Origin: Bacteroidota bacterium
GTDB taxonomy: Bacteria > Bacteroidota > Bacteroidia > Bacteroidales > ML635J-15
Direction of reading: 5' to 3'
DNA length: 51,984 bases
Assembly: GCA_034721855.1 (NCBI GenBank)
Contig: JAYENB010000007.1
Coordinates: 38,688 to 90,671 of the forward strand
Below the pieces are notes generated by a model, which was not told where the DNA came from, ran no database searches, and was given only the letters and a program-made list of their open reading frames with translations. Made by a program: the position numbers and the translations under genes. Shown one piece after another: positions 1-51,984 of this stretch. How positions within the stretch are numbered: the first letter of the stretch is position 1; each line of letters opens with the position of its first letter.

Positions 1-15
1 AAAGTTTTGTGAACC

Positions 16-143
16 TTTTTTCTTTGTGTTCTTAGTGTCTTCGTGGGAGTTGTTTTGTTAAGCTATCCCATGGCATCTCTGTTTTATTTCCCACAATGCC
101 TAAGCAACCAAAGTGTTGTCAACATTTTTTTCTTTGTGTTCTT
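16..143. repeat. two copies of an 18-nt motif TTTTTTCTTTGTGTTCTT (16-33 and 126-143)
   Basis: Identical 18-mers 110 bp apart in the non-coding window edge. The reverse complement is AAGAACACAAAG..., compositionally related to the CACGA/CACAAAG arrays elsewhere in the window. Confidence 0.5.
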
Positions 144-228
144 GTGTTTTGGTGGTATAAAATGACTTTTTAGACTGGCCTCATGAATGAATCTGTGTAA
201 AAAATTCAGATAATCATATCAAATAAAT

Positions 229-1599
229 TTAGAAAATCCTTTCGGTTTTGAGTGCCTGTATTTGCCCTGCGAAGTACAGTGGTAAGGAGATTAAATTATA
301 GCTGAACTCTGTTTTTTTCTTTAAATTAACTTTTGCTTTTAAATCTTTTCCCCAGGTGGGTGTATCCATGTTTAATCGAATGCCTGTTTTTTTATTCTTT
401 TCAGCGAGAAATACATGGAGGGATTTGAGACTGCCTGTTTTGCCCGCTTTAATTTCTAATGGTATTACCTGATTTTTAATCTGAAGTAAACAGTTGATTT
501 CTGCATTTGAATTTTTAGCTTCCCTTAACCAGTAATTGAGTTTTTGTTCTTGATATGGGGGTCCCGATGAAATTATTTCCTGTATCGCAAATTGTTCTGC
601 TATACTGCCTTCAAAGGCGGTTACAAGCTCATTCAAACCGATGAGTTTAATGCCGGCAATGTGATTTAGTACTCCGATGTCCATGAATACCGGCTTAAAA
701 ACATCCTGATTTTCCAATTGTTTCAGGGGAATTTCCGATGATTTTGTGTGTCTCACAAGATGAATAATTCTGCTCATCTCAAGTTTTAAAAAAGCTTCTT
801 TCAAATGTTTTGATTGTGCATGACGATTTACATGGGTATATTTCACCTTTTTACCAATATTGTTTGCTGTATAGCGGAGTATATCCCGTAAATATTCCTG
901 TTCTTTGCGTGTGCCATATTTGGAAAAATCATATTCAATGGAAGAAATCAAGTTGGCATGATATTTTTCTATTCCGGATAAGTCGTTTTCTGTAACATAG
1001 TAGTTTACAGCTTCAGGCATGCCACCAATAAAGAAGTAGGTTCGCAGGTATTCAGAAATATTTTTATGCAATGCATCACTGATTTCTTTACCAATTTGAT
1101 ATTTTTTGATGTAATCCACATACCCCTGTTTATTGTTTGCTATCAGGAATTCAAAAAAATTCATAGGATACATATAAGCAAACTCAACCCTTCCTACCGG
1201 CATCGAATATGACATTTCGTTCAAGGTGTGATCAAGCAGTGAACCTGCTGCTATTATGTGTAAATCAGGATTTTGTTTATAAAAATACCCCAGTGATACT
1301 ATGGCCTCAGGACAGGATTGTATTTCATCAATAAACAATAAACATTTACCTTCTCTGAATGTAAAATTATAAATTAATGAAAGCTCATTTAATATTACTT
1401 CCGGTTTACGGGATTTAAAAATGGAATGTAATTCCTGTTCCTGTTCAATGTTTATTTTTAAATAATCACTAAAGTTTTCCTGTGCAAATTTATCCACACT
1501 ATAAGTTTTACCTACCTGCCTTGCGCCCCTTAATATTAATGGTTTTCGGTGTTTGCTTTCTTTCCATTCAGAAAGGTATTTTTCTATTTCTCTGTACAT
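229..1599 (-). CDS. AAA+ ATPase, AAA_14 + DUF4143-type
   Basis: 456-aa ORF with Walker A GARQVGKT and Walker B-like CLLFIDEIQ. Length and layout are typical of DUF4143 ATPases. Confidence 0.8.
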   Translation of the reverse strand: MYREIEKYLSEWKESKHRKPLILRGARQVGKTYSVDKFAQENFSDYLKINIEQEQELHSIFKSRKPEVILNELSLIYNFTFREGKCLLFIDEIQSCPEAIVSLGYFYKQNPDLHIIAAGSLLDHTLNEMSYSMPVGRVEFAYMYPMNFFEFLIANNKQGYVDYIKKYQIGKEISDALHKNISEYLRTYFFIGGMPEAVNYYVTENDLSGIEKYHANLISSIEYDFSKYGTRKEQEYLRDILRYTANNIGKKVKYTHVNRHAQSKHLKEAFLKLEMSRIIHLVRHTKSSEIPLKQLENQDVFKPVFMDIGVLNHIAGIKLIGLNELVTAFEGSIAEQFAIQEIISSGPPYQEQKLNYWLREAKNSNAEINCLLQIKNQVIPLEIKAGKTGSLKSLHVFLAEKNKKTGIRLNMDTPTWGKDLKAKVNLKKKTEFSYNLISLPLYFAGQIQALKTERIF

Positions 1600-1619
1600 G
1601 TGCTTCTGTTTTTATGGTA

Positions 1620-1627
1620 CAAATATA
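1620..1627 (-). promoter_or_regulatory. Bacteroidota -7 box TATATTTG (TAnnTTTG)
   Basis: Reverse complement of CAAATATA, 20 nt upstream of the ATG at 1599. Confidence 0.45.
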
Positions 1628-1708
1628 AAACACTATTGGATTATTACCAAATTAATTTAAAAACACTATTGGATTTCGATAATTATAATCTCAAAACACT
1701 ATTGGATT
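1627..1708. repeat. three perfect 16-bp direct repeats AAAACACTATTGGATT at an exact 33-bp period (1627, 1660, 1693)
   Basis: Read directly from the sequence. The repeats abut the -7 box of the ATPase gene at 229..1599. Confidence 0.9.
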
Positions 1709-1937
1709 TAAGACAGATTGCCTTAAACGGTTGGGCTATGCGTAGTGCAGGTTTTCGAAGAACTTCACTTTCATTTCACTACTAAATTTTATTTCTTGCA
1801 TGATTTTTTTGTGAAGTTTCAATACTTTTTACAAAAACTGAAAAATCTATCAATCGTTCTTCCCCGCTTGCCACCTATAAGTATAGACATTGGCGGGCAA
1901 GTAAATCATATTTATTCATACATTTTCAACTTCTTAA

Positions 1938-1965
1938 ATCCCGTAGGATAGAAATCCAACGGGAT
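1938..1965. repeat. hairpin ATCCCGT-N14-ACGGGAT, related to 44515-44543
   Basis: 7-bp stem. About 70% identity (by eye) of its reverse complement to CCCCGTTGGTTATTCAACCTACGAGGTTT at 44515-44543. Confidence 0.4.
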
Positions 1966-2215
1966 AAATCATTATTCGTTAATCGATAATCGATATTCAA
2001 TTTATTATTTTGTTTTTTATCCTTAAAGATAACAGGGTATATACTTCATCAGTCTGAATGTTGCTGCGGCTATATCATCAAGCCACAATTTGATGGGTTT
2101 CTTTTCTGTTGTAATTACTTTTATCATCAGGTTAATGTTTACCTGCAAAGTCTAAAAAGTGTAATCCGGGCAGGAATTTAAAAAAATCATTAAGTTGGTT
2201 AACAAAAAGCAGTGA

Positions 2216-3358
2216 TTATCGAATAATTTCGCCTGCCCATAATGTTTTCAAAAAATGCTCTACCGGCATGATTTCAATTTTCCCTGTTTTGCGATAGTAC
2301 GTTTCATTACATACTATAATTTGTCTTTTAGTATTGAATTCATCTGAAAACCTTTTTAGTCCTTTCAAATGCTTATTTTGTATGTTGTTGCCTGATTTAA
2401 CCTCAATGGCTACTTGATGATCCCCAAGGATAAAATCAACTTCAACCTGGGATGCAGTATGCCAATAGGTGATTGGATAACCCAAACCTGTATAACGGCT
2501 GTGTACGTGCAATTCATTGTAAATATAATGTTCCAGGGCTTTCCCGAATGCAGGCGTTTTTTCACTTATGTTATGATTGTTAAGTAATACATTGGTGATA
2601 CCGGTATCAAAAAAATAGAATTTGGGGCTTGAAATAATGCGTCTTTTTTGTTTTTTTTTGTATGCCGGAAGAAATCTACCCAAAAGAGTTTCTTCAAGAA
2701 TGTTAAAATATTCTTTTATTGTTACAGAGCTTACGCCGCAGTCTGATGCAATGTTCGAATAATTGACAATCTCAGCATTTGTTAAAGCTACATTTTCAAG
2801 GAAGTTTGTGAATGCCTGCACATTTCTACGTTTTGCTTCCTGGATGATTTCGTCCTGTAGGTAAGAGCCAATGTATGCACTTAACAGTTTTTGAGGATTG
2901 TTTGATAAATAATGTCTTGGTAAAGTACCAAAATTCAGGATTTTATTTAGGTCAAAATCGTTAAATTCCGGATATACCAAAGGATATAATTCATACCTAA
3001 GTGCCCGGCCACCAAGCAGGTTTACATCAGAGCGAAGAATTTTTCGCGGACTGGAGCCACTTAAAATAAATTGCGTGTCTGTGTTCGTCATGAGCCATTG
3101 TACATCATTTAATAAATGCGGAAGCCTTTGAATTTCATCAATGATGACAGGTTTTGAAGGTTTATTTGCTTTTACAATCTGCTTTAGTAAATCCTCTTGC
3201 CGGTTGAACTTTAAAAATTCAGAGTTTAACAGGAGATCAATGTAGATGGAATCAGGAAAAAGTGCTTTTAGTAAAGTTGTTTTTCCTGTTTGTCTTGCAC
3301 CCCACAAAAATGCTGATTCCTGGCCTAAATCCTCAAATGTTTGTCTTCGTTTTAGCAT
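2216..3358 (-). CDS. AAA+ ATPase, DUF4143-type (second paralog)
   Basis: 380-aa ORF with Walker A GARQTGKT and Walker B PVIIDEIQ. Confidence 0.8.
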   Translation of the reverse strand: MLKRRQTFEDLGQESAFLWGARQTGKTTLLKALFPDSIYIDLLLNSEFLKFNRQEDLLKQIVKANKPSKPVIIDEIQRLPHLLNDVQWLMTNTDTQFILSGSSPRKILRSDVNLLGGRALRYELYPLVYPEFNDFDLNKILNFGTLPRHYLSNNPQKLLSAYIGSYLQDEIIQEAKRRNVQAFTNFLENVALTNAEIVNYSNIASDCGVSSVTIKEYFNILEETLLGRFLPAYKKKQKRRIISSPKFYFFDTGITNVLLNNHNISEKTPAFGKALEHYIYNELHVHSRYTGLGYPITYWHTASQVEVDFILGDHQVAIEVKSGNNIQNKHLKGLKRFSDEFNTKRQIIVCNETYYRKTGKIEIMPVEHFLKTLWAGEIIR

Positions 3359-3362
3359 GCAT

Positions 3363-3414
3363 ATTTAAAGTAAAGGTTTAAAAATACATTGCAAATTTAA
3401 AGGAAAGATTTAAA
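3363..3414. repeat. two 20-bp direct repeats ATTTAAAG(T/G)AAAG(G/A)TTTAAA at a 32-bp period (3363, 3395)
   Basis: 18/20 identity, read directly. The second copy overlaps the -7 box of the ATPase gene at 2216..3358. Confidence 0.7.
3392..3399 (-). promoter_or_regulatory. -7 box TAAATTTG
   Basis: Matches TAnnTTTG, 33 nt upstream of the ATG at 3358. Confidence 0.4.
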
Positions 3415-3441
3415 TTAACCAAATAATTCTCTTGTCCTCAC

Positions 3442-5265
3442 TTAAAAATCCTCTATCCCGTATATATTTCCTTTTTCATCCTTATTTGGCTGCCATGTTC
3501 TGACATGAATGGTCGGTTTACTTGTGTCCTGCAGGTCAACCATGAGGAAAAGATACCCTTCGTCGCCATAATTGGATGAATAGTAATTTTGTTTAATTTG
3601 AATGCCGTAAACATGGTCATTATCTCCGGCACGGATATCGCTTTTTTCAAACTGCAGGTTGATATATTCTTTGCTGTTGAAAAGCACTTTCAGCCGGTTG
3701 ATGAATTCCTGTTTTTTGTAACGGTTATATTGCAGGATCTTATTGTTTTTGTAGGGATTTTCCGGGTTTGGCACCGTTTTGTATGCCCCTGTAATAATGA
3801 GCGCATCATCCGAAAATATGGATTCAATGTAATCAATGCGTTCCAGGGCATAAGCTGTTTTGTAATGCTCCAGAAAATCTATGATGGTCATGCGGTCGCT
3901 TTCCCGCCAATGGTCTTTTTTCAATACATCATTAAGGGCTGTTTCTGAAAGGGCAAAACTCAAATCGCAGATTTTGTTGTTATCATCAAAATGGAAAACC
4001 ACATTTTCTACAAATTTCCTATTGTTGGTTTTAAAACTGAACAGCATGGGAATGGCCCGGATAATGATTTTATTGTCTTTTTTCAGGCCGGTTAATTCAG
4101 GTTGGTCAAGGATTTTGGCATTACCATACAGGATAAGCTTTTCGTAGATATCATACCCTTGTGCTGTGAAATAGGGTTGTGCTGCTGTATATTGTTGTGA
4201 CACTATGGCATCCATCACCGGCTCTATTGCATCTGTGTAGCTGGAAATATCATTCACCAGGCTCATTTTCATACTCGATTCTTTTTTGTCCTGTGAGGAT
4301 GTATTGGTTGTAACTGAGCCGTCATCTTCATCAGACCTTATTTCATGTTCCGATGTTGATGCCAGGTTCAGATTAAAATAGGCCTCTTTGATGGCAATGT
4401 CCGGAATTTTTTCCATCACGGTGTTCAGTTCTTTATCATACAGGGATTCGTTTTTGAATATATACTCGGTTTTAATCTGGATTTTTTCCATGCCCTTGGT
4501 ATCTTTTTCGAAAAACTCAGCAATGCCCAGGCCATCAGATGCTTCGATAAGGTTTGTGTAATCCTGCCCAGTCCAATATTGATACACAAATTTTTTAACA
4601 GGCTTGTCTTTGTAGGTAATGTATAAGTTATAAACGGCATGTTCTTTCTGCACTTCTTTGTTCTTGATGTTGATGTCAATGCCGGATAATATTTGTTTTA
4701 TTCTTTCGGGCAGCCAAATAGACAAAAGATGTTCTTTCCCCCTGTTATCCATGTAAGTGATTTCACTTTGGTCAGGATGAGACCGGAGCAGCACATGAGC
4801 CCAGTAATAATATTTTATGGCATCGCTTATCCTGACCTCTTCCAATGCCTGCTGGGCATAATCACAAAATTCTTTGATTTTTAATTCACGGTTTTTAAAT
4901 ATTTTACTGACATCCGTTCTTTTGATGTACCTCAATACTTTGGCTTCCGGTTCCTGGTTCACAACAATTCTTTCTGTATTATTTAAGCTGGCACTGCTGT
5001 AGGTGTTTACTATGGATTTTACCTGTTCGGAGATTTGCCCTGCATCATTTTCCGTTTTTTCCAGTTCAAATTTGCTTTCCACATCCACAGAAATCTGGTT
5101 GACCAACATCGAAAGGGCATTTTTGTCAGCCTCATTCAGTGTTACACCATTGCCTTCACCCCAGATGTACATGTGGTTGTTTTTAATGTCATCCACAGAT
5201 TGTCCAAAGCTGCTTAAGGTAAAAAGTGTAATGGCCGTGAGTAATATTGTTTGTTTCATAATCAA
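3442..5265 (-). CDS. secreted protein or lipoprotein, weak LPP20-like N-terminal region
   Basis: 607-aa ORF with signal peptide MKQTILLTAITLFTLSSFGQ. The function assignment is weak. Confidence 0.7.
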   Translation of the reverse strand: MIMKQTILLTAITLFTLSSFGQSVDDIKNNHMYIWGEGNGVTLNEADKNALSMLVNQISVDVESKFELEKTENDAGQISEQVKSIVNTYSSASLNNTERIVVNQEPEAKVLRYIKRTDVSKIFKNRELKIKEFCDYAQQALEEVRISDAIKYYYWAHVLLRSHPDQSEITYMDNRGKEHLLSIWLPERIKQILSGIDINIKNKEVQKEHAVYNLYITYKDKPVKKFVYQYWTGQDYTNLIEASDGLGIAEFFEKDTKGMEKIQIKTEYIFKNESLYDKELNTVMEKIPDIAIKEAYFNLNLASTSEHEIRSDEDDGSVTTNTSSQDKKESSMKMSLVNDISSYTDAIEPVMDAIVSQQYTAAQPYFTAQGYDIYEKLILYGNAKILDQPELTGLKKDNKIIIRAIPMLFSFKTNNRKFVENVVFHFDDNNKICDLSFALSETALNDVLKKDHWRESDRMTIIDFLEHYKTAYALERIDYIESIFSDDALIITGAYKTVPNPENPYKNNKILQYNRYKKQEFINRLKVLFNSKEYINLQFEKSDIRAGDNDHVYGIQIKQNYYSSNYGDEGYLFLMVDLQDTSKPTIHVRTWQPNKDEKGNIYGIEDF

Positions 5266-5280
5266 AGCTATTTATGACAT

Positions 5281-5288
5281 CAAATATA
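5281..5288 (-). promoter_or_regulatory. -7 box TATATTTG
   Basis: 15 nt upstream of the ATG at 5265. Confidence 0.45.
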
Positions 5289-5329
5289 TAAAAATACTGT
5301 TATCATACAATAATACCCTGTGTGGCTGT

Positions 5330-5343
5330 GGGGATGCATCCCC
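5330..5343. other. 14-bp perfect palindrome GGGGATGCATCCCC just 3' of the Fic stop codon
   Basis: Read directly. It could form a 5-bp stem with a TGCA loop, and no T-run follows, so a terminator role is uncertain. Confidence 0.4.
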
Positions 5344-5360
5344 GAGTGATGTCTTTAGTA

Positions 5361-6506
5361 TTATTGATTCTTTTCATTTTGAAAGATATTAAAATATTCG
5401 GTAAACATGTATTTCCTGTTTCTTTTGTAACCGGTTAATTCGGTTAATATATTAAGCTCAATTAATTCATTAATAAGTCTGTTTGCAGTAGAAGGGGATA
5501 CTTGTAATAGCTCATAAACTTGTTTTGAATCTGTAATTGGGTTTCTATACAGTTGTTTTAGCAATGTTTGGCCTTTCTCAATTTTACTGCCTAATTTGGG
5601 CAGACGATTTGTTTCTATGTCTGTTTTCAATGCAAGAATATCTTTAAATACCTGAATCGAAGCTTTTGATGTCTCTATGACACCGACTAAAAAGAACTTA
5701 ATCCACTGCACCAGGTTACTTGTCAAACGAACTGTCATTAAGTTGTCATAATAATAGGTTTTGTTTTTCTCAAAGAAGTCAGATAAGTATAAGGAAGGTT
5801 TTTTAAGAATACCATTATTCACCAGATAGAGGGTAATAAGTAACCTGCCTAATCGCCCATTTCCATCTAAAAAAGGATGTATTGTTTCAAATTGATAATG
5901 CATTATTGCCACTTTAATTAAATGAGGAACATGGTGTTTGTCTTCATTGATAAATTTTTCTAAATCGCTCATTAATTCTATTACTTCAGAATGGTGAGGA
6001 GGAATGAAAATTGCATCTTTCAGCGTTGCTCCAATCCAGTTTTGGCTGGTTCTGAATTCACTGGGAATTTTATATTTTCCTCTAACTCCGGATAACAAAG
6101 TTTTGTGGGTGTTTTTTATCAGTCTGTTAGAAATTGGAAGTTTCTTCAGCTCTTTGATAGAACTGTTTATTGCTTTAATATAATTTTGAACTTCAGCCCA
6201 ATCATCTCTTTTTTTTGGATGAATATCTTCCTCTTTTACAAGTGCTTCCTCCATATTGGTTTTAGTCCCTTCAATTCTGCTTGATGTGGTAGCTTCTTTT
6301 AAAATATGCATGGTAATGAAGAAGTCCACATCAGGTATTATTTGAGAAAATGCATTCAATTCACCAATTAGCCGGTTTGCTTCTGCAAGTAGTTTATTTA
6401 CTTCTGGTGTTGATACAATCCATTTGTGATTTATTTTCTCAGGAAAAAATGATTTATATTCTATCTGTTTAACATATTTTCCGGAAACAAAATCTTGCAA
6501 GTCCAT
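5361..6506 (-). CDS. Fic family protein (AMPylase-type core with intramolecular inhibitory helix)
   Basis: HPFLDGNGRLGR matches the Fic motif HPFx(D/E)GN(G/K)R. SSRIEG matches the inhibitory (S/T)xxxE(G/N) motif N-terminal of the core. The C-terminal region is wHTH-like. Confidence 0.85.
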   Translation of the reverse strand: MDLQDFVSGKYVKQIEYKSFFPEKINHKWIVSTPEVNKLLAEANRLIGELNAFSQIIPDVDFFITMHILKEATTSSRIEGTKTNMEEALVKEEDIHPKKRDDWAEVQNYIKAINSSIKELKKLPISNRLIKNTHKTLLSGVRGKYKIPSEFRTSQNWIGATLKDAIFIPPHHSEVIELMSDLEKFINEDKHHVPHLIKVAIMHYQFETIHPFLDGNGRLGRLLITLYLVNNGILKKPSLYLSDFFEKNKTYYYDNLMTVRLTSNLVQWIKFFLVGVIETSKASIQVFKDILALKTDIETNRLPKLGSKIEKGQTLLKQLYRNPITDSKQVYELLQVSPSTANRLINELIELNILTELTGYKRNRKYMFTEYFNIFQNEKNQ

Positions 6507-6529
6507 AGTTTTAGAAATTAATTAAAATG

Positions 6530-6537
6530 CAAATATA
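6530..6537 (-). promoter_or_regulatory. -7 box TATATTTG
   Basis: 23 nt upstream of the ATG at 6506. Confidence 0.45.
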
Positions 6538-6610
6538 GTAATTTATCTTTTCACTATTGTCAAAATATAAAAAGAACGAGCTTAAATGTTCAGGTTATTT
6601 TGTAATAATG

Positions 6611-6664
6611 CCTTAGGTCGGTATAAGCAAAACAAGACAATACAAAGGCTTTAGCCCTGAATTT
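6611..6664 (+). repeat. REP-like module CCTTAGGTCGG...GCAAAACAA...GGCTTTAGCCCTGAATTT, second copy at 39721-39788
   Basis: Same order and orientation of sub-motifs at both loci, including small hairpins with TTTA/TTCA loops. Confidence 0.6.
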
Positions 6665-6695
6665 CTACCCATATGTCATCCAATATTGTCACAAA

Positions 6696-7696
6696 TTGCA
6701 CAAATTTTCGCAGATTAATCTGTGTAAATCTGCGCAATCTGTGGCATCAGCGTTCCAAATATCTGCCACTTTAAAAAAAATATCATCAGGAACATATCAA
6801 TTGCATTTACGGGATCCCTGGTATCAGGTGAATGCAAAAAATGTGATTGTTGAAGATGAGAAACAAGCAGAAGTATCATTTGACATGCAAAAAGCCTTTG
6901 CAGAACTTAAAGTAAGCACAAAACCTGCAGCGAATATCTTTATTGAAGGCGAGAAAAAAGGAAATGGCACCTGGCAGGGGCGTTTGCATTCAGGTTTTTA
7001 TAATGTGAGAGTAGAAAAGGATAAATATTACAGCAAAGAAAAACAGGTGCAGATAATTGCAGGCAATGATGCAGAAGAGACATTTGAATTAGATGCCAAA
7101 ACCGGTACTCTGAATATAATTACACTGCCGGTTGAAGCCAGTATTAATCTGAATGGGAAAAATTATGGTACTTCGCCAAAAACCATTGACAATCTTCTGA
7201 TTGGAAAATATGAACTCCAATTAAGTAAAAAAGCACATGCCACAATTACAAAAGAAATTACAATACAAGAAAATGAAACCATAAAGATTAATGAAAAACT
7301 GGCGAGTGGTAAAAATGTGAGTTTCAAATCTATGCCTACAGGAGCAGATATTTATGCCAATGATAAGAAAATAGGAACAAGTTCTTTGAAAACAGATTTG
7401 CCTTTTGGAAGGCATAAAATAAAAATGGTAAAAGGAGAGAAAATAAAAGAACAAACCATTGATGTGCAAGAAAATGGACCGGATAATTATGAATGGATGT
7501 TTTCGATTATGAAAATGATGAAAAAATCCGTGATGAATACATTACAGTATCGGAACACAACTATCAGGGTGTAGAGGCAGAAGCCGGTTTGATGTACAGA
7601 ATAAATGGATTTTTAATAACCGCAGGTGTAACCACAGTGAATTTTGAATATGCAAATATAACAGCAGGCATCGGCTACTCGCTACCTTTTCGCTAA
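6696..7696 (+). pseudogene. PEGA-domain protein, frameshifted and lacking a credible N-terminus
   Basis: ORF 6696..7574 has repeated PEGA-type modules (e.g. MPTGADIYANDKKIGTSSL..LPFGRHKIKM). ORF 7493..7696 in another frame carries a beta-strand-like C-terminal tail ending ...IGYSLPFR. The first ~17 codons run through the repeat CGCAGATTAATCTGTGTAAATCTGCGCAATCTGTGG (6709-6744), and there is no signal peptide. Confidence 0.55.
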
Positions 7697-7813
7697 GCGA
7701 ATTCCTCGCTAGGATGGCAAGGAATGTATGCAGGAGGAGATTTAAAAAAGGCAGGCAAAACTCATTTGTATAGCCCAAATACTTGTAGTAATGGCACATG
7801 TAATGAAAATATC

Positions 7814-7837
7814 AACCCACGACTTTAGTCGTGGGTT
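7814..7837. repeat. REP-like hairpin AACCCACGAC-TTTA-GTCGTGGGTT
   Basis: Perfect 10-bp stem with a 4-nt loop, 95 bp upstream of the IS200/RAYT-like ORF. Confidence 0.7.
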
Positions 7838-7931
7838 TAAAATACCACCATTCAAAAAACCATTTCAATGGTTTATTTTAAAAAAAAATATATATTGTCC
7901 TCATTTTGAATAATAAAAAATAATAATAATT

Positions 7932-8216
7932 ATGTCACATTCAAAGGTTAAAATATGGGTTCATGCTATTTTTTCAACAAAAAATCGTAAATCGTTGATA
8001 AAACAGGAAATAGAAAAAAAAGTTTACAATATTGTTATGCACGAATTTATTGAACAAAGTTGTTTTGTAGAAATAATAAATGGAATGCCTGAGCATGTTC
8101 ATATATTATTTCTTTTAAATCCTCAAAAAAGTACATCTGATGTAATGAAACAAGTAAAGGGGGCTAGTTCGCATAAAATTAACAATAGAAATATTATAAA
8201 CACAATGCATCCATAA
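7932..8216 (+). mobile_element. IS200/IS605-family Y1 (RAYT-like) transposase, 3'-truncated remnant
   Basis: 94-aa ORF with an HUH motif (PEHVHILF). The ORF ends before the region where the catalytic Tyr helix is expected in full-length proteins. Confidence 0.65.
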
Positions 8217-8422
8217 ATGAGAAAAAATACACCCTATGACACAACAGAAAATCCAGGCATTAAAAATGATACGGTAAAATTGGAAATAAATGAAAATGCA
8301 AAAGCCAGCCTTGACAGTTTATTACCGGGAAAACATATTATTTCAGGTTTTTTGGCCAAATAGAAGAAGATTATTTTTTCATAAAAAACAGCAATGATGA
8401 GTTTAATGCGGTTCAAACATCC

Positions 8423-9883
8423 GTGCCAAGCGTAATCACTGAAGCTATTGAAAACATCACCGAACATGCTGCTGTATGTAATGGCAATGTAACTTCTAAT
8501 GGTGGATACTATGTTACAGAAAAAGGCTTTTGCTGGGGAGTAAGCGAAAATCCGGATACCAACAGTAACAAAGTAGCAGCAGGTGACAGTTTAGGCACAT
8601 TTACATCCCAGCTATCCGGACTTGATGAGAATGTAACTTATAACGTACGTGCTTATGCCCTTAATTCAGTAGGCATTGCCTATGGTGAAAATAAAAGTTT
8701 CACAACAGGCTGCACACCGCCTTCAATAACAAACCAACCATCAGACAAAGGAGTATGCGAAGGTGAACATGTAACCTTCAGTATTATTGCAATAGGTTCA
8801 GGTTTATCTTACCAATGGAAAAAAGATGGCTCCAATATATCAGGTGCAAATAATAATTCATATATCATAAACTCTGTTTCTGCCAGTGATGCAGCAAATT
8901 ATACCTGCTATATAACCGGGGTCTGTGGTAACATTACAAGCAACCAAGCCACATTAACAGTAAATACCCCTCCTTCCATTACATCTCATCCCTCTGACCA
9001 AATTATAAATCCAGATGATAATACAAGTTTCAATGTATCTGCAACAGGCACAAATTTAACTTATCAATGGCAGGAAAACTCAGGTAGCAACTGGCAAAAT
9101 ATTTCAAATGGTGGCAGCAATCCGGCTTATTCAGGCGCTAACAGCTCAAATCTTTCACTTACAAATGTTCCGTATAGTTACGATGGTTACGATTACCGTT
9201 GTGTTGTCAGTGGTACTTGTAATCCTGCAGAAACATCTAATTCTGCTGATTTAGTTGTTTATTTTTTTTGTGGTGCAGATATTACATTTTATTACAATGG
9301 TAGTACGGTAACTTATAGCACAGTATATTCTGCAGGTGAATGTTGGTTAGATAGAAACCTCGGAGCTTCACAAGTAGCAACAAGCAGTACGGACAGCGAT
9401 GCTTACGGTGACTTGTTCCAATGGGGCCGTGGTGATGACGGGCATCAGAACCGCAACAGTGGCACAACAAGCACTCTTAGCGATTCAGATAATCCCGGGC
9501 ATGATGATTTTATTTTAAGTGGAAGTTCACCCTATGATTGGCGTAACCCACAGAACGATAACCTCTGGCAGGGCGTAAGCGGCATCAACAACCCCTGCCC
9601 GAGTGGTTACAGGCTGCCCATTGAAACAGAATTATACAATGAACGTCAATCCTGGTCATCCAACGATGCAGCCGGTGCTTATGGCTCACCCCTTAAGTTT
9701 CCCGTTGCCGGGGCCCAGGGCTACAGCAATGGTTCGCTCTACAATACCGGCTCACACGGCTACTATTGGAGTAGTACGGTGGATGGTACAAACGCCAGAC
9801 ACCTGTACTTCTATAGCAGCAGTGCTAATATGAGTATTCACTACCGTGCAAATGGCAAATCGGTTCGCTGCATTAAGGATTAG
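8423..9883 (+). CDS. Ig-like repeat protein with C-terminal FISUMP-type domain, probably 5'-truncated
   Basis: Two Ig-like repeats (PPSITNQPSD...YTC and PPSITSHPSD...YRC). The FISUMP-like C-terminus reads CWLDRNLGA...FQWGR...GYRLP...YYWSS...RCIKD. The only start is GTG, the frame is open back to 8315 with no ATG, and there is no signal peptide. Confidence 0.65.
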   Translation: MPSVITEAIENITEHAAVCNGNVTSNGGYYVTEKGFCWGVSENPDTNSNKVAAGDSLGTFTSQLSGLDENVTYNVRAYALNSVGIAYGENKSFTTGCTPPSITNQPSDKGVCEGEHVTFSIIAIGSGLSYQWKKDGSNISGANNNSYIINSVSASDAANYTCYITGVCGNITSNQATLTVNTPPSITSHPSDQIINPDDNTSFNVSATGTNLTYQWQENSGSNWQNISNGGSNPAYSGANSSNLSLTNVPYSYDGYDYRCVVSGTCNPAETSNSADLVVYFFCGADITFYYNGSTVTYSTVYSAGECWLDRNLGASQVATSSTDSDAYGDLFQWGRGDDGHQNRNSGTTSTLSDSDNPGHDDFILSGSSPYDWRNPQNDNLWQGVSGINNPCPSGYRLPIETELYNERQSWSSNDAAGAYGSPLKFPVAGAQGYSNGSLYNTGSHGYYWSSTVDGTNARHLYFYSSSANMSIHYRANGKSVRCIKD

Positions 9884-10120
9884 GTGCGCACTAATTAATA
9901 ACAGGGACACAAAGGCGCATTGTATCAACAAACCTAAACATCAAACTATGCACAAGACAACGACAATAAAATTTAGTTGAACGATGATTTGGGTTACCTG
10001 TGGGTTTGGTAAACGTGGCTGGAATGGATTATGGGATGTGTAGGTGAGAGGAGTTCTCTGTTTGTTTTTAGTGGTGGGGCTGGCTATTTAATTGGCAGCT
10101 ATCATTTTTTACTTGAATTA

Positions 10121-11104
10121 CTACCAAAATAGATGTTTTCCACTTCGTTTTTCATCTAAATATTTCTCATTCTTAAATCCCATACCACTGCTATATTGAC
10201 GATCAAAGATATCTCCCATACTTGGATGAGTTTTTATTACATCAGCATAATCAATCTTTTTTTGTTTCAATTTATCTTCAATAAAAGCTCCACAAATTTC
10301 TAGTTTATCAGAGCAAATTAATTTTTCATGGAGAGTTTCCCTCAATAGTAAGAAGTTTACAAAATCAATTGGTTTTTTCTTTCTTGCAATTAATGTCAAA
10401 ATAAATATCTCAAGATCATCTAATTTAACTGCCCAAGGATAAACATCATCTTCATTTTCTAATTTAATAAGGGTTGAAAGATCATTTTGAACTTGGCCAA
10501 ACGATTTTAGGTTTACAATTATTGAGAAATCTTCTTCATACTGTTCTGTATCAATATTATCGATAATATTTCCATCTTTATCAGTTATTGTTAATGGAAG
10601 ATTTTCAATAAATTTCTTTTCAATTCTGCGTATTTGAGTATAACCGTACCCTATGCAATCTTTAAAATCATCCTTAATTCTTATAAAAGCTTTATCAGGA
10701 TCACGTAATGGTTCTCTTAGTGAATAACCTTTTGCTTCGATGATAAAAGCATATTGTTTCCATAGAAATAAAATATCTTGTTCATTTCCATCTACATAAT
10801 AACTATGATAATATTTAAAGTTGGTTTTAAAGAAATTAGAAAAGAAATCAATTATTCTTTCCTCTACTAAAGCTCCTTTTTTCTTTATATATCTCGTTTC
10901 ATTTTCCTTCGTTCTAGTTATCAATTGTTCGAGAAGTAAATTTATTGAATGGATTACCTGCTTAACTTCAAAAACCTGATACATTCCTCTGCCAGTATCT
11001 ATAATTGGTTTTTCATAAAGAGGGTTTCCTGGTCTTGTTGATGTATAATACAAAAAATCGGATTTTTTTCGCTTTACAGATAATAGGTTTAAAACAATAT
11101 TCAC
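10121..11104 (-). CDS. NERD-like PD-(D/E)xK nuclease-fold protein
   Basis: 327-aa ORF with a GTG start. The segment GALVEERIIDFF...EQDILFLWKQYAFIIEAKGYSL fits the G..gE...D-x(n)-(I/V)E-x-K pattern of NERD/PD-(D/E)xK cores. The gene is AT-rich. Confidence 0.5.
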   Translation of the reverse strand: MNIVLNLLSVKRKKSDFLYYTSTRPGNPLYEKPIIDTGRGMYQVFEVKQVIHSINLLLEQLITRTKENETRYIKKKGALVEERIIDFFSNFFKTNFKYYHSYYVDGNEQDILFLWKQYAFIIEAKGYSLREPLRDPDKAFIRIKDDFKDCIGYGYTQIRRIEKKFIENLPLTITDKDGNIIDNIDTEQYEEDFSIIVNLKSFGQVQNDLSTLIKLENEDDVYPWAVKLDDLEIFILTLIARKKKPIDFVNFLLLRETLHEKLICSDKLEICGAFIEDKLKQKKIDYADVIKTHPSMGDIFDRQYSSGMGFKNEKYLDEKRSGKHLFW

Positions 11105-11239
11105 TTTCTCAATTGAAAGTTCATCAATTTGAATTTCTTTAGGAAAAAAGCTGTCTATTATTCACTTGTCAACAAAGACGTTATAGGCTGTGAAATATAT
11201 TGCATGTTGCCAACAGTACTTCACTTATGGTTGAAATTT

Positions 11240-11650
11240 CTATATTTTAGAAGTATTCTTTTTTAAATCATTCCCTAAACTAGTCATATTAAGGGTAGGT
11301 AGATTTATCGGTTCAAATCCTGAAAGATTTGTTAATGTAGAAATGTAAGCTCTAATGTAAGGGAATAGCAATGCAGGAGCATTGATATAGAATAAATCAT
11401 CTAATTTTTCCAAACCTTCACTATTCTCAAACGAATAGTCTGCAACTGATTCTATTTCTATCTTAAATGATTTATTATCATCTTCAATTTTTACCCCAAG
11501 CTGTAACTGAAAGTTGCTATCTTCTTTATTTATAAAGCCTTTGGGAGCAAAACCTAAAGATATTTTTTTTGATGGAGTTTCTTCGTTTCTTTTTATTAAA
11601 GAACGAATGATTTTAAAACTCTTAAATTGAAATTTTGAATAATTTTCCAT
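11240..11650 (-). CDS. SecB-like chaperone
   Basis: 136-aa ORF. NAPALLFPYIRAYISTLTNLSGFEPINLPTLNM parallels the conserved SecB core (E. coli ...NILFPYAR...FPQLNLAPVNF). The length is SecB-like. Confidence 0.7.
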   Translation of the reverse strand: MENYSKFQFKSFKIIRSLIKRNEETPSKKISLGFAPKGFINKEDSNFQLQLGVKIEDDNKSFKIEIESVADYSFENSEGLEKLDDLFYINAPALLFPYIRAYISTLTNLSGFEPINLPTLNMTSLGNDLKKNTSKI

Positions 11651-11653
11651 AGT

Positions 11654-12031
11654 CTAAGCAGCTAAAGCATAATTGTTAGAATATTGAAAATCAACACTCT
11701 CACTAAACTCAACGACAATAAAGTCAATATTAGTTACTTCATTATGAAAAGTAATTGATTTACCTCCTAATTCAAATTCTGCACTTTTTATCTCAGACAA
11801 AGAACCTTCTGAGATGAATACTATATTTTCATTAGGAAAAAGAGATTCAAATTCTTCTTCAAGTTCAGCTTCAAGAATCAAATACCTTTCATCCTCTTTA
11901 AAAAATTCTAAAGGTGTAACCTCAATTATATGGCTATAAGTATTTGCTCTATATTCATATTGTATTTTTATATCGTTAAATTGAGCAAATAACTGTTCTA
12001 ATTTTTCTTTTATGAACTTCTTTGATTTCAT
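11654..12031 (-). CDS. small acidic protein of unknown family with an ssrA-like C-terminal tail (...SNNYALAA)
   Basis: 125-aa ORF. Its start overlaps the upstream stop (ATGA), and its stop lies 3 nt before the SecB-like ATG. The terminal codons at 11657-11680 decode as S-N-N-Y-A-L-A-A. Confidence 0.7.
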   Translation of the reverse strand: MKSKKFIKEKLEQLFAQFNDIKIQYEYRANTYSHIIEVTPLEFFKEDERYLILEAELEEEFESLFPNENIVFISEGSLSEIKSAEFELGGKSITFHNEVTNIDFIVVEFSESVDFQYSNNYALAA

Positions 12032-12435
12032 ACATTGAATTTTTTAATAATATAAGACCTTATTTCAATTGCTTTATCCATAGCATCATTTCCTTTGTCG
12101 TAATTAACCTCTACATTTTCATAGTCAGATTCAACTCGAAATTGCTTCAGATCATTAATTTTTCTTTTAAAATCTCTACTTTCAAATATATTGGATAAAG
12201 ATTTCAACTCATTTGTAATGTAATTTACAACATATTGATGAGTATTTTGTTTTGAAAAGGAAATATTTGCTGATTGAGATTCATAATCAATATTAAAAAA
12301 ATCCTTTATAGTAAATTTTAATAGTTGAAAGCAGCTATAATATGAGCAATGCACACTAGGAGCAAATAAGTTTTGTTCCAAAAGAACTTTAGCAGCATCC
12401 ATATTAAAGTCCGATTTTTGTCTTAGTTTACTCAT
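12028..12435 (-). CDS. HEPN-like helical protein (candidate toxin)
   Basis: 135-aa ORF. It has an N-terminal pattern A..LL....F..S.....YSCFQLLKF, then ...THQYV..., and a C-terminal LKQFRVESDYE, resembling the HEPN (PF05168-type) layout. This was not verified by profile search. Confidence 0.5.
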   Translation of the reverse strand: MSKLRQKSDFNMDAAKVLLEQNLFAPSVHCSYYSCFQLLKFTIKDFFNIDYESQSANISFSKQNTHQYVVNYITNELKSLSNIFESRDFKRKINDLKQFRVESDYENVEVNYDKGNDAMDKAIEIRSYIIKKFNV

Positions 12436-12445
12436 TGTTGGAACA

Positions 12446-12453
12446 CAAAAGTA
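12446..12453 (-). promoter_or_regulatory. -7 box TACTTTTG, with TTTG at 12470-12473
   Basis: Matches TAnnTTTG 10 nt upstream of the ATG at 12435. Confidence 0.4.
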
Positions 12454-12845
12454 TTATTATTTTTTTAAACAAACAATAAATATTGGTTAATTTTGATTAC
12501 TGCAACAAAGCAGCCAAATCCTCTCGTATTTTTGGCAACTCATTTATCCCCCCCCCACAAAAGTACGTTCATACATAATCGTTTGATGTATATCCACACC
12601 TCTTATGCAGGTTTATTACTCAAATATTATTTATTCAAATAATTCATAAAACAATCTGACTTGCTAAAATAGGTAAAAAGATGACAAGAAAAAATAAAGG
12701 GGATAGATATTACAACAAAAACTTAGAAATTTTTCTTAGAACAGTAACTTAGAAGCCCTTTAATGCGCGGAAGACATGTTCCAACAGAATGCAAATTGAA
12801 AAAAGTTACCATTTTAAAACCTTTGTTTTTGTGCAAATTTTGTGC

Positions 12846-12888
12846 AACTGACGAACGAAACAAGGTCAGAGGCAAAGTTGCCACCTTG
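12846..12888 (+). repeat. 43-nt fragment matching the MITE core (reverse complement of 22355-22397)
   Basis: 39/43 identity: AACTGACGAACGAAACAAGGTCAGAGGCAAAGTTGCCACCTTG versus AACTGACGAACGAAGCAAGGGCAGAGGCAAAGCTGCCACCCTG. Confidence 0.8.
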
Positions 12889-13285
12889 TGCCGCGCTGAA
12901 CATGCATATACAAACCTTTACATGTTTTCCTTATCTATCAACAAAATTTTTGTCAATGCAAGGTATTATCTCAATATTTATTACGCCAAATATACAAAAA
13001 ATTTGCCCTGCTTCATTGCTGTTTAAGTCCTTTCTACTTTCAAAAATGCACTTTTTACTGACATCTTTTGGAATGTTGTTAACAACCCCACTGTCACTGC
13101 CACTCAATACAGACAAACATTTCATTCATCTTCAATGTGTTGTATTTTTATCTGTAAATTTATGTATGTCTTCATCAAAGAAAATGTTTCCCGATAAAGG
13201 CCTCCGGCTGCAATCATGGGATTATGGTTGGAAAATAATATAAGCTTTTCTAAATTTCAGTTTACGTAACTAGTCAGGTACATTT

Positions 13286-13552
13286 AATTGTTACCGCTGA
13301 GACGCAAAGGCGCTAACCCGTCTGTCGCCGGGCAAGCTCTGCCTGCCGGCAGGCAGGGAAATGGAAAAAAAAGAATTAAATCGCTTACCATCAAATAACG
13401 AAAGCACGATGGAACGATAGCGAGAAGGCACGAAGGTGTGAGGGGACGATGTAACGTCTGCATTTAAGTATGCAATCGTGCTATCATGCAATCATGCAAT
13501 CGTGCAATCGTAACTTTGCGGTGAGGAGCTACTTTTGTTGATGCTGATTAGT
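13286..13552. repeat. expanded copy of the hairpin element at 30385-30450, carrying internal palindromes and inverted CACGA arrays
   Basis: The end arms match the compact copy at 36/40 and 17/19. Internal features are an 18-bp perfect palindrome CTGCCTGCCGGCAGGCAG (13339-13356), forward CACGA-type units (13397-13436) and reverse units (13470-13511). Confidence 0.75.
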
Positions 13553-13585
13553 TACCAGTTTACCCGTCAGATGGCAAAAAAATCC

Positions 13586-13593
13586 TATATTTG
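13586..13593 (+). promoter_or_regulatory. -7 box TATATTTG
   Basis: 25 nt upstream of the ATG at 13619. Confidence 0.45.
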
Positions 13594-13618
13594 TAATATC
13601 AAAAAATGACGGTACCCG

Positions 13619-14857
13619 ATGGCCCAAACCAAAATGCATTTATTGTTTATTATTGTGTTGCTTTTTACTGTAAACACAGTGTTTGCATGCACAACATTTG
13701 TGATTTCGGGAGAGCATACCCCCGACGGAAAACCACTCTTGTTTAAAAACCGGGATACCGGATGCATGGACAATGCGCTGGTGCTCTTTGAAGACGGTAA
13801 ATACAAATACATTGCCGTGGTTAATGGCAATGAAAACTGGGATAAGGAAGTCTGGGGTGGATACAATGAAACCGGGTTTGCCATTGTCAATGCTGCTGCA
13901 TACAACAACAATACAGGAGATACAACACAACTTAAAGACCAGGAAGGCGTGGTGATGAAAATGGCGCTGCAACATTGCAGGACCCTGCAGGATTTTGAAC
14001 GTCTGCTTGATACCTTGAACAAGCCCATGGGTGTGGATTCTAATTTTGGTGTGATTGATGCTTCAGGAGGTGCAGCATACTATGAAACCGGAAATTACAA
14101 TTACAAAAAATTTGATGCCAACGACCCTGATGTTGCGCCTCACGGATTTTTGGTCAGAACCAATTTTTCCGTGAGTGGAGATACCACTAAAGGGTATGGA
14201 TTTATACGGTACAATACAGCTTTACAGGTGCTCAATGAAGGCCTTAATCGCAATCAGTTGAGCCCGCAATATGCATTTGATAAGCTTTCACGCAACCTTT
14301 ATCAATCCCTGACAGGAACCAATTTGGGTGATAACCTCCCCGCATCACGGGATACACGTGACCTTCGCTTTTTTATTGATTACATTCCACGGGTATCAAC
14401 GTCTGCAGCCATGCTGATTGTGGGAACAGGAAACGAAAAACAGGCAGATGAAGTCATGATGTGGACAGTGCTGGGCTCCCCGTTGTGTTCTGTGGCAGTG
14501 CCTGTGTGGTTATCCGCAGGGAAGCCATTGCCACGGGTTCTGGCTATGAACGACAGCCTCAGAGCTCCGCTTTGCAATGCTGCTTTGGCATTAAAACAAG
14601 ACTGTTTCCCGGTGACCCGGGGCAGTGGTAAAAAATACATAAACCTTTCTGCGGTAATAAACCAGGAACAAACAGGGTATTTGCAATTGTTGAAACCCGT
14701 TGAAAACACCATTTTCGAAAAAGGGGAAAAGCTTTGTGTTCACATAGCCAACGGAACCAAATCATATAATGACATTCAGGCATTTTACACCTGGGTAGAT
14801 AAATATCTGAACAACTTTTACAAGGAAAAATTCAATTGTGCCCTTGTGAAAAAATAA
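13619..14857 (+). CDS. secreted Ntn-hydrolase family protein (choloylglycine hydrolase / C45-like)
   Basis: 412-aa ORF. The signal peptide ends ...TVFA|CTTFV, exposing an N-terminal Cys nucleophile, followed by KNRD. Confidence 0.7.
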   Translation: MAQTKMHLLFIIVLLFTVNTVFACTTFVISGEHTPDGKPLLFKNRDTGCMDNALVLFEDGKYKYIAVVNGNENWDKEVWGGYNETGFAIVNAAAYNNNTGDTTQLKDQEGVVMKMALQHCRTLQDFERLLDTLNKPMGVDSNFGVIDASGGAAYYETGNYNYKKFDANDPDVAPHGFLVRTNFSVSGDTTKGYGFIRYNTALQVLNEGLNRNQLSPQYAFDKLSRNLYQSLTGTNLGDNLPASRDTRDLRFFIDYIPRVSTSAAMLIVGTGNEKQADEVMMWTVLGSPLCSVAVPVWLSAGKPLPRVLAMNDSLRAPLCNAALALKQDCFPVTRGSGKKYINLSAVINQEQTGYLQLLKPVENTIFEKGEKLCVHIANGTKSYNDIQAFYTWVDKYLNNFYKEKFNCALVKK

Positions 14858-14994
14858 GCATCAAAAGGTTGCATAAAAATGTCAGCATCCTTGTTATTAA
14901 AAAAAACAATGAAAATTTTGATTGCAGTAAAAAAAAACATACCTTACTAAAAATTTAAACTACACTTATTGTTAATTTAAATTGGAGGTATGTT

Positions 14995-15927
14995 ATGGTT
15001 CATTACAGCAAGTTTCCTTTACTTTTAATGTTTTGTCTGATGGTCTTGTTTATTTCATCTTGTGAAGATGACGCTGAGGATGAAGAAATATCCCCTGAAA
15101 ACCCGCCTCCCGGCATGTTATGGATTGATGGCGGTAACTTTAACATGGGAGATGTCTGGGATACAGGAGACAGCGTTGAAAAACCTGTTCACAACGTAAC
15201 ACTTAGTGGGTTTTTTATTGGAAAACATGAAATCAGCAATGCTGAATTTATCAGCTTCCTCAATGGTGTTGGTGCGGATGCAGATGGAAAATACAACGGG
15301 CACAAGCTTTTGGATATGGACGATGATTATTGCAGTATAAAATATCATGATGGTAGTTTTTCATATTCCCAAAGCGAATTTTCTGAAGGAAACAACAGTG
15401 CAGTAGCAGAAGTAACCTGGTATGGTGCCATTGAATATTGCAACTCGCTGAGCCTGGAAAATGAACTTGATCCATGTTACACTATTGGGGATGAGGTCAC
15501 CTGTAATTTTAGTGCCAATGGATACCGGTTGCCCACAGAGGCAGAATGGGAATATGCTGCAAGGGGTGGAGGACGTTCTGATCAACAATATGCAGGTACA
15601 AATTCAGAAGAAGAGATCAGTAATTATGCGTGGACACAAGGTAATGCTGACAATAAAACACACAATGTAGGGACAAAGTCACCTAATGACCTTGGTTTGT
15701 ATGATATGTCAGGAAATGTGCATGAATGGTGCTGGGATTGGTATGGGTCCTATAACTCTGATGACCAAATAGACCCCAGAGGGCCATCTGACGGGTATTA
15801 CCGTATCTTACGTGGCGGTTCATGGATTTTGAATGCATACGAATGCCGTACTGCCAAACGTTTTTATTGCTTCCCCCCTGATTGCACTGATCTAATTGGC
15901 TTCAGAATCGTTGTAGGTACATACTAA
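14995..15927 (+). CDS. formylglycine-generating enzyme (SUMF1/FGE) family lipoprotein
   Basis: Lipobox-like FISSC. FGE-family motifs include YRLPTEAEWEYAARGG, GLYDMSGNVHEWCWDWY and RILRGGSW. Confidence 0.8.
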   Translation: MVHYSKFPLLLMFCLMVLFISSCEDDAEDEEISPENPPPGMLWIDGGNFNMGDVWDTGDSVEKPVHNVTLSGFFIGKHEISNAEFISFLNGVGADADGKYNGHKLLDMDDDYCSIKYHDGSFSYSQSEFSEGNNSAVAEVTWYGAIEYCNSLSLENELDPCYTIGDEVTCNFSANGYRLPTEAEWEYAARGGGRSDQQYAGTNSEEEISNYAWTQGNADNKTHNVGTKSPNDLGLYDMSGNVHEWCWDWYGSYNSDDQIDPRGPSDGYYRILRGGSWILNAYECRTAKRFYCFPPDCTDLIGFRIVVGTY

Positions 15928-16161
15928 GTGGGGTGATATCCGAACAGATTTATTAAGATCATTTGTGATATTGTCTTATGGGGACTTCAATTAATTCTTT
16001 TATTTCAAGTTTGTTATCGTTTATGAGAAGGATACAAACATGGTTTTTGTGTTACCTTCAAAATAATGTTCAACATAATTGCGGATTCGAACTTATGTTC
16101 GGAGTGGGTTTTTTCTTTGAACAAAAACATAAAATTATTTGGTAACCACAAAGATAAAGCC

Positions 16162-16169
16162 TACATTTG
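16162..16169 (+). promoter_or_regulatory. -7 box TACATTTG for the rimP-nusA-infB operon
   Basis: Matches TAnnTTTG, 51 nt upstream of the rimP ATG. Confidence 0.45.
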
Positions 16170-16187
16170 CAGTGAGAAAAAAGAGAA

Positions 16188-16208
16188 AAGGGGACATGGA
16201 GTCCCCTT
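16188..16208 (+). promoter_or_regulatory. leader hairpin AAGGGGAC-ATGGA-GTCCCCTT
   Basis: Perfect 8-bp stem in the predicted 5' UTR, followed by ATTTAGTATTAT and the rimP start. Confidence 0.4.
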
Positions 16209-16220
16209 ATTTAGTATTAT

Positions 16221-16652
16221 ATGGTAAAGAAGGAAGACATTAAGAGCCTGGCATGCAAAGCTTTGGAGTATGATGAATTTCTGGTTGACTGCAAAATCAG
16301 CAAGTCTAACGAGATTACTGTATATGTAGATGGTTTTCAAAAATTTAGCATTGATGATTGCCGGAGGATAAGCAAAGCCATAGAAGCGGGGCTGGATAGA
16401 AAAAAAGAGGATTTTGAATTGACAGTATCAACACCTGGCCTTGATAAACCATTCAAAGTAAGGGAGCAATACAATAAGTATTTGGGTAAAAAAGTAGAAT
16501 TGATTCTAAAAAACAGCAAAAAATTAATTGCAGATTTGCAACGCGTTGATGATGATGGCATACAGATTGCATATCGAAAGAATAAAAAGCAAGTTCAGGA
16601 ACACATGATATATGATGAAATCAGTAAAACAAAACCTTGTATTAATTTTTAG
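16221..16652 (+). CDS. rimP: ribosome maturation factor RimP
   Basis: 143-aa ORF immediately upstream of nusA. The sequence is RimP-like, and the rimP-nusA-infB synteny is conserved. Confidence 0.85.
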   Translation: MVKKEDIKSLACKALEYDEFLVDCKISKSNEITVYVDGFQKFSIDDCRRISKAIEAGLDRKKEDFELTVSTPGLDKPFKVREQYNKYLGKKVELILKNSKKLIADLQRVDDDGIQIAYRKNKKQVQEHMIYDEISKTKPCINF

Positions 16653-16665
16653 TAAAAGTTGAAGT

Positions 16666-17898
16666 ATGGCACAGATGAATTTAATAGACACGTTTTCAGA
16701 GTTCAAGGAACTGAAAAATATTGACAGGCCTACCATGATGAGTGTACTCGAAGATGTCTTCAGGGCTACACTGTTGAAAATTCACGGAACGGATGAAAAT
16801 TATGATATTATTATTAATGTTGATAAAGGGGATTTTGAGATTTGGAGAAACAGAGAGGTAGTCGCAGACGAAGATTTTGAAGATACAAACACCCAGATAC
16901 CATTGTCCGAAGCAAGAAAGATTGAAGACGATTACGAAATAGGCGAAGACGTTACCGATGAAGTCAAAATGGAGGAATTTGGACGTCGTGCTATTCTTTC
17001 ATTGAGACAAAATTTGTCAAACAAAATTCTAGAACTCGAAAGAGACAGTATTTACAATAAATACAAAGAACGGCTTGATGAAATTGTAACCGGGGAAGTG
17101 TATCAGATTTGGAAAAAAGAAATTCTTGTTTTGGATGATGAGGGCAACGAATTGATACTTCCACGTGAAAATCAAATCCCATCAGACTTTTTCAGAAAAG
17201 GCGACACGTTGCGTGCTGTGGTATCCAGAGTAGAAATGAGAAATGGTAATCCGTTGATCATCATATCAAGAACATCTACTGTTTTTCTTGAACGGCTTTT
17301 TGAACTGGAAGTGCCTGAAATATTTGATGGGTTGATCACCATTCAAAAAATTGCCCGTATACCCGGCGAACGAGCCAAAGTTGCTGTGGAGTCTTATGAT
17401 GACAGGGTGGATCCTGTAGGAGCTTGTGTGGGAATGAAAGGAAGCCGTATCCATGGTATTGTCAGGGAATTAAGAAACGAGAACATTGATGTTATCAATT
17501 ATACAAGCAACATTCAACTGTTTATTCAACGTGCTCTGAGTCCGGCTAAAGTAAATAATGTCGCCTTAAAAGACGACTTTCGGGCTGATGTGTATCTTGA
17601 TCCGGATCAGGTGTCCCTGGCCATCGGTAAAAATGGTTACAACATCAAACTTGCCAGCCAACTAACCGGTTATGAAATTGATGTGTACAGGGAAGTTGGT
17701 GAAGATGAAGAAGATGTGGATATTGTCGAGTTCAGTGATGAAATTGATGAATGGGTGATTACCCAACTGAAATCTATTGGCCTCGACACAGCAAAAGCTG
17801 TGCTGGAACTCTCACGTGATGATTTGTTGAGCAGAACCGATTTGGAAGAAGAAACGGTGGACAATGTATTAAAAGTATTAAAATCAGAATTTGAATAA
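16666..17898 (+). CDS. nusA: transcription termination/antitermination factor NusA
   Basis: 410 aa with an S1-like segment and two KH motifs (GACVGMKGSRI, IGKNGYNIKLA). Confidence 0.95.
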   Translation: MAQMNLIDTFSEFKELKNIDRPTMMSVLEDVFRATLLKIHGTDENYDIIINVDKGDFEIWRNREVVADEDFEDTNTQIPLSEARKIEDDYEIGEDVTDEVKMEEFGRRAILSLRQNLSNKILELERDSIYNKYKERLDEIVTGEVYQIWKKEILVLDDEGNELILPRENQIPSDFFRKGDTLRAVVSRVEMRNGNPLIIISRTSTVFLERLFELEVPEIFDGLITIQKIARIPGERAKVAVESYDDRVDPVGACVGMKGSRIHGIVRELRNENIDVINYTSNIQLFIQRALSPAKVNNVALKDDFRADVYLDPDQVSLAIGKNGYNIKLASQLTGYEIDVYREVGEDEEDVDIVEFSDEIDEWVITQLKSIGLDTAKAVLELSRDDLLSRTDLEEETVDNVLKVLKSEFE

Positions 17899-17941
17899 AT
17901 ACCGGTTTTTGCCGGATTAATTTGTGGATTAGAAACAACTT

Positions 17942-20905
17942 ATGGCAGCAAAACAGAAACGATTAATCAAAATTGCGAAAGAATTTAACATTGGACACAA
18001 TACCATTGTTGAATTTCTGGCCAAAAAAGGATTTGAAATTGAATCAAATCCCAACACCAAAGTTCCTCCGGAATGTTACGAACTTCTGGATAAGGAGTTT
18101 GGTGATCAGATTTCGGTAAAAGAGAAGTCGAAAGCTGTGTCACAGCAAATCAAAGACCGCCGTCAACAAAGGGCAGAGACCAAACATGATGAGGCGGCCT
18201 CCGCTGCTAATGAAAAATCTGTGCCTTCAGGGGATACAGAAGAAGATAAGGACATTTTTATCAAAGATAACGCTGCATCACCCAGTGAAAAAACACCTGA
18301 GGGTACTAAAAATACAGATAAAACAAAAGAAGAAACACCTGAGAAAAAAGATCATCCTGATGCTTCAGATAAAAAAGCTGAAAAATCCGACAGTGCTGCC
18401 GAAAAGGATACTGCAACATCTGAATCTGAAGAGGACGAATCCCAAAAAGATGATAACCCAAAAGTAATCCGGAAAATTGATTTGGATAAAGTTAATCAAA
18501 AAACCCGGCCTGACAAGAAAAGCAAAAAGAAGAAAGAGGAAGAAAAAGAAGAAGAAAAGCGGGAAAAACAAAAGGCCAAAAAACCTGAAGATAAGCAAGC
18601 CGAAACGCCTGAAAAAAATCAACCTGCTGAAACAAAAGAGGAAAAGCTTGATGATAAACCAGAAGAAAAGGGAAAAACTGAACCCAAATCACCTGAGATT
18701 TTCAAAAAAACAGAAGTTGAAAAACTGGATGGGCCCAAGGTTGTAGGCAAGATTAATATTGAAAACTTCCTTGAAAAAGAGAAGGAACTGGAACGAAAAC
18801 GGAAAAAAGAAAAAGAAGCGTTTAAAGCTGAACGAAAGAAAAAAGCTGCCAAAAAGAAAAAAAGAAAGCGGATAAAAAAAGAAAAAGTTTCTGTTAAAGA
18901 TAAAGTTAAAACACAAGGCAGAGACAGGGATAAAGGCAAGCCCTTTCCTAAGAAGAAAAAGACGAGGTCTAAAGCCAAAGACAGCAGAGCAGAAATTACC
19001 GAAGAAGATGTGCAGAAACAAATTAAGAACACCCTCGCCAGGATGGAAACCAAAAAGCAGAAATCAAAAACTGCAAAATACCGCCGCGACAAGAGGGATG
19101 CTGTTTACAAAAAGAAAGAAGAAGAAAAACAAAAAGACGAAGAAAGCAAAAATATCCTTCAGGTCAATGAGTTTGCATCGGTCAATGAGCTGGCCAGCAT
19201 GATGGATAAACCTGTTACCGAAATCATTGCTACCTGTATGAACATCGGACTTAACGTGTCAATTAATCAAAGGTTAGATGCTGAAACTATGACGCTTGTG
19301 GCTGATGAGTTTGGGTATGATGTCGAATTTGTAAGTGCCGATGACCTTTTGGAAGAAAAAGAAGAAATAGAAGAGGCACCTGAAGATTTGGAACCCAGAG
19401 CTCCCATCATTACTGTCATGGGACATGTGGATCACGGAAAGACAAAACTGCTTGATTACATTCGCCATACCAATGTTGTTGCCGGAGAGGCCGGTAAAAT
19501 CACACAACACATAGGCGCTTATTCTGTAGAACTGGATAATGACAAAATCATTACTTTCCTTGACACTCCCGGTCATGAAGCATTTACTGCTATGCGTGCA
19601 AGGGGAGCTCAGGTAACTGATCTGGCCATCATTGTTATTGCTGCCGATGATAGTGTTATGCCTCAAACCATTGAAGCTATTAACCATGCTTCTGCTGCCG
19701 GTGTTCCAATGGTATTCGCCATTAACAAGGTGGATAAGCCAACTGCTGATCCTGAAAAGATCAAAGAAAAACTTGCCAACATGAATTACCTTGTTGAAGA
19801 TTGGGGTGGTAAGTATCAGTCCCAGGATCTTTCAGCACTGAAAGGTACCAACGTGGACGATCTGCTCGAAAAAGTCTTGCTCGAAGCTGAATTACTGGAA
19901 TTGAAAGCCAACCCAAACTGTCCGGCTGAAGGAACCATTATTGAATCCAGCCTTGATAAAGGCCGTGGATATGTTTCAACAATGCTTGTTCAGAGAGGAA
20001 CATTGAAAAAAGGAGATATTGTGCTTGCAGGTCAATGTTATGGCAGGGTAAAAGCCATGTTTAATGAACGTCAAAAGCCCATTAAGGATACGGGGCCTGC
20101 TACACCTGCTGTGGTGCTTGGTCTTAACGGAGCCCCCCAGGCCGGAGATACCTTTAAAGTGATGGAAAGCGACAGCGAAGCCAAAAACATCGCACAAAGA
20201 AGACAGCAACTGGCTAGAGAACAATCGCTGCGTACACAAAAACACATTACTCTCGATGAAATCGGACGCCGTTTGGCATTGGGTAATTTCCAGGAAATCA
20301 ATGTGGTTGTCAAAGGAGATGTTGATGGTTCCATTGAAGCAATGGCAGATTCCATGATTAAATTGTCCACCGAAGAACTACAGGTCAATGTCATCCATAA
20401 AGCAGTAGGGCAAATCACAGAAACAGATGTTATGCTTGCATCTGCATCCAATGCTGTTATCATCGGATTCCAGGTTCGTCCTTCAGTCGGAGCCCGCAAA
20501 CTAGCCGAAAAAGAAGAGATTGAAATTCGCCTGTATTCTATTATTTATGATGCCATCAACGATATGAAAGATGCCATGGAAGGCATGCTTTCGCCTAAAA
20601 TCAAAGAAAAAATTACCGGTACTGCCGAAGTCAAAGAGGTCTTTAAAATAACCAAAGTTGGCACCGTAGCAGGTTGTAAAGTAGTGGACGGGAAAATTTA
20701 CAGAAACAACAAAGCTCGGGTCATCCGTGATGGCATTGTTGTTTATACCGGAGAACTGGAATCATTGAAACGGTTTAAAAATGACGTCAAAGAAGTGGCT
20801 TCAGGTTATGAATGTGGTTTAAATGTTGAAAATTTCAATGATGTCAAAGTTGGTGATGTCATCGAATCGTTTGAAGAAGTGGAAGTGAAACAGACATTGA
20901 AATAA
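17942..20905 (+). CDS. infB: translation initiation factor IF-2
   Basis: 987 aa with a K/E-rich N-terminal region and GTPase motifs [13 protein letters not shown] and NKVD. Confidence 0.97.
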
Positions 20906-20909
20906 GTTC

Positions 20910-22178
20910 ATGAAAAAATACCGGTGGATATTAATAGTAAGTGCCTTTGTTGCGTTGATAGGTATAGTGACTGTGCTTATTATCAACCAATCCAACCTGC
21001 AGGAACCCCCCCCGGAAGCAGAAGAAACACAAGAGCCATATGTTGAACCTGTAACTAAATATGGTATCCCCGTGGATTCTTTTACCATCGTGTATGATAC
21101 TGTCAGCCGGGGCAACACCCTTTCCGATTTGCTCACACCATATCATGTAAACCTCGCTACCATTGACAAAATTGGGAAAATGTCAACTGATTCGTTTCGC
21201 ATTGACAGAATTAAAGCAGGCCAGCCATACGCTGTGTTCTGTAAGGAAGATTCAGCATCTGAATTGATTGCAAGTTACCTTGTTTATGAGAACAATGGCA
21301 TTGATTATACGGTGTATGATTTTTCTGATTCAGTCTTTGTTGCAAAAGACAAAAAACCGGTTGAATACGTGGAAAGAGAAGTATGCGGAGACATCAATTC
21401 TTCATTGTGGATAGCGTTAAAAAATCAGGATGTTAATCCATTGCTTGCCCTTGAAATGGCAGATATTTACAGTTGGAGCATTGATTTTTTTGGCCTCAAA
21501 AAAGGCGATACATTTAAAATGATTTATGAAGTAGCACGGGTTGACAGTTGTGACCTTTATATCGAAGGCATCAAAGCAGGTTTCATGAAACATGCAGGTG
21601 AAGATTTTTGGGCCATCCCGTTTGAGCGCAACGACCAACTGGATTTTTATGAACTGGATGGCGCCAGTTTACGTAAAACCTTTTTAAAAGCTCCCCTCAG
21701 ATACAACCGGATTAGCTCCAGGTTTACCAACAGCCGTATGCATCCGGTGCTGAAATATCGCCGTCCACACCGTGCTGTTGATTACGCTGCGCCCACAGGA
21801 ACACCCATCAGAACCATTGGTGATGGTATAATCACTTTACGTAAATATGGTTCGGGTGCGGGCTATTACATCAAAGTAAAACACAATTCGGTTTATACTA
21901 CCGTATATATGCACATGTCAAGGTATGGTAAATACCAGACAGGGCAACGGGTAAAACAGGGTGATATTATTGGCTACGTTGGAAGTACCGGTTTATCAAC
22001 AGGCCCTCATCTGCATTTTGAAGTGCATAAACACGGCCAGCAAATCAATCCGCTCACCCTGGAATCCCCCCCGGCCGATCCCGTTCCGGATAGCCTGATG
22101 GATGAATTCAATGAAGTGAAAGTAAAATGGATTGAAAGAATTGATGCTATTCCCTGTGATACCACAACGGTTAGTTAG
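20910..22178 (+). CDS. M23 family metallopeptidase (membrane-anchored)
   Basis: N-terminal TM helix. HRAVDYAAPTGTPI and GSTGLSTGPHLHFEV match the HxxxD...HxH motifs. Confidence 0.9.
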   Translation: MKKYRWILIVSAFVALIGIVTVLIINQSNLQEPPPEAEETQEPYVEPVTKYGIPVDSFTIVYDTVSRGNTLSDLLTPYHVNLATIDKIGKMSTDSFRIDRIKAGQPYAVFCKEDSASELIASYLVYENNGIDYTVYDFSDSVFVAKDKKPVEYVEREVCGDINSSLWIALKNQDVNPLLALEMADIYSWSIDFFGLKKGDTFKMIYEVARVDSCDLYIEGIKAGFMKHAGEDFWAIPFERNDQLDFYELDGASLRKTFLKAPLRYNRISSRFTNSRMHPVLKYRRPHRAVDYAAPTGTPIRTIGDGIITLRKYGSGAGYYIKVKHNSVYTTVYMHMSRYGKYQTGQRVKQGDIIGYVGSTGLSTGPHLHFEVHKHGQQINPLTLESPPADPVPDSLMDEFNEVKVKWIERIDAIPCDTTTVS

Positions 22179-22480
22179 TGTCTGTCCATAATGTCCGATT
22201 TACTCACAATTTTTTTTATTTAAGCGGTGTTCGTGATATCGCTTCGCTAAATTCTGCGTTACGCTCGTATTTATAACAGTCATTTACGAAAGTAAACTGA
22301 CTTCGTCTTCTTTCTCCTTGCAAGGCATAGTCAAAGCAACCCTTCGACTTCGCTCAGGGTGGCAGCTTTGCCTCTGCCCTTGCTTCGTTCGTCAGTTCCG
22401 GTATTTTCAGACTTCGCAAGCCTTACCAGCGAACTTTATAGACAGACTCTCAAAAATAGGAGGACATTATAGACGGACAC
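22178..22480. mobile_element. 303-bp MITE with 19-bp terminal inverted repeats and a 6-bp TAGTTA target-site duplication
   Basis: The left TIR is GTGTCTGTCCATAATGTCC (22178-22196). The right TIR (reverse complement of 22462-22480) is GTGTCCGTCTATAATGTCC, giving 17/19. TAGTTA lies at 22172-22177 and 22481-22486. No ORF is present. Confidence 0.8.
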
Positions 22481-22610
22481 TAGTTAAGTTTTTTTAATTT
22501 TAGCATTGACTAGTAGTTCGTTCTTTAATTAACATAACTTGTCCGGCAAAGACGGATTAAGAAACGCTATAATAGTTAACAGTATTGCTATAAATTAAAT
22601 TATTTCTGTT

Positions 22611-22618
22611 TATCTTTG
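22611..22618 (+). promoter_or_regulatory. -7 box TATCTTTG
   Basis: 7 nt upstream of the ATG at 22626, which implies a near-leaderless mRNA. Confidence 0.4.
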
Positions 22619-22625
22619 TGCTTTC

Positions 22626-23804
22626 ATGAAAACCCTGTTTCATAAACACAATACAGCGTATTTGGTGGTTATCACTTTGATAATTGCTTATGTTGTTTAC
22701 TGGATTGCCTTTGATTTTATGCGATGGGATACCTTCGATGAACCAAGTTTTATCGGTGGGGCACGCTTGATTTTCGGTCTGGAAGGGGCTTTTGATTTTC
22801 AGTCCAGGGTAACAAAACCACTGGTGCTTTTACTTCCCGGTTTCATGGAATGGGCTTTCAACATCCACCCCAAAATTACTTTTATCCTGCAAAACAGCGT
22901 GTTGTTTTTTCTTACAGGCTGGTTTATGTATAAAAGCCTTTGGTTAATTTACAGGGAAAAGCAACTCGCCTTTCTCGGTTTTTTGGCCTTTATCATGTGT
23001 CAGTCTTATGCGATCTATGCACTTATGGTACTATCTGATGTCGCCGGGTGGTTTTTTATTGTAATTGGGATTTACCTCAGCCTTAAATACGTCAGCAGCA
23101 CAAACAAAAGCCGGAGGGGGATAATCATTGCTTTACTGATGGCCCTGGGAGTATTTGCGAAAGAAAGCGCTGTGATTGGCATGATATTTTTTCTTTCCAT
23201 CCTAATGACAGAAAACAATGCATTTAAACACAAGATGAAAAATGTGTTTGCTTATGGACTCATTTTTATTATTTGCACCGCCGCAATTTTTGCAGCAGTG
23301 CAATTGCAATTTGGCGACAACATTGTCGCTCGCGTTCATGAAACCCACCTGGCAACAAAAAACGACAGCTTTCATATTTCCAAACTGTGGCAATTGTACA
23401 GTGTTTTAGATGTTTTCTGGATGCTGTTTTTTGCCGGCGTTTTATGGTTCCTCCGTAGCCGTAAAAAAATCAAAAACAGATTTACTGCCGCAGGTCTGAT
23501 TGCTTTATTAATAAGTACAGGATTGCTCCTGTTAATGCCATATTTTGTTGACAGGATATTATTTATAATAGCTCCATTATTGATTATCATCGTCACATAC
23601 GGACTCAGTCTGTTTTCAAAAACATCCAGAATAATTCTTGTATTATGTGGAGGAACAATCAATATACTGATTGCATGGCTAAGATACAGACACCATATAC
23701 CCGTAATTGAATATGGCATGCTTTTGTATGGATTGTTGATTGCATCTCTGGCAATACTTCCCGTCAACAGGAAACATATTTTATCCATGTTAGCAAGGAC
23801 ATAA
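22626..23804 (+). CDS. polytopic membrane protein, GT-C (ArnT/PMT-like) glycosyltransferase fold candidate
   Basis: 392 aa with about 10 hydrophobic segments. There is an acidic motif (WDTFDEPSF) in the first loop. The function call is tentative. Confidence 0.6.
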   Translation: MKTLFHKHNTAYLVVITLIIAYVVYWIAFDFMRWDTFDEPSFIGGARLIFGLEGAFDFQSRVTKPLVLLLPGFMEWAFNIHPKITFILQNSVLFFLTGWFMYKSLWLIYREKQLAFLGFLAFIMCQSYAIYALMVLSDVAGWFFIVIGIYLSLKYVSSTNKSRRGIIIALLMALGVFAKESAVIGMIFFLSILMTENNAFKHKMKNVFAYGLIFIICTAAIFAAVQLQFGDNIVARVHETHLATKNDSFHISKLWQLYSVLDVFWMLFFAGVLWFLRSRKKIKNRFTAAGLIALLISTGLLLLMPYFVDRILFIIAPLLIIIVTYGLSLFSKTSRIILVLCGGTINILIAWLRYRHHIPVIEYGMLLYGLLIASLAILPVNRKHILSMLART

Positions 23805-23939
23805 CATAGTGGGCTTAATGGACAAAAAGTAGGCTATAATTAAGATATTTAATTACTAATATTAAATATATTTATTTTAATTTTGATATTCTTGAACAAT
23901 CTGTATTTCAGTATAATGCCGATTGATGTTCAATATAAT

Positions 23940-24185
23940 TTTAGGAGCGGTAGCGAACTGAAATTTTGTGCCAACGAGGGCAGAGGCAAAGCTTACTTTG
24001 ACTATGCCGAGTGCAGCCAAACTTATGAAAATTACACAATTGAACACATATCGGTATCACTACTCACAACTCACCGATTACCGTGAATTTATCCGGCGTA
24101 ACGCAGTGGAGACGGACCGATCACCATCCCATCGCCAACTTGCCCTACCGATTACCGACCACTACTCACAACTTTCTTACCTAGT
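23940..24185. repeat. diverged MITE-core fragment plus mirror-arranged short repeats
   Basis: GGGCAGAGGCAAAGCT (23978-23993) and CTTTGACTATGCC (23996-24008) match the MITE core. CACTACTCACAAC occurs at 24058 and 24160, and ACCGATTACCG at 24073 and 24147, in A-B...B-A order. Confidence 0.65.
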
Positions 24186-24193
24186 ATAACCCA

Positions 24194-27100
24194 CTATCGC
24201 ATCAGGTACATTTTACCAATGTTTTTTTTGAAAAACTTGTCTGCTTCGTTGGAACGGTGTTCAATGCTTTCACCGGAAATTTCTGTTTTAATCCTGTAAA
24301 AATATACGCCGTTGGCCAATTGATCCCCGTACATGTCACGTCCGTTCCATGCATATTCGGTTATGTTCCTTCCAATATGAATGTGTCCAAGTTCGGATTT
24401 GTTAATTACTTTAACAAGCCTGCCTGTGACAGTATAAATTTCTATCCTGAATACATCGGGCACAACACTTCCGGTAAGTTCAAAAACAAACCGTGTGGAA
24501 GTGGAAAATGGATTTGGATAATTTAATACATGGGTAATGCTTGATTCAGTGATCACCTCAAATGAAATAACGTAATCGTAATCACCCGATTCATTGCCAG
24601 ATGCATCGGTTGCCTGTACACGCAGCTGATAAATTCCGTCTTTTGTGAATGTTGGTTCATACAATATTTTTGCTTTGTTGTCAGGCAATTCTGCCGGTAT
24701 AAATTGCAATACTTCATTGTCCATGCTGTCACGGAAGTAAATGCACTGTTCCGTTCCGGTTTGCATGTCAGTGAGATAAACCCTGAATAAACTTGTATCA
24801 GTGAGCGGTAGAAACGGATTTTCGTCTTTCAGGCTAATCAGTATCTCGGGTTTTGCTGAAACAATATCCCCATCAAGGATATGAATCCCGTCAAAAGTGA
24901 CATCCAGTACAGGATTGGCCTTGTCAGATTCGGCATAAAAATAGTATTGGGCAATGTTATTGAAATGATATTGCTCGGCCTGGTCGTAATTACCACCCTC
25001 CACGGCAGGGTTATATTCAATCCACACAGAATTTAAGCCGGTGAGTGCATGTGTATCAAAACTTACGGTATCAATAGCTACATGCCCCGAGGGATGTGGT
25101 GCCAACCTGTGTTCTTTTATTTGAGTAATTTGATTGCTATTGGTTTGCAGCCAATATTTTACCAGCAAACTGTCCATGTCATACGGGCTGATGTTCCTGG
25201 TAGCTAGGGCAAATTCCAATGTTTCTCCCTGTGTAATGCTGTCTCCTGATATGTAAAACCCGTCAGAAGGATTTATGGCTGTCTCGGGAACACCTTCAAA
25301 CATAAGTTGCCATTTTTTCAATTGCCCCGGGGTCAACGTACTGTCGTCTCGTGTCCAGAAATTCAGTTTTAGCAAGGGATGTTCTTCATAATCAATATAG
25401 CTGTTAAGGTTATACATGTCATAAGTTGGAGGATAAAGGGTATCAAACGGTTCGGTTGTGTTGGTTACCGGGTCATAAAATAAAATTTCAACCAGTGAAC
25501 TGTCGTTATTGACCTCATCAGCTTCCTGGTACCAGTGCAATGATTGCCATTGCTGTGCTGGTCCTGCCGGGGGACTTGTGATGGTGCCATATTTGAAGTC
25601 GGTGTACAGGTCAATTTCGAATTCAATCTCAGCATGTACGGTTTCCCCAATTCTTTCTTCTGCTGATCCGGGTTTTCCCTTCTCGCAGAAAAATATATAT
25701 GGTATCCAATTATCAAGGTTTCTGATATTGGCAGCACCAAGGTTTTCAAAACATTCATATTCTGATTCTGCCCAGTTTTCAAAATTCCCGTTGCGGAATG
25801 AATATGCAAGTATATAATATTCCTCCGGCACTTCGTTTATCATATCTATCATATTCTGGCGGTATCCATCACTGCCCGTAGGAAAAACAAAACCGCAAGT
25901 GGGATGGCTCAGGAGATGACATTGGGGATAATTGTAATGATCGTAATCGGCAATATCCGAAGACCATGCTTTCAGTGTTACCGGATCAATAACAGCTATA
26001 ATCATGGCACTTGTAGGTGTACATGAACCAGAAACCCCGCCAATGTTACTTATAGCCCCGTCAATGGTATAACGGATATGCTCATATAGTTCAGACCAGG
26101 GACTGCCGATGTTATAACATTTCAATTCTTTTGCTGTTTCGATGAAATCAAAGCGGCGCACTTCCCTGTTCAGATTCATAAAAACGTAATTATCTTTTTT
26201 AAACTGAAACGGATGTGCCTGTGACCAGCCGGTTTTTCCCGGTATATAAATAAAGGATGATTCTTTCCAGCTTATTGAATCCGGCACCGGATGATTGGCT
26301 GCCACACGCCAAAAATAAACGGTGGTATCGTTAAGTATGGCCGGGGTATCCCAGGTAATCACACCTCCTGATCCTGTTACCTGTCCGGAGTACATGGCTG
26401 TCCCCATGTTGCTGTTAAACAGATCGGTGGTATCCATTTCAAACAAAAATTCCGTTTCCCCGATGAAAGGATCTCCTGTCGAAGCTTTCAGGGTTACGGT
26501 ATTGTCAGGGTATATAGCGTATTCATAAGGATAAACCGGATATACTTTACCTGTTTTGATGAGGAATTGCAAACTGGCATCGTTGTTTGTTTCCGACAAC
26601 TCTTCTATCTGATCATAAGAATCTAAATAAACTGTGATTTTATTTAATCCCGGGCCTTTACTGTGATCAACCGGTATTTTTATCTGGAGGTTTTGATCGT
26701 AAAAACACCCTGCTACAGCTTTTTCATATTCATCAACGCTATAATCAGGATATTCCCTTGTAATCCGTACAAGAAAAGTATCTGCAAAAGCCTGCCCCTG
26801 ATTTGTCATATAAATATTAACGTTGAATGAATCCTGAACAGTGGTAATTTCCGGGGGGGTAAGTGTTATACCGCTGCTTTCCATAACCAGATCAGGCAGT
26901 TCAGTATAATTCAGTCGCAAAGCCGGATCACCATGAAAGGACATGTCATGACACGTGGTTTCCAAATACACATTGCTTAAATTGCCTTGCTGTGCCAACC
27001 GTATGGCTTCCTGTTGCTGCAATCCCAATGGTTCACCATAATTGAGATATGCAATGTTTTTGTACAGCTTGTCAGAATACTGATTAAGATATGGTGGATT

Positions 27101-29200
27101 ACCCTTACCAACCGATGCTATAAAACCAATGGCTCCCTTTTCATTTATAAGCACCCAGTGTTCACTTACACTCAAGTTATCGGTTACATGTATGTCCCCC
27201 GACCAACAGGAATTGGCCAGGATAAAAGGGTAACGGTTTGTGTTGTTGTAATTTTCCGGATCATCAATACTCTGATCCCAACCGGAGGCAGTTCCATGAC
27301 CAAAAAATGTCATCATGGTAACACCATTATTGATAAGGTCACGCACAGAATCAGAGGTAGTTATTTGAATGGGTTCTGAAGAGTTTTTCAAAAACGTATG
27401 CACAAATCCGCCAAACAAGGTATCTTCAATGATTTCTTCGTATCCTTCCAAGTAATTGGCAAAATTTTCCTGTTCTGATGCATTGGCACCACCGCCAAAA
27501 TGCAGTACATTTTTCATCCACAACGCCGGTGCATTGGATTCATATTCCATGATCTTATTCAGGTAATCATTGACATGATCTTCATTTCGTGCTGCCAACC
27601 GGCCTGTAGGCACAAACGGTTCAAATTGCGAATCGCCCAGACCTGCTGTGATAAGTATATCAGAACCTGGATAGCCGTATGTTGGAACAAAACAGGCATT
27701 ATAATTGTAGCTGTTGTTGCGGATCTTATTTGTCCTGATACTTTTTCCCAATAAAAATAAATGTTTTGCTCGTGTACCGTTGATGTCTGCATAATGGGCA
27801 ACCAGATTACGGATTGCATAAGGGTGTTTTCTGACTCCGTAAACGTATTGATCATATAATTCGTTGATGTTAAATACCTCGGCATTGTATCCTGAACTTA
27901 TGCGGTATGATTTGTAGGCTCCGGCTGCATTCATCAAATCCGGATGGGTAATGATAAGATAATCTGCATCCTTGTTTATGGAGGTATAATCCGTAAATTT
28001 TGCGTTATCTGTTACAGGTGCAATTTTATGTATCTCTTTGTAACCATTGTCATTGCAAAGGATCATGTGACGTGTGTTGCCATTGTTGGGAACCAGGGCT
28101 TTGAGTGTACCTTCGTCATAGGTGACTTCAATTCTGTTGCCCTGATCAATATCATAAAGCCTGATGTCGCCTGTTGTTCCAAAACCTGTGATTTCCAAAA
28201 GGTCTTTGTCTCCGCTGCCGGGTTTAAGATAAAATTCGTAGGTATTGCTTGTGGGAAAATTATACGTGTGGGGATAGGTAATGTCTATGTATGATACTTT
28301 GTTATTGTCATTATACTGAGGGGCTTGAGTATCATGGGAGGAAAAAGTAAATGTGATATTTTCAGTGACATCTCCGGGAGGGAAAGAAAAAGTTTTGCGA
28401 ATAAAATCATAGCCGGTATAAAGTTCATCAATGCGGGTTTCACCAAGAAAATTAACTTTCAAATGATGCGGGACATAAGATACTATTTCAATGTTGGGGG
28501 TGCCTGCAACGGCCAATTCAATTTCAACGTTAGCGCCACTGCTAGCAAGGCCTGATAAATTTAAGGTTTTACTGCGACTGGTTTCCAGGGTAATGGTGGC
28601 GTTATCAAGCCACCCTTCCGACCGGCTGTAAAGGCTTTTGCTTGATGCAGGGTAATAACGGCTTGTGTAGTTTTCCCGCAGGTGTTTGATGCACCATGGG
28701 GATAAATAACTGCTGTAGGCTACGAAATCATCATCTGTTTCATAGCTCATGCGGCGGTTGTTGAAAGAATTATTGTAGGTCAGGTAGTAAGCTGCTGTAT
28801 CAGCAAACAATGAATGATCCGGATTGATGCAGTTTCCAGGTTCATCAAACATAATGGTGTCTTTATATCCCCGGTTACGTTTGCCGTAAAATTCGATGTA
28901 CCCATTGGGATCAAAAATCCCGTTTGTGCCTTCCCCTTGGATGTAAATGGCTTGTTCTTCACCCTGGTAAAACAATTGTATCCAGCGAGGGTCTATGGAT
29001 CCAGCCGGAAAACCACTGTTCACCAGCTCCTGATAAGGGAGGCGGTATATCCCATCTTCGGTAACGGAAATCCGGTAGTATTCCTGATCGTAATTGATCC
29101 ATTCATTGCCATATTCCTGTGCCAACAAGCTGGAATTGCCTGCAATTGTAAAACATACAAAGCATAGTAAAAAATAACAATATGTTAGTCTTTTACCCAT
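24194..29200 (-). CDS. C25 (gingipain-type) cysteine peptidase, PorU-like T9SS sortase candidate with a T9SS C-terminal sorting domain
   Basis: 1668 aa with a signal peptide. The catalytic dyad context FFGHGTASGW...YPFILANSCWSGD parallels gingipain GHGS...FDVACVNGDF. The C-terminal NYPNPFSTSTRFVFEL...GVYFYRIK is CTD-like. The gene is adjacent to and overlapping a PorV-like gene. Confidence 0.8.
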   Translation of the reverse strand: MGKRLTYCYFLLCFVCFTIAGNSSLLAQEYGNEWINYDQEYYRISVTEDGIYRLPYQELVNSGFPAGSIDPRWIQLFYQGEEQAIYIQGEGTNGIFDPNGYIEFYGKRNRGYKDTIMFDEPGNCINPDHSLFADTAAYYLTYNNSFNNRRMSYETDDDFVAYSSYLSPWCIKHLRENYTSRYYPASSKSLYSRSEGWLDNATITLETSRSKTLNLSGLASSGANVEIELAVAGTPNIEIVSYVPHHLKVNFLGETRIDELYTGYDFIRKTFSFPPGDVTENITFTFSSHDTQAPQYNDNNKVSYIDITYPHTYNFPTSNTYEFYLKPGSGDKDLLEITGFGTTGDIRLYDIDQGNRIEVTYDEGTLKALVPNNGNTRHMILCNDNGYKEIHKIAPVTDNAKFTDYTSINKDADYLIITHPDLMNAAGAYKSYRISSGYNAEVFNINELYDQYVYGVRKHPYAIRNLVAHYADINGTRAKHLFLLGKSIRTNKIRNNSYNYNACFVPTYGYPGSDILITAGLGDSQFEPFVPTGRLAARNEDHVNDYLNKIMEYESNAPALWMKNVLHFGGGANASEQENFANYLEGYEEIIEDTLFGGFVHTFLKNSSEPIQITTSDSVRDLINNGVTMMTFFGHGTASGWDQSIDDPENYNNTNRYPFILANSCWSGDIHVTDNLSVSEHWVLINEKGAIGFIASVGKGNPPYLNQYSDKLYKNIAYLNYGEPLGLQQQEAIRLAQQGNLSNVYLETTCHDMSFHGDPALRLNYTELPDLVMESSGITLTPPEITTVQDSFNVNIYMTNQGQAFADTFLVRITREYPDYSVDEYEKAVAGCFYDQNLQIKIPVDHSKGPGLNKITVYLDSYDQIEELSETNNDASLQFLIKTGKVYPVYPYEYAIYPDNTVTLKASTGDPFIGETEFLFEMDTTDLFNSNMGTAMYSGQVTGSGGVITWDTPAILNDTTVYFWRVAANHPVPDSISWKESSFIYIPGKTGWSQAHPFQFKKDNYVFMNLNREVRRFDFIETAKELKCYNIGSPWSELYEHIRYTIDGAISNIGGVSGSCTPTSAMIIAVIDPVTLKAWSSDIADYDHYNYPQCHLLSHPTCGFVFPTGSDGYRQNMIDMINEVPEEYYILAYSFRNGNFENWAESEYECFENLGAANIRNLDNWIPYIFFCEKGKPGSAEERIGETVHAEIEFEIDLYTDFKYGTITSPPAGPAQQWQSLHWYQEADEVNNDSSLVEILFYDPVTNTTEPFDTLYPPTYDMYNLNSYIDYEEHPLLKLNFWTRDDSTLTPGQLKKWQLMFEGVPETAINPSDGFYISGDSITQGETLEFALATRNISPYDMDSLLVKYWLQTNSNQITQIKEHRLAPHPSGHVAIDTVSFDTHALTGLNSVWIEYNPAVEGGNYDQAEQYHFNNIAQYYFYAESDKANPVLDVTFDGIHILDGDIVSAKPEILISLKDENPFLPLTDTSLFRVYLTDMQTGTEQCIYFRDSMDNEVLQFIPAELPDNKAKILYEPTFTKDGIYQLRVQATDASGNESGDYDYVISFEVITESSITHVLNYPNPFSTSTRFVFELTGSVVPDVFRIEIYTVTGRLVKVINKSELGHIHIGRNITEYAWNGRDMYGDQLANGVYFYRIKTEISGESIEHRSNEADKFFKKNIGKMYLMR

Positions 29201-30296
29201 CGAAACTGGATTTTGAGGCTTTTAATTTATTTGTATCAAAACGGAAATTCAAAGATATGACATGGGAATAAAAATTATTACTGTTTCCCAGGTTGCTTAA
29301 AGCGTAGTCTATGCTAACGCCCCTGAATTTAAAGCCTGCTCCCACTGAAAGTTGCATGCTGTATGATGTTTTATCATTCTCCAGTGGTATTTCCTGGAAC
29401 CCACCTGTACCAACCCTTAAAAACGCCAGGTTATCGTAAGTGAATTCTATGCCGGCCCTTGGATCAACGCTAATTAAATCAGTTTTTAACAGGGTGTTTC
29501 TTTTCCCGTCGAATGTTGTAAACAGATCAATTTCAGCCAGGGCAGAAAACTTATTCACCACCGGGATTTCTCTGGCAAAAGCCATTGTCAGCGAAGGCAA
29601 AGTAATTTCCAGGCTGCTTTCAGGCAAATAATTACCGGTTTGATACCATGTGTCCTCCAGCAGTTCATGGTTGAATGTCCAGGCGTTGAATGTAGAAGTG
29701 ACATCTTTTGCCATGGCTGCGATATGCCAGTTCTCAAGATGATAAGTAGCAGAAAAATCCACACCAAATCCCCATGCACCGCCAAAATCACCGGCTTTGC
29801 GCCGGATAATCTTTATGTTCCCTCCCACGTCAAGATTGTCAATGTTTGTGTGCCGTGCATACGTTAACAACACAGCCACATCGGATGCTGAGAATGACGA
29901 CAACCTGTCCCAGCGGATATTGCCATCACTGTCTATCAGGTCAAGGGTGTTGGGAATGTCATCAACAGCAAAGCGTATCAGGTTGGCACCAATCACAGAG
30001 GTGCTGTCAGGTCTGTATATTACTGATCCGAAATCATAACCTGCAACCCCGGCAAAATATTCTGCGTGCATAAGCCCGATTTCCATGTCTTTGTCCAGGG
30101 TATTTATACAGGAAGGATTCCAATACGTGGCAGTAACATCATTGGTTGAGGCTACTACAGCTCCGGACATACCAAGGGCACGCGCTCCTACGCCAATGTT
30201 TAGAAACTCATTGCTGTATTTAGGTGCTGTCTGAGCCATAATGACATTGGTTGAACAGATGATTATTATGTAAATTATGTACCATTTGATTTTCAT
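29193..30296 (-). CDS. PorV/PorQ-family outer-membrane beta-barrel protein
   Basis: 367 aa with a signal peptide. N-terminal EFLNIGVGARALGMSGAVVAS..D...YWNPS fits the PorV-family motif. The gene has an 8-nt overlap with the PorU-like gene. Confidence 0.75.
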   Translation of the reverse strand: MKIKWYIIYIIIICSTNVIMAQTAPKYSNEFLNIGVGARALGMSGAVVASTNDVTATYWNPSCINTLDKDMEIGLMHAEYFAGVAGYDFGSVIYRPDSTSVIGANLIRFAVDDIPNTLDLIDSDGNIRWDRLSSFSASDVAVLLTYARHTNIDNLDVGGNIKIIRRKAGDFGGAWGFGVDFSATYHLENWHIAAMAKDVTSTFNAWTFNHELLEDTWYQTGNYLPESSLEITLPSLTMAFAREIPVVNKFSALAEIDLFTTFDGKRNTLLKTDLISVDPRAGIEFTYDNLAFLRVGTGGFQEIPLENDKTSYSMQLSVGAGFKFRGVSIDYALSNLGNSNNFYSHVISLNFRFDTNKLKASKSSFDG

Positions 30297-30340
30297 TCAC
30301 ACTAACTTATGTCAACGCCTGTATTTTATCAAATATCAAA

Positions 30341-30348
30341 CAAATATA
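30341..30348 (-). promoter_or_regulatory. -7 box TATATTTG
   Basis: 44 nt upstream of the ATG at 30296. Confidence 0.4.
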
Positions 30349-30384
30349 CGAATAAAATAATTACAAGGGAATAAAATTTAACGG

Positions 30385-30450
30385 AACTAATTAGTGTCAG
30401 CAAAAGTAGCTCCTCACCGCAAAGACGGTGCCGTCTCAGCGGTGAAAATT
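30385..30450. repeat. compact hairpin element (CACCGC-aa-AGACGG-tg-CCGTCT-ca-GCGGTG at 30415-30444) with conserved flanks
   Basis: Two-tier 6+6-bp stem read directly. The flanks match the arms of 13286-13552. It lies 3' of the FkbM gene, so it may act as a terminator. Confidence 0.7.
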
Positions 30451-30492
30451 GTGTTCGTCTGTTTTTTAATTTTAGCGCTGAGTAGTTACAAT

Positions 30493-31230
30493 TTAACTGT
30501 AATGGGGCAAAAAATAAAAATCCCGTTTATGATGTTGTCTGGCTTCGTTGCCTGCCGGAACCATAATGTTCCTGACCAAAATGTAGGGAAGGTAATTTTC
30601 GTTTTTAAGCAATGTAAATATTTTATCCCTGTCTTTTGACATTTCAATTTGCAGCTTGGGCTGGTGTTTCCTTATGGTTTGTAACATATGTTGCAACACC
30701 GGGTATTCATAGCCTTCAATGTCTATTTTGATGAAATCAATGCGTGTAATGTCTGCAAACAGTTTGTCCGGAACTTTCATCTTCGCTTCAAAATGTTTTT
30801 GAAACGCTTTATTGCCATCCTGTACAATTTTTGTCATGCCATGATGAACGATACCGTCCGGTGCAGGCATTCCCATTTTGACCGTTTTTTCAGTCTCGCC
30901 AAGTGCATAAGGCAGCATTTTAATGTTCCTGAGGTTTTTGCGATTGACATTCTCCTCCCATATCTGACGAAACAATGGGACGGGTTCTACCGCATATACT
31001 TTTCCGCTGTTTCCTGTCATCTTTGACATAAAGACGGTATAATAAGCCAAATTGGCTCCAATGTCAATGCATGTATCTCCCGGGCTTATGATGTTTGGCA
31101 AGTGATGTATTTCGGGATGTTTCTTTTTGAAAAAGCCCATGTCAACTAAACGGATGTACCACTTGCTGATGAAACGCAAATAGCGTTTAAGCCCCATTTT
31201 TTTGTACAGAAAACGTCGTAAAGTTTTCAT
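30493..31230 (-). CDS. FkbM family methyltransferase
   Basis: 245 aa with SAM-binding CIDIGANLAYYT and the KIDIEGYEYPVL motif. Confidence 0.85.
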   Translation of the reverse strand: MKTLRRFLYKKMGLKRYLRFISKWYIRLVDMGFFKKKHPEIHHLPNIISPGDTCIDIGANLAYYTVFMSKMTGNSGKVYAVEPVPLFRQIWEENVNRKNLRNIKMLPYALGETEKTVKMGMPAPDGIVHHGMTKIVQDGNKAFQKHFEAKMKVPDKLFADITRIDFIKIDIEGYEYPVLQHMLQTIRKHQPKLQIEMSKDRDKIFTLLKNENYLPYILVRNIMVPAGNEARQHHKRDFYFLPHYS

Positions 31231-31239
31231 GTATAGATT

Positions 31240-31500
31240 TTAATCAATTTCTTCATAATCTGCGTATTCCTCATCATCATGCTTTGTCCCCTTTTTCTTC
31301 CCTGATTTTCTATCTTCAGGGATGTTCTCTATGGTTACTTCGCCTTCTGATTTATCTTGTTTTTTACGGGGGTCTTGTTCTTGTTTGTATTGATGCTGCA
31401 TTTTATTGATTTTACGCTTAAGCAGCCAAGGTATTACAACCCTGAACAAAAGACGAAAAAACAAAATTACAATAATGACTATGAGTAAAAACCTTCCCAT
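31240..31500 (-). CDS. small membrane protein (DUF4834-like)
   Basis: 86 aa with an N-terminal TM helix, a charged tail and a C-terminal ...EYADYEEID. Confidence 0.6.
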   Translation of the reverse strand: MGRFLLIVIIVILFFRLLFRVVIPWLLKRKINKMQHQYKQEQDPRKKQDKSEGEVTIENIPEDRKSGKKKGTKHDDEEYADYEEID

Positions 31501-31510
31501 AAATAATATC

Positions 31511-31918
31511 CTAACGGGATTTGTGCAAAGTTAGTACAATTTTGCGTGATTTTCGCGGGCCGTCAAATTCACACAAAAAAACATTTTGCCATGTGCTGAG
31601 GCCGGCTTTTCCAACGATAACAGGAATGCATTCTGATGGGCCCACCAGTCCGGATTTTAGATGAGCTGCCCCGTTGTTATCTATCCGGTCGTGTTTCCAC
31701 AAACCCTGGGGAGCTATTTTATTGAGCATGTCAATGACATCGCTCTGAACGGAATCATCCCAGTTTTCCTGTATCATGATACCGGCTGTAGCACCCTGTA
31801 CATACACCATTACGCTGCCTGTCTCCACATCGTTCTCACTGATAAAATCATGTATATATTCTGTGATATCAATCAGTTCATTATGTTTGTGTGTCGAAAC
31901 CTTAATTGTTTTTTGCAT
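31511..31918 (-). CDS. yjbQ: YjbQ/UPF0047 family protein (secondary thiamine-phosphate synthase type)
   Basis: Family-typical sequence starting at MQKTIKVSTHKHNELIDIT. I chose the internal ATG at 31918 because the longer ORF (to 31993) would overlap the divergent GSCFA start. Confidence 0.8.
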   Translation of the reverse strand: MQKTIKVSTHKHNELIDITEYIHDFISENDVETGSVMVYVQGATAGIMIQENWDDSVQSDVIDMLNKIAPQGLWKHDRIDNNGAAHLKSGLVGPSECIPVIVGKAGLSTWQNVFLCEFDGPRKSRKIVLTLHKSR

Positions 31919-31949
31919 TTTATTATCTTTATCACAATTATAATAAATT

Positions 31950-32933
31950 ATGGATTTCAGAACAAAAATACACATTCCGGAGGCAGATTTCAAGATAAAT
32001 CACAAGCACAACATGACGTTTTTAGGCTCATGTTTTTCTGACAACATTGGGAACCAGTGTATGGAACATAAATTCAATGCCTTGTCAAATCCCTTTGGTG
32101 TGTTGTATAATCCGGTGGTCACTGCTGACCATATACGGCGCATGTTACATGATGACAAGGATTTTGTTCCTCAATTGCACAAAAGCAACGAACTGTGGTA
32201 TGATTACCGTTTTCATGGCAGTTTTTCACATCCGGATAAGACGGTTGCCGGCAATAATATGGTAAATGCTTTTGACAAGGCCAAAAACCACCTTAAACAA
32301 ACCGATGTGTTGTTTATTACCTGGGGCACCTCCATAGTGTATAGATTGAAAATCTCCGGAGAAACGGTTGCGAACTGCCATAAACAGCCATCAACGACAT
32401 TCACAAGGGACAAATTGGCAGTAAATTCCATCATCACGGACTATTCCGATTTTTTGAATTCCATCATCAAACACAACCACAACATACGTATTGTGTTTAC
32501 AGTATCACCGGTACGTCATCTAAAAGACGGGTTTATAGAAAATCAGCGTAGCAAAGCGGTGCTTTTGCTGGCTGCTGAAGCATTGGAGAAAAAATTCTCA
32601 CAGGTGAGTTATTTCCCTTCTTATGAAATACTGATGGATGATTTGCGTGATTATCGTTTTTACAATAAAGATTTAACGCATCCTTCTCCTGAAGCGGTCG
32701 ATTATTTGTGGAACAGGTTCGGCGATACGTATTTTAACAGCGAAACCAAATACCTCAATGAGCAAATCAGAAAAATACGGGATGCATATCACCATCGTGT
32801 GTTGTATCCGGAAACTGATGAAGCCACAAAATTTGCGCAACATCAAATGATGCTGATTGAAACATGGCGGGAAAAAGTTCCCCATTTAGATTTCACTGAA
32901 GAATACAATCACTTTAAGGACATGATGCATTGA
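31950..32933 (+). CDS. GSCFA family protein
   Basis: 327 aa with the eponymous LGSCFS motif near the N-terminus. Confidence 0.85.
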   Translation: MDFRTKIHIPEADFKINHKHNMTFLGSCFSDNIGNQCMEHKFNALSNPFGVLYNPVVTADHIRRMLHDDKDFVPQLHKSNELWYDYRFHGSFSHPDKTVAGNNMVNAFDKAKNHLKQTDVLFITWGTSIVYRLKISGETVANCHKQPSTTFTRDKLAVNSIITDYSDFLNSIIKHNHNIRIVFTVSPVRHLKDGFIENQRSKAVLLLAAEALEKKFSQVSYFPSYEILMDDLRDYRFYNKDLTHPSPEAVDYLWNRFGDTYFNSETKYLNEQIRKIRDAYHHRVLYPETDEATKFAQHQMMLIETWREKVPHLDFTEEYNHFKDMMH

Positions 32934-32972
32934 AAAGGGTTTAGGCAAAATCGAAATAATGAATTTGTTTTT

Positions 32973-33296
32973 GTGCTTGGTTGTGAGCAGATATTTGTGA
33001 GCAGGGAAAGTGAAACTGCCAAATCAGTAGCAGTTGATATATCAGCCTTTCCAAATCCGGTGAAAAACACCTGCAATTTTGAGTGTTACCTGCCGGAAAA
33101 GCATGCAGGTTTTAATGCAGTTTTGAAATTGTTTACTGCCGAAGGGAAAATGCTGAAAATAATGCTTTTAAACCTTAGCACCGGAGAAAACAGCTTTCAG
33201 ATGGATATATCTCATTTGCCCCCGGGAAATTATTACTACAAACTGGAATCCGATGGAAAACCATTGGCATCTAAGCAATTGATTGTTCAGAAATGA
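32973..33296 (+). CDS. orphan T9SS C-terminal sorting domain (cargo-less mini-ORF or remnant)
   Basis: The ~85-aa CTD-like sequence reads FPNPVKNTCNFECYLP...PGNYYYKLESDGK...KQLIVQK. The only start is GTG. A signal-peptide-like MNLFLCLVVS lies in a different frame at 32959. Confidence 0.5.
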   Translation: MLGCEQIFVSRESETAKSVAVDISAFPNPVKNTCNFECYLPEKHAGFNAVLKLFTAEGKMLKIMLLNLSTGENSFQMDISHLPPGNYYYKLESDGKPLASKQLIVQK

Positions 33297-33856
33297 AAAG
33301 CCTGATGATTGCTATAATTGTAATTGTCACCTTTGCACCTGCTATATATACGCAGGAAGTAGAGTTTTACGGGGAGGATATACATTTTACTATATCAGAA
33401 TCCCATTTTACTGTCGATGGAAATTACCATTTTTGCAACATCAGTACGGACAGTATCCGGACTCCCATTATGTACCCTTTCCCACTTGATAGTCTGTATG
33501 GTGATGTTGACAACATACGGGTTGTCAATCTCCATAGCGGAGGGGAGGTGAAATTTACAAACAACAGCCCTTTTGGCATCCGGTTTTCACTTGTCCTTGC
33601 ACCTCTAGCAATTGCAGCCTATCGCATTGCATACCGCCAAGAATTGAATGCAGGACGGGCTGAATACATTTTAACTACCACCAGGCATTGGAATAAACCG
33701 TTTGAAATGGTTAATTATAGGCTGACAATTCTGTCAGACATAAAGCTGGATTCCTGTTCATATCAACCTGACAGCACAGCAGGAAAACAGTATTTCTGGA
33801 AAAAGCGAAATTTTATGCCGCAAAAAAACATGCTTTTCTGGTTCAGTTCACGATAA
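33293..33856 (+). CDS. hypothetical secreted protein
   Basis: 187 aa with signal peptide MKSLMIAIIVIVTFAPAIYTQ. Its start overlaps the upstream stop (ATGA). Confidence 0.6.
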   Translation: MKSLMIAIIVIVTFAPAIYTQEVEFYGEDIHFTISESHFTVDGNYHFCNISTDSIRTPIMYPFPLDSLYGDVDNIRVVNLHSGGEVKFTNNSPFGIRFSLVLAPLAIAAYRIAYRQELNAGRAEYILTTTRHWNKPFEMVNYRLTILSDIKLDSCSYQPDSTAGKQYFWKKRNFMPQKNMLFWFSSR

Positions 33857-33900
33857 TCTCTTTTTCTCACTACTGCCAGCAAACAAGATAGTGTTGTATC

Positions 33901-34293
33901 TCACAGCCACATGAAAATCTGTGGGTTACCGGTGTATTTTTTCAAATCACTGACAAAAATGATGGCAAAAAGGTCAATCACGGGCAACACGCCGATACCG
34001 CCGCCAAGGGTAACAGCATAGACAACAGGAATCCATGGTTGTGTGCCGAGATAAATGCGGTGTCCGCCAAGAGGGCCTGTCAGAAGGTCTGCTGCAATGG
34101 CGATTAGCTTGCTGCGTTTTTTTTGTTCTGTTGTGGTGTCATTGTGGTGGATGAGAATGCGATAATGCCCAAAACGTATGGTATCGGTTATTTCAAAGTC
34201 AGGTGTGCCCGAATAGGATGAGATGTTGGTGCCATCTGCGGGTTTTATCATCACAGCCATCATAAGCAATATGAAAAAATAAAGCTGTTTCAT
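33901..34293 (-). CDS. TM2 domain-containing protein
   Basis: 130 aa with the GPLGGHRIYLG motif and two C-terminal TM helices. Confidence 0.75.
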   Translation of the reverse strand: MKQLYFFILLMMAVMIKPADGTNISSYSGTPDFEITDTIRFGHYRILIHHNDTTTEQKKRSKLIAIAADLLTGPLGGHRIYLGTQPWIPVVYAVTLGGGIGVLPVIDLFAIIFVSDLKKYTGNPQIFMWL

Positions 34294-35021
34294 TATAGGT
34301 TGTGGTTACGGATCCCGTGTAAGATAATGTTTTGTACCACCCCGGTTGCTGTTATTTCATTGAGCAAATCAACAGTTGCTGCATCGTGGGCATCAGAGCC
34401 CAGAAAATCCACCCATCCTTTTTTAGCCAGCATCTCAACTGTGATTTTAGGGCCGGGGCCATATAAACCATAGACTGATGGCAAATTGGCCTGGAACAAA
34501 AATTCCTGCTTACGCAACCGCTCATACATACTGAAATTGTCATTCCAGTATTCATAACGTTCAGGATGTGCCAGCACCGGTATGTACCCGGCATTTTTTA
34601 TTTCTTTTACAATAATATCCGTGCCAACGGGTGGCATCAAAAAGCTAAACTCACACAGCAGGTAATTGTCCCCAAAACTGAGAATATCATCGTTTTCGAG
34701 CAGCTTAAGCAGGTGCTCATCGGCATAATACTCTGCAGCTATTTCCACAGGGAAATTGATGTTTTCTTTCTCCATGGCATCAAAGAGGATTTCCCTGGCA
34801 TGCATGATATCATCTGTTGAATTAAGGTAGCGCTGGCTGTGTACGTGTGGTGTTGTGATGATTTTAGTGTATCCCTGTGCCTGGAAAGCACGTACCATAT
34901 CCAGGCTTTCTTCTACTGTTTGTGCACCATCGTCAATCCCCGGCAACAGATGAGAATGCATGTCTGTGCGGATAGGAATGACAGGTTGATGTTGTTTTTT
35001 ATGTAATGAAAATAAGCCCAT
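34293..35021 (-). CDS. PHP-family tyrosine-protein phosphatase (CpsB/CapC type)
   Basis: 242 aa with N-terminal DMHSHLLPGIDDGA and later HP...H motifs. Confidence 0.85.
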   Translation of the reverse strand: MGLFSLHKKQHQPVIPIRTDMHSHLLPGIDDGAQTVEESLDMVRAFQAQGYTKIITTPHVHSQRYLNSTDDIMHAREILFDAMEKENINFPVEIAAEYYADEHLLKLLENDDILSFGDNYLLCEFSFLMPPVGTDIIVKEIKNAGYIPVLAHPERYEYWNDNFSMYERLRKQEFLFQANLPSVYGLYGPGPKITVEMLAKKGWVDFLGSDAHDAATVDLLNEITATGVVQNIILHGIRNHNL

Positions 35022-35024
35022 ACA

Positions 35025-36080
35025 TCAGCGGTTTTCATACATGTTTTTATAATATTTTTGGTAATTTCCGGTAATCACATTGTCCATCCAGCCTTGATTG
35101 TTCAGGTACCAGTCCACCGTTTTTTTTAGGCCTTCTTCAAAATCCAGCGATGGCTCCCAGCTTAGTTCGTTGGCAATTTTTGATGAATCAATGGCATAGC
35201 GTTTATCATGGCCTGCACGGTCTTTCACAAATGTGATGAGTTTTTCCGATGTCCCTGGTTCACGCTTAAGTTTATCATCCATGATCTTGCAAAGCAGTCG
35301 TATCAAATCGATGTTGGCCCATTCATTGTTTCCGCCAATGTTGTAAGTTTCCCCTTTTGTGCCGTTGAAATAAATGGTTTCTATGGCATCGGCATGGTCT
35401 TCAACATACAACCAGTCACGTACGTTTTCTCCTTTCCCGTATATGGGAATGGATTTCATGTTTTTAATGTTGTTGATGGCCAGTGGCAACAGTTTTTCCG
35501 GGAATTGATTGGGTCCGTAATTGTTTGAGCAATTGCTGATTACCACCGGCATGCCATAGGTGTTGTGATAAGCCCTTACCAAATGGTCTGAGCTGGCTTT
35601 AGATGCTGAGTAGGGAGATTTCGGGTCGTAAGGGGTGTCTTCGGTAAACAGCCCTGTGTCACCAAGAGAACCATAGACTTCATCAGTGGAAATATGGTAA
35701 AAACATTTGCCATCAAAATTGTTTTCCCATGCTTGTTTGGCATGATTGAGCAACACCACAGTACCCACAATGTTGGTACGTATAAATTCCATGGGATTGG
35801 AAATGCTTCTGTCAACATGAGATTCGGCAGCAAGATGAATAACCCCTTCGAAATCGTATTTATTAAACAAGGCTGCTACCTGGTTTTCATCAGCGATATC
35901 TCCTTTTTCAAAGCGATAATTCTTTTTATTGGTGATGTCAGTAAGGTTTTCCGGGTTTCCTGCGTAGGTGAGTTTGTCAAAGTTGACAATGAGTTTGTCA
36001 GGATGATTGTTCACCATGCGCCGGACAACGTGTGAGCCAATAAAGCCGGCTCCTCCTGTAATTAGAATCGCATTTGTCAT
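35025..36080 (-). CDS. rfbB: dTDP-glucose 4,6-dehydratase
   Basis: 351 aa with GGAGFIGSH, STDEVYG and YSASKASSDHLVRAY. Confidence 0.93.
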   Translation of the reverse strand: MTNAILITGGAGFIGSHVVRRMVNNHPDKLIVNFDKLTYAGNPENLTDITNKKNYRFEKGDIADENQVAALFNKYDFEGVIHLAAESHVDRSISNPMEFIRTNIVGTVVLLNHAKQAWENNFDGKCFYHISTDEVYGSLGDTGLFTEDTPYDPKSPYSASKASSDHLVRAYHNTYGMPVVISNCSNNYGPNQFPEKLLPLAINNIKNMKSIPIYGKGENVRDWLYVEDHADAIETIYFNGTKGETYNIGGNNEWANIDLIRLLCKIMDDKLKREPGTSEKLITFVKDRAGHDKRYAIDSSKIANELSWEPSLDFEEGLKKTVDWYLNNQGWMDNVITGNYQKYYKNMYENR

Positions 36081-36132
36081 AAATTGTATGTGTTAGTTGA
36101 CATTGTAGATGTACATTTACTCATTAAAAATT

Positions 36133-37152
36133 TCATTGTTTCTTTTCCCACTTCCAGGCAGACCTGATTGTTTCATCAAGGCTGGTATGTGCTTTCCATC
36201 CCAATACATTATTGGCTTTAGCAGTGTCAGCATACACTACAGGTACATCCCCCGGACGCCTTTCAGCAAAGGCATAATTCAATCTGCTTTCTGAAACACG
36301 CTCAAAACTTTTGACCATATCAAGTACAGACACCCCTTTGCCAGTTCCGAGGTTAAAATATTCATAGTTGTTTTCCTGTTTTTGGTTCAGCATACGTTCA
36401 ACAGCTATAACATGGGCACGTGCCAGGTCAACCACATTTATGTAATCGCGGATACAGGTACCATCATGCGTGTTGTAGTCGGTTCCGAAAATTTTTAAAG
36501 TTTTGCGGATGCCAAGGGCTGTTTGTGTGATGAAAGGCATAAGGTTATTGGGAATGCCTTGTGGTTGTTCCCCGATATAAGCGGACGGATGAGCTCCTAT
36601 GGGATTGAAGTACCGTAGGCTGATGCATGCATAGCTATTATCAGCACGGCAGATGTCCATCAGTATTTCTTCAGCAATGCGTTTTGTGTTGCCATAAGGT
36701 GAAAGCGCAGGTTTGAAAGGTGCAGATTCATCAACAGGCAAATGCTCCGGATTTCCATACACAGTACAGGATGAACTGAACACAACTTGTTTGTTTTGTA
36801 CCAATGGCAATAAATCCAGCAGGTTCATCAATGAGCCGATGTTGTTTTGATAATAGGCGAGGGGCTTTTCATGAGATTCACCAACGGCTTTATATGCCGC
36901 AAAATGAATCAAAGCTTCTATGTCAGGATGTTCCTGTAAACATGATTTTACAGCATCTGTATCCTGTAAATCGAGTTCATAAAACAGAGGTTTCGTGCCA
37001 GTGATTTTTTGAATCCCTTCCAGAACAGAGATATCACTGTTTGATAAATTATCAATAATGACAACCTCATAACCGTTTTCCATCAATTCCACGGTAGTGT
37101 GGGAACCGATGTATCCCAAACCTCCTGTTACCAGAATTTTTGTTTTTTTCAT
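36133..37152 (-). CDS. galE: UDP-glucose 4-epimerase
   Basis: 339 aa with GGLGYIGSH, SSSCTVYG and SPYGNTKRIAE. Confidence 0.92.
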   Translation of the reverse strand: MKKTKILVTGGLGYIGSHTTVELMENGYEVVIIDNLSNSDISVLEGIQKITGTKPLFYELDLQDTDAVKSCLQEHPDIEALIHFAAYKAVGESHEKPLAYYQNNIGSLMNLLDLLPLVQNKQVVFSSSCTVYGNPEHLPVDESAPFKPALSPYGNTKRIAEEILMDICRADNSYACISLRYFNPIGAHPSAYIGEQPQGIPNNLMPFITQTALGIRKTLKIFGTDYNTHDGTCIRDYINVVDLARAHVIAVERMLNQKQENNYEYFNLGTGKGVSVLDMVKSFERVSESRLNYAFAERRPGDVPVVYADTAKANNVLGWKAHTSLDETIRSAWKWEKKQ

Positions 37153-37155
37153 GCT

Positions 37156-37773
37156 TTATTTCTTAAGGTTCATGCCTTCAAGATACTGATTAACAATTTT
37201 TTGAATGTATTTGCCAATGATGTCAAACTCAAGGTTTACCATGCTGCCTGGTTTATAATTGTGAAAATTTGTGACCTCGTAAGTGTATGGAATGATGGCA
37301 ACAGAAAACTGGTCATCACGGGAATTTACAACGGTCAGGGACACCCCGTCAACCGATACAGACCCTTTTTCAACGGTAATGTTACCCTTGGTCCTGTCAT
37401 ATTTGAAGGTAAAATACCAGCTTCCTTCCGCTTCTTTGACATCAACACATTCTGCTGTCTGGTCAACGTGGCCTTGCACCAGGTGTCCGTCCAGTAGTTT
37501 GTTTACTGACATGCTGCGCTCAAGATTGACTTCATCGCCGGTTTCAAGCAATCCAAGATTGGATTTTTGCAGTGTTTCATCAACAGCGGTAATGATGTAT
37601 TCGTTTTTGTCTTTATTGACATCAACCACGGTAAGACATACCCCGTTGTGTGACACGGACTGGTCAATTTTTAGTTCATCTGCAAAAGAGCATGTCATGG
37701 TAATGTGCAGGTTTCCCTTTTCTTTTTCAAGTTTTACAACTTTGGCGGTTTCTTCAACTATTCCTGAAAACAT
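37156..37773 (-). CDS. ribE: riboflavin synthase (alpha chain)
   Basis: 205 aa with N-terminal MFSGIVEE and a duplicated lumazine-binding repeat (SVSHNGVCLTVV / SVSVDGVSLTVV). Confidence 0.93.
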   Translation of the reverse strand: MFSGIVEETAKVVKLEKEKGNLHITMTCSFADELKIDQSVSHNGVCLTVVDVNKDKNEYIITAVDETLQKSNLGLLETGDEVNLERSMSVNKLLDGHLVQGHVDQTAECVDVKEAEGSWYFTFKYDRTKGNITVEKGSVSVDGVSLTVVNSRDDQFSVAIIPYTYEVTNFHNYKPGSMVNLEFDIIGKYIQKIVNQYLEGMNLKK

Positions 37774-38062
37774 AATGAATCATTTTTATATTAACCTGTA
37801 AAATTAGTTTTTCTTATCCATAGCATCAAATTCTGCAATAAAAATCTAAAATATATTCTGTACCTAACGAAATTATTTGCTTTTTTTTGTTCCATGTTTA
37901 AATGTCCCGGCAAGCAGCAAAAACCGTGTGTCAGAACAAGATTATTATAAAATTGCCCCCAAAGGGATGTTTGTTTTCCTGTTTATTCAGGGTTGACACA
38001 AGAGCATTGAGTCAGGCTTTCATTTGTTTAAATAAACACATGTAATTTTCATTTACAATGGT

Positions 38063-38070
38063 TACCTTTG
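38063..38070 (+). promoter_or_regulatory. -7 box TACCTTTG
   Basis: 52 nt upstream of the ATG at 38123. Confidence 0.35.
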
Positions 38071-38122
38071 ATTTGATAAACAAAATGCATAATCAATTGT
38101 AATAATTATAAATCAAACATCT

Positions 38123-38653
38123 ATGATTATGGATATAAACAAAGTACAGATTGAAGCTGTCAAAGGGAATATTGTTAAACAACCTGATATGCAGGTTGTT
38201 GTTAATGCTGCCAACGCTGAACTCCGGCTTGGTGGTGGTGTTGCCGGAGCTATCCACAGGGCTGCCGGAACAGGGATGGAATCCGAATGCCGGAAATACG
38301 CCCCCATTAATCCCGGGGAAGCTGTCATCACAGGAGCACATGAATTGCCTAACGATTATGTGATTCATTGCTTGGGCCCGGTGTACGGCGTGGACGAACC
38401 TTCCGACAAACTGCTTGCGGCGTGTTACAAAAATTCCATTAAGCTGGCAGACGATTACAAACTGGAATCCATCGCGTTCCCGGCCATTTCTACCGGCGCT
38501 TTTCGTTTTCCCATTGAGCAGGCTACTGACATTGCCCTGGTAGAAGTGAAAAAACAAATCAAACAAATAAGCCATCTGAAACGAATCAGGTTTGTGCTTT
38601 TCAGCCAAAAAGACCTTGACATTTACCAACGGAAATTGAAGGAAATATTGTGA
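38123..38653 (+). CDS. macro domain protein (O-acetyl-ADP-ribose deacetylase / YmdB-like)
   Basis: 176 aa with VNAANAELRLGGGVAGAI and AFPAISTGAFRFP. Confidence 0.88.
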   Translation: MIMDINKVQIEAVKGNIVKQPDMQVVVNAANAELRLGGGVAGAIHRAAGTGMESECRKYAPINPGEAVITGAHELPNDYVIHCLGPVYGVDEPSDKLLAACYKNSIKLADDYKLESIAFPAISTGAFRFPIEQATDIALVEVKKQIKQISHLKRIRFVLFSQKDLDIYQRKLKEIL

Positions 38654-38856
38654 TGGAGTAACCGAGAGTCGAAACGATAGCACGATGGCACGAAGGCACG
38701 ATAGTACGAAGGCACAATTGCACGATGGAACGATTTGGCGATGGGGCAAACACGAAACACGAAACACGAAACACGGAACACGGAACACGATAGCACGATT
38801 GCACGATGGGGCGATAGGGAGATGGAGAGATTACTGAGATGGATAAATGGAGAGTC
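38654..38856 (+). repeat. CACGA-type short-period repeat array, including 7-bp tandem CACG(A/G)AA x5 at 38751-38785
   Basis: Runs of GCACGATGG / GCACGAAGG / GCACGATAG units start right after the macro gene stop and end in GATGGAGAGAT-type units. Confidence 0.85.
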
Positions 38857-38890
38857 AGAAAAGAAGCAAGAAAAATAGACCAACCATATA

Positions 38891-39052
38891 GTGTCAAGTC
38901 AAGCCTAATCTGATGCCCCAAGTTTTGTTCTTTTTCGTTTTTTCTTCATAAAAAAAAGACTCACGTAGCTAAGGCTATGCTTACTTTTTTTTATTTTGAA
39001 AAAATCAAAAAATCTCTTCAACTTAAACATTATCTTAGACTTGATTTGACAC
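38891..39052. mobile_element. 162-bp MITE-like element with 18-bp terminal inverted repeats
   Basis: GTGTCAAGTCAAGCCTAA (38891-38908) versus the reverse complement of 39035-39052, GTGTCAAATCAAGTCTAA (16/18). The TIR starts GTGTC and the right flank is TAGTT, as in the 22178 MITE. No clear TSD is present. Confidence 0.55.
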
Positions 39053-39085
39053 TAGTTGAATAGAACTAAGCAGATATAAAGACAA

Positions 39086-39631
39086 ATGATAAAAAACAAA
39101 GAAAACACCTTGCTGTCTGAAACAAATAGTTATTTAAGTGGCACCTATACAGACCAGTACCAATTGGCCATGAGCCAGGCATATTTCCTGAACGGCATGC
39201 ATAATGAGGAAGCCGTTTTTGACTATTTTTTCCGAAAACTGCCTTTTGATGGTGGCTATGCTGTGTTTGCCGGCCTTGAAACTCTCCTGGAGGCTCTGGA
39301 AAATCTAACATTTACACCACAAGACATGGAGTTCCTTTCACGTCAGGATTTTGATGACGATTTTCTAAGCGGATTTTTCGATAACGGGCATAAAAAAGAC
39401 ACCGGACTGGCCGGGTATTTGAAATCCCGTGGTGTTGATGAACTGTATGTTTGTGGACTGGCAGCGGATGTATGTGTGTATTTTACCTTGCGTGATGCCG
39501 TGGAAGCCGGGTTTAACGTTACGCTTATTCTTGATGGCACCAAAGCGCTGGATAACGACAATTTTCTGAAACAACAGGCAGAATTAAAGGAAAAAGGGGT
39601 GAAATTTAAAAACTCAACGTACCTTTTCTGA
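39086..39631 (+). pseudogene. in-frame chimera of the nicotinate phosphoribosyltransferase (PncB) N-terminus and the nicotinamidase (PncA) C-terminus
   Basis: Residues ~15-94 (YTDQYQLAMSQAYF...AVFDYFFRKLPFDGGYAVFAGLETLLEALENLTFT...DFL) are NAPRTase N-terminal. Residues ~96-181 (FFDNGHKKDTGLAGYLKSRGVDELYVCGLAADVCVYFTLRDAVEAGFNVTLILDG) are the isochorismatase-fold PncA C-terminus. The junction is near 39368-39376. Confidence 0.75.
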
Positions 39632-39720
39632 TGTTTTGTTTATTCCCGGGTCTGCGGCTTCTATAGCTTCACTTACTGAGTTTACTATGATGCCAGCATT
39701 AAAATAATGAACTCCGATTT

Positions 39721-39788
39721 AACCCTGACCTTCAGGTCGGGGATGAGCAAAACAATAAGATAAAATATGGGCTTTAGTCCTGAATTTT
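39721..39788 (+). repeat. REP-like module (second copy of 6611-6664)
   Basis: The sequence is AACCCTGACCTTCAGGTCGGGGATGAGCAAAACAATAAGATAAAATATGGGCTTTAGTCCTGAATTT. It contains the hairpin CCTGACC-TTCA-GGTCGGG. Confidence 0.6.
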
Positions 39789-39906
39789 TTGTTCACACTG
39801 ATTAGTTTCTGTATGTTTACAACAACAATATTTCTGTTTTTCGCTCAATTAATATCCATGTGTTGGTACAGACCAAATAATTATATTGAATTTACGTTGA
39901 TACTAA

Positions 39907-41073
39907 ATGGCAAAGAACATTTACAATAGGAAAAAACGCTGGAAACTGTTGTTGTTTTTCGTTGCGGTACTCATCGGTGCGGGCTCGCTTTTTTACACCA
40001 ACAACCTGATGGAAAAACTTTCGCAGGAGGAGCGAAAACGGGTTGAACTCTGGGCACAAGCAAACAAGGAAATCCAAAAAGCCAACCCTAACCAGGACAT
40101 TTCGTTTATTTTCCAGGTATTGCTCAGCAACAAAACCATCCCGGTGATGCTTGTGGATGAAAATGATAGCATCATTTCTTACCGTAATCTGGATTCTGCA
40201 AAGATGGCCGTTCCCCGTATCAGGAAAAACACCCTGGAAGAAATGAAGCGCAAGCAGGAACCTATTGTCATAGAACTGTTAAACGGCAATAAAAATTTCA
40301 TCTATTACAAAGATTCTACGCTGTTGACACAGTTGTATTATTATCCTTTTGTGCAACTTACCATCATTACCTTGTTTATCATTGTTTCCTATTTTGCATT
40401 CAGCGTATCCAGGAAATCGGAACAAAACCATGTGTGGCTGGGCATGTCACGGGAAACAGCACATCAACTTGGCACACCCATCAGTTCGTTAATGGGCTGG
40501 GTAGAAGTGTTGAAGCTGGAAAATCCGGATAATCCCACCTTAAAAGAAGTGGAAAAAGATGTAAAACGCCTGGAAAAAGTAGCCGAACGGTTTTCAAAAA
40601 TTGGATCACAACCCTCATTGGCACCTGTCAATCTTAAAGATTCCCTTGAAGAATCGGTTGCATACCTTCAAAGTCGGTCGTCAAAAAAGATAAGTTTTAG
40701 CATCAGCTTTGCTACTGATCCTGATCTGGTGGTTAAAATCAATGAAAATCTGTTTGAATGGGTGATTGAAAACCTGTGCAAAAATGCCATTGACGCTATG
40801 GGTGGAGAAGGTAATCTTGAAATCAATGTGTCTGCTTCCGATAATCAGGTATATATTGATGTTTCCGACCAGGGGAAAAGCATACCGAAATCCAGGCAAA
40901 AAACCATTTTTAACCCCGGATACACAACAAAAGACCGGGGATGGGGGCTTGGCTTGTCTTTGTCAAAACGGATTATTGAAAGTTATCATAAAGGAAAAAT
41001 CTTTGTTAAACATTCAGATCCCAAAAGCGGGACTATCATACGAATCATTTTAAAAAAAAGCAATAAGCACTGA
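39907..41073 (+). CDS. sensor histidine kinase
   Basis: 388 aa with two TM segments. H-box SRETAHQLGTPISSL, N-box ENLCKNAIDA, G-boxes DQGKSI and GWGLGLS. Confidence 0.9.
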   Translation: MAKNIYNRKKRWKLLLFFVAVLIGAGSLFYTNNLMEKLSQEERKRVELWAQANKEIQKANPNQDISFIFQVLLSNKTIPVMLVDENDSIISYRNLDSAKMAVPRIRKNTLEEMKRKQEPIVIELLNGNKNFIYYKDSTLLTQLYYYPFVQLTIITLFIIVSYFAFSVSRKSEQNHVWLGMSRETAHQLGTPISSLMGWVEVLKLENPDNPTLKEVEKDVKRLEKVAERFSKIGSQPSLAPVNLKDSLEESVAYLQSRSSKKISFSISFATDPDLVVKINENLFEWVIENLCKNAIDAMGGEGNLEINVSASDNQVYIDVSDQGKSIPKSRQKTIFNPGYTTKDRGWGLGLSLSKRIIESYHKGKIFVKHSDPKSGTIIRIILKKSNKH

Positions 41074-41194
41074 TTTTATGGTTTCTGAGTAACTTACATC
41101 ATACAATTTGAAATTTATATTTCCCTGCATTTTCTTACCACAGAAACAATTGTTAACTATTGATGGTATGAATTTTATAATTTTGCCAATACAT

Positions 41195-41210
41195 TTTCAC
41201 ATATGTGAAA
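41195..41210. promoter_or_regulatory. 16-bp perfect palindrome TTTCACATATGTGAAA in the promoter spacer of the yceD-rpmF-plsX-fabH operon
   Basis: Read directly. It ends 9 nt upstream of the -7 box at 41220. Confidence 0.5.
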
Positions 41211-41219
41211 TGATTTTAT

Positions 41220-41227
41220 TATGTTTG
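41220..41227 (+). promoter_or_regulatory. -7 box TATGTTTG
   Basis: 19 nt upstream of the ATG at 41247. Confidence 0.45.
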
Positions 41228-41246
41228 CAGTCAATTTTTTACTGGT

Positions 41247-41831
41247 ATGAGTAAACAGGATCAGACATATCAAATACCTTTCGCATCCCTTGAAAATGGG
41301 GAACATTCATTCCATTTTCAGGTAGGAAAAGGCTTGTTTGACAGGTTTGAAAACGACGAATTGCACAAGCCTGATCTGAATGTTGATGTTGTGCTTGACA
41401 AACAAATAAACCAGCTAAAATTCAGCATGCATGCCAAAGGGCAGGCAGAATTACAATGTGATCGTTGTCTGGATTATTTTACGCATCGTTTTGATTTGAA
41501 CCAGAATATTCTGGTGCGTCTAACAGAAGAAACAAATTTTAATCTCAATACAGATTATGTCACCCTTGACAAGGAAAGCCAATCCATTGATATGGCTTAT
41601 TTTATTTATGAAATGATCGTATTGAGTTTGCCTCTCAAACGAGTGCATCCGGTGGATGAAAACGGGAATTCAACATGCAATCCCGAAGTCACGAAATACA
41701 TTGACGGTGAATCTGAACCATCACCATCCCATGAATCCGGGGATGAAACAGAAACAACCGGCAATGAAGCATGGAAAGAAGAGTTAATCGAATTATTAAA
41801 TAAAAACAAAAGTAAAAATGGCACATCCTAA
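41247..41831 (+). CDS. yceD: YceD/DUF177 family protein
   Basis: 194 aa with a CDRCLD motif and an acidic C-terminus. The position upstream of rpmF is conserved. Confidence 0.85.
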   Translation: MSKQDQTYQIPFASLENGEHSFHFQVGKGLFDRFENDELHKPDLNVDVVLDKQINQLKFSMHAKGQAELQCDRCLDYFTHRFDLNQNILVRLTEETNFNLNTDYVTLDKESQSIDMAYFIYEMIVLSLPLKRVHPVDENGNSTCNPEVTKYIDGESEPSPSHESGDETETTGNEAWKEELIELLNKNKSKNGTS

Positions 41832-42006
41832 ACGAAAACAATCGAAAACCAGAAGGGACAAGCGCAGAACTCATTATAAAGCAAAAGCTCCAACGATGTC
41901 AACTTGCCAAAACTGTGGTGCTACCATCCGGTCACATCATGTTTGTCCTGAATGCGGACATTACCGGGGACAACTGGTAATTGACAAAGAGATAGATGTA
42001 AAGTAG
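41818..42006 (+). CDS. rpmF: 50S ribosomal protein L32
   Basis: MAHPKRKQSKTRRDKRRTH plus a CxxC...CxxC zinc ribbon. The gene overlaps yceD by 14 nt. Confidence 0.95.
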   Translation: MAHPKRKQSKTRRDKRRTHYKAKAPTMSTCQNCGATIRSHHVCPECGHYRGQLVIDKEIDVK

Positions 42007-42014
42007 AAGCCTGA

Positions 42015-42962
42015 ATGAGGATCGGAATTGACATAATGGGTGGTGATTTTGCTCCTGGGGTATGTGTAAAAGGAGCAATGCTTGCCAGCCAACACCTTGA
42101 AACTGATGATCAACTGATTCTGTTTGGTCACGATGAAACTATTCGTGAATTATTGCATAAAGAAGGAGCTGATCCTGACGAATTTTCTATCGTTCATGCT
42201 CCGGAGATTATTCACATGCAGGATTATCCCTCAAGGGCTTTCGTAAAAAAAGCTAAGGCCAGCATGGTGGTGGGGTTTAGATACCTGGCAAAAAATGAAA
42301 TTGATGGTTTTGCCAGTGCAGGCAATACGGGAGCTATGTTTGTCGGCGCCATGCAGAACATCAAACCTATACCAGGCGTTCTAAGGCCGGCCATTGCAGC
42401 ATGCTATCCTACCCTCAACGGAAAAAGCAATCTTATCCTGGATGTGGGGCTTAATCCCGACAGCAAGCCGGATGTCTTATATCAGTACGGCCAACTGGGA
42501 AGCCTGTATTTCCGCCATGTTAACAAGGTTGAAAATCCCAAAGTCGGTTTGCTCAACATAGGACAAGAACCGGGGAAAGGAAACCTCGTAAGCAAATCAG
42601 CTTATGAACTTATGAAATACAGCCCCAATTTTAATTTCATTGGGAACATCGAGGGCAACCAGATATTTGAACATGATACTGTTGATGTGGTTGTTACCGA
42701 TGGTTTCATAGGGAATATCGTACTCAAACAAACGGAAGCATTTTATGAGTTGATCAAAAAACGCGGCATTGATGATGACTATTTTAATCGCCTGAATTTT
42801 GAAAATTATGGCGGTACACCCATTTTGGGTGTTGATGGAAATGTGGTTATCGGCCATGGTATCAGCAATGAAAAAAGTATTGCCAACATGATCCTGAAAA
42901 CAAAACAAATAATAAAAGGAAAATTATCTTCACAAATTAAAGCTTTCTATAATTATGACTGA
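42015..42962 (+). CDS. plsX: phosphate acyltransferase PlsX
   Basis: 315 aa with N-terminal MRIGIDIMGGDFAP. Confidence 0.95.
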   Translation: MRIGIDIMGGDFAPGVCVKGAMLASQHLETDDQLILFGHDETIRELLHKEGADPDEFSIVHAPEIIHMQDYPSRAFVKKAKASMVVGFRYLAKNEIDGFASAGNTGAMFVGAMQNIKPIPGVLRPAIAACYPTLNGKSNLILDVGLNPDSKPDVLYQYGQLGSLYFRHVNKVENPKVGLLNIGQEPGKGNLVSKSAYELMKYSPNFNFIGNIEGNQIFEHDTVDVVVTDGFIGNIVLKQTEAFYELIKKRGIDDDYFNRLNFENYGGTPILGVDGNVVIGHGISNEKSIANMILKTKQIIKGKLSSQIKAFYNYD

Positions 42963-43953
42963 AAAAAAATACAATGCTGTCATTACAGGTGTTGGGGGAT
43001 ATGTGCCTGATTATGTGATGACCAACCACGAGCTGGCTCAGAAAGTAGAAACTTCTGATGAATGGATTAATACCCGCATAGGGATTAAAGAGCGCCATAT
43101 CTTAAAAATAGAAAACGAAGGCACTTCCTATATGGGTGAAAGAGCTGTAAAACAACTGCTCGAAAAAACCAATACCGACCCTTCCGAAATTGACATGCTG
43201 ATCTGTGGTATTGTAACCCCTGACATGCAATTTCCCGCCACGGCAAACATTATTTCTGACAAAACAGGCATCAAAAACGCTTTTGGATTTGATTTGAATG
43301 CAGGATGTTCCAGTTTTTTATACGCTCTGAATGTTGCCTCCAAATATGTTGAATCAGGAACGCATAAAAAAGTGGTGGTGGTTGGTGCCGATAAAATGTC
43401 GTCCATTACAGATTATACCGATCGTGCTACATGTCCTATTTTTGGTGATGGTGCAGGAGCAGTCTTGCTTGAACCTACCGAAGATAAAAATTATGGTCTG
43501 ATTGATACTATCATGCAGGTAGATGGCTCAGGACGCAAACACTTGCACCAGGTAGCCGGCGGATCACAAAAACCAGCCAGTTTTCAAACCGTACTTAACC
43601 GTGAGCATTTTATTTACCAGGAAGGACAACCCGTATTTAAAGCAGCCGTTTCCAAAATGGCTGATGTGTCGGTAGAAATGATGAAAAAACACAACATCGC
43701 TGCCGATGAACTGGATTGGTTTGTGCCTCATCAGGCAAACATGCGGATCATTGAAGCAACAGCAAAACGCATGGGCATCAGCAAAGACATTGTGATGATA
43801 AACATTCACAAATACGGCAACACAACCTCTGCCACCATACCATTATTGTTACTTGAATGGGAAGATAAAGTCAAAAAAGGAGATAAGCTGATCATCGCAA
43901 CCTTCGGTGCTGGTTTTACATGGGGATCTACTTACATGCGATGGGGATATTAG
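42955..43953 (+). CDS. fabH: 3-oxoacyl-ACP synthase III
   Basis: 332 aa with the catalytic triad contexts NAGCSSF, PHQAN and YGNTTSAT. Confidence 0.95.
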   Translation: MTEKKYNAVITGVGGYVPDYVMTNHELAQKVETSDEWINTRIGIKERHILKIENEGTSYMGERAVKQLLEKTNTDPSEIDMLICGIVTPDMQFPATANIISDKTGIKNAFGFDLNAGCSSFLYALNVASKYVESGTHKKVVVVGADKMSSITDYTDRATCPIFGDGAGAVLLEPTEDKNYGLIDTIMQVDGSGRKHLHQVAGGSQKPASFQTVLNREHFIYQEGQPVFKAAVSKMADVSVEMMKKHNIAADELDWFVPHQANMRIIEATAKRMGISKDIVMINIHKYGNTTSATIPLLLLEWEDKVKKGDKLIIATFGAGFTWGSTYMRWGY

Positions 43954-44100
43954 ATGGTGATAGAGAGATGGAGTGATGGAGAGATAGCACGAAGGCACGA
44001 TAGCATGATAGCATGATGGGGCGATAGGGCGAGTTGGCGAACCCGAAAGACGTAATACGTAACTCGAAGAAACGATGGCACGAAAGCACGATGGGGAGAT
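43954..44100 (+). repeat. CACGA-type short-period repeat array directly after the fabH stop
   Basis: It contains GATGGAGAGAT, GCACGAAGGCACGATAGCATGATAGCATGATGGGGCGATAGGG and GCACGAAAGCACGATGG. The block GATGGGGCGATAGGG is shared with 38654-38856. Confidence 0.85.
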
Positions 44101-44295
44101 AAAGAAAACTAAAAGACAAAAATAAAGGGAATAATAAATAAAAAAAGATTTATCAGAACGTTTTTTAGAATTTGCTGTAAGGTGTTGTTACAAAACAACC
44201 TGAACTTTTAAGCAAAATCTATAGTTACTTCAAAATCAAGATAAGGTGTTAGTGTCTTATTTTTTATTTTCTTGCATTTTTTGGCAGAAAATAAA

Positions 44296-44604
44296 ATCCT
44301 AATATCTAAACCCTAAATTCTAAACAATATCAAATGACCAAATTGACCACGTTAAATAAAATCATAGATTTTAATTTTTGGAAGAAAAAAAATTTAACGG
44401 GGAGAACCAAAATTCAAAACAAATTCTAACAGTTTGGGAAGAAAATATTTTGGTAATTGATAGATTTGAAAATTTGAATTTGTTTAGTATTTAAAAATTA
44501 GGATTTCTAGTTTACCCCGTTGGTTATTCAACCTACGAGGTTTATCTGGGTTAGGATTTAGTGTTTAGGAAAAGTTTCCCTCCTAAAACCTAACCCCTAA
44601 ATCC
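44296..44604. repeat. CTAAA-rich imperfect inverted repeats bracketing an AT-rich spacer
   Basis: The left arm is AATCCTAATATCTAAACCCTAAATTCTAAAC (44296-44325). The right arm is GGGTTAGGATTTAGTGTTTAGG (44548-44569) plus CCTCCTAAAACCTAACCCCTAAATCC (44579-44604). TTTAGGA/TCCTAAA can pair just 3' of the floA stop. Confidence 0.5.
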
Positions 44605-45609
44605 TTATTTATCTTTATTTTTGTCGTTTTTGCCTTTTTCACGAGGTTCATCATCCGCATTTGAAATGGAATCCCTCATGCTTGTATCCGCCTGGATGTT
44701 TTTCATCTTATAGTAATCCATAATACCGAGGTTTCCGCTTCTGAATGCTTCGGCCATGGCTTTTGGCACTTGGGCTTCGGCTTCAACAACATGGGCTTTC
44801 ATTTCCTGGGTAAGTGCTTTCATTTCCTGCTCTTTGGCATAACCCATAGCACGTCGTTCTTCTGCCTTTGCCTGTGCTACTTTCAGGTCAGCTTCAGCCT
44901 GGTCAATTTGCAAGCCGGCACCAATATTTTTCCCAATATCAATATCAGCAATATCAATGGAAAGGATTTCAAAAGCAGTTCCTGCATCAAGGCCTTTTTT
45001 AAGCACCACTTTGGAAATACTGTCGGGATTTTCGAGTACGGTTTTGTGTGTGGCGGATGAGCCTATAGAAGAGACAATACCTTCGCCAACCCGTGCCAGC
45101 ACAGTTTCTTCACCTGCACCACCAACCAATTGTTTGATATTGGCGCGCACGGTCACCCTTGCTTTTGCAATGACCTGAATTCCATCCAGGGCTACTGCTG
45201 CCACAGGGGGGGTGTTGATAACCCGCGGATTTACCGACATCTGTACAGCTTCAAACACATCGCGTCCGGCCAGGTCAATAGCGGTTGCCATCTGTAAGTG
45301 CAGGCCTATATTTGCTTTGGATGCAGATACCAATGCATGCACCACTTTTTCCACATGACCGCCTGCAAGGTAGTGCGCTTCAAGGTCATTTCTTCCCAGA
45401 ACCAATCCTGCTTTTGTTCCTTCAATCATCGCCCTTACAATAATAGCCGGGGGTACTTTTCTCCACCGCATAAAAATCAATTGCAGCAGAGAAATCCTGA
45501 CCCCCGAAACCAGTGCCTGGAACCATAATCCCAGGGGGATGAAATATAAAAACAGCCATAAAAAAACAATGGCTCCGCCGATAATTAATACATAACCTAG
45601 TGTTCCCAT
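44605..45609 (-). CDS. floA: flotillin-like protein FloA (UPF0365/YqfA)
   Basis: 334 aa. Long stretches match B. subtilis FloA as I recall it ([54 protein letters not shown]). Confidence 0.93.
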
Positions 45610-45703
45610 AATGTTTATTTTTAAAGTTCTTTATTTAATAGGTGTAAAAATAATAAAATAAATGTATATTAACAAAAATAACTGCTTATTACCGCAAAAA
45701 CTA

Positions 45704-45742
45704 CACGAATGTACGATGGAACGAAAGCACGATTGCACGATT
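45704..45742 (+). repeat. short CACGA-type array in the nfeD-floA spacer
   Basis: The sequence is CACGAATGTACGATGGAACGAAAGCACGATTGCACGATTG. Confidence 0.7.
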
Positions 45743-45748
45743 GAATAG

Positions 45749-46222
45749 TTACAAGGTTCTTACAATAACTTTATTTTTTCTTACTTCAATTATTTTAAGT
45801 TTAGTTCCGGGGTCAATCAGCCCGTCCAGCGATTCGGCTTCCACAGTAATATCATTCACACGCACCGTGCCTGATGGCCCAAGCCTTGAAATAGCGGTAG
45901 CTGTATCGCCAGGTTTTATGCTGTCTTCTTTGAAATATTCTACCTTTGACTGTACCGAATCATTGAGGGAAAGTTTTTTCCATGTGTTGGATTTTAGAAA
46001 AAACACAATGGAAACAACGAGAAGGGCCAAAGCACCTCCCAATGCCCACAGTCCGGCTGCTGTGCCAACCGAATCAAAAGCAATGTAAACACCGGCACCT
46101 ACCAGCAGAATGCCGCCGATTCCCGCTATCGTGGTTCCCGGGATAACAAGCAGTTCAAGCCATATCAACACAAGGCCCAACAATATCAAAAATATAACAG
46201 CTCCAATACCCATGTTATTCAA
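45749..46222 (-). CDS. NfeD family membrane protein
   Basis: 157 aa with N-terminal TM helices and a C-terminal OB-like domain. It sits upstream of floA, as in the yqeZ-yqfA arrangement. Confidence 0.8.
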   Translation of the reverse strand: MNNMGIGAVIFLILLGLVLIWLELLVIPGTTIAGIGGILLVGAGVYIAFDSVGTAAGLWALGGALALLVVSIVFFLKSNTWKKLSLNDSVQSKVEYFKEDSIKPGDTATAISRLGPSGTVRVNDITVEAESLDGLIDPGTKLKIIEVRKNKVIVRTL

Positions 46223-46514
46223 TCATTACGTTTAACCCACGTTCAATCAAGGTATCTTTCATTGGTTTCAGCTCATCAAATTTGCCGGTTTTTACATCAC
46301 ATTTTCCCTTAAAATGCGTAATGTAGGCACATTGTTCAGCCTGTGTATGATCATGCTTACAAACCTCAACAAGGCTGTCAATGACAGAATCAAAACTGTT
46401 AACATCATCGTTGTACAAAACCATAGACTTATAATTGCCTGCCTTATGGTTTCTGTTTTTTGACGACTTAATATGTTCACGGGTCTTTTTTACCATATCA
46501 GCAAAATTAATCAA
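46215..46514 (-). CDS. clpS: ATP-dependent Clp protease adaptor ClpS
   Basis: 99 aa with a ClpS-like core: YKSMVLYNDDVNSFDSVIDSL...H..A....THFKGK. Confidence 0.85.
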   Translation of the reverse strand: MINFADMVKKTREHIKSSKNRNHKAGNYKSMVLYNDDVNSFDSVIDSLVEVCKHDHTQAEQCAYITHFKGKCDVKTGKFDELKPMKDTLIERGLNVMIE

Positions 46515-49500
46515 ATTTCATAATTAACATGGCCTGACGTACAGGTATTTTTACATTTCCTCTGTATGCAGTAAGAAAAGCATCTGGTACCTGGGGTTTT
46601 ATCATTCTTCTTAGTGCAAATCTGGCCACGGCGTAATTTTCAAACCCAGTGAGTTGATAATAATGATATCTGCCTTTGCGCATGATGACAATGCGATAAG
46701 GAGAAAATTCATTTTTATACAGCCTCAGGACATCATTGTCCATTTTGCCAGCAAAAGCCCCAATCTGAATGCGTATTTCAGGCGTTACATCCGCTGTATC
46801 GGCCGGGGCAACTTCTATTTCTTCACGTATAACGGGAATATTCATTCTTGCTGCAGCCTCTCCGGCAGTTTCTCTGCGAGTAGCGGCAACAGCCGGGCCA
46901 GATGCTTGTCCTCCAACATGCAAGGTTACAAATGCATCCGGGATGGTATTTCTTATTGTGTTTAAACTGGCATTTGCTTCAGAACGTGTTGCATACCTGC
47001 CATGAAAATACCGGAAATTGCCTCCAGATGTATGGTTATAGAAATCTGTTGATATGCCAAGGATATTGCTTTGTTCCTTAACACGGCTAAACACGCCGAT
47101 TTGAACAGTAAAAAACGATTCTGAAATTTCACTGATGTTCCTGGCCATGACATTTACCCCTGTTTGTGTCTCTGTTTGGTATTCAGCCAACATACCCCGG
47201 TCTCCGTAATAATTGAATTCAGGCGGTTTGTTAGTTTCCAGGTGGCTGTATTGCCTTGCTTGCGATAGCCTCAGCCTGCGGCCTTCGAGATAACCAACCA
47301 CAAATGCATCACTAAATCCTATGCGTTTGACAAGGGATAAGGGTTGCTGCCATGATCTTGTGTTATAAAATTTCCCCACCAGGTACCGGTACAATGGCCT
47401 GTTTTGAACCCGTTCGTTGACAACAGGGCTTAAATTCCGATAACGATTCCCCTGCAATGGTTGTCCAAGCGCAGCAATTTGAATCCGGTAAAAGAAATCG
47501 CTGTCAGTAAAGTCTGTTTCTTCCGCAGTACGGGTGTCTTCCTTTTGTTCATCTTGTACATCTATTCTTGTGTCACGTGTTTCACGATCAACCTGGTAAT
47601 CTCGTCTATCCTGCTCAGATGTTATCCTGTCTTCTGTATCACTTTCCGTCCTTCTTTCTTCATCCCTCTCTTGTGTATCCGGTCGCCGGATTTCCCAGTC
47701 ATTTTCAGTATAATCATCACGGGTTTCTGTCCTGTTTTGAACCGTTTCAGAATGGGTATCATCCACTGTTTTAGCCATAAGTTCCGGTCTTTTACCCTGG
47801 TAATGTTTAACAAGTTTTTCCAGCTTATTTTTTGCATCTTCACCAGGTTGATTGCGCAAATGCAGTAAATTGTTCACTTCTTTGAGTAATCCGGCAGCAT
47901 ACGTTAAGTTGTTTGCTCGTTCTTTTTTTGAAAGTTCATCTTTTATGGTCATTAACCTATGTGTCCTGTTAGCACTGGATTCGAGGCTATCAACAATTTG
48001 ATCAACTGCTTTTTCAGTGGATGTCGAAGGTGCTTTAACCCTTTCTTTCTGCGCATTCAAAACCTGTTTTTGCTCCCTGTATTCTGCTTCCTGCAATGCC
48101 AATTTATCAGAGTACAACGATTGTTTGAGTTTTTGAACCTGTTTTTGAATTTTACTTTCAGACCATGATTTATTTTTGATGGTTTCTATTTCCTGTTCGT
48201 TAGCATTAATATTTTCTTTTATGTTTTGCTTTTCCGAACGTATTTCTGCCATGTTTTTTTTCTGTTTAGCATTGTAAGGCAAATCATCTGCATCCGATAC
48301 ATCCCAGGCACTAAGCGCGTCGGTAAGCTCCTGGTCAGGAGGCCTGTCATACTTGCGATTAATCAACTTGGACTGAATATCATACCATTCAGGAGGCAAT
48401 ATTTGCCTGGGGTTTCTCCTGACTGAATTCAAAAGCGCTTCTTGTTTTGATAAAATATCCATCTTTTCGACAAACAAATCCGTTGAAAAAGCCATTTCCT
48501 GTTTTCTTAACGAAGGGCTAATGTCTTGTATTTCAGGAGGGATAAAATCATCAGTGCTTTTTTCAGGGATATTGTATTCATTAATTTTTCCCATCTCGGC
48601 CAGGGTTTGCAGCTTTTTATTGTTTTCTTCTATCCGCTGGTCCATGGTTTTAATTTCAGAGTGTATAAGCTTGTTCAGTGATTCACCCATGGTATAGTTG
48701 ATGATGTCTTTTTCACTGGTAAGGTGGATTCTCTCAATCTTGTTGGGTGTGGAAGCTAACCGTGCGTTTATGGTTTCGTCAGCCCTGGCCAGGCTGTCTG
48801 TTTTTTCCAGGATTTTTTCCTTAAGTTGCACTGTATAACCTCCACCAGCCGTTTTGACATTTTCTTCCGGCTCTTCTACGTCAGTCAGCTTTTCTATTTG
48901 CCTGTTTTCAAAAGCCTTATATTCAGAAGCAGAAGGCAAATCAGGTGTTGTAAATTCTGTCAATAGTTCCCCTGTATTTTCCTTGTAAACTTCGTTTAAC
49001 AATTGATTTGCCTGTTGTGCTTTCTGTTCCGCTTTTTCATACAAGCTTATGCTGCGGGACGGGTCTTTCTGATTATCGGCAGCAATACGTAATCCTTTGG
49101 CATCTTCCATTAGGTTCTCAGCTTTTTGTATTGTCCTTGTCTGATCAGCAATTTCGTCTTTCCCTTTCAAGGTATTAAATGCGGTCTTCAATTGAGTGTA
49201 ATATCCCTGATGGACTTCCACTACGCTGTTTCCTTTTTCTTCCAGCTTGTTTTTATAATGCCTTATTTTAGCATCTGTTGATTTGGGTGGTGCTTCCTCA
49301 GATTCTGACAAGGATTTCCTGACCTCTTTAGTCGAAGCAGTGATCTTTTCAGGTGTATAGATATCAGAGATATCCTCCTCATATGTTTCTGTATCAGTTC
49401 CTGTGCCTGTGTTTGTTTCTGTGTCTGTGTCTGTATCCCGGGTGTCTGAAACATTGGTGTTATCCTGGTCTTTTGTGTCATCAGAAGCATACACATCTTC

Positions 49501-51768
49501 TTCCATGAAGGCAGATACTTCCTGATTTGCTGTCTTCAATTTCTCAATCTTATGATCCAGTGCTTCATATAAATCCCGTATTTTACTTTCATCCTTTTCT
49601 TTACTGATTTGATTTTGTAAAGCGTTTGCATCATAAACCAGGTTTTGCTGCCTGCTGACTTTTTGAGCCAGCTTTGGTTGCCGGTTTATGATATTTTGAG
49701 GTATCTGATCATTAAGCAACCTTGCCTGTGACAGATTCTGTTCCACAGACTCTTTGAATGCTTCATTTTCATACCAGGGCTCAATAGCGTATTTTTTATT
49801 GGTGTTCCTTTGAATTTGTTTGCGTTTTTCCGAGAGATTTGTAATGCGTTCTTTACGGAAATCAAACGAGATCTCACTGATTTCTCTTTCGGGTAATGTG
49901 ACGGAATCTGCTGGTTTTGAATCAAGCTTAGCAAGTATGGTTCTGGCATGTTTGATTTGATTTTTCATGTCCCTCATTTTCAGGCTATCCAAACTGATTT
50001 TATACGCAAGTTGATTGTATTGGTTTTTTAAATCATTCTGTAATGCCTGCAGTTCTTCATCATCCCTTCCGCCCAGCTTATTTACTTTTTCTAAATTTTG
50101 TTGCATTTCCCGTTCAATCCCGGCAAGTTTATCTTTACTGGATTGCAGATTTTCCACTTGTTTATCCAGTTTGTTCTCCAGATCAGCCAGGATGTCAATG
50201 TTTTTGTATTGATCTATAATGCGTTGATTGCTCTCATGGATGCTTTGTAACTCACTCATAAGGGTTTCAAACGTATTTTGGCTGGGTTTTTCAGGTAATT
50301 CCCCGTAACTTGAACGGAGTTCTTTGGTATCGGATTTAAGACTGTTAAGTTGCTGCCTGTACATATGATGAATCTCCGCGGCATCCAACATGAATTTTGT
50401 GTCTCCGGATTTTTTGGCTTCAATGACGCTGTGTTTAAACCTGTTGAGTTTTTCATCTCCTTGATCAGAGAGTTCATCCATCGTGTTAAAATCAGATTCC
50501 ACTGTTTCACGGAGGTCTGAATATTTTGCCAGATTTTTATCTGATGGTAGGCTCTCTTCTTTTGTGTCCCGTGCCGTTTTACGTTCATCCCGCCTGTCTT
50601 TGATTTCCTTAGTAGATTCATCCCTCATTTTCATTTGATCCGCTAGCGGGCTGAGTTCTAATTTTGAAATGTTCCTGAGGTCCTGTATGTTCTCAATTTC
50701 ACGTTCTTCCGGGTCTTTCTTAATTTTTATGGTATAAACAATCAACCGATCGCCTTCAGCATCCCTGTTGGAAGTGAAAATGGCGTAGTCCATGACAGAA
50801 TCAGTTACATACAGGATGTCATCCAACGGACTGTTAACAGGGAAATCCAGGTTTTGTGGGACGCCCCAGCTTCCGGCTGATTCATTGTATTTTGAAACAA
50901 ACAGATCATATCCCCCCATGCTGTTGTGTCCTTTTGAGCTAAAAAACAATCGTTTTCCGTCCGGAAGTAAAAACGGATAAGTTTCGTCTTCATTGGTGTT
51001 TATAGGGTGTTCCAGTTTATAAGGCTCGCCCCATGTCCCGTCAGGCTGCCGGTCTGCAAAATATATGTCTTTTCCTGTGTTGCCCCGCTTACCATAACTG
51101 CTGAACATCAATTTATCGTTTGCATCTGAAATGAAGGCGATGGGATTTTCTTCGTGCTTACTGTCATACCGTGTCTGCAACGAAGGGTGCTTTTTCACAA
51201 ACTCCCCGCCAATGCCATCCATGTCGTAAGCATAATAAAAATTGCTTCTGTTTAGATTTTTTTTGTCAACAACATCCAGCACATAAGCATACCTGATCAG
51301 TTTTTTCCCGTTGTTGGCCATGAGAATTTGCCGTCGTACCGGGAATTTATCCCTTTCCCTCCTTCGCACATCATCAGGATTAAACTTAGTATAATGCCTG
51401 ATGGCCTGATCAAACATATACCGCTGGTGATATGCCTGTCCCAGGTAATAATGTATTTGAGGAATTTCAGATTTTGATTGGCTTTTGGCAATGTTCAGGT
51501 ATTCAATGGCCTTTTCGACATCGCGGTTTAATTGAATGAGACAGGCTGCATATTTGTACCTGAAAACAACATCGTCAGTGTACAGGCTCAGCAATTGCGA
51601 ATACAGTCGCAGAGCCCTTTCGTAATCCTCATTTTCCATGCTCTCTTCTGCCTGCTCGTATAACTCTTCCTCCTCATCTGTTAATTCCGAGTTTTGAGCA
51701 AAAACAGAAGACTGTATTCCGCAACCCAAAAAAAGGCTGGAAATGAAAATTATTATTATTTTTTGCAT
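46507..51768 (-). CDS. giant secreted TPR / TolB-like beta-propeller / coiled-coil protein with three C-terminal SPOR-like repeats
   Basis: The start was set at the ATG (MQKIIIIFISSLFLGC). The ORF track extends to a GTG at 51777. PD40-like repeats are present (YPFLLPDGKRLFFSS, AIFTSNRD). SPOR-like segments are FFYRIQIAALGQ, FFTVQIGVFSRV and EIRIQIGAFAGK. Confidence 0.8.
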   Translation of the reverse strand: MQKIIIIFISSLFLGCGIQSSVFAQNSELTDEEEELYEQAEESMENEDYERALRLYSQLLSLYTDDVVFRYKYAACLIQLNRDVEKAIEYLNIAKSQSKSEIPQIHYYLGQAYHQRYMFDQAIRHYTKFNPDDVRRRERDKFPVRRQILMANNGKKLIRYAYVLDVVDKKNLNRSNFYYAYDMDGIGGEFVKKHPSLQTRYDSKHEENPIAFISDANDKLMFSSYGKRGNTGKDIYFADRQPDGTWGEPYKLEHPINTNEDETYPFLLPDGKRLFFSSKGHNSMGGYDLFVSKYNESAGSWGVPQNLDFPVNSPLDDILYVTDSVMDYAIFTSNRDAEGDRLIVYTIKIKKDPEEREIENIQDLRNISKLELSPLADQMKMRDESTKEIKDRRDERKTARDTKEESLPSDKNLAKYSDLRETVESDFNTMDELSDQGDEKLNRFKHSVIEAKKSGDTKFMLDAAEIHHMYRQQLNSLKSDTKELRSSYGELPEKPSQNTFETLMSELQSIHESNQRIIDQYKNIDILADLENKLDKQVENLQSSKDKLAGIEREMQQNLEKVNKLGGRDDEELQALQNDLKNQYNQLAYKISLDSLKMRDMKNQIKHARTILAKLDSKPADSVTLPEREISEISFDFRKERITNLSEKRKQIQRNTNKKYAIEPWYENEAFKESVEQNLSQARLLNDQIPQNIINRQPKLAQKVSRQQNLVYDANALQNQISKEKDESKIRDLYEALDHKIEKLKTANQEVSAFMEEDVYASDDTKDQDNTNVSDTRDTDTDTETNTGTGTDTETYEEDISDIYTPEKITASTKEVRKSLSESEEAPPKSTDAKIRHYKNKLEEKGNSVVEVHQGYYTQLKTAFNTLKGKDEIADQTRTIQKAENLMEDAKGLRIAADNQKDPSRSISLYEKAEQKAQQANQLLNEVYKENTGELLTEFTTPDLPSASEYKAFENRQIEKLTDVEEPEENVKTAGGGYTVQLKEKILEKTDSLARADETINARLASTPNKIERIHLTSEKDIINYTMGESLNKLIHSEIKTMDQRIEENNKKLQTLAEMGKINEYNIPEKSTDDFIPPEIQDISPSLRKQEMAFSTDLFVEKMDILSKQEALLNSVRRNPRQILPPEWYDIQSKLINRKYDRPPDQELTDALSAWDVSDADDLPYNAKQKKNMAEIRSEKQNIKENINANEQEIETIKNKSWSESKIQKQVQKLKQSLYSDKLALQEAEYREQKQVLNAQKERVKAPSTSTEKAVDQIVDSLESSANRTHRLMTIKDELSKKERANNLTYAAGLLKEVNNLLHLRNQPGEDAKNKLEKLVKHYQGKRPELMAKTVDDTHSETVQNRTETRDDYTENDWEIRRPDTQERDEERRTESDTEDRITSEQDRRDYQVDRETRDTRIDVQDEQKEDTRTAEETDFTDSDFFYRIQIAALGQPLQGNRYRNLSPVVNERVQNRPLYRYLVGKFYNTRSWQQPLSLVKRIGFSDAFVVGYLEGRRLRLSQARQYSHLETNKPPEFNYYGDRGMLAEYQTETQTGVNVMARNISEISESFFTVQIGVFSRVKEQSNILGISTDFYNHTSGGNFRYFHGRYATRSEANASLNTIRNTIPDAFVTLHVGGQASGPAVAATRRETAGEAAARMNIPVIREEIEVAPADTADVTPEIRIQIGAFAGKMDNDVLRLYKNEFSPYRIVIMRKGRYHYYQLTGFENYAVARFALRRMIKPQVPDAFLTAYRGNVKIPVRQAMLIMKFD

Positions 51769-51920
51769 CCAATTCACTCGAAATAATTATCTTTAAGAAT
51801 CTTTATAAAAATAACATTTTTTCAATGGCGAAAAAAGCTTATATAAATTAGACATATAAACGGCCTTTTTTTTATAAACGAAAGCGTTAAAACTTCAACG
51901 CTTACAAAGAAAACTATATT

Positions 51921-51984
51921 ATGGTAACAAGACAATTGAAATACGGGGATAAAGCAGCAGCTTTTAACGGATTTGATCAAAATA
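51921..51984 (+). CDS. possible 5' end of a CDS running off the window (MVTRQLKYGDKAAAFNGFDQN...)
   Basis: ATG with an open frame to the window edge. It is too short to classify. Confidence 0.25.
   Translation, partial: MVTRQLKYGDKAAAFNGFDQN

Follow-up and report, generated by a model that had tools for sequence, protein, structure and literature searches.

The window, i.e., the whole stretch of 51,984 nucleotides that was analysed, carries on its minus strand three consecutive genes encoding, in this order, a HEPN domain protein, a small acidic protein of no recognised family and a SecB-like chaperone (Table 1). The first two genes are joined by an ATGA overlap of 4 nt and the third one starts after a gap of 3 nt (TAG-act-ATG), these three open reading frames, with their lengths, the overlap and the gap, lying exactly where a first reading of the DNA letters (hereafter the sequence-only reading) had placed them. 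The AT-rich island and the nearby transposase remnant that it had described are equally present: the GC content amounts to 0.269 in the cassette versus 0.395 elsewhere in the window (0.25–0.29 over 10.5–12.5 kb versus 0.40–0.46 in the flanks), while the remnant (7932..8216) is IS200-like and matches Pfam Y1_Tnp over profile positions 3–84 of 121. With three genes in an operon on one strand, a candidate toxin being followed by a candidate antitoxin and a SecB-like chaperone, the locus has the layout of a toxin-antitoxin-chaperone (TAC) system.

Table 1. Features of the candidate TAC cassette and of its neighbour, in window positions.
Feature	Position	Strand	Basis
Candidate toxin, HEPN domain protein, 135 aa	12028..12435	minus	ORF; Pfam, AlphaFold and Foldseek
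Candidate antitoxin, 125 aa	11654..12031	minus	ORF
Folded acidic N-domain of the antitoxin, residues 1–90	11762..12031	minus	AlphaFold
Candidate chaperone-addiction tail, antitoxin residues 91–125	11657..11761	minus	pLDDT, alignment
C-terminal YALAA, antitoxin residues 121–125, candidate ClpXP degron	11657..11671	minus	alignment
SecB-like TAC chaperone, 136 aa	11240..11650	minus	Pfam, PADLOC
Short upstream block common to the closest loci, operon promoter region	12436..12497	minus	blastn
TAcTTTTG, match to the -7 element consensus	12446..12453	minus	read in the sequence; starts 18 nt before the HEPN ATG
"NERD-like" ORF, 327 aa, GTG start	10121..11104	minus	ORF

Upstream of the HEPN gene, the blastn similarity to other loci ends 0–60 nt before the start codon. 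The consensus of the Bacteroidota -7 promoter element is TAnnTTTG. In the window, the octamer TAcTTTTG matches this consensus at a conserved position and is a putative promoter element, a -7-like motif starting at -18 in 12 out of 22 cassettes and falling within -30..-12 in 15 of them. A scan for sigma-70-type promoters yielded 11 sites for 11.9 expected. Past the SecB-like gene, the minus strand shows no terminator-like site, and no structured RNA in the window reaches the Rfam gathering thresholds. Att sites or flanking direct or inverted repeats were sought around the island and discarded, only short AT-rich matches of low identity, of the kind produced by chance, being recovered.

The 135-aa protein scores 27.6 bits against Pfam PF05168 (cut-off 22) and its AlphaFold model (pLDDT 95.6) is made of six helices. 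The top Foldseek matches of this model are all HEPN structures (2hsb, 2q00, 1wol, 4nqf, 1ufb, 3o10 and 1o3u), retrieved with a probability of 1.00 and TM-scores up to 0.78, but with E-values of only 0.02–1; the best one is 2hsb, i.e., AF_0298 (TM 0.73/0.78). The HEPN-like helical layout initially recognised by eye is thus confirmed and, within the HEPN superfamily, the protein falls into the AF0298-like HEPN-T clade. About 20–25 residues are invariant in the family, including H29, R100, D104 and Y105, while H66 is conserved in at least 90% of its members. The canonical HEPN motif Rx4-6H is not found, as the corresponding segment reads R100-V-E-S-D104-Y105, with no histidine at +5 to +7. In the AF0298-type clade, the canonical histidine deviates, a second conserved histidine lies upstream and an alternative active site has been proposed. 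The missing canonical histidine and the conserved upstream one (H66, also H29) therefore fit this sub-clade. As the motif lacks its histidine (R100-x4-Y105), catalysis would hinge on a site that is itself a proposal.

For the 136-aa protein, the SecB core pattern noticed in the raw translation holds: the protein scores 43.5 bits against Pfam SecB (cut-off 26), it matches the CmdC profile of PADLOC (PD-T4-9_C) over its full length (E-value 5.4e-30, positions 2–134 of 135), and its segment ALLFPYIRAY...EPINLPTLN can be aligned to the corresponding stretch of SecB from E. coli and H. influenzae. Among PDB sequences, it retrieves SecB (1fx3, E-value 6.6e-5) and Rv1957 (5mtw_C, E-value 0.12). The NCBIfam equivalog cut-offs for housekeeping SecB (102.8–277 bits) are not reached, the best score being 45 bits against 143. 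On these profile matches, we place the protein among CmdC-type (PD-T4-9_C) SecB-like chaperones, distinct from housekeeping SecB.

Regarding the middle gene, which the sequence-only reading could not attribute to any family, neither Pfam, PHROG, PADLOC nor PDB sequences provide a match, and it indeed belongs to a large family without annotation (1,523 representative clusters at E-value ≤ 1e-3). The 125-aa protein has a pI of 4.4. Its N-domain is modelled by AlphaFold with a pLDDT of ~71–89 and an alpha-beta-beta-alpha-alpha-beta topology, for which the only fold to match significantly is that of a 90-aa protein from a phage. How the domain could neutralise a HEPN protein is not indicated by any known relative of its fold. 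In contrast to the N-domain, the C-terminal tail is predicted to be disordered (pLDDT below 50) and is variable (mean pairwise identity of 0.32 versus 0.48), with conserved aromatic positions; in the window copy, its aromatic residues include F95, F104, F109, F114, Y116 and Y121. Tail divergence goes along with that of the chaperone (partial rho of 0.46) but shows no such link to the HEPN protein (-0.02), bearing in mind that our coevolution and decay statistics are computed on ~25–35 loci that are not phylogenetically independent. An unstructured C-terminal extension with aromatic residues on the antitoxin is the signature of a chaperone-addiction (ChAD) sequence; by analogy, residues 91–125 are a candidate ChAD tail, predicted to bind the chaperone.

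The tail ends with YALAA, of which Y121, A122, L123 and A124 are invariant and A125 is conserved in at least 90% of the cases across 30 family members, in agreement with the earlier description of an ssrA-tailed protein. Over a broader sample of 148 representatives, the C-terminus is AA in 105, [LIV]AA in 86 and YALAA in 48. The native Bacteroides SsrA tag, whose sequence we took from published work, reads GETNYALAA and causes GFP to be strongly degraded; the antitoxin end matches it over its last six residues. A tmRNA gene from which to read the tag of the host was sought in the window and in the other loci, and none was found. TAC antitoxins have been described as typically ending with a ClpX degron, LAA or VA, even though this is not universal (E. 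coli HigA ends with LP). YALAA is thus a candidate ClpXP degron, from its sequence and by analogy with these antitoxins; since such LAA ends are already known to typify these antitoxins, it backs TAC membership but is not new in itself.

In other genomes, the order of the trio and its coupling are kept in 23 out of 25 loci, mainly from Bacteroidota, which is far beyond chance and bears out the synteny anticipated from this single locus. Outside this phylum, one gammaproteobacterial locus has the full trio and one locus from Chlorobiota is devoid of the HEPN gene. The 4-nt overlap between the HEPN and antitoxin genes recurs in 17 out of 20 cassettes and a gap of 2–13 nt precedes the chaperone gene in 19 of these 20. 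The DNA block shared among loci is only ~1.3 kb long and, in 18 out of 19 loci, the cassette has a higher AT content than the flanking DNA. No match to the cassette exists in PLSDB, it is rare on viral contigs, and annotated phages only yield weak SecB-like matches. One element of the sequence-only reading has to be abandoned, namely the nuclease neighbour as part of the module. Its Pfam NERD score (22.0 bits) falls below the cut-off of 22.1, its homologues are ~569 aa long, and only their residues 216–569 are represented (aligned to 11185..10124). The ORF is therefore a 5'-truncated remnant and, as none of the 25 loci has a homologue, we rejected it as a fourth component.

Gene decay across loci follows an order. 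Inactivation strikes the HEPN gene, in at least seven independent lineages; wherever this gene is intact, no break is seen in the genes for the 125-aa protein and the SecB-like chaperone. This order indirectly supports a toxic HEPN protein, to be neutralised by an antitoxin that would depend on the chaperone. Moreover, an intact 125-aa gene stands beside a broken or shortened HEPN gene in at least six lineages.

According to our interpretation, the segment 11240..12497 (minus strand) is probably a self-contained and horizontally mobile TAC operon, built around a previously undescribed toxin-antitoxin pair and acting through a proposed mechanism of abortive infection. To the observed family assignments, domain layout, synteny, translational coupling, conserved YALAA and order of gene decay, this interpretation adds roles in toxicity, neutralisation, chaperoning and degradation that the analogy to CmdTAC and to HigBAC of M. 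tuberculosis suggests. Briefly, the HEPN protein would be an RNase-type toxin relying on the alternative AF0298-type active site, in which R100 would act with H66/H29 while D104-Y105 would replace the canonical histidine. The antitoxin would bind this toxin through its acidic N-domain and thereby neutralise it. The SecB-like chaperone would hold the disordered aromatic tail, thereby hiding the degron identical to the ssrA end. Upon infection, the chaperone would be titrated off, most likely by a newly made structural protein of the phage (a capsid or tail protein would be expected), ClpXP would degrade the unguarded antitoxin via its YALAA end, and the freed HEPN protein would arrest the cell, resulting in abortive infection. 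We found no HEPN-type TAC in the searchable literature, in line with the sequence-only reading, according to which such a combination would be new.

At face value, the same chaperone-addicted mechanism could also serve a selfish addiction, the stabilisation of genomic islands or a response to stress, rather than a defence against phages. The neighbourhoods of the cassette are heterogeneous and most are made of housekeeping genes instead of defence islands, the initial description of the M. tuberculosis TAC was that of a stress-responsive system, and an ordered decay is a sign of dependency, not of defence. Conversely, some copies adjoin genes for type I restriction, McrBC, caspase-like or AAA_13/YobI proteins, homologues of the antitoxin domain without the tail are carried by phages, and the TACs that were tested for defence (two CmdTAC systems, MqsRAC and E. 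coli HigBAC) all protect against phages. Consequently, we regard a purely selfish or stress-related role as rather improbable, though it is the most probable of the alternatives.

A second possibility is that the 125-aa protein is an enzymatic antitoxin akin to type VII, that is a degenerate relative of MNT that would modify Tyr105 of the HEPN protein rather than just bind it. Three MNT structures (6m6w_A, 7ae2_B and 5yep_A) do appear among the top 20 Foldseek PDB matches of the protein, residues E26, E37 and E75 (invariant or conserved in at least 90% of the members) are located on or beside the three beta-strands, and the HEPN tyrosine that is invariant by the motif is the type of residue that was proposed and shown to be nucleotidylated in HEPN-MNT systems. 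Furthermore, the nearest PDB sequence match of the HEPN protein exists in versions with a tyrosine (9xbd) and a phenylalanine (9xbc) at the Tyr105 position; a literature search on UPF0332 combined with HEPN returned nothing that would link these two entries to a publication. Nevertheless, the Foldseek matches to MNT are weak (E-values of 0.12–0.32, TM 0.31–0.34), the helix between the first two strands is missing, neither the G-S nor the DxD motif is present, and Pfam is blank for nucleotidyltransferases in 30 members, even at E-value ≤ 10. Gene order also differs, the HEPN gene coming first here while nearly all MNT-HEPN pairs have MNT on the 5' side. An MNT nucleotidyltransferase is therefore unsupported as an identity for the middle protein, and we attribute a low probability to such an enzymatic antitoxin.

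It might also be argued that the HEPN domain is catalytically inactive and only binds RNA or a ligand, in which case the trio would be a chaperone-client module unrelated to toxicity. Many HEPN domains are indeed non-catalytic and the canonical histidine of Rx4-6H is missing in ours. Yet, its 20–25 invariant residues, R100, H29, D104 and Y105 among them, together with the conserved H66, fit the alternative active site proposed for the AF0298 type, and a published genome-wide screen reportedly counted HEPN proteins without the motif among its toxins. In addition, a selective and ordered loss of the HEPN gene is hard to square with a harmless protein, and the arrangement of a degron with a chaperone lacks an obvious purpose without a toxin, all of which makes this scenario very improbable. 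Finally, a reversed polarity, with the 125-aa protein as the toxin and the HEPN protein as the antitoxin, echoes the historical prediction of HEPN as the antitoxin of MNT-HEPN pairs, but is hardly credible, because the six or more lineages that keep an intact 125-aa gene without a working HEPN gene would then be exposed to a lethal product, and because this acidic protein, with its degron and disordered tail, sits in the antitoxin position.

Returning to the TAC operon with a HEPN toxin, the antitoxin domain is also encoded in phage contexts on its own and devoid of the tail, which points to a possible counter-defence directed against TACs. These copies include a 92-aa protein (L037), a 97-aa protein (L040) and A0A8S5SJ98. 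We considered whether a 134-aa gene upstream of one such copy (L040) could be a diverged HEPN gene and rejected it (hhalign probability 0.15%). Pushing the argument further, the cassette might represent a widespread, undescribed and Bacteroidota-centred class of TAC immunity combining an AF0298-type HEPN RNase, a new antitoxin fold, an ending made of six residues of the tmRNA tag and a CmdC-like guard, which phages would counter with stable decoy antitoxins lacking both tail and degron. We only put forward this broader picture tentatively, as a possible but rather doubtful extension; were it true, the decoys would be independent of the chaperone and not degradable.

To our knowledge, four classes of TAC toxins are currently known (HigB, MqsR, HicA and CmdT), and we are aware of experimental work almost exclusively on Proteobacteria and Mycobacterium. 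The present cassette would add HEPN as a fifth class, along with an unannotated antitoxin family of more than 1,500 representative clusters, and TACs would thereby reach the Bacteroidota, among them relatives of gut and environmental lineages. The cassette supports the view that the chaperone and the ChAD/degron form a transferable sensor, able to be combined with toxin-antitoxin pairs that are unrelated to one another. From a practical perspective, the six-residue match to the tmRNA tag offers a mutable handle (AA to DD) on the trigger mechanism, and the cassette is a natural system for asking whether AF0298-type HEPN proteins without the canonical histidine act as RNases.

Among known systems, CmdTAC (PD-T4-9, from E. 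coli ECOR22 / O112ab:H26) is also a three-gene T-A-C operon, with a homologous chaperone, given the full-length match to PD-T4-9_C, and with an antitoxin of similar size (121 aa for CmdA versus 125 aa here) and LAA ending. In CmdA, this ending is a ClpXP degron, ClpP-dependent, and an AA-to-DD change makes CmdTA non-toxic. CmdT needs its antitoxin for folding, which may hold for the HEPN protein too. Differences lie in the toxin, an ADP-ribosyltransferase (CmdT) instead of a HEPN protein, in the N-domain of the antitoxin, which is confidently folded here according to its model, and in the hosts, Enterobacteria versus Bacteroidota. CmdTAC proper was discarded, as PADLOC returned no family for the 135-aa and 125-aa proteins at E-value ≤ 1, PD-T4-9 A and B included. 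The T-A-C architecture is also that of HigB1-HigA1-SecB^TA (Rv1955-1957), HigBAC, MqsRAC and HicBAC, and our chaperone is distantly similar to Rv1957 of M. tuberculosis HigBAC. In the antitoxins of these systems, the C-terminal extension holds the aromatic residues that bind the chaperone and a ClpX degron (Val-Ala in HigA1). In contrast, the toxin and antitoxin families of HigBAC, MqsRAC and HicBAC are unrelated to those found here, their antitoxins are HTH DNA-binding proteins while ours is an acidic alpha/beta protein without DNA-binding signature, and its candidate degron matches the Bacteroides tmRNA tag over six residues, not merely over two aliphatic ones. Lastly, the HEPN-MNT systems of type VII (Shewanella SO_3166/3165, Aphanizomenon) and the AF0298-like HEPN-T proteins share with our cassette a small stand-alone PF05168 HEPN domain, and the latter also a retained arginine, an absent or replaced canonical histidine, a second histidine upstream and a conserved tyrosine. 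Compared with HEPN-MNT, the partner encoded here matches no MNT nucleotidyltransferase family, the HEPN gene takes the 5' place usually held by MNT, and the operon includes a SecB-like chaperone, which is unreported for these systems.

The three minus-strand genes of the cassette (see the table) are tightly joined, with an ATGA overlap between the HEPN and 125-aa genes and a TAG-act-ATG junction between the 125-aa and SecB-like genes, both read in the sequence, which agrees with the translational coupling proposed by the sequence-only reading. All four minus-strand ORF positions given in that reading are exact, and its AT-rich island is recovered as a dip in GC to 0.25-0.29 over 10.5-12.5 kb against 0.40-0.46 in both flanks (0.269 for the three-gene block vs. 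0.395 for the remaining window). The transposase remnant that it noted nearby is also real, matching Y1_Tnp over part of the profile; together with an intact Fic/DOC family gene and an AAA_14/DUF4143 ATPase gene, both less than 10 kb from the cassette, it hints at a wider mobile or conflict-related gene region. Upstream of the cassette, about 1.1 kb (12500-13600) holds no convincing gene and has no match among Rfam families; a nine-G run and a 24-nt tandem duplication (CATGCAATCGTGC-like) were observed there.

Features of the window and of related loci (L0xx, other loci with relatives of the 125-aa protein)
Feature	Position	Strand	Evidence or setting
HEPN gene, 135 aa	12028..12435	-	ORF
Candidate antitoxin gene, 125 aa	11654..12031	-	ORF
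SecB-like chaperone gene, 136 aa	11240..11650	-	ORF
NERD-like ORF, 327 aa, GTG start	10121..11104	-	ORF
IS200-like Y1 transposase remnant, truncated	7932..8216	+	Pfam Y1_Tnp, profile positions 3-84 of 121
Fic/DOC family gene	5361-6506	-	
AAA_14/DUF4143 ATPase gene	2216-3358	-	
Nine-G run	~12548-12556	-	
24-nt tandem duplication	13461-13508		
Tail-less copy, 92 aa	L037:8001-8279 (IMG/VR)		adjoins exonuclease and SSB
Tail-less copy, 103 aa	L016:501-812		adjoins NinG/Rap endonuclease
Copy, 167 aa, unrelated C-terminus	L036:8001-8504 (IMG/VR)		
Tail-less copy, 97 aa	L040:7001-7294, also L041, L042		near head-maturation protease and DNA methyltransferase
Second-subfamily antitoxin	L020:6001-6534		
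Second-subfamily antitoxin	L025:6001-6519		

The synteny of the trio, which the sequence-only reading had set as a check, is conserved: when one genome per species was scanned, 25 loci with a relative of the 125-aa protein were recovered, 23 of which carry the HEPN, 125-aa and SecB-like genes in the same order and orientation. The hosts belong to Bacteroidales, Marinilabiliaceae, Prolixibacteraceae, Marinifilaceae and Flavobacteriales; the full trio also occurs in one Thiohalospira (Gammaproteobacteria) locus, and one Chlorobiota locus is devoid of HEPN. Among 20 intact cassettes, HEPN and antitoxin genes overlap by 4 nt in 17, and 2-13 nt separate antitoxin and chaperone genes in 19. The cassette is a mobile unit of ~1.3 kb, DNA similarity between loci running from 0-60 nt 5' of the HEPN ATG to the chaperone stop (~11205..12497 in the window), and it is AT-richer than its own flanks in 18 of 19 loci. 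In 12 of 22 cassettes, including that of the window, a TAnnTTTG motif that matches the -7 promoter consensus of Bacteroidota begins at -18. Neighbouring genes, taken in 24 loci as the closest three ORFs (>=110 aa) per side, are heterogeneous and mostly housekeeping; McrBC, methylase, helicase and transposase genes turn up occasionally, and no fourth gene is conserved. No PLSDB plasmid carries the cassette, and on IMG/VR contigs it is rare. Defence-island-like settings were observed at L026-L028 and L038-L039.

While the core of the sequence-only reading, a toxin-antitoxin-chaperone (TAC) trio, stands, the NERD-like nuclease has to be withdrawn from the module, as a homologue lies beside the trio in none of the 25 genome loci and the window copy is truncated. 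NERD-like homologues form 478 clusters, nearly all of 566-572 aa. When four of them were used in tblastn, the aligned part was limited to residues 216-569 (window 11185..10124; residues 212-566 of the 566-aa homologue, starting at 11197), and the N-terminal ~215 residues had no match anywhere in the window. The ORF (10121-11185, minus strand) is therefore a 5'-truncated remnant abutting the cassette, not a partner. The similarity starts 55 nt past the stop codon of the SecB-like gene, and the Pfam NERD score of the 327-aa ORF (22.0) falls just short of the cut-off (22.1).

The 136-aa protein does belong to the SecB family, with a Pfam score of 43.5 bits (cut-off 26), an end-to-end match to the PADLOC profile PD-T4-9_C (E 5.4e-30) and an LFPYxR...NL core that aligns with solved SecB structures; it misses by far the NCBIfam cut-offs for housekeeping SecB (45 bits vs. 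143 or more). Since PD-T4-9 has been renamed CmdTAC, the match to PD-T4-9_C makes this chaperone one of the TAC class.

For the 125-aa protein, no match was found in Pfam, NCBIfam, PADLOC, PHROGs or PDB sequences, yet the family is large: an exhaustive profile search gathered 1,523 representative clusters at E<=1e-3 (912 at E<=1e-10). In the predicted model, a folded N-domain (residues 1-90; alpha-beta-beta-alpha-alpha-beta; pLDDT ~71-89) precedes a tail that is disordered (residues 91-125; pLDDT <50). With a pI of 4.4 (4.05-5.03 across the family), the protein is strongly acidic, and the partner HEPN is mostly basic (median pI 8.6). A 30-member alignment shows a terminal YALAA that is invariant or nearly so, preceded by ~35 variable residues with indels; in a set of 148 representatives (50% identity), the C-terminus is AA in 105 cases, [L/I/V]AA in 86 and exactly YALAA in 48. 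The description of the window protein as ssrA-tailed is apt: it ends in ...SNNYALAA, and its last six residues are those of the SsrA tag native to Bacteroides (GETNYALAA), which led to strong degradation of fused GFP in a Bacteroides engineering study. Such an end is already known from TACs and is not new by itself: CmdA, in common with other TAC antitoxins, carries a terminal LAA that ClpXP recognises, and without CmdC it is degraded in a ClpP-dependent manner (Vassallo et al.), an AA-to-DD change makes CmdTA non-toxic (Mets et al.), and the chaperone-addiction region of M. tuberculosis HigA1 includes a Val-Ala ClpX degron. Given these precedents, the YALAA tail argues strongly for the 125-aa protein being a TAC antitoxin. 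Tail divergence follows chaperone divergence when HEPN is controlled (pairwise partial rho 0.46) and not HEPN divergence when the chaperone is controlled (-0.02), figures that are descriptive only, locus pairs not being independent; this pattern fits a tail acting as a putative chaperone-binding element.

A second antitoxin subfamily (~160-210 aa; L020, L025 and representatives such as P0288, P0299, P0305, P0308, P0312, P0313 and P0315) lacks the ALAA end and has a longer tail with a K-K-D-S-E...S-E-S-F-F-type motif in its C-terminal part, which may serve as another kind of chaperone-binding or degron element. In L020 and L025, the SecB-like partners of this subfamily are the most divergent ones (32-34% identity). 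One further representative, P0191 (215 aa), aligns with the antitoxin profile over two distinct segments (best at residues 109-202), again without the ALAA end.

The data show the architecture and protein families of the trio, its coupling, mobility and ordered decay, and the antitoxin's disordered tail and conserved degron. By analogy with CmdTAC and HigBAC, we consider it probable that the trio works through a TAC mechanism ending in RNA cleavage by HEPN and abortive infection. The acidic N-domain would bind and thereby neutralise HEPN, and the SecB-like chaperone would hold the aromatic tail, shielding the YALAA end; a client outcompeting the tail on the chaperone (a phage capsid or tail protein in E. 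coli TAC systems) would release the antitoxin to ClpXP, and the freed HEPN would cleave RNA, aborting the infection. That the same mechanism has no role in defence strikes us as rather unlikely; in some strains, the cassette adjoins type I restriction HsdR, a caspase-like peptidase (Peptidase_C14), AAA_13 or YobI ATPases, or EVE-McrB/McrC.

The toxin of this TAC mechanism would be the 135-aa protein, whose assignment to HEPN holds: PF05168 scores 27.6 bits (cut-off 22), and the six-helix AlphaFold model (pLDDT 95.6) has small HEPN proteins as its top Foldseek matches, i.e., AF_0298/2hsb (TM 0.73/0.78), ST0689, TT1696, the sacsin HEPN domain and TM0613, though with weak E-values (0.02 to 1) for this helical bundle. 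In the alignments, the family lacks the canonical Rx4-6H motif; R100, D104 and Y105 (R-V-E-S-D-Y) are invariant, as is H29 in an A-P-S-V-H-C-S-Y-Y patch, and H66 shows no variation in one of the two alignments and >=90% conservation in the second. The superfamily reference analysis reports exactly this deviation in the HEPN-T clade (PF05168), exemplified by AF0298/2hsb: its members lack the His or have Asp instead, and another conserved His, located N-terminal of the motif, has been put forward as forming an alternative active site. By sequence, the closest PDB entry is 9xbd (E 0.007), a ‘HEPN domain-containing protein’ that has the S-H and R-x-x-S-D-Y motifs in common with the window protein; in the sister entry 9xbc, Phe takes the place of the motif Tyr, a hint that the role of this Tyr is being tested by others. 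The same reference analysis proposes a conserved Tyr as the nucleotidylation site of MNT-associated HEPNs; an enzymatic, MNT-like 125-aa antitoxin is nevertheless improbable in our estimate, and a PDB structure search with the 125-aa model returned nothing at E<=1e-3. As Rx4-6H is absent and the alternative site is a proposal, RNase activity is here a prediction; motif-less HEPNs still scored as toxins in a genome-wide screen (superfamily reference analysis), and an inactive HEPN seems very improbable to us.

Gene decay, surveyed across 37 loci, is ordered. HEPN is interrupted by a premature stop in L004, L017 and L026/27 and frameshifted in L005; it has a 5' deletion in L011, is truncated beside an IS21 element in L033 and is missing from L024, and all three genes are fragmentary in L038/39. 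Damage to the 125-aa or chaperone gene is confined to loci with a damaged HEPN (L011, L017, L024, L038/39) and affects none of the ~24 loci with an intact one, an order that a toxin/antitoxin/chaperone dependency predicts. A reversed polarity, with the 125-aa protein as toxin and HEPN as antitoxin, is hardly credible, since at least six lineages retain the 125-aa gene intact but have no functional HEPN.

In phage-like contexts (see the table), the antitoxin N-domain also occurs with no tail or degron and with no HEPN or SecB-like gene. A 134-aa gene upstream of the L040-L042 copy was considered as a HEPN and rejected (hhalign probability 0.15%). Across all libraries, the 125-aa model has only one significant structural match, an uncharacterised Myoviridae protein of 90 aa, A0A8S5SJ98 (BFVD; E 4e-5, target-normalised TM 0.83, RMSD 1.3 A over 81 columns). 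The phage copies may represent a stable antitoxin mimic that needs no chaperone, i.e., a counter-defence; alternatively, the domain may be a promiscuous antitoxin that pairs with other toxins of phages, or may have a different function.

The TAC classes published in the searchable literature are HigBA, HicAB, MqsRA and CmdTA, and the novelty claimed for a HEPN plus SecB-like combination is upheld within that scope (freely accessible papers, those on TACs since 2024 included), where no HEPN-type TAC was found. Because the defining components of both CmdTAC proper and HEPN-MNT were tested and are not matched by the trio, it is a member of neither. The TAC design is thus known, the AF0298-type HEPN toxin class and the antitoxin family being new to TACs, with an earlier description still conceivable. 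Since chaperone/ChAD units (ChAD, the C-terminal chaperone-addiction extension of the antitoxin) are already known to be modular and transferable, a HEPN-type TAC is no surprise in principle; for specialists, the trio would be a useful and testable addition that brings Bacteroidota into TAC biology and combines an unusual HEPN with a candidate counter-measure of phages.

Follow-up and report, generated by a model that had tools for sequence, protein, structure and literature searches.

An open reading frame (ORF) in the middle of a small gene island of this Bacteroidota bacterium ends in a peptide that resembles the tag added by tmRNA to stalled proteins. A preliminary description of the 51,984-nt stretch of DNA analyzed here (hereafter, the window) proposed that this end is a hard-wired ssrA-type degron on a labile antitoxin, protected by a dedicated chaperone. 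Is the tail a conserved copy of the host tag, and does its setting fit a degron that is hidden and exposed by a chaperone? Genomic and structural comparisons make it probable that the 125-aa protein acts as antitoxin in a HEPN-type toxin–antitoxin–chaperone (TAC) system, carrying an ssrA-type degron masked by a SecB-like chaperone.

Gene organization and genomic context

The sequence confirms that the ORF at 11654..12031, 125 aa on the minus strand, ends in S-N-N-Y-A-L-A-A followed by TAG, and that three nucleotides (ACT, 11653..11651) separate this stop (11656..11654) from the ATG of the SecB-like gene, both as previously claimed. At the opposite end, the antitoxin start and the HEPN stop share four nucleotides (ATGA). 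The features of the cassette are:

12446..12453, minus strand: TACTTTTG, tentative candidate for an operon promoter element, 11 nt upstream of the HEPN ATG
12028..12435, minus strand: HEPN gene, predicted toxin, 135 aa, operon gene 1 (Pfam HEPN PF05168)
11654..12031, minus strand: antitoxin ORF, 125 aa, middle gene, ending in ...DFQYSNNYALAA
11765..12031, minus strand: antitoxin N-terminal folded domain, residues 1–89 (AlphaFold2)
11675..11764, minus strand: antitoxin residues 90–119, predicted disordered extension and candidate chaperone-addiction (ChAD) segment (pLDDT <50)
11654..11680, minus strand: ssrA-tag mimic, codons S118-N-N-Y-A-L-A-A125 plus TAG (from the sequence)
11240..11650, minus strand: SecB-like chaperone of the CmdC / PD-T4-9_C type, 136 aa, gene 3 (Pfam SecB PF02556, PADLOC)

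The three genes are co-oriented and tightly linked, with the toxin first, the antitoxin second, and the chaperone last; according to Sala 2013, every TAC places its antitoxin after its toxin. The same HEPN–antitoxin–SecB order is found in eight loci (L001–L008), and the triad occurs in unrelated surroundings, as in Draconibacterium (L003), in Flavobacteriaceae (L004), and at L006, where an integrase and a restriction-modification (R-M) gene cluster lie beside it. Among related metagenome loci, which were reached via the chaperone gene, the ORF upstream of the chaperone belongs to the antitoxin family in all 71 that have an upstream ORF, and the ORF upstream of the antitoxin belongs to the HEPN family in 63 of 63. 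The view of this ORF as the middle gene of an island is thereby borne out in the form of a toxin–antitoxin–chaperone triad that recurs in 63–71 metagenome loci as well as in L001–L008.

The window copy lies in a low-GC island (24–32%, vs. 40–46% in the flanks). Direct or inverted repeats flanking the island were sought at its boundaries, and none was convincing; Rfam returned no matches at the cassette region, and a scan for sigma-70 promoters and terminators gave no gain over shuffled sequence. The element TACTTTTG fits TAnnTTTG, the primary-sigma −7 consensus of Bacteroidota known from Bacteroides promoters. A NERD-like gene (10121..11104) was dismissed as a fourth component, since only the near-identical contigs L001 and L002 have it after the triad; L003–L008 do not.

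The first ORF matches Pfam HEPN PF05168 (E 3.6e-6, 27.6 bits vs. a cutoff of 22). Residues H29, C30, Y32, Y33, Q37, K40, H66, L96, R100, D104, and Y105 are invariant in its family, and the HEPN motif takes the form R-x-x-S-D-Y (R100-x4-Y105); the canonical Rx4-6H RNase motif is missing, with no His at +5 to +7, so that toxic activity of the HEPN protein is not assured. A single-sequence search against the PDB returned only noise, and a family profile was required to recover 9xbd ("HEPN domain-containing protein", E 2.9e-6), which shares the RxxSDY motif. The third ORF matches Pfam SecB PF02556 (E 3.9e-11) and, more strongly, the PADLOC model PD-T4-9_C (CmdC; E 5.4e-30), and scores 45 bits against the cutoff of 143 for the NCBIfam SecB equivalog. 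These profile matches identify it as a SecB-fold protein distinct from housekeeping SecB.

Conservation of the antitoxin C-terminus

Whether homologs keep a YALAA-like end, a question raised in the preliminary description, is answered by 62 full-length homologs with identity down to 39%, all 62 of which end in YALA[A/S]. Across this set Y121, A122, L123, and A124 are the same in every member (100%) and A125 in 97%, with the hypervariable positions 98–119 just before the invariant tail. Among 65 distinct tail DNAs, Ala occupies position −2 in 65/65 and position −1 in 63/65, with synonymous variation in the codons (TAT/TAC; GCA/GCT/GCC/GCG; TTA/TTG/CTN) and with TAA, TAG, and TGA all used as the antitoxin stop; this combination of synonymous variation and three stops places the constraint at the level of the peptide rather than of the DNA.

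The tail forms the in-frame terminus of an ORF of 125 codons that is kept in more than 100 homologs, and an AA end is found in 101 of the best 148 antitoxin cluster representatives (50% identity clusters). In a background of 726 ORFs of at least 150 aa, taken from the window and 120 mainly Bacteroidota tmRNA-neighborhood loci, 3/726 end in AA and 0/726 in LAA; within the window, the antitoxin alone ends in AA among ORFs of at least 100 aa. The conserved tail is more than chance, and at the sequence level it corresponds to the ClpX-type C-terminal degron (...AA, LAA, or VA) of TAC antitoxins. One sub-branch of the family has HEPN and SecB-like neighbors but terminates in SESFF[YFHL] instead of LAA, so this architecture can do without an LAA end.

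Comparison with the tmRNA tag of Bacteroidota

The statement in the preliminary description that Bacteroidota tmRNA tags end in NYALAA proved correct. All 120 matches listed in a scan of genome contigs for NNYALAA-stop DNA are tmRNA-gene loci (the true total being at least 120), and the tag reads GENNYALAA in ~95 tmRNA genes called by ARAGORN, mostly from Bacteroidota, including Marinilabiliales, and drawn from the matches listed. The NNYALAA of the window antitoxin is identical to the last seven residues of this tag. The modal residue at each of the last nine positions of the antitoxin family spells GENNYALAA, and some members carry all nine tag residues. Read from the C-terminus backwards, similarity to GENNYALAA declines as 1.0, 1.0, 0.76, 0.75, 0.68, 0.46, 0.38, 0.22, and 0.17, against a background of 0.03–0.10; over positions −9 to −5 the enrichment of tag residues is 2.5- to 15-fold. 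Almost every member has Y, F, L, or W at position −5.

GENNYALAA is encoded by the tmRNA genes of Saccharicrinis (L088), Mangrovibacterium (L065), and Prolixibacteraceae (L122, L128), hosts whose order and families are those of the named antitoxin carriers. ARAGORN found no tmRNA and no tRNA in the window, from which ssrA, clpX, and clpP genes are all absent; with the organism's own ssrA lying outside the window, the comparison of tail and tag is one at order and family level rather than genome level. At that level the tail peptide NNYALAA is that of the host tag, as taken from Bacteroidota including Marinilabiliales. In vivo, the Bacteroides tag GETNYALAA acts as a potent degron, abolishing GFP signal. 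Compared with the Bacteroidota tag (GENNYALAA / GETNYALAA), the antitoxin tail is the same peptide over seven residues in the window protein and nine in some homologs; however, it is written in an ordinary ORF and present on every molecule, whereas the tmRNA tag is encoded by a tmRNA gene and added co-translationally to stalled chains by trans-translation.

A clpS gene reported to be present in the window without linkage to the antitoxin is indeed found at 46215..46514 on the minus strand, 34 kb away. It was rejected as a functional link, lying beside NfeD and FloA genes with no clpA adjoining, and adds nothing to the degron case.

Antitoxin structure and tail-less relatives

An AlphaFold2 model built from a 59-sequence alignment predicts residues 1–89 of the antitoxin as a domain of helix-strand-strand-helix-helix-strand-strand order (pLDDT 63–81), presumed to be the toxin-neutralizing part. 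Residues 90–119 fall below pLDDT 50; the C-terminal third is thus predicted to be disordered, as in ChAD extensions. It contains semi-conserved hydrophobic or aromatic residues (I93, F95, F104, V106, G108, F109) and a hypervariable linker (111–119).

Searches of Pfam, NCBIfam, PADLOC, and PHROG returned no family matches for the antitoxin, so that defense-system finders would miss the system. A Foldseek search of the N-domain against the PDB returned nothing significant (best E 0.017), indicating that the fold matches no known antitoxin. Jag/KhpB-like, FKBP26 insert, and MntA folds appeared only as weak Foldseek matches; an MNT identity was rejected (MntA/MNT prob 0.47 and 0.23, E 0.17–0.29, TM 0.30–0.33).

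The BFVD database contains a 90-aa Myoviridae protein with the antitoxin N-domain fold (E 7e-5, target-normalized TM-score 0.83). Tail-less homologs are also present on phage or viral contigs that carry neither SecB nor HEPN genes, ending at approximately residue 90–100 or in an unrelated C-terminus, and in a decayed locus (L010) with a truncated SecB. Examples of the tail-less phage copies lie at 4992..5288 of locus L138 and at 4001..4294 of locus L012. The extension is absent from both the phage-borne homologs and the decayed locus; the predicted disordered, ChAD-like segment is in this way missing in chaperone-less relatives. Phage homologs of the antitoxin were seen only in IMG/VR and metagenome contigs, and a tblastn search of GenBank phages returned no matches.

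Proposed mechanism

Taken together, the retention of the tail, its match to the tag, the gene triad, the predicted disorder, and the tail-less, chaperone-less homologs provide good support at the sequence level for an ssrA-type degron on a labile antitoxin, masked by a dedicated chaperone. Residues 1–89 of the antitoxin would neutralize the HEPN protein, with both toxicity and neutralization inferred from characterized relatives. The disordered C-terminal third would combine a chaperone-addiction segment with a terminal copy of the host ssrA tag. Binding of the SecB-like chaperone to this extension would hide the tail and keep the antitoxin stable, by analogy with the masking described in those relatives. 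Were the chaperone titrated away by a trigger of the kind known from them, the exposed ...NYALAA-COOH would be read by the pathway that removes proteins bearing the ssrA tag, with ClpXP, the protease used by the same relatives, as the likeliest candidate; antitoxin instability and its dependence on ClpXP are likewise proposed by analogy. Degradation of the antitoxin would then free the HEPN toxin, leading to growth arrest or abortive infection.

Comparison with characterized systems

The closest parallel is CmdTAC (PD-T4-9) of E. coli (Vassallo et al. 2024; Mets et al. 2024), which has the same toxin–antitoxin–chaperone order, a chaperone of the same PADLOC family (PD-T4-9_C), and a similarly small antitoxin with an LAA end (CmdA, 121 aa, vs. 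125 aa in the window). In CmdA this end is a chaperone-protected ClpXP degron, a role that is predicted for the window protein. CmdA is degraded by ClpP once Gp23 of T4 binds CmdC, the titrating agent being a phage capsid protein (PMC11618068), and chaperone-less CmdT–CmdA is no longer toxic once DD replaces the terminal AA of CmdA or either clpX or clpP is deleted (bioRxiv 10.1101/2024.02.24.581848). However, the CmdT toxin is an ADP-ribosyltransferase, whereas the window encodes a HEPN-domain protein; genes 1 and 2 have no PADLOC PD-T4-9_A or PD-T4-9_B match, leaving only the chaperone in common; and tails of the window family copy 5–9 residues of the host tag, compared with 2–3 in CmdA, in a host that is here a member of the Bacteroidota.

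The HigB1–HigA1–SecB(TA) system of M. tuberculosis (Rv1955–1957; Bordes 2011/2016; Guillet 2019; Texier 2021) also has a disordered C-terminal antitoxin extension, which is chaperone-bound there and predicted here. The degron and the SecB(TA) binding site of HigA1 both lie within the ChAD (PMC8165232), the former being an extreme C-terminal ClpX degron that the chaperone neutralizes; the window antitoxin carries a candidate for such a degron in its sequence. In contrast with the window family, HigA1 ends in Val-Ala and has no tag copy, HigB is a ribosome-dependent RNase and HigA an HTH antitoxin, and descriptions of the system present it as stress-responsive, not as phage defense.

HEPN–MNT (type VII) toxin–antitoxin systems resemble the window module in their presumed toxin, a small HEPN-domain protein (PF05168), and in a conserved Tyr directly after an Arg-containing segment (R-x-x-S-D-Y, as in 9xbd). 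The partner encoded in the window is not MNT, having no NTP_transf_2 or other Pfam match; its HEPN protein does not contain the Rx4-6H toxin motif; and the window-type module has an obligatory third gene, the chaperone.

Alternative explanations

The YALAA end might serve mainly for recognition by the SecB-like chaperone within the ChAD, with no degron involved and with its resemblance to ssrA being incidental or reflecting a shared preference for an aromatic followed by small hydrophobic residues. ChAD binding in known TACs does need aromatics (Y114 in HigA1, W and F residues in E. coli HigA), and E. coli HigA(C) functions without ClpXP (bioRxiv 10.1101/2024.02.24.581848); the near-universal Y, F, L, or W at position −5 is compatible with such a role. 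We nevertheless consider this explanation unlikely, as the most invariant residues are the terminal alanines (65/65 and 63/65), which are ClpX determinants and atypical of SecB clients; the modal tail is the full nine-residue host tag, with several exact members; and antitoxins with SecB linkage in unrelated elements of Vibrio, Streptococcus, and Lactobacillus have only a terminal AA in common, as a degron predicts. Masking would in any case require the chaperone to cover the tail, so that recognition and degron roles are not exclusive, and an equally possible role for the invariant Tyr is contact with the chaperone, given that aromatic residues are key ChAD determinants in HigA1 and E. coli HigA. 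The tail may alternatively be a true ssrA-type degron that is read in Bacteroidota not by ClpXP but by ClpAP, Lon, FtsH, or an SspB-like adaptor recognizing G-E-N-N-Y. In E. coli, ClpAP, Lon, and FtsH also act on ssrA-tagged proteins, and SspB recognizes the N-terminal portion of the tag. The mimicry goes beyond LAA, which is all that E. coli ClpX needs, as seen in the enrichment at −9 to −5, and the Vibrio, Streptococcus, and Lactobacillus antitoxins have just the AA in common. Set against this, both characterized TACs use ClpXP. A different protease is a minority possibility, somewhat less unlikely than chaperone recognition without a degron, and would refine rather than contradict the masked-degron explanation.

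A constraint at the nucleotide level could also be envisaged, whether as translational coupling or a ribosome-binding signal for the SecB-like gene, as RNA structure, or as a captured ssrA fragment, since the tail codons lie 1–27 nt upstream of the chaperone start. This is effectively refuted by the codon and stop variation described above: every tail codon is synonymously variable, three stops are used, and the spacing to the next gene itself ranges over 1–27 nt. The lack of an Rfam match in the region and of a tmRNA in the window further argues against it. Finally, the cassette may not be a toxin–antitoxin system at all, the HEPN protein being inert or non-toxic and the 125-aa protein a chaperone-dependent regulator with tuned turnover. 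The absence of canonical Rx4-6H in the HEPN protein, and of a recognizable antitoxin fold or DNA-binding domain in the middle protein, would be in keeping with this. However, TAC modules are matched by the order, sizes, and overlaps of the genes, by the mobility of the cassette between neighborhoods, by its position in a low-GC island or in the vicinity of integrase and R-M genes, and by the CmdC-type chaperone; R100, S103, D104, Y105, H29, and H66 of the HEPN protein are invariant or nearly so; and the N-domain of the middle protein occurs as standalone copies on phages, as expected of an anti-toxin decoy. We regard such a regulator as improbable, and the masked degron of a HEPN-type TAC antitoxin as the better account of the locus.

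Novelty and implications

[quoted passage not shown] The novelty lies in a large and unannotated family of such systems of the HEPN type, and in the extent to which its tails copy the tag; the literature searched contained no description of a HEPN-type TAC or of NNYALAA in an antitoxin. The TAC principle is thereby extended to a HEPN toxin, a new antitoxin fold, and the Bacteroidota, in which defense systems and regulated proteolysis are poorly studied. A broader proposal joins a large unannotated Bacteroidota defense family having a graded-to-complete tag copy with ssrA recognition beyond LAA and with phage decoys; in this full form it is possible but doubtful.

That the mimicry extends as far as G-E-N-N-Y suggests that LAA alone is not enough for ssrA recognition in Bacteroidota, which may involve an adaptor or a protease of different specificity. 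In that case, the variants among natural tails would serve as an evolutionary mutational scan of the degron. The tag copy also gives a handle on which tag residues matter in this phylum. Tag-copy tails and their variants (FALAA, YSLAA, YAIAA, and others) may further serve Bacteroides synthetic biology as a ready-made set of naturally validated degrons. The tail-less phage homologs point toward counter-defense in a testable way: the standalone N-domains could be stable antitoxin decoys and, if they act as such, would represent a new anti-TAC counter-defense. The antitoxin domain family as a whole comprises at least ~1,500 clusters at 50% identity.

Organization and predicted structure of the triad

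The best-supported reading of the locus is a toxin–antitoxin–chaperone (TAC) module, encoded by three minus-strand genes in the window:

12028..12435 (−), upstream gene, HEPN protein (Pfam PF05168, E 3.6e-6, above the gathering score)
11654..12031 (−), putative antitoxin, 125 aa, ending ...VDFQYSNNYALAA followed by TAG
11240..11650 (−), downstream gene, SecB-like chaperone (Pfam PF02556, E 3.9e-11)

The antitoxin ATG overlaps the TGA of the HEPN ORF (ATGA), and three bases separate the antitoxin stop from the ATG of the chaperone gene. The cassette lies within a 2.5-kb stretch at 24–32% GC between flanks at 40–46%. Re-reading of the sequence reproduced exactly the coordinates and C-terminal tail that the preliminary description had reported for the middle gene, whose product matched no family in a Pfam search.

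An AlphaFold2 model built on a 59-sequence alignment predicts a folded α/β domain in antitoxin residues 1–89 (pLDDT 63–81) and disorder in residues 90–119 (pLDDT below 50); TAC antitoxins carrying a chaperone-addiction (ChAD) extension are laid out in this same way. A structural search of the PDB gave no significant match for the N-domain. In the HEPN family, R100, D104, and Y105 are invariant and S103 nearly so (R-x-x-S-D-Y); H29 and H66 are also invariant, and the canonical Rx4–6H motif is absent. Two PDB entries named "HEPN domain-containing protein" (9xbd and 9xbc) carry RNRSDY and RNRSDF, respectively, at the aligned position.

Conservation of the C-terminal tail

Apart from the antitoxin, no window ORF of 100 aa or more ends in Ala-Ala; in a background set of 726 ORFs of at least 150 aa, drawn from the window and 120 mainly Bacteroidota loci, an AA end occurs three times and an LAA end not at all. 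Among 5.8 billion proteins searched, 70 homologs were recovered, and the suggestion that these might keep a YALAA-like end was borne out: all 62 full-length homologs, down to 39% identity, end in YALA[A/S] (YALAS in two), with Y121, A122, L123, and A124 invariant even though the region just before them (positions 98–119) varies more than any other part of the protein. Across 65 distinct tail DNAs, synonymous variation occurs at every tail codon and all three stop codons are used, and the next gene starts 1 to 27 nt beyond the antitoxin stop; selection thus acts on the peptide and not on a signal in the RNA or DNA. When 1.84 billion cluster representatives were searched with a profile, 1,503 related clusters emerged (E ≤ 0.001), and among the best 148 of these, 101 have an AA end, mostly of the form [YF]-[AS]-[LI]-A-A.

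Comparison with the tmRNA tag

No tmRNA gene was found in the window. A tag survey, in which one genome per species was scanned for DNA encoding NNYALAA-stop, yielded at least 120 loci; ARAGORN called a tmRNA in about 95, and the others listed are tmRNA reading frames cut by the locus edge. Among the loci listed, the Bacteroidota tag called by ARAGORN is GENNYALAA, in agreement with the preliminary description's statement that tags of this phylum end in NYALAA. This includes the Marinilabiliales (Saccharicrinis L088, Mangrovibacterium L065, and Prolixibacteraceae L122 and L128), the order to which the named antitoxin carriers (Saccharicrinis carchari, Draconibacterium, and Marinilabiliaceae) also belong; for Saccharicrinis and Prolixibacteraceae, the agreement reaches genus or family. 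In this comparison at order and family level, the window tail SNNYALAA matches the final seven residues of the tag exactly. In one Salinimicrobium tmRNA (L050, 3160–3557), ARAGORN gave the implausible tag GTDKVNIETAGP, probably from a mis-called resume codon; an NNYALAA-stop frame is present at 3263.

The likeness extends across the family, in which the commonest residues of the nine C-terminal positions read G-E-N-N-Y-A-L-A-A. In the present data set, seven homologs carry the complete nine-residue tag (the antitoxins of loci L197–L199, L205, L215, and L217, and protein P0069). For the 102 cluster representatives with an AA end, tag-residue frequencies from position −9 to −1 are 0.17, 0.22, 0.38, 0.46, 0.68, 0.75, 0.76, 1, and 1, against a background of 0.03–0.10 in the preceding 26 residues. 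Fusion of the native Bacteroides tag GETNYALAA to GFP nearly abolished the signal (preprint 10.1101/2025.03.18.644028).

Distribution of the triad and of tail-less copies

The HEPN, antitoxin, and SecB genes stay together as a conserved unit in unrelated neighborhoods: transporter genes flank the triad in Draconibacterium (L003, genome of 5.6 Mb), two DDAH-like genes flank it in a contig from Flavobacteriaceae (L004), and it adjoins an integrase and a restriction-modification cluster in a third locus (L006). Querying metagenomes with the chaperone retrieved 80 loci; the antitoxin family is the upstream ORF in 71/71 loci that have one, and the HEPN family is the next ORF further upstream in 63/63. 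In PADLOC, the chaperone itself hits model PD-T4-9_C (CmdC; E 5.4e-30), and it scores far under the NCBIfam housekeeping SecB cutoffs.

Eight homologs are tail-less. P0043 (L010) belongs to a decayed locus with a 59-aa HEPN remnant, representing the C-terminal part, and a 76-aa SecB remnant; its antitoxin is 99 aa long, with extension and tail lost. P0048 and P0053 come from phage-like contigs that lack both SecB and HEPN; these contigs have numerous small ORFs and encode a CHAP lysin and a ClpP-like protease. Three viral contigs from an IMG/VR scan encode only residues 1–85, 1–89, or 1–103 of the antitoxin, and a 90-aa Myoviridae protein (BFVD A0A8S5SJ98) has the same fold (E 7e-5, target-normalized TM-score 0.83). 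Standalone N-domains of 92–167 aa, without ChAD extension, YALAA tail, or a HEPN or SecB neighbor, occur in phage or viral contigs at:

L012, 4001–4294
L014, 4001–4504
L136, 5001–5504
L137, 5001–5279
L138, 4992–5288

Judging by the decayed locus and these phage and viral copies, the presence of the C-terminal extension and tail thus follows that of the chaperone. The phage N-domains could be stable antitoxin decoys, that is, anti-TAC counter-defense.

The decayed triad (L010, 3825–4520) adjoins a large Mrr/EVE/McrB-like gene and McrC, a defense-island context. Separately, one sub-branch carries a C-terminal extension that is longer and finishes with SESFF[YFHL], not LAA (L222, 1291–1830, P0198; L223, 347–919, P0184; also P0166, P0190, P0196, P0200, and P0205). 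It keeps the upstream HEPN gene, and in L223 the ORF downstream of the antitoxin starts SecB-like (blastp against the window chaperone, E 6e-4 and 4e-3); the alternative end may be another degron or chaperone handle.

Proposed mechanism and relation to known systems

In the proposed TAC module, the HEPN protein would be the toxin, neutralized by the N-domain of the 125-aa protein, and the SecB-like chaperone would bind the disordered extension, hiding the tag-like end. Were the chaperone diverted, the exposed end would be handled like an ssrA-tagged protein; the antitoxin would be degraded and the toxin freed. Gene architecture, conservation, tag identity, predicted disorder, and chaperone co-occurrence are read from the sequences, and all available sequence tests support the preliminary description's interpretation of an ssrA-type degron on a chaperone-protected antitoxin.

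Toxicity, masking, protease identity, and trigger are taken from relatives. CmdA ends in LAA and loses out to the T4 capsid protein in competition for CmdC, whereupon ClpP degrades it (PMC11618068), and toxicity of chaperone-less CmdT–CmdA is abolished by an AA-to-DD change in CmdA or by deletion of clpX or clpP (bioRxiv 10.1101/2024.02.24.581848); the ChAD of M. tuberculosis HigA1 contains the ClpX degron as well as the site bound by the chaperone (PMC8165232). ClpXP is assumed by analogy, and, given how far the resemblance to the tag extends, an adaptor or a different protease may be what reads the tail. The invariant tail Tyr might also be a chaperone contact, given that aromatic residues are critical to ChAD binding (bioRxiv 10.1101/2024.02.24.581848); such a contact is compatible with a degron role rather than an alternative to it.

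The triad appears to resemble CmdTAC and HigBA1-SecB(TA) in working mode, and agrees with the TAC class in every sequence-testable respect. It is not CmdTAC, because its toxin and antitoxin are unrelated to those of that system, nor HEPN-MNT, because its HEPN protein has no nucleotidyltransferase partner. Published TAC antitoxin families comprise HigA, MqsA, HicB, MqsA-like, and HTH-like (Sala 2013), as well as CmdA. In the literature searched, neither a HEPN-type TAC nor the 125-aa antitoxin family is described, and no model in Pfam, NCBIfam, PADLOC, or PHROG covers the latter. New here are the family itself, its size, the completeness of its tag mimicry, and its phage-borne tail-less copies. 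The principle first proposed for this gene seems by analogy to be correct, and it is already established in relatives.

In each of three unrelated mobile elements, the gene immediately preceding a SecB-like gene also has an Ala-Ala end:

L219, 1168–1431, Vibrio phage PQ189358, ending ...ESLGFAA
L220, 1124–1414, Streptococcus satellite Javan245, ending ...NLLGDAA
L221, 857–1273, Lactobacillus phage LJ, ending ...GAKGAAA

These share only the terminal AA with the window family. From these ends, a terminal AA looks like a general rule for SecB-linked antitoxins, whereas full tag mimicry appears special to the Bacteroidota family.

Neighboring regions of the window

The clpS gene (99 aa, minus strand; Pfam ClpS, E 7.5e-15), previously described as present but unlinked, indeed lies away from the cassette, directly upstream of NfeD-like and FloA (flotillin-like) genes (44605–46514); no clpA adjoins it in the window. 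The low-GC island also holds a 327-aa ORF (10121–11104, minus strand) immediately downstream of the triad, with a borderline match to the NERD nuclease-related domain (E 2.4e-4; 22.0 bits, cutoff 22.1). This ORF adjoins the triad only in the near-identical contigs L001 and L002 and thus falls outside the conserved module; perhaps it is a defense gene in its own right. The approximately 1.1 kb upstream of the operon (12436–13600) contains no convincing ORF, Rfam match, or repeat. A run of eight G occurs there at about 12545–12552 (minus-strand reading), and GC climbs from 33% to 42%; the region may be a remnant of the island insertion site or a decayed gene.
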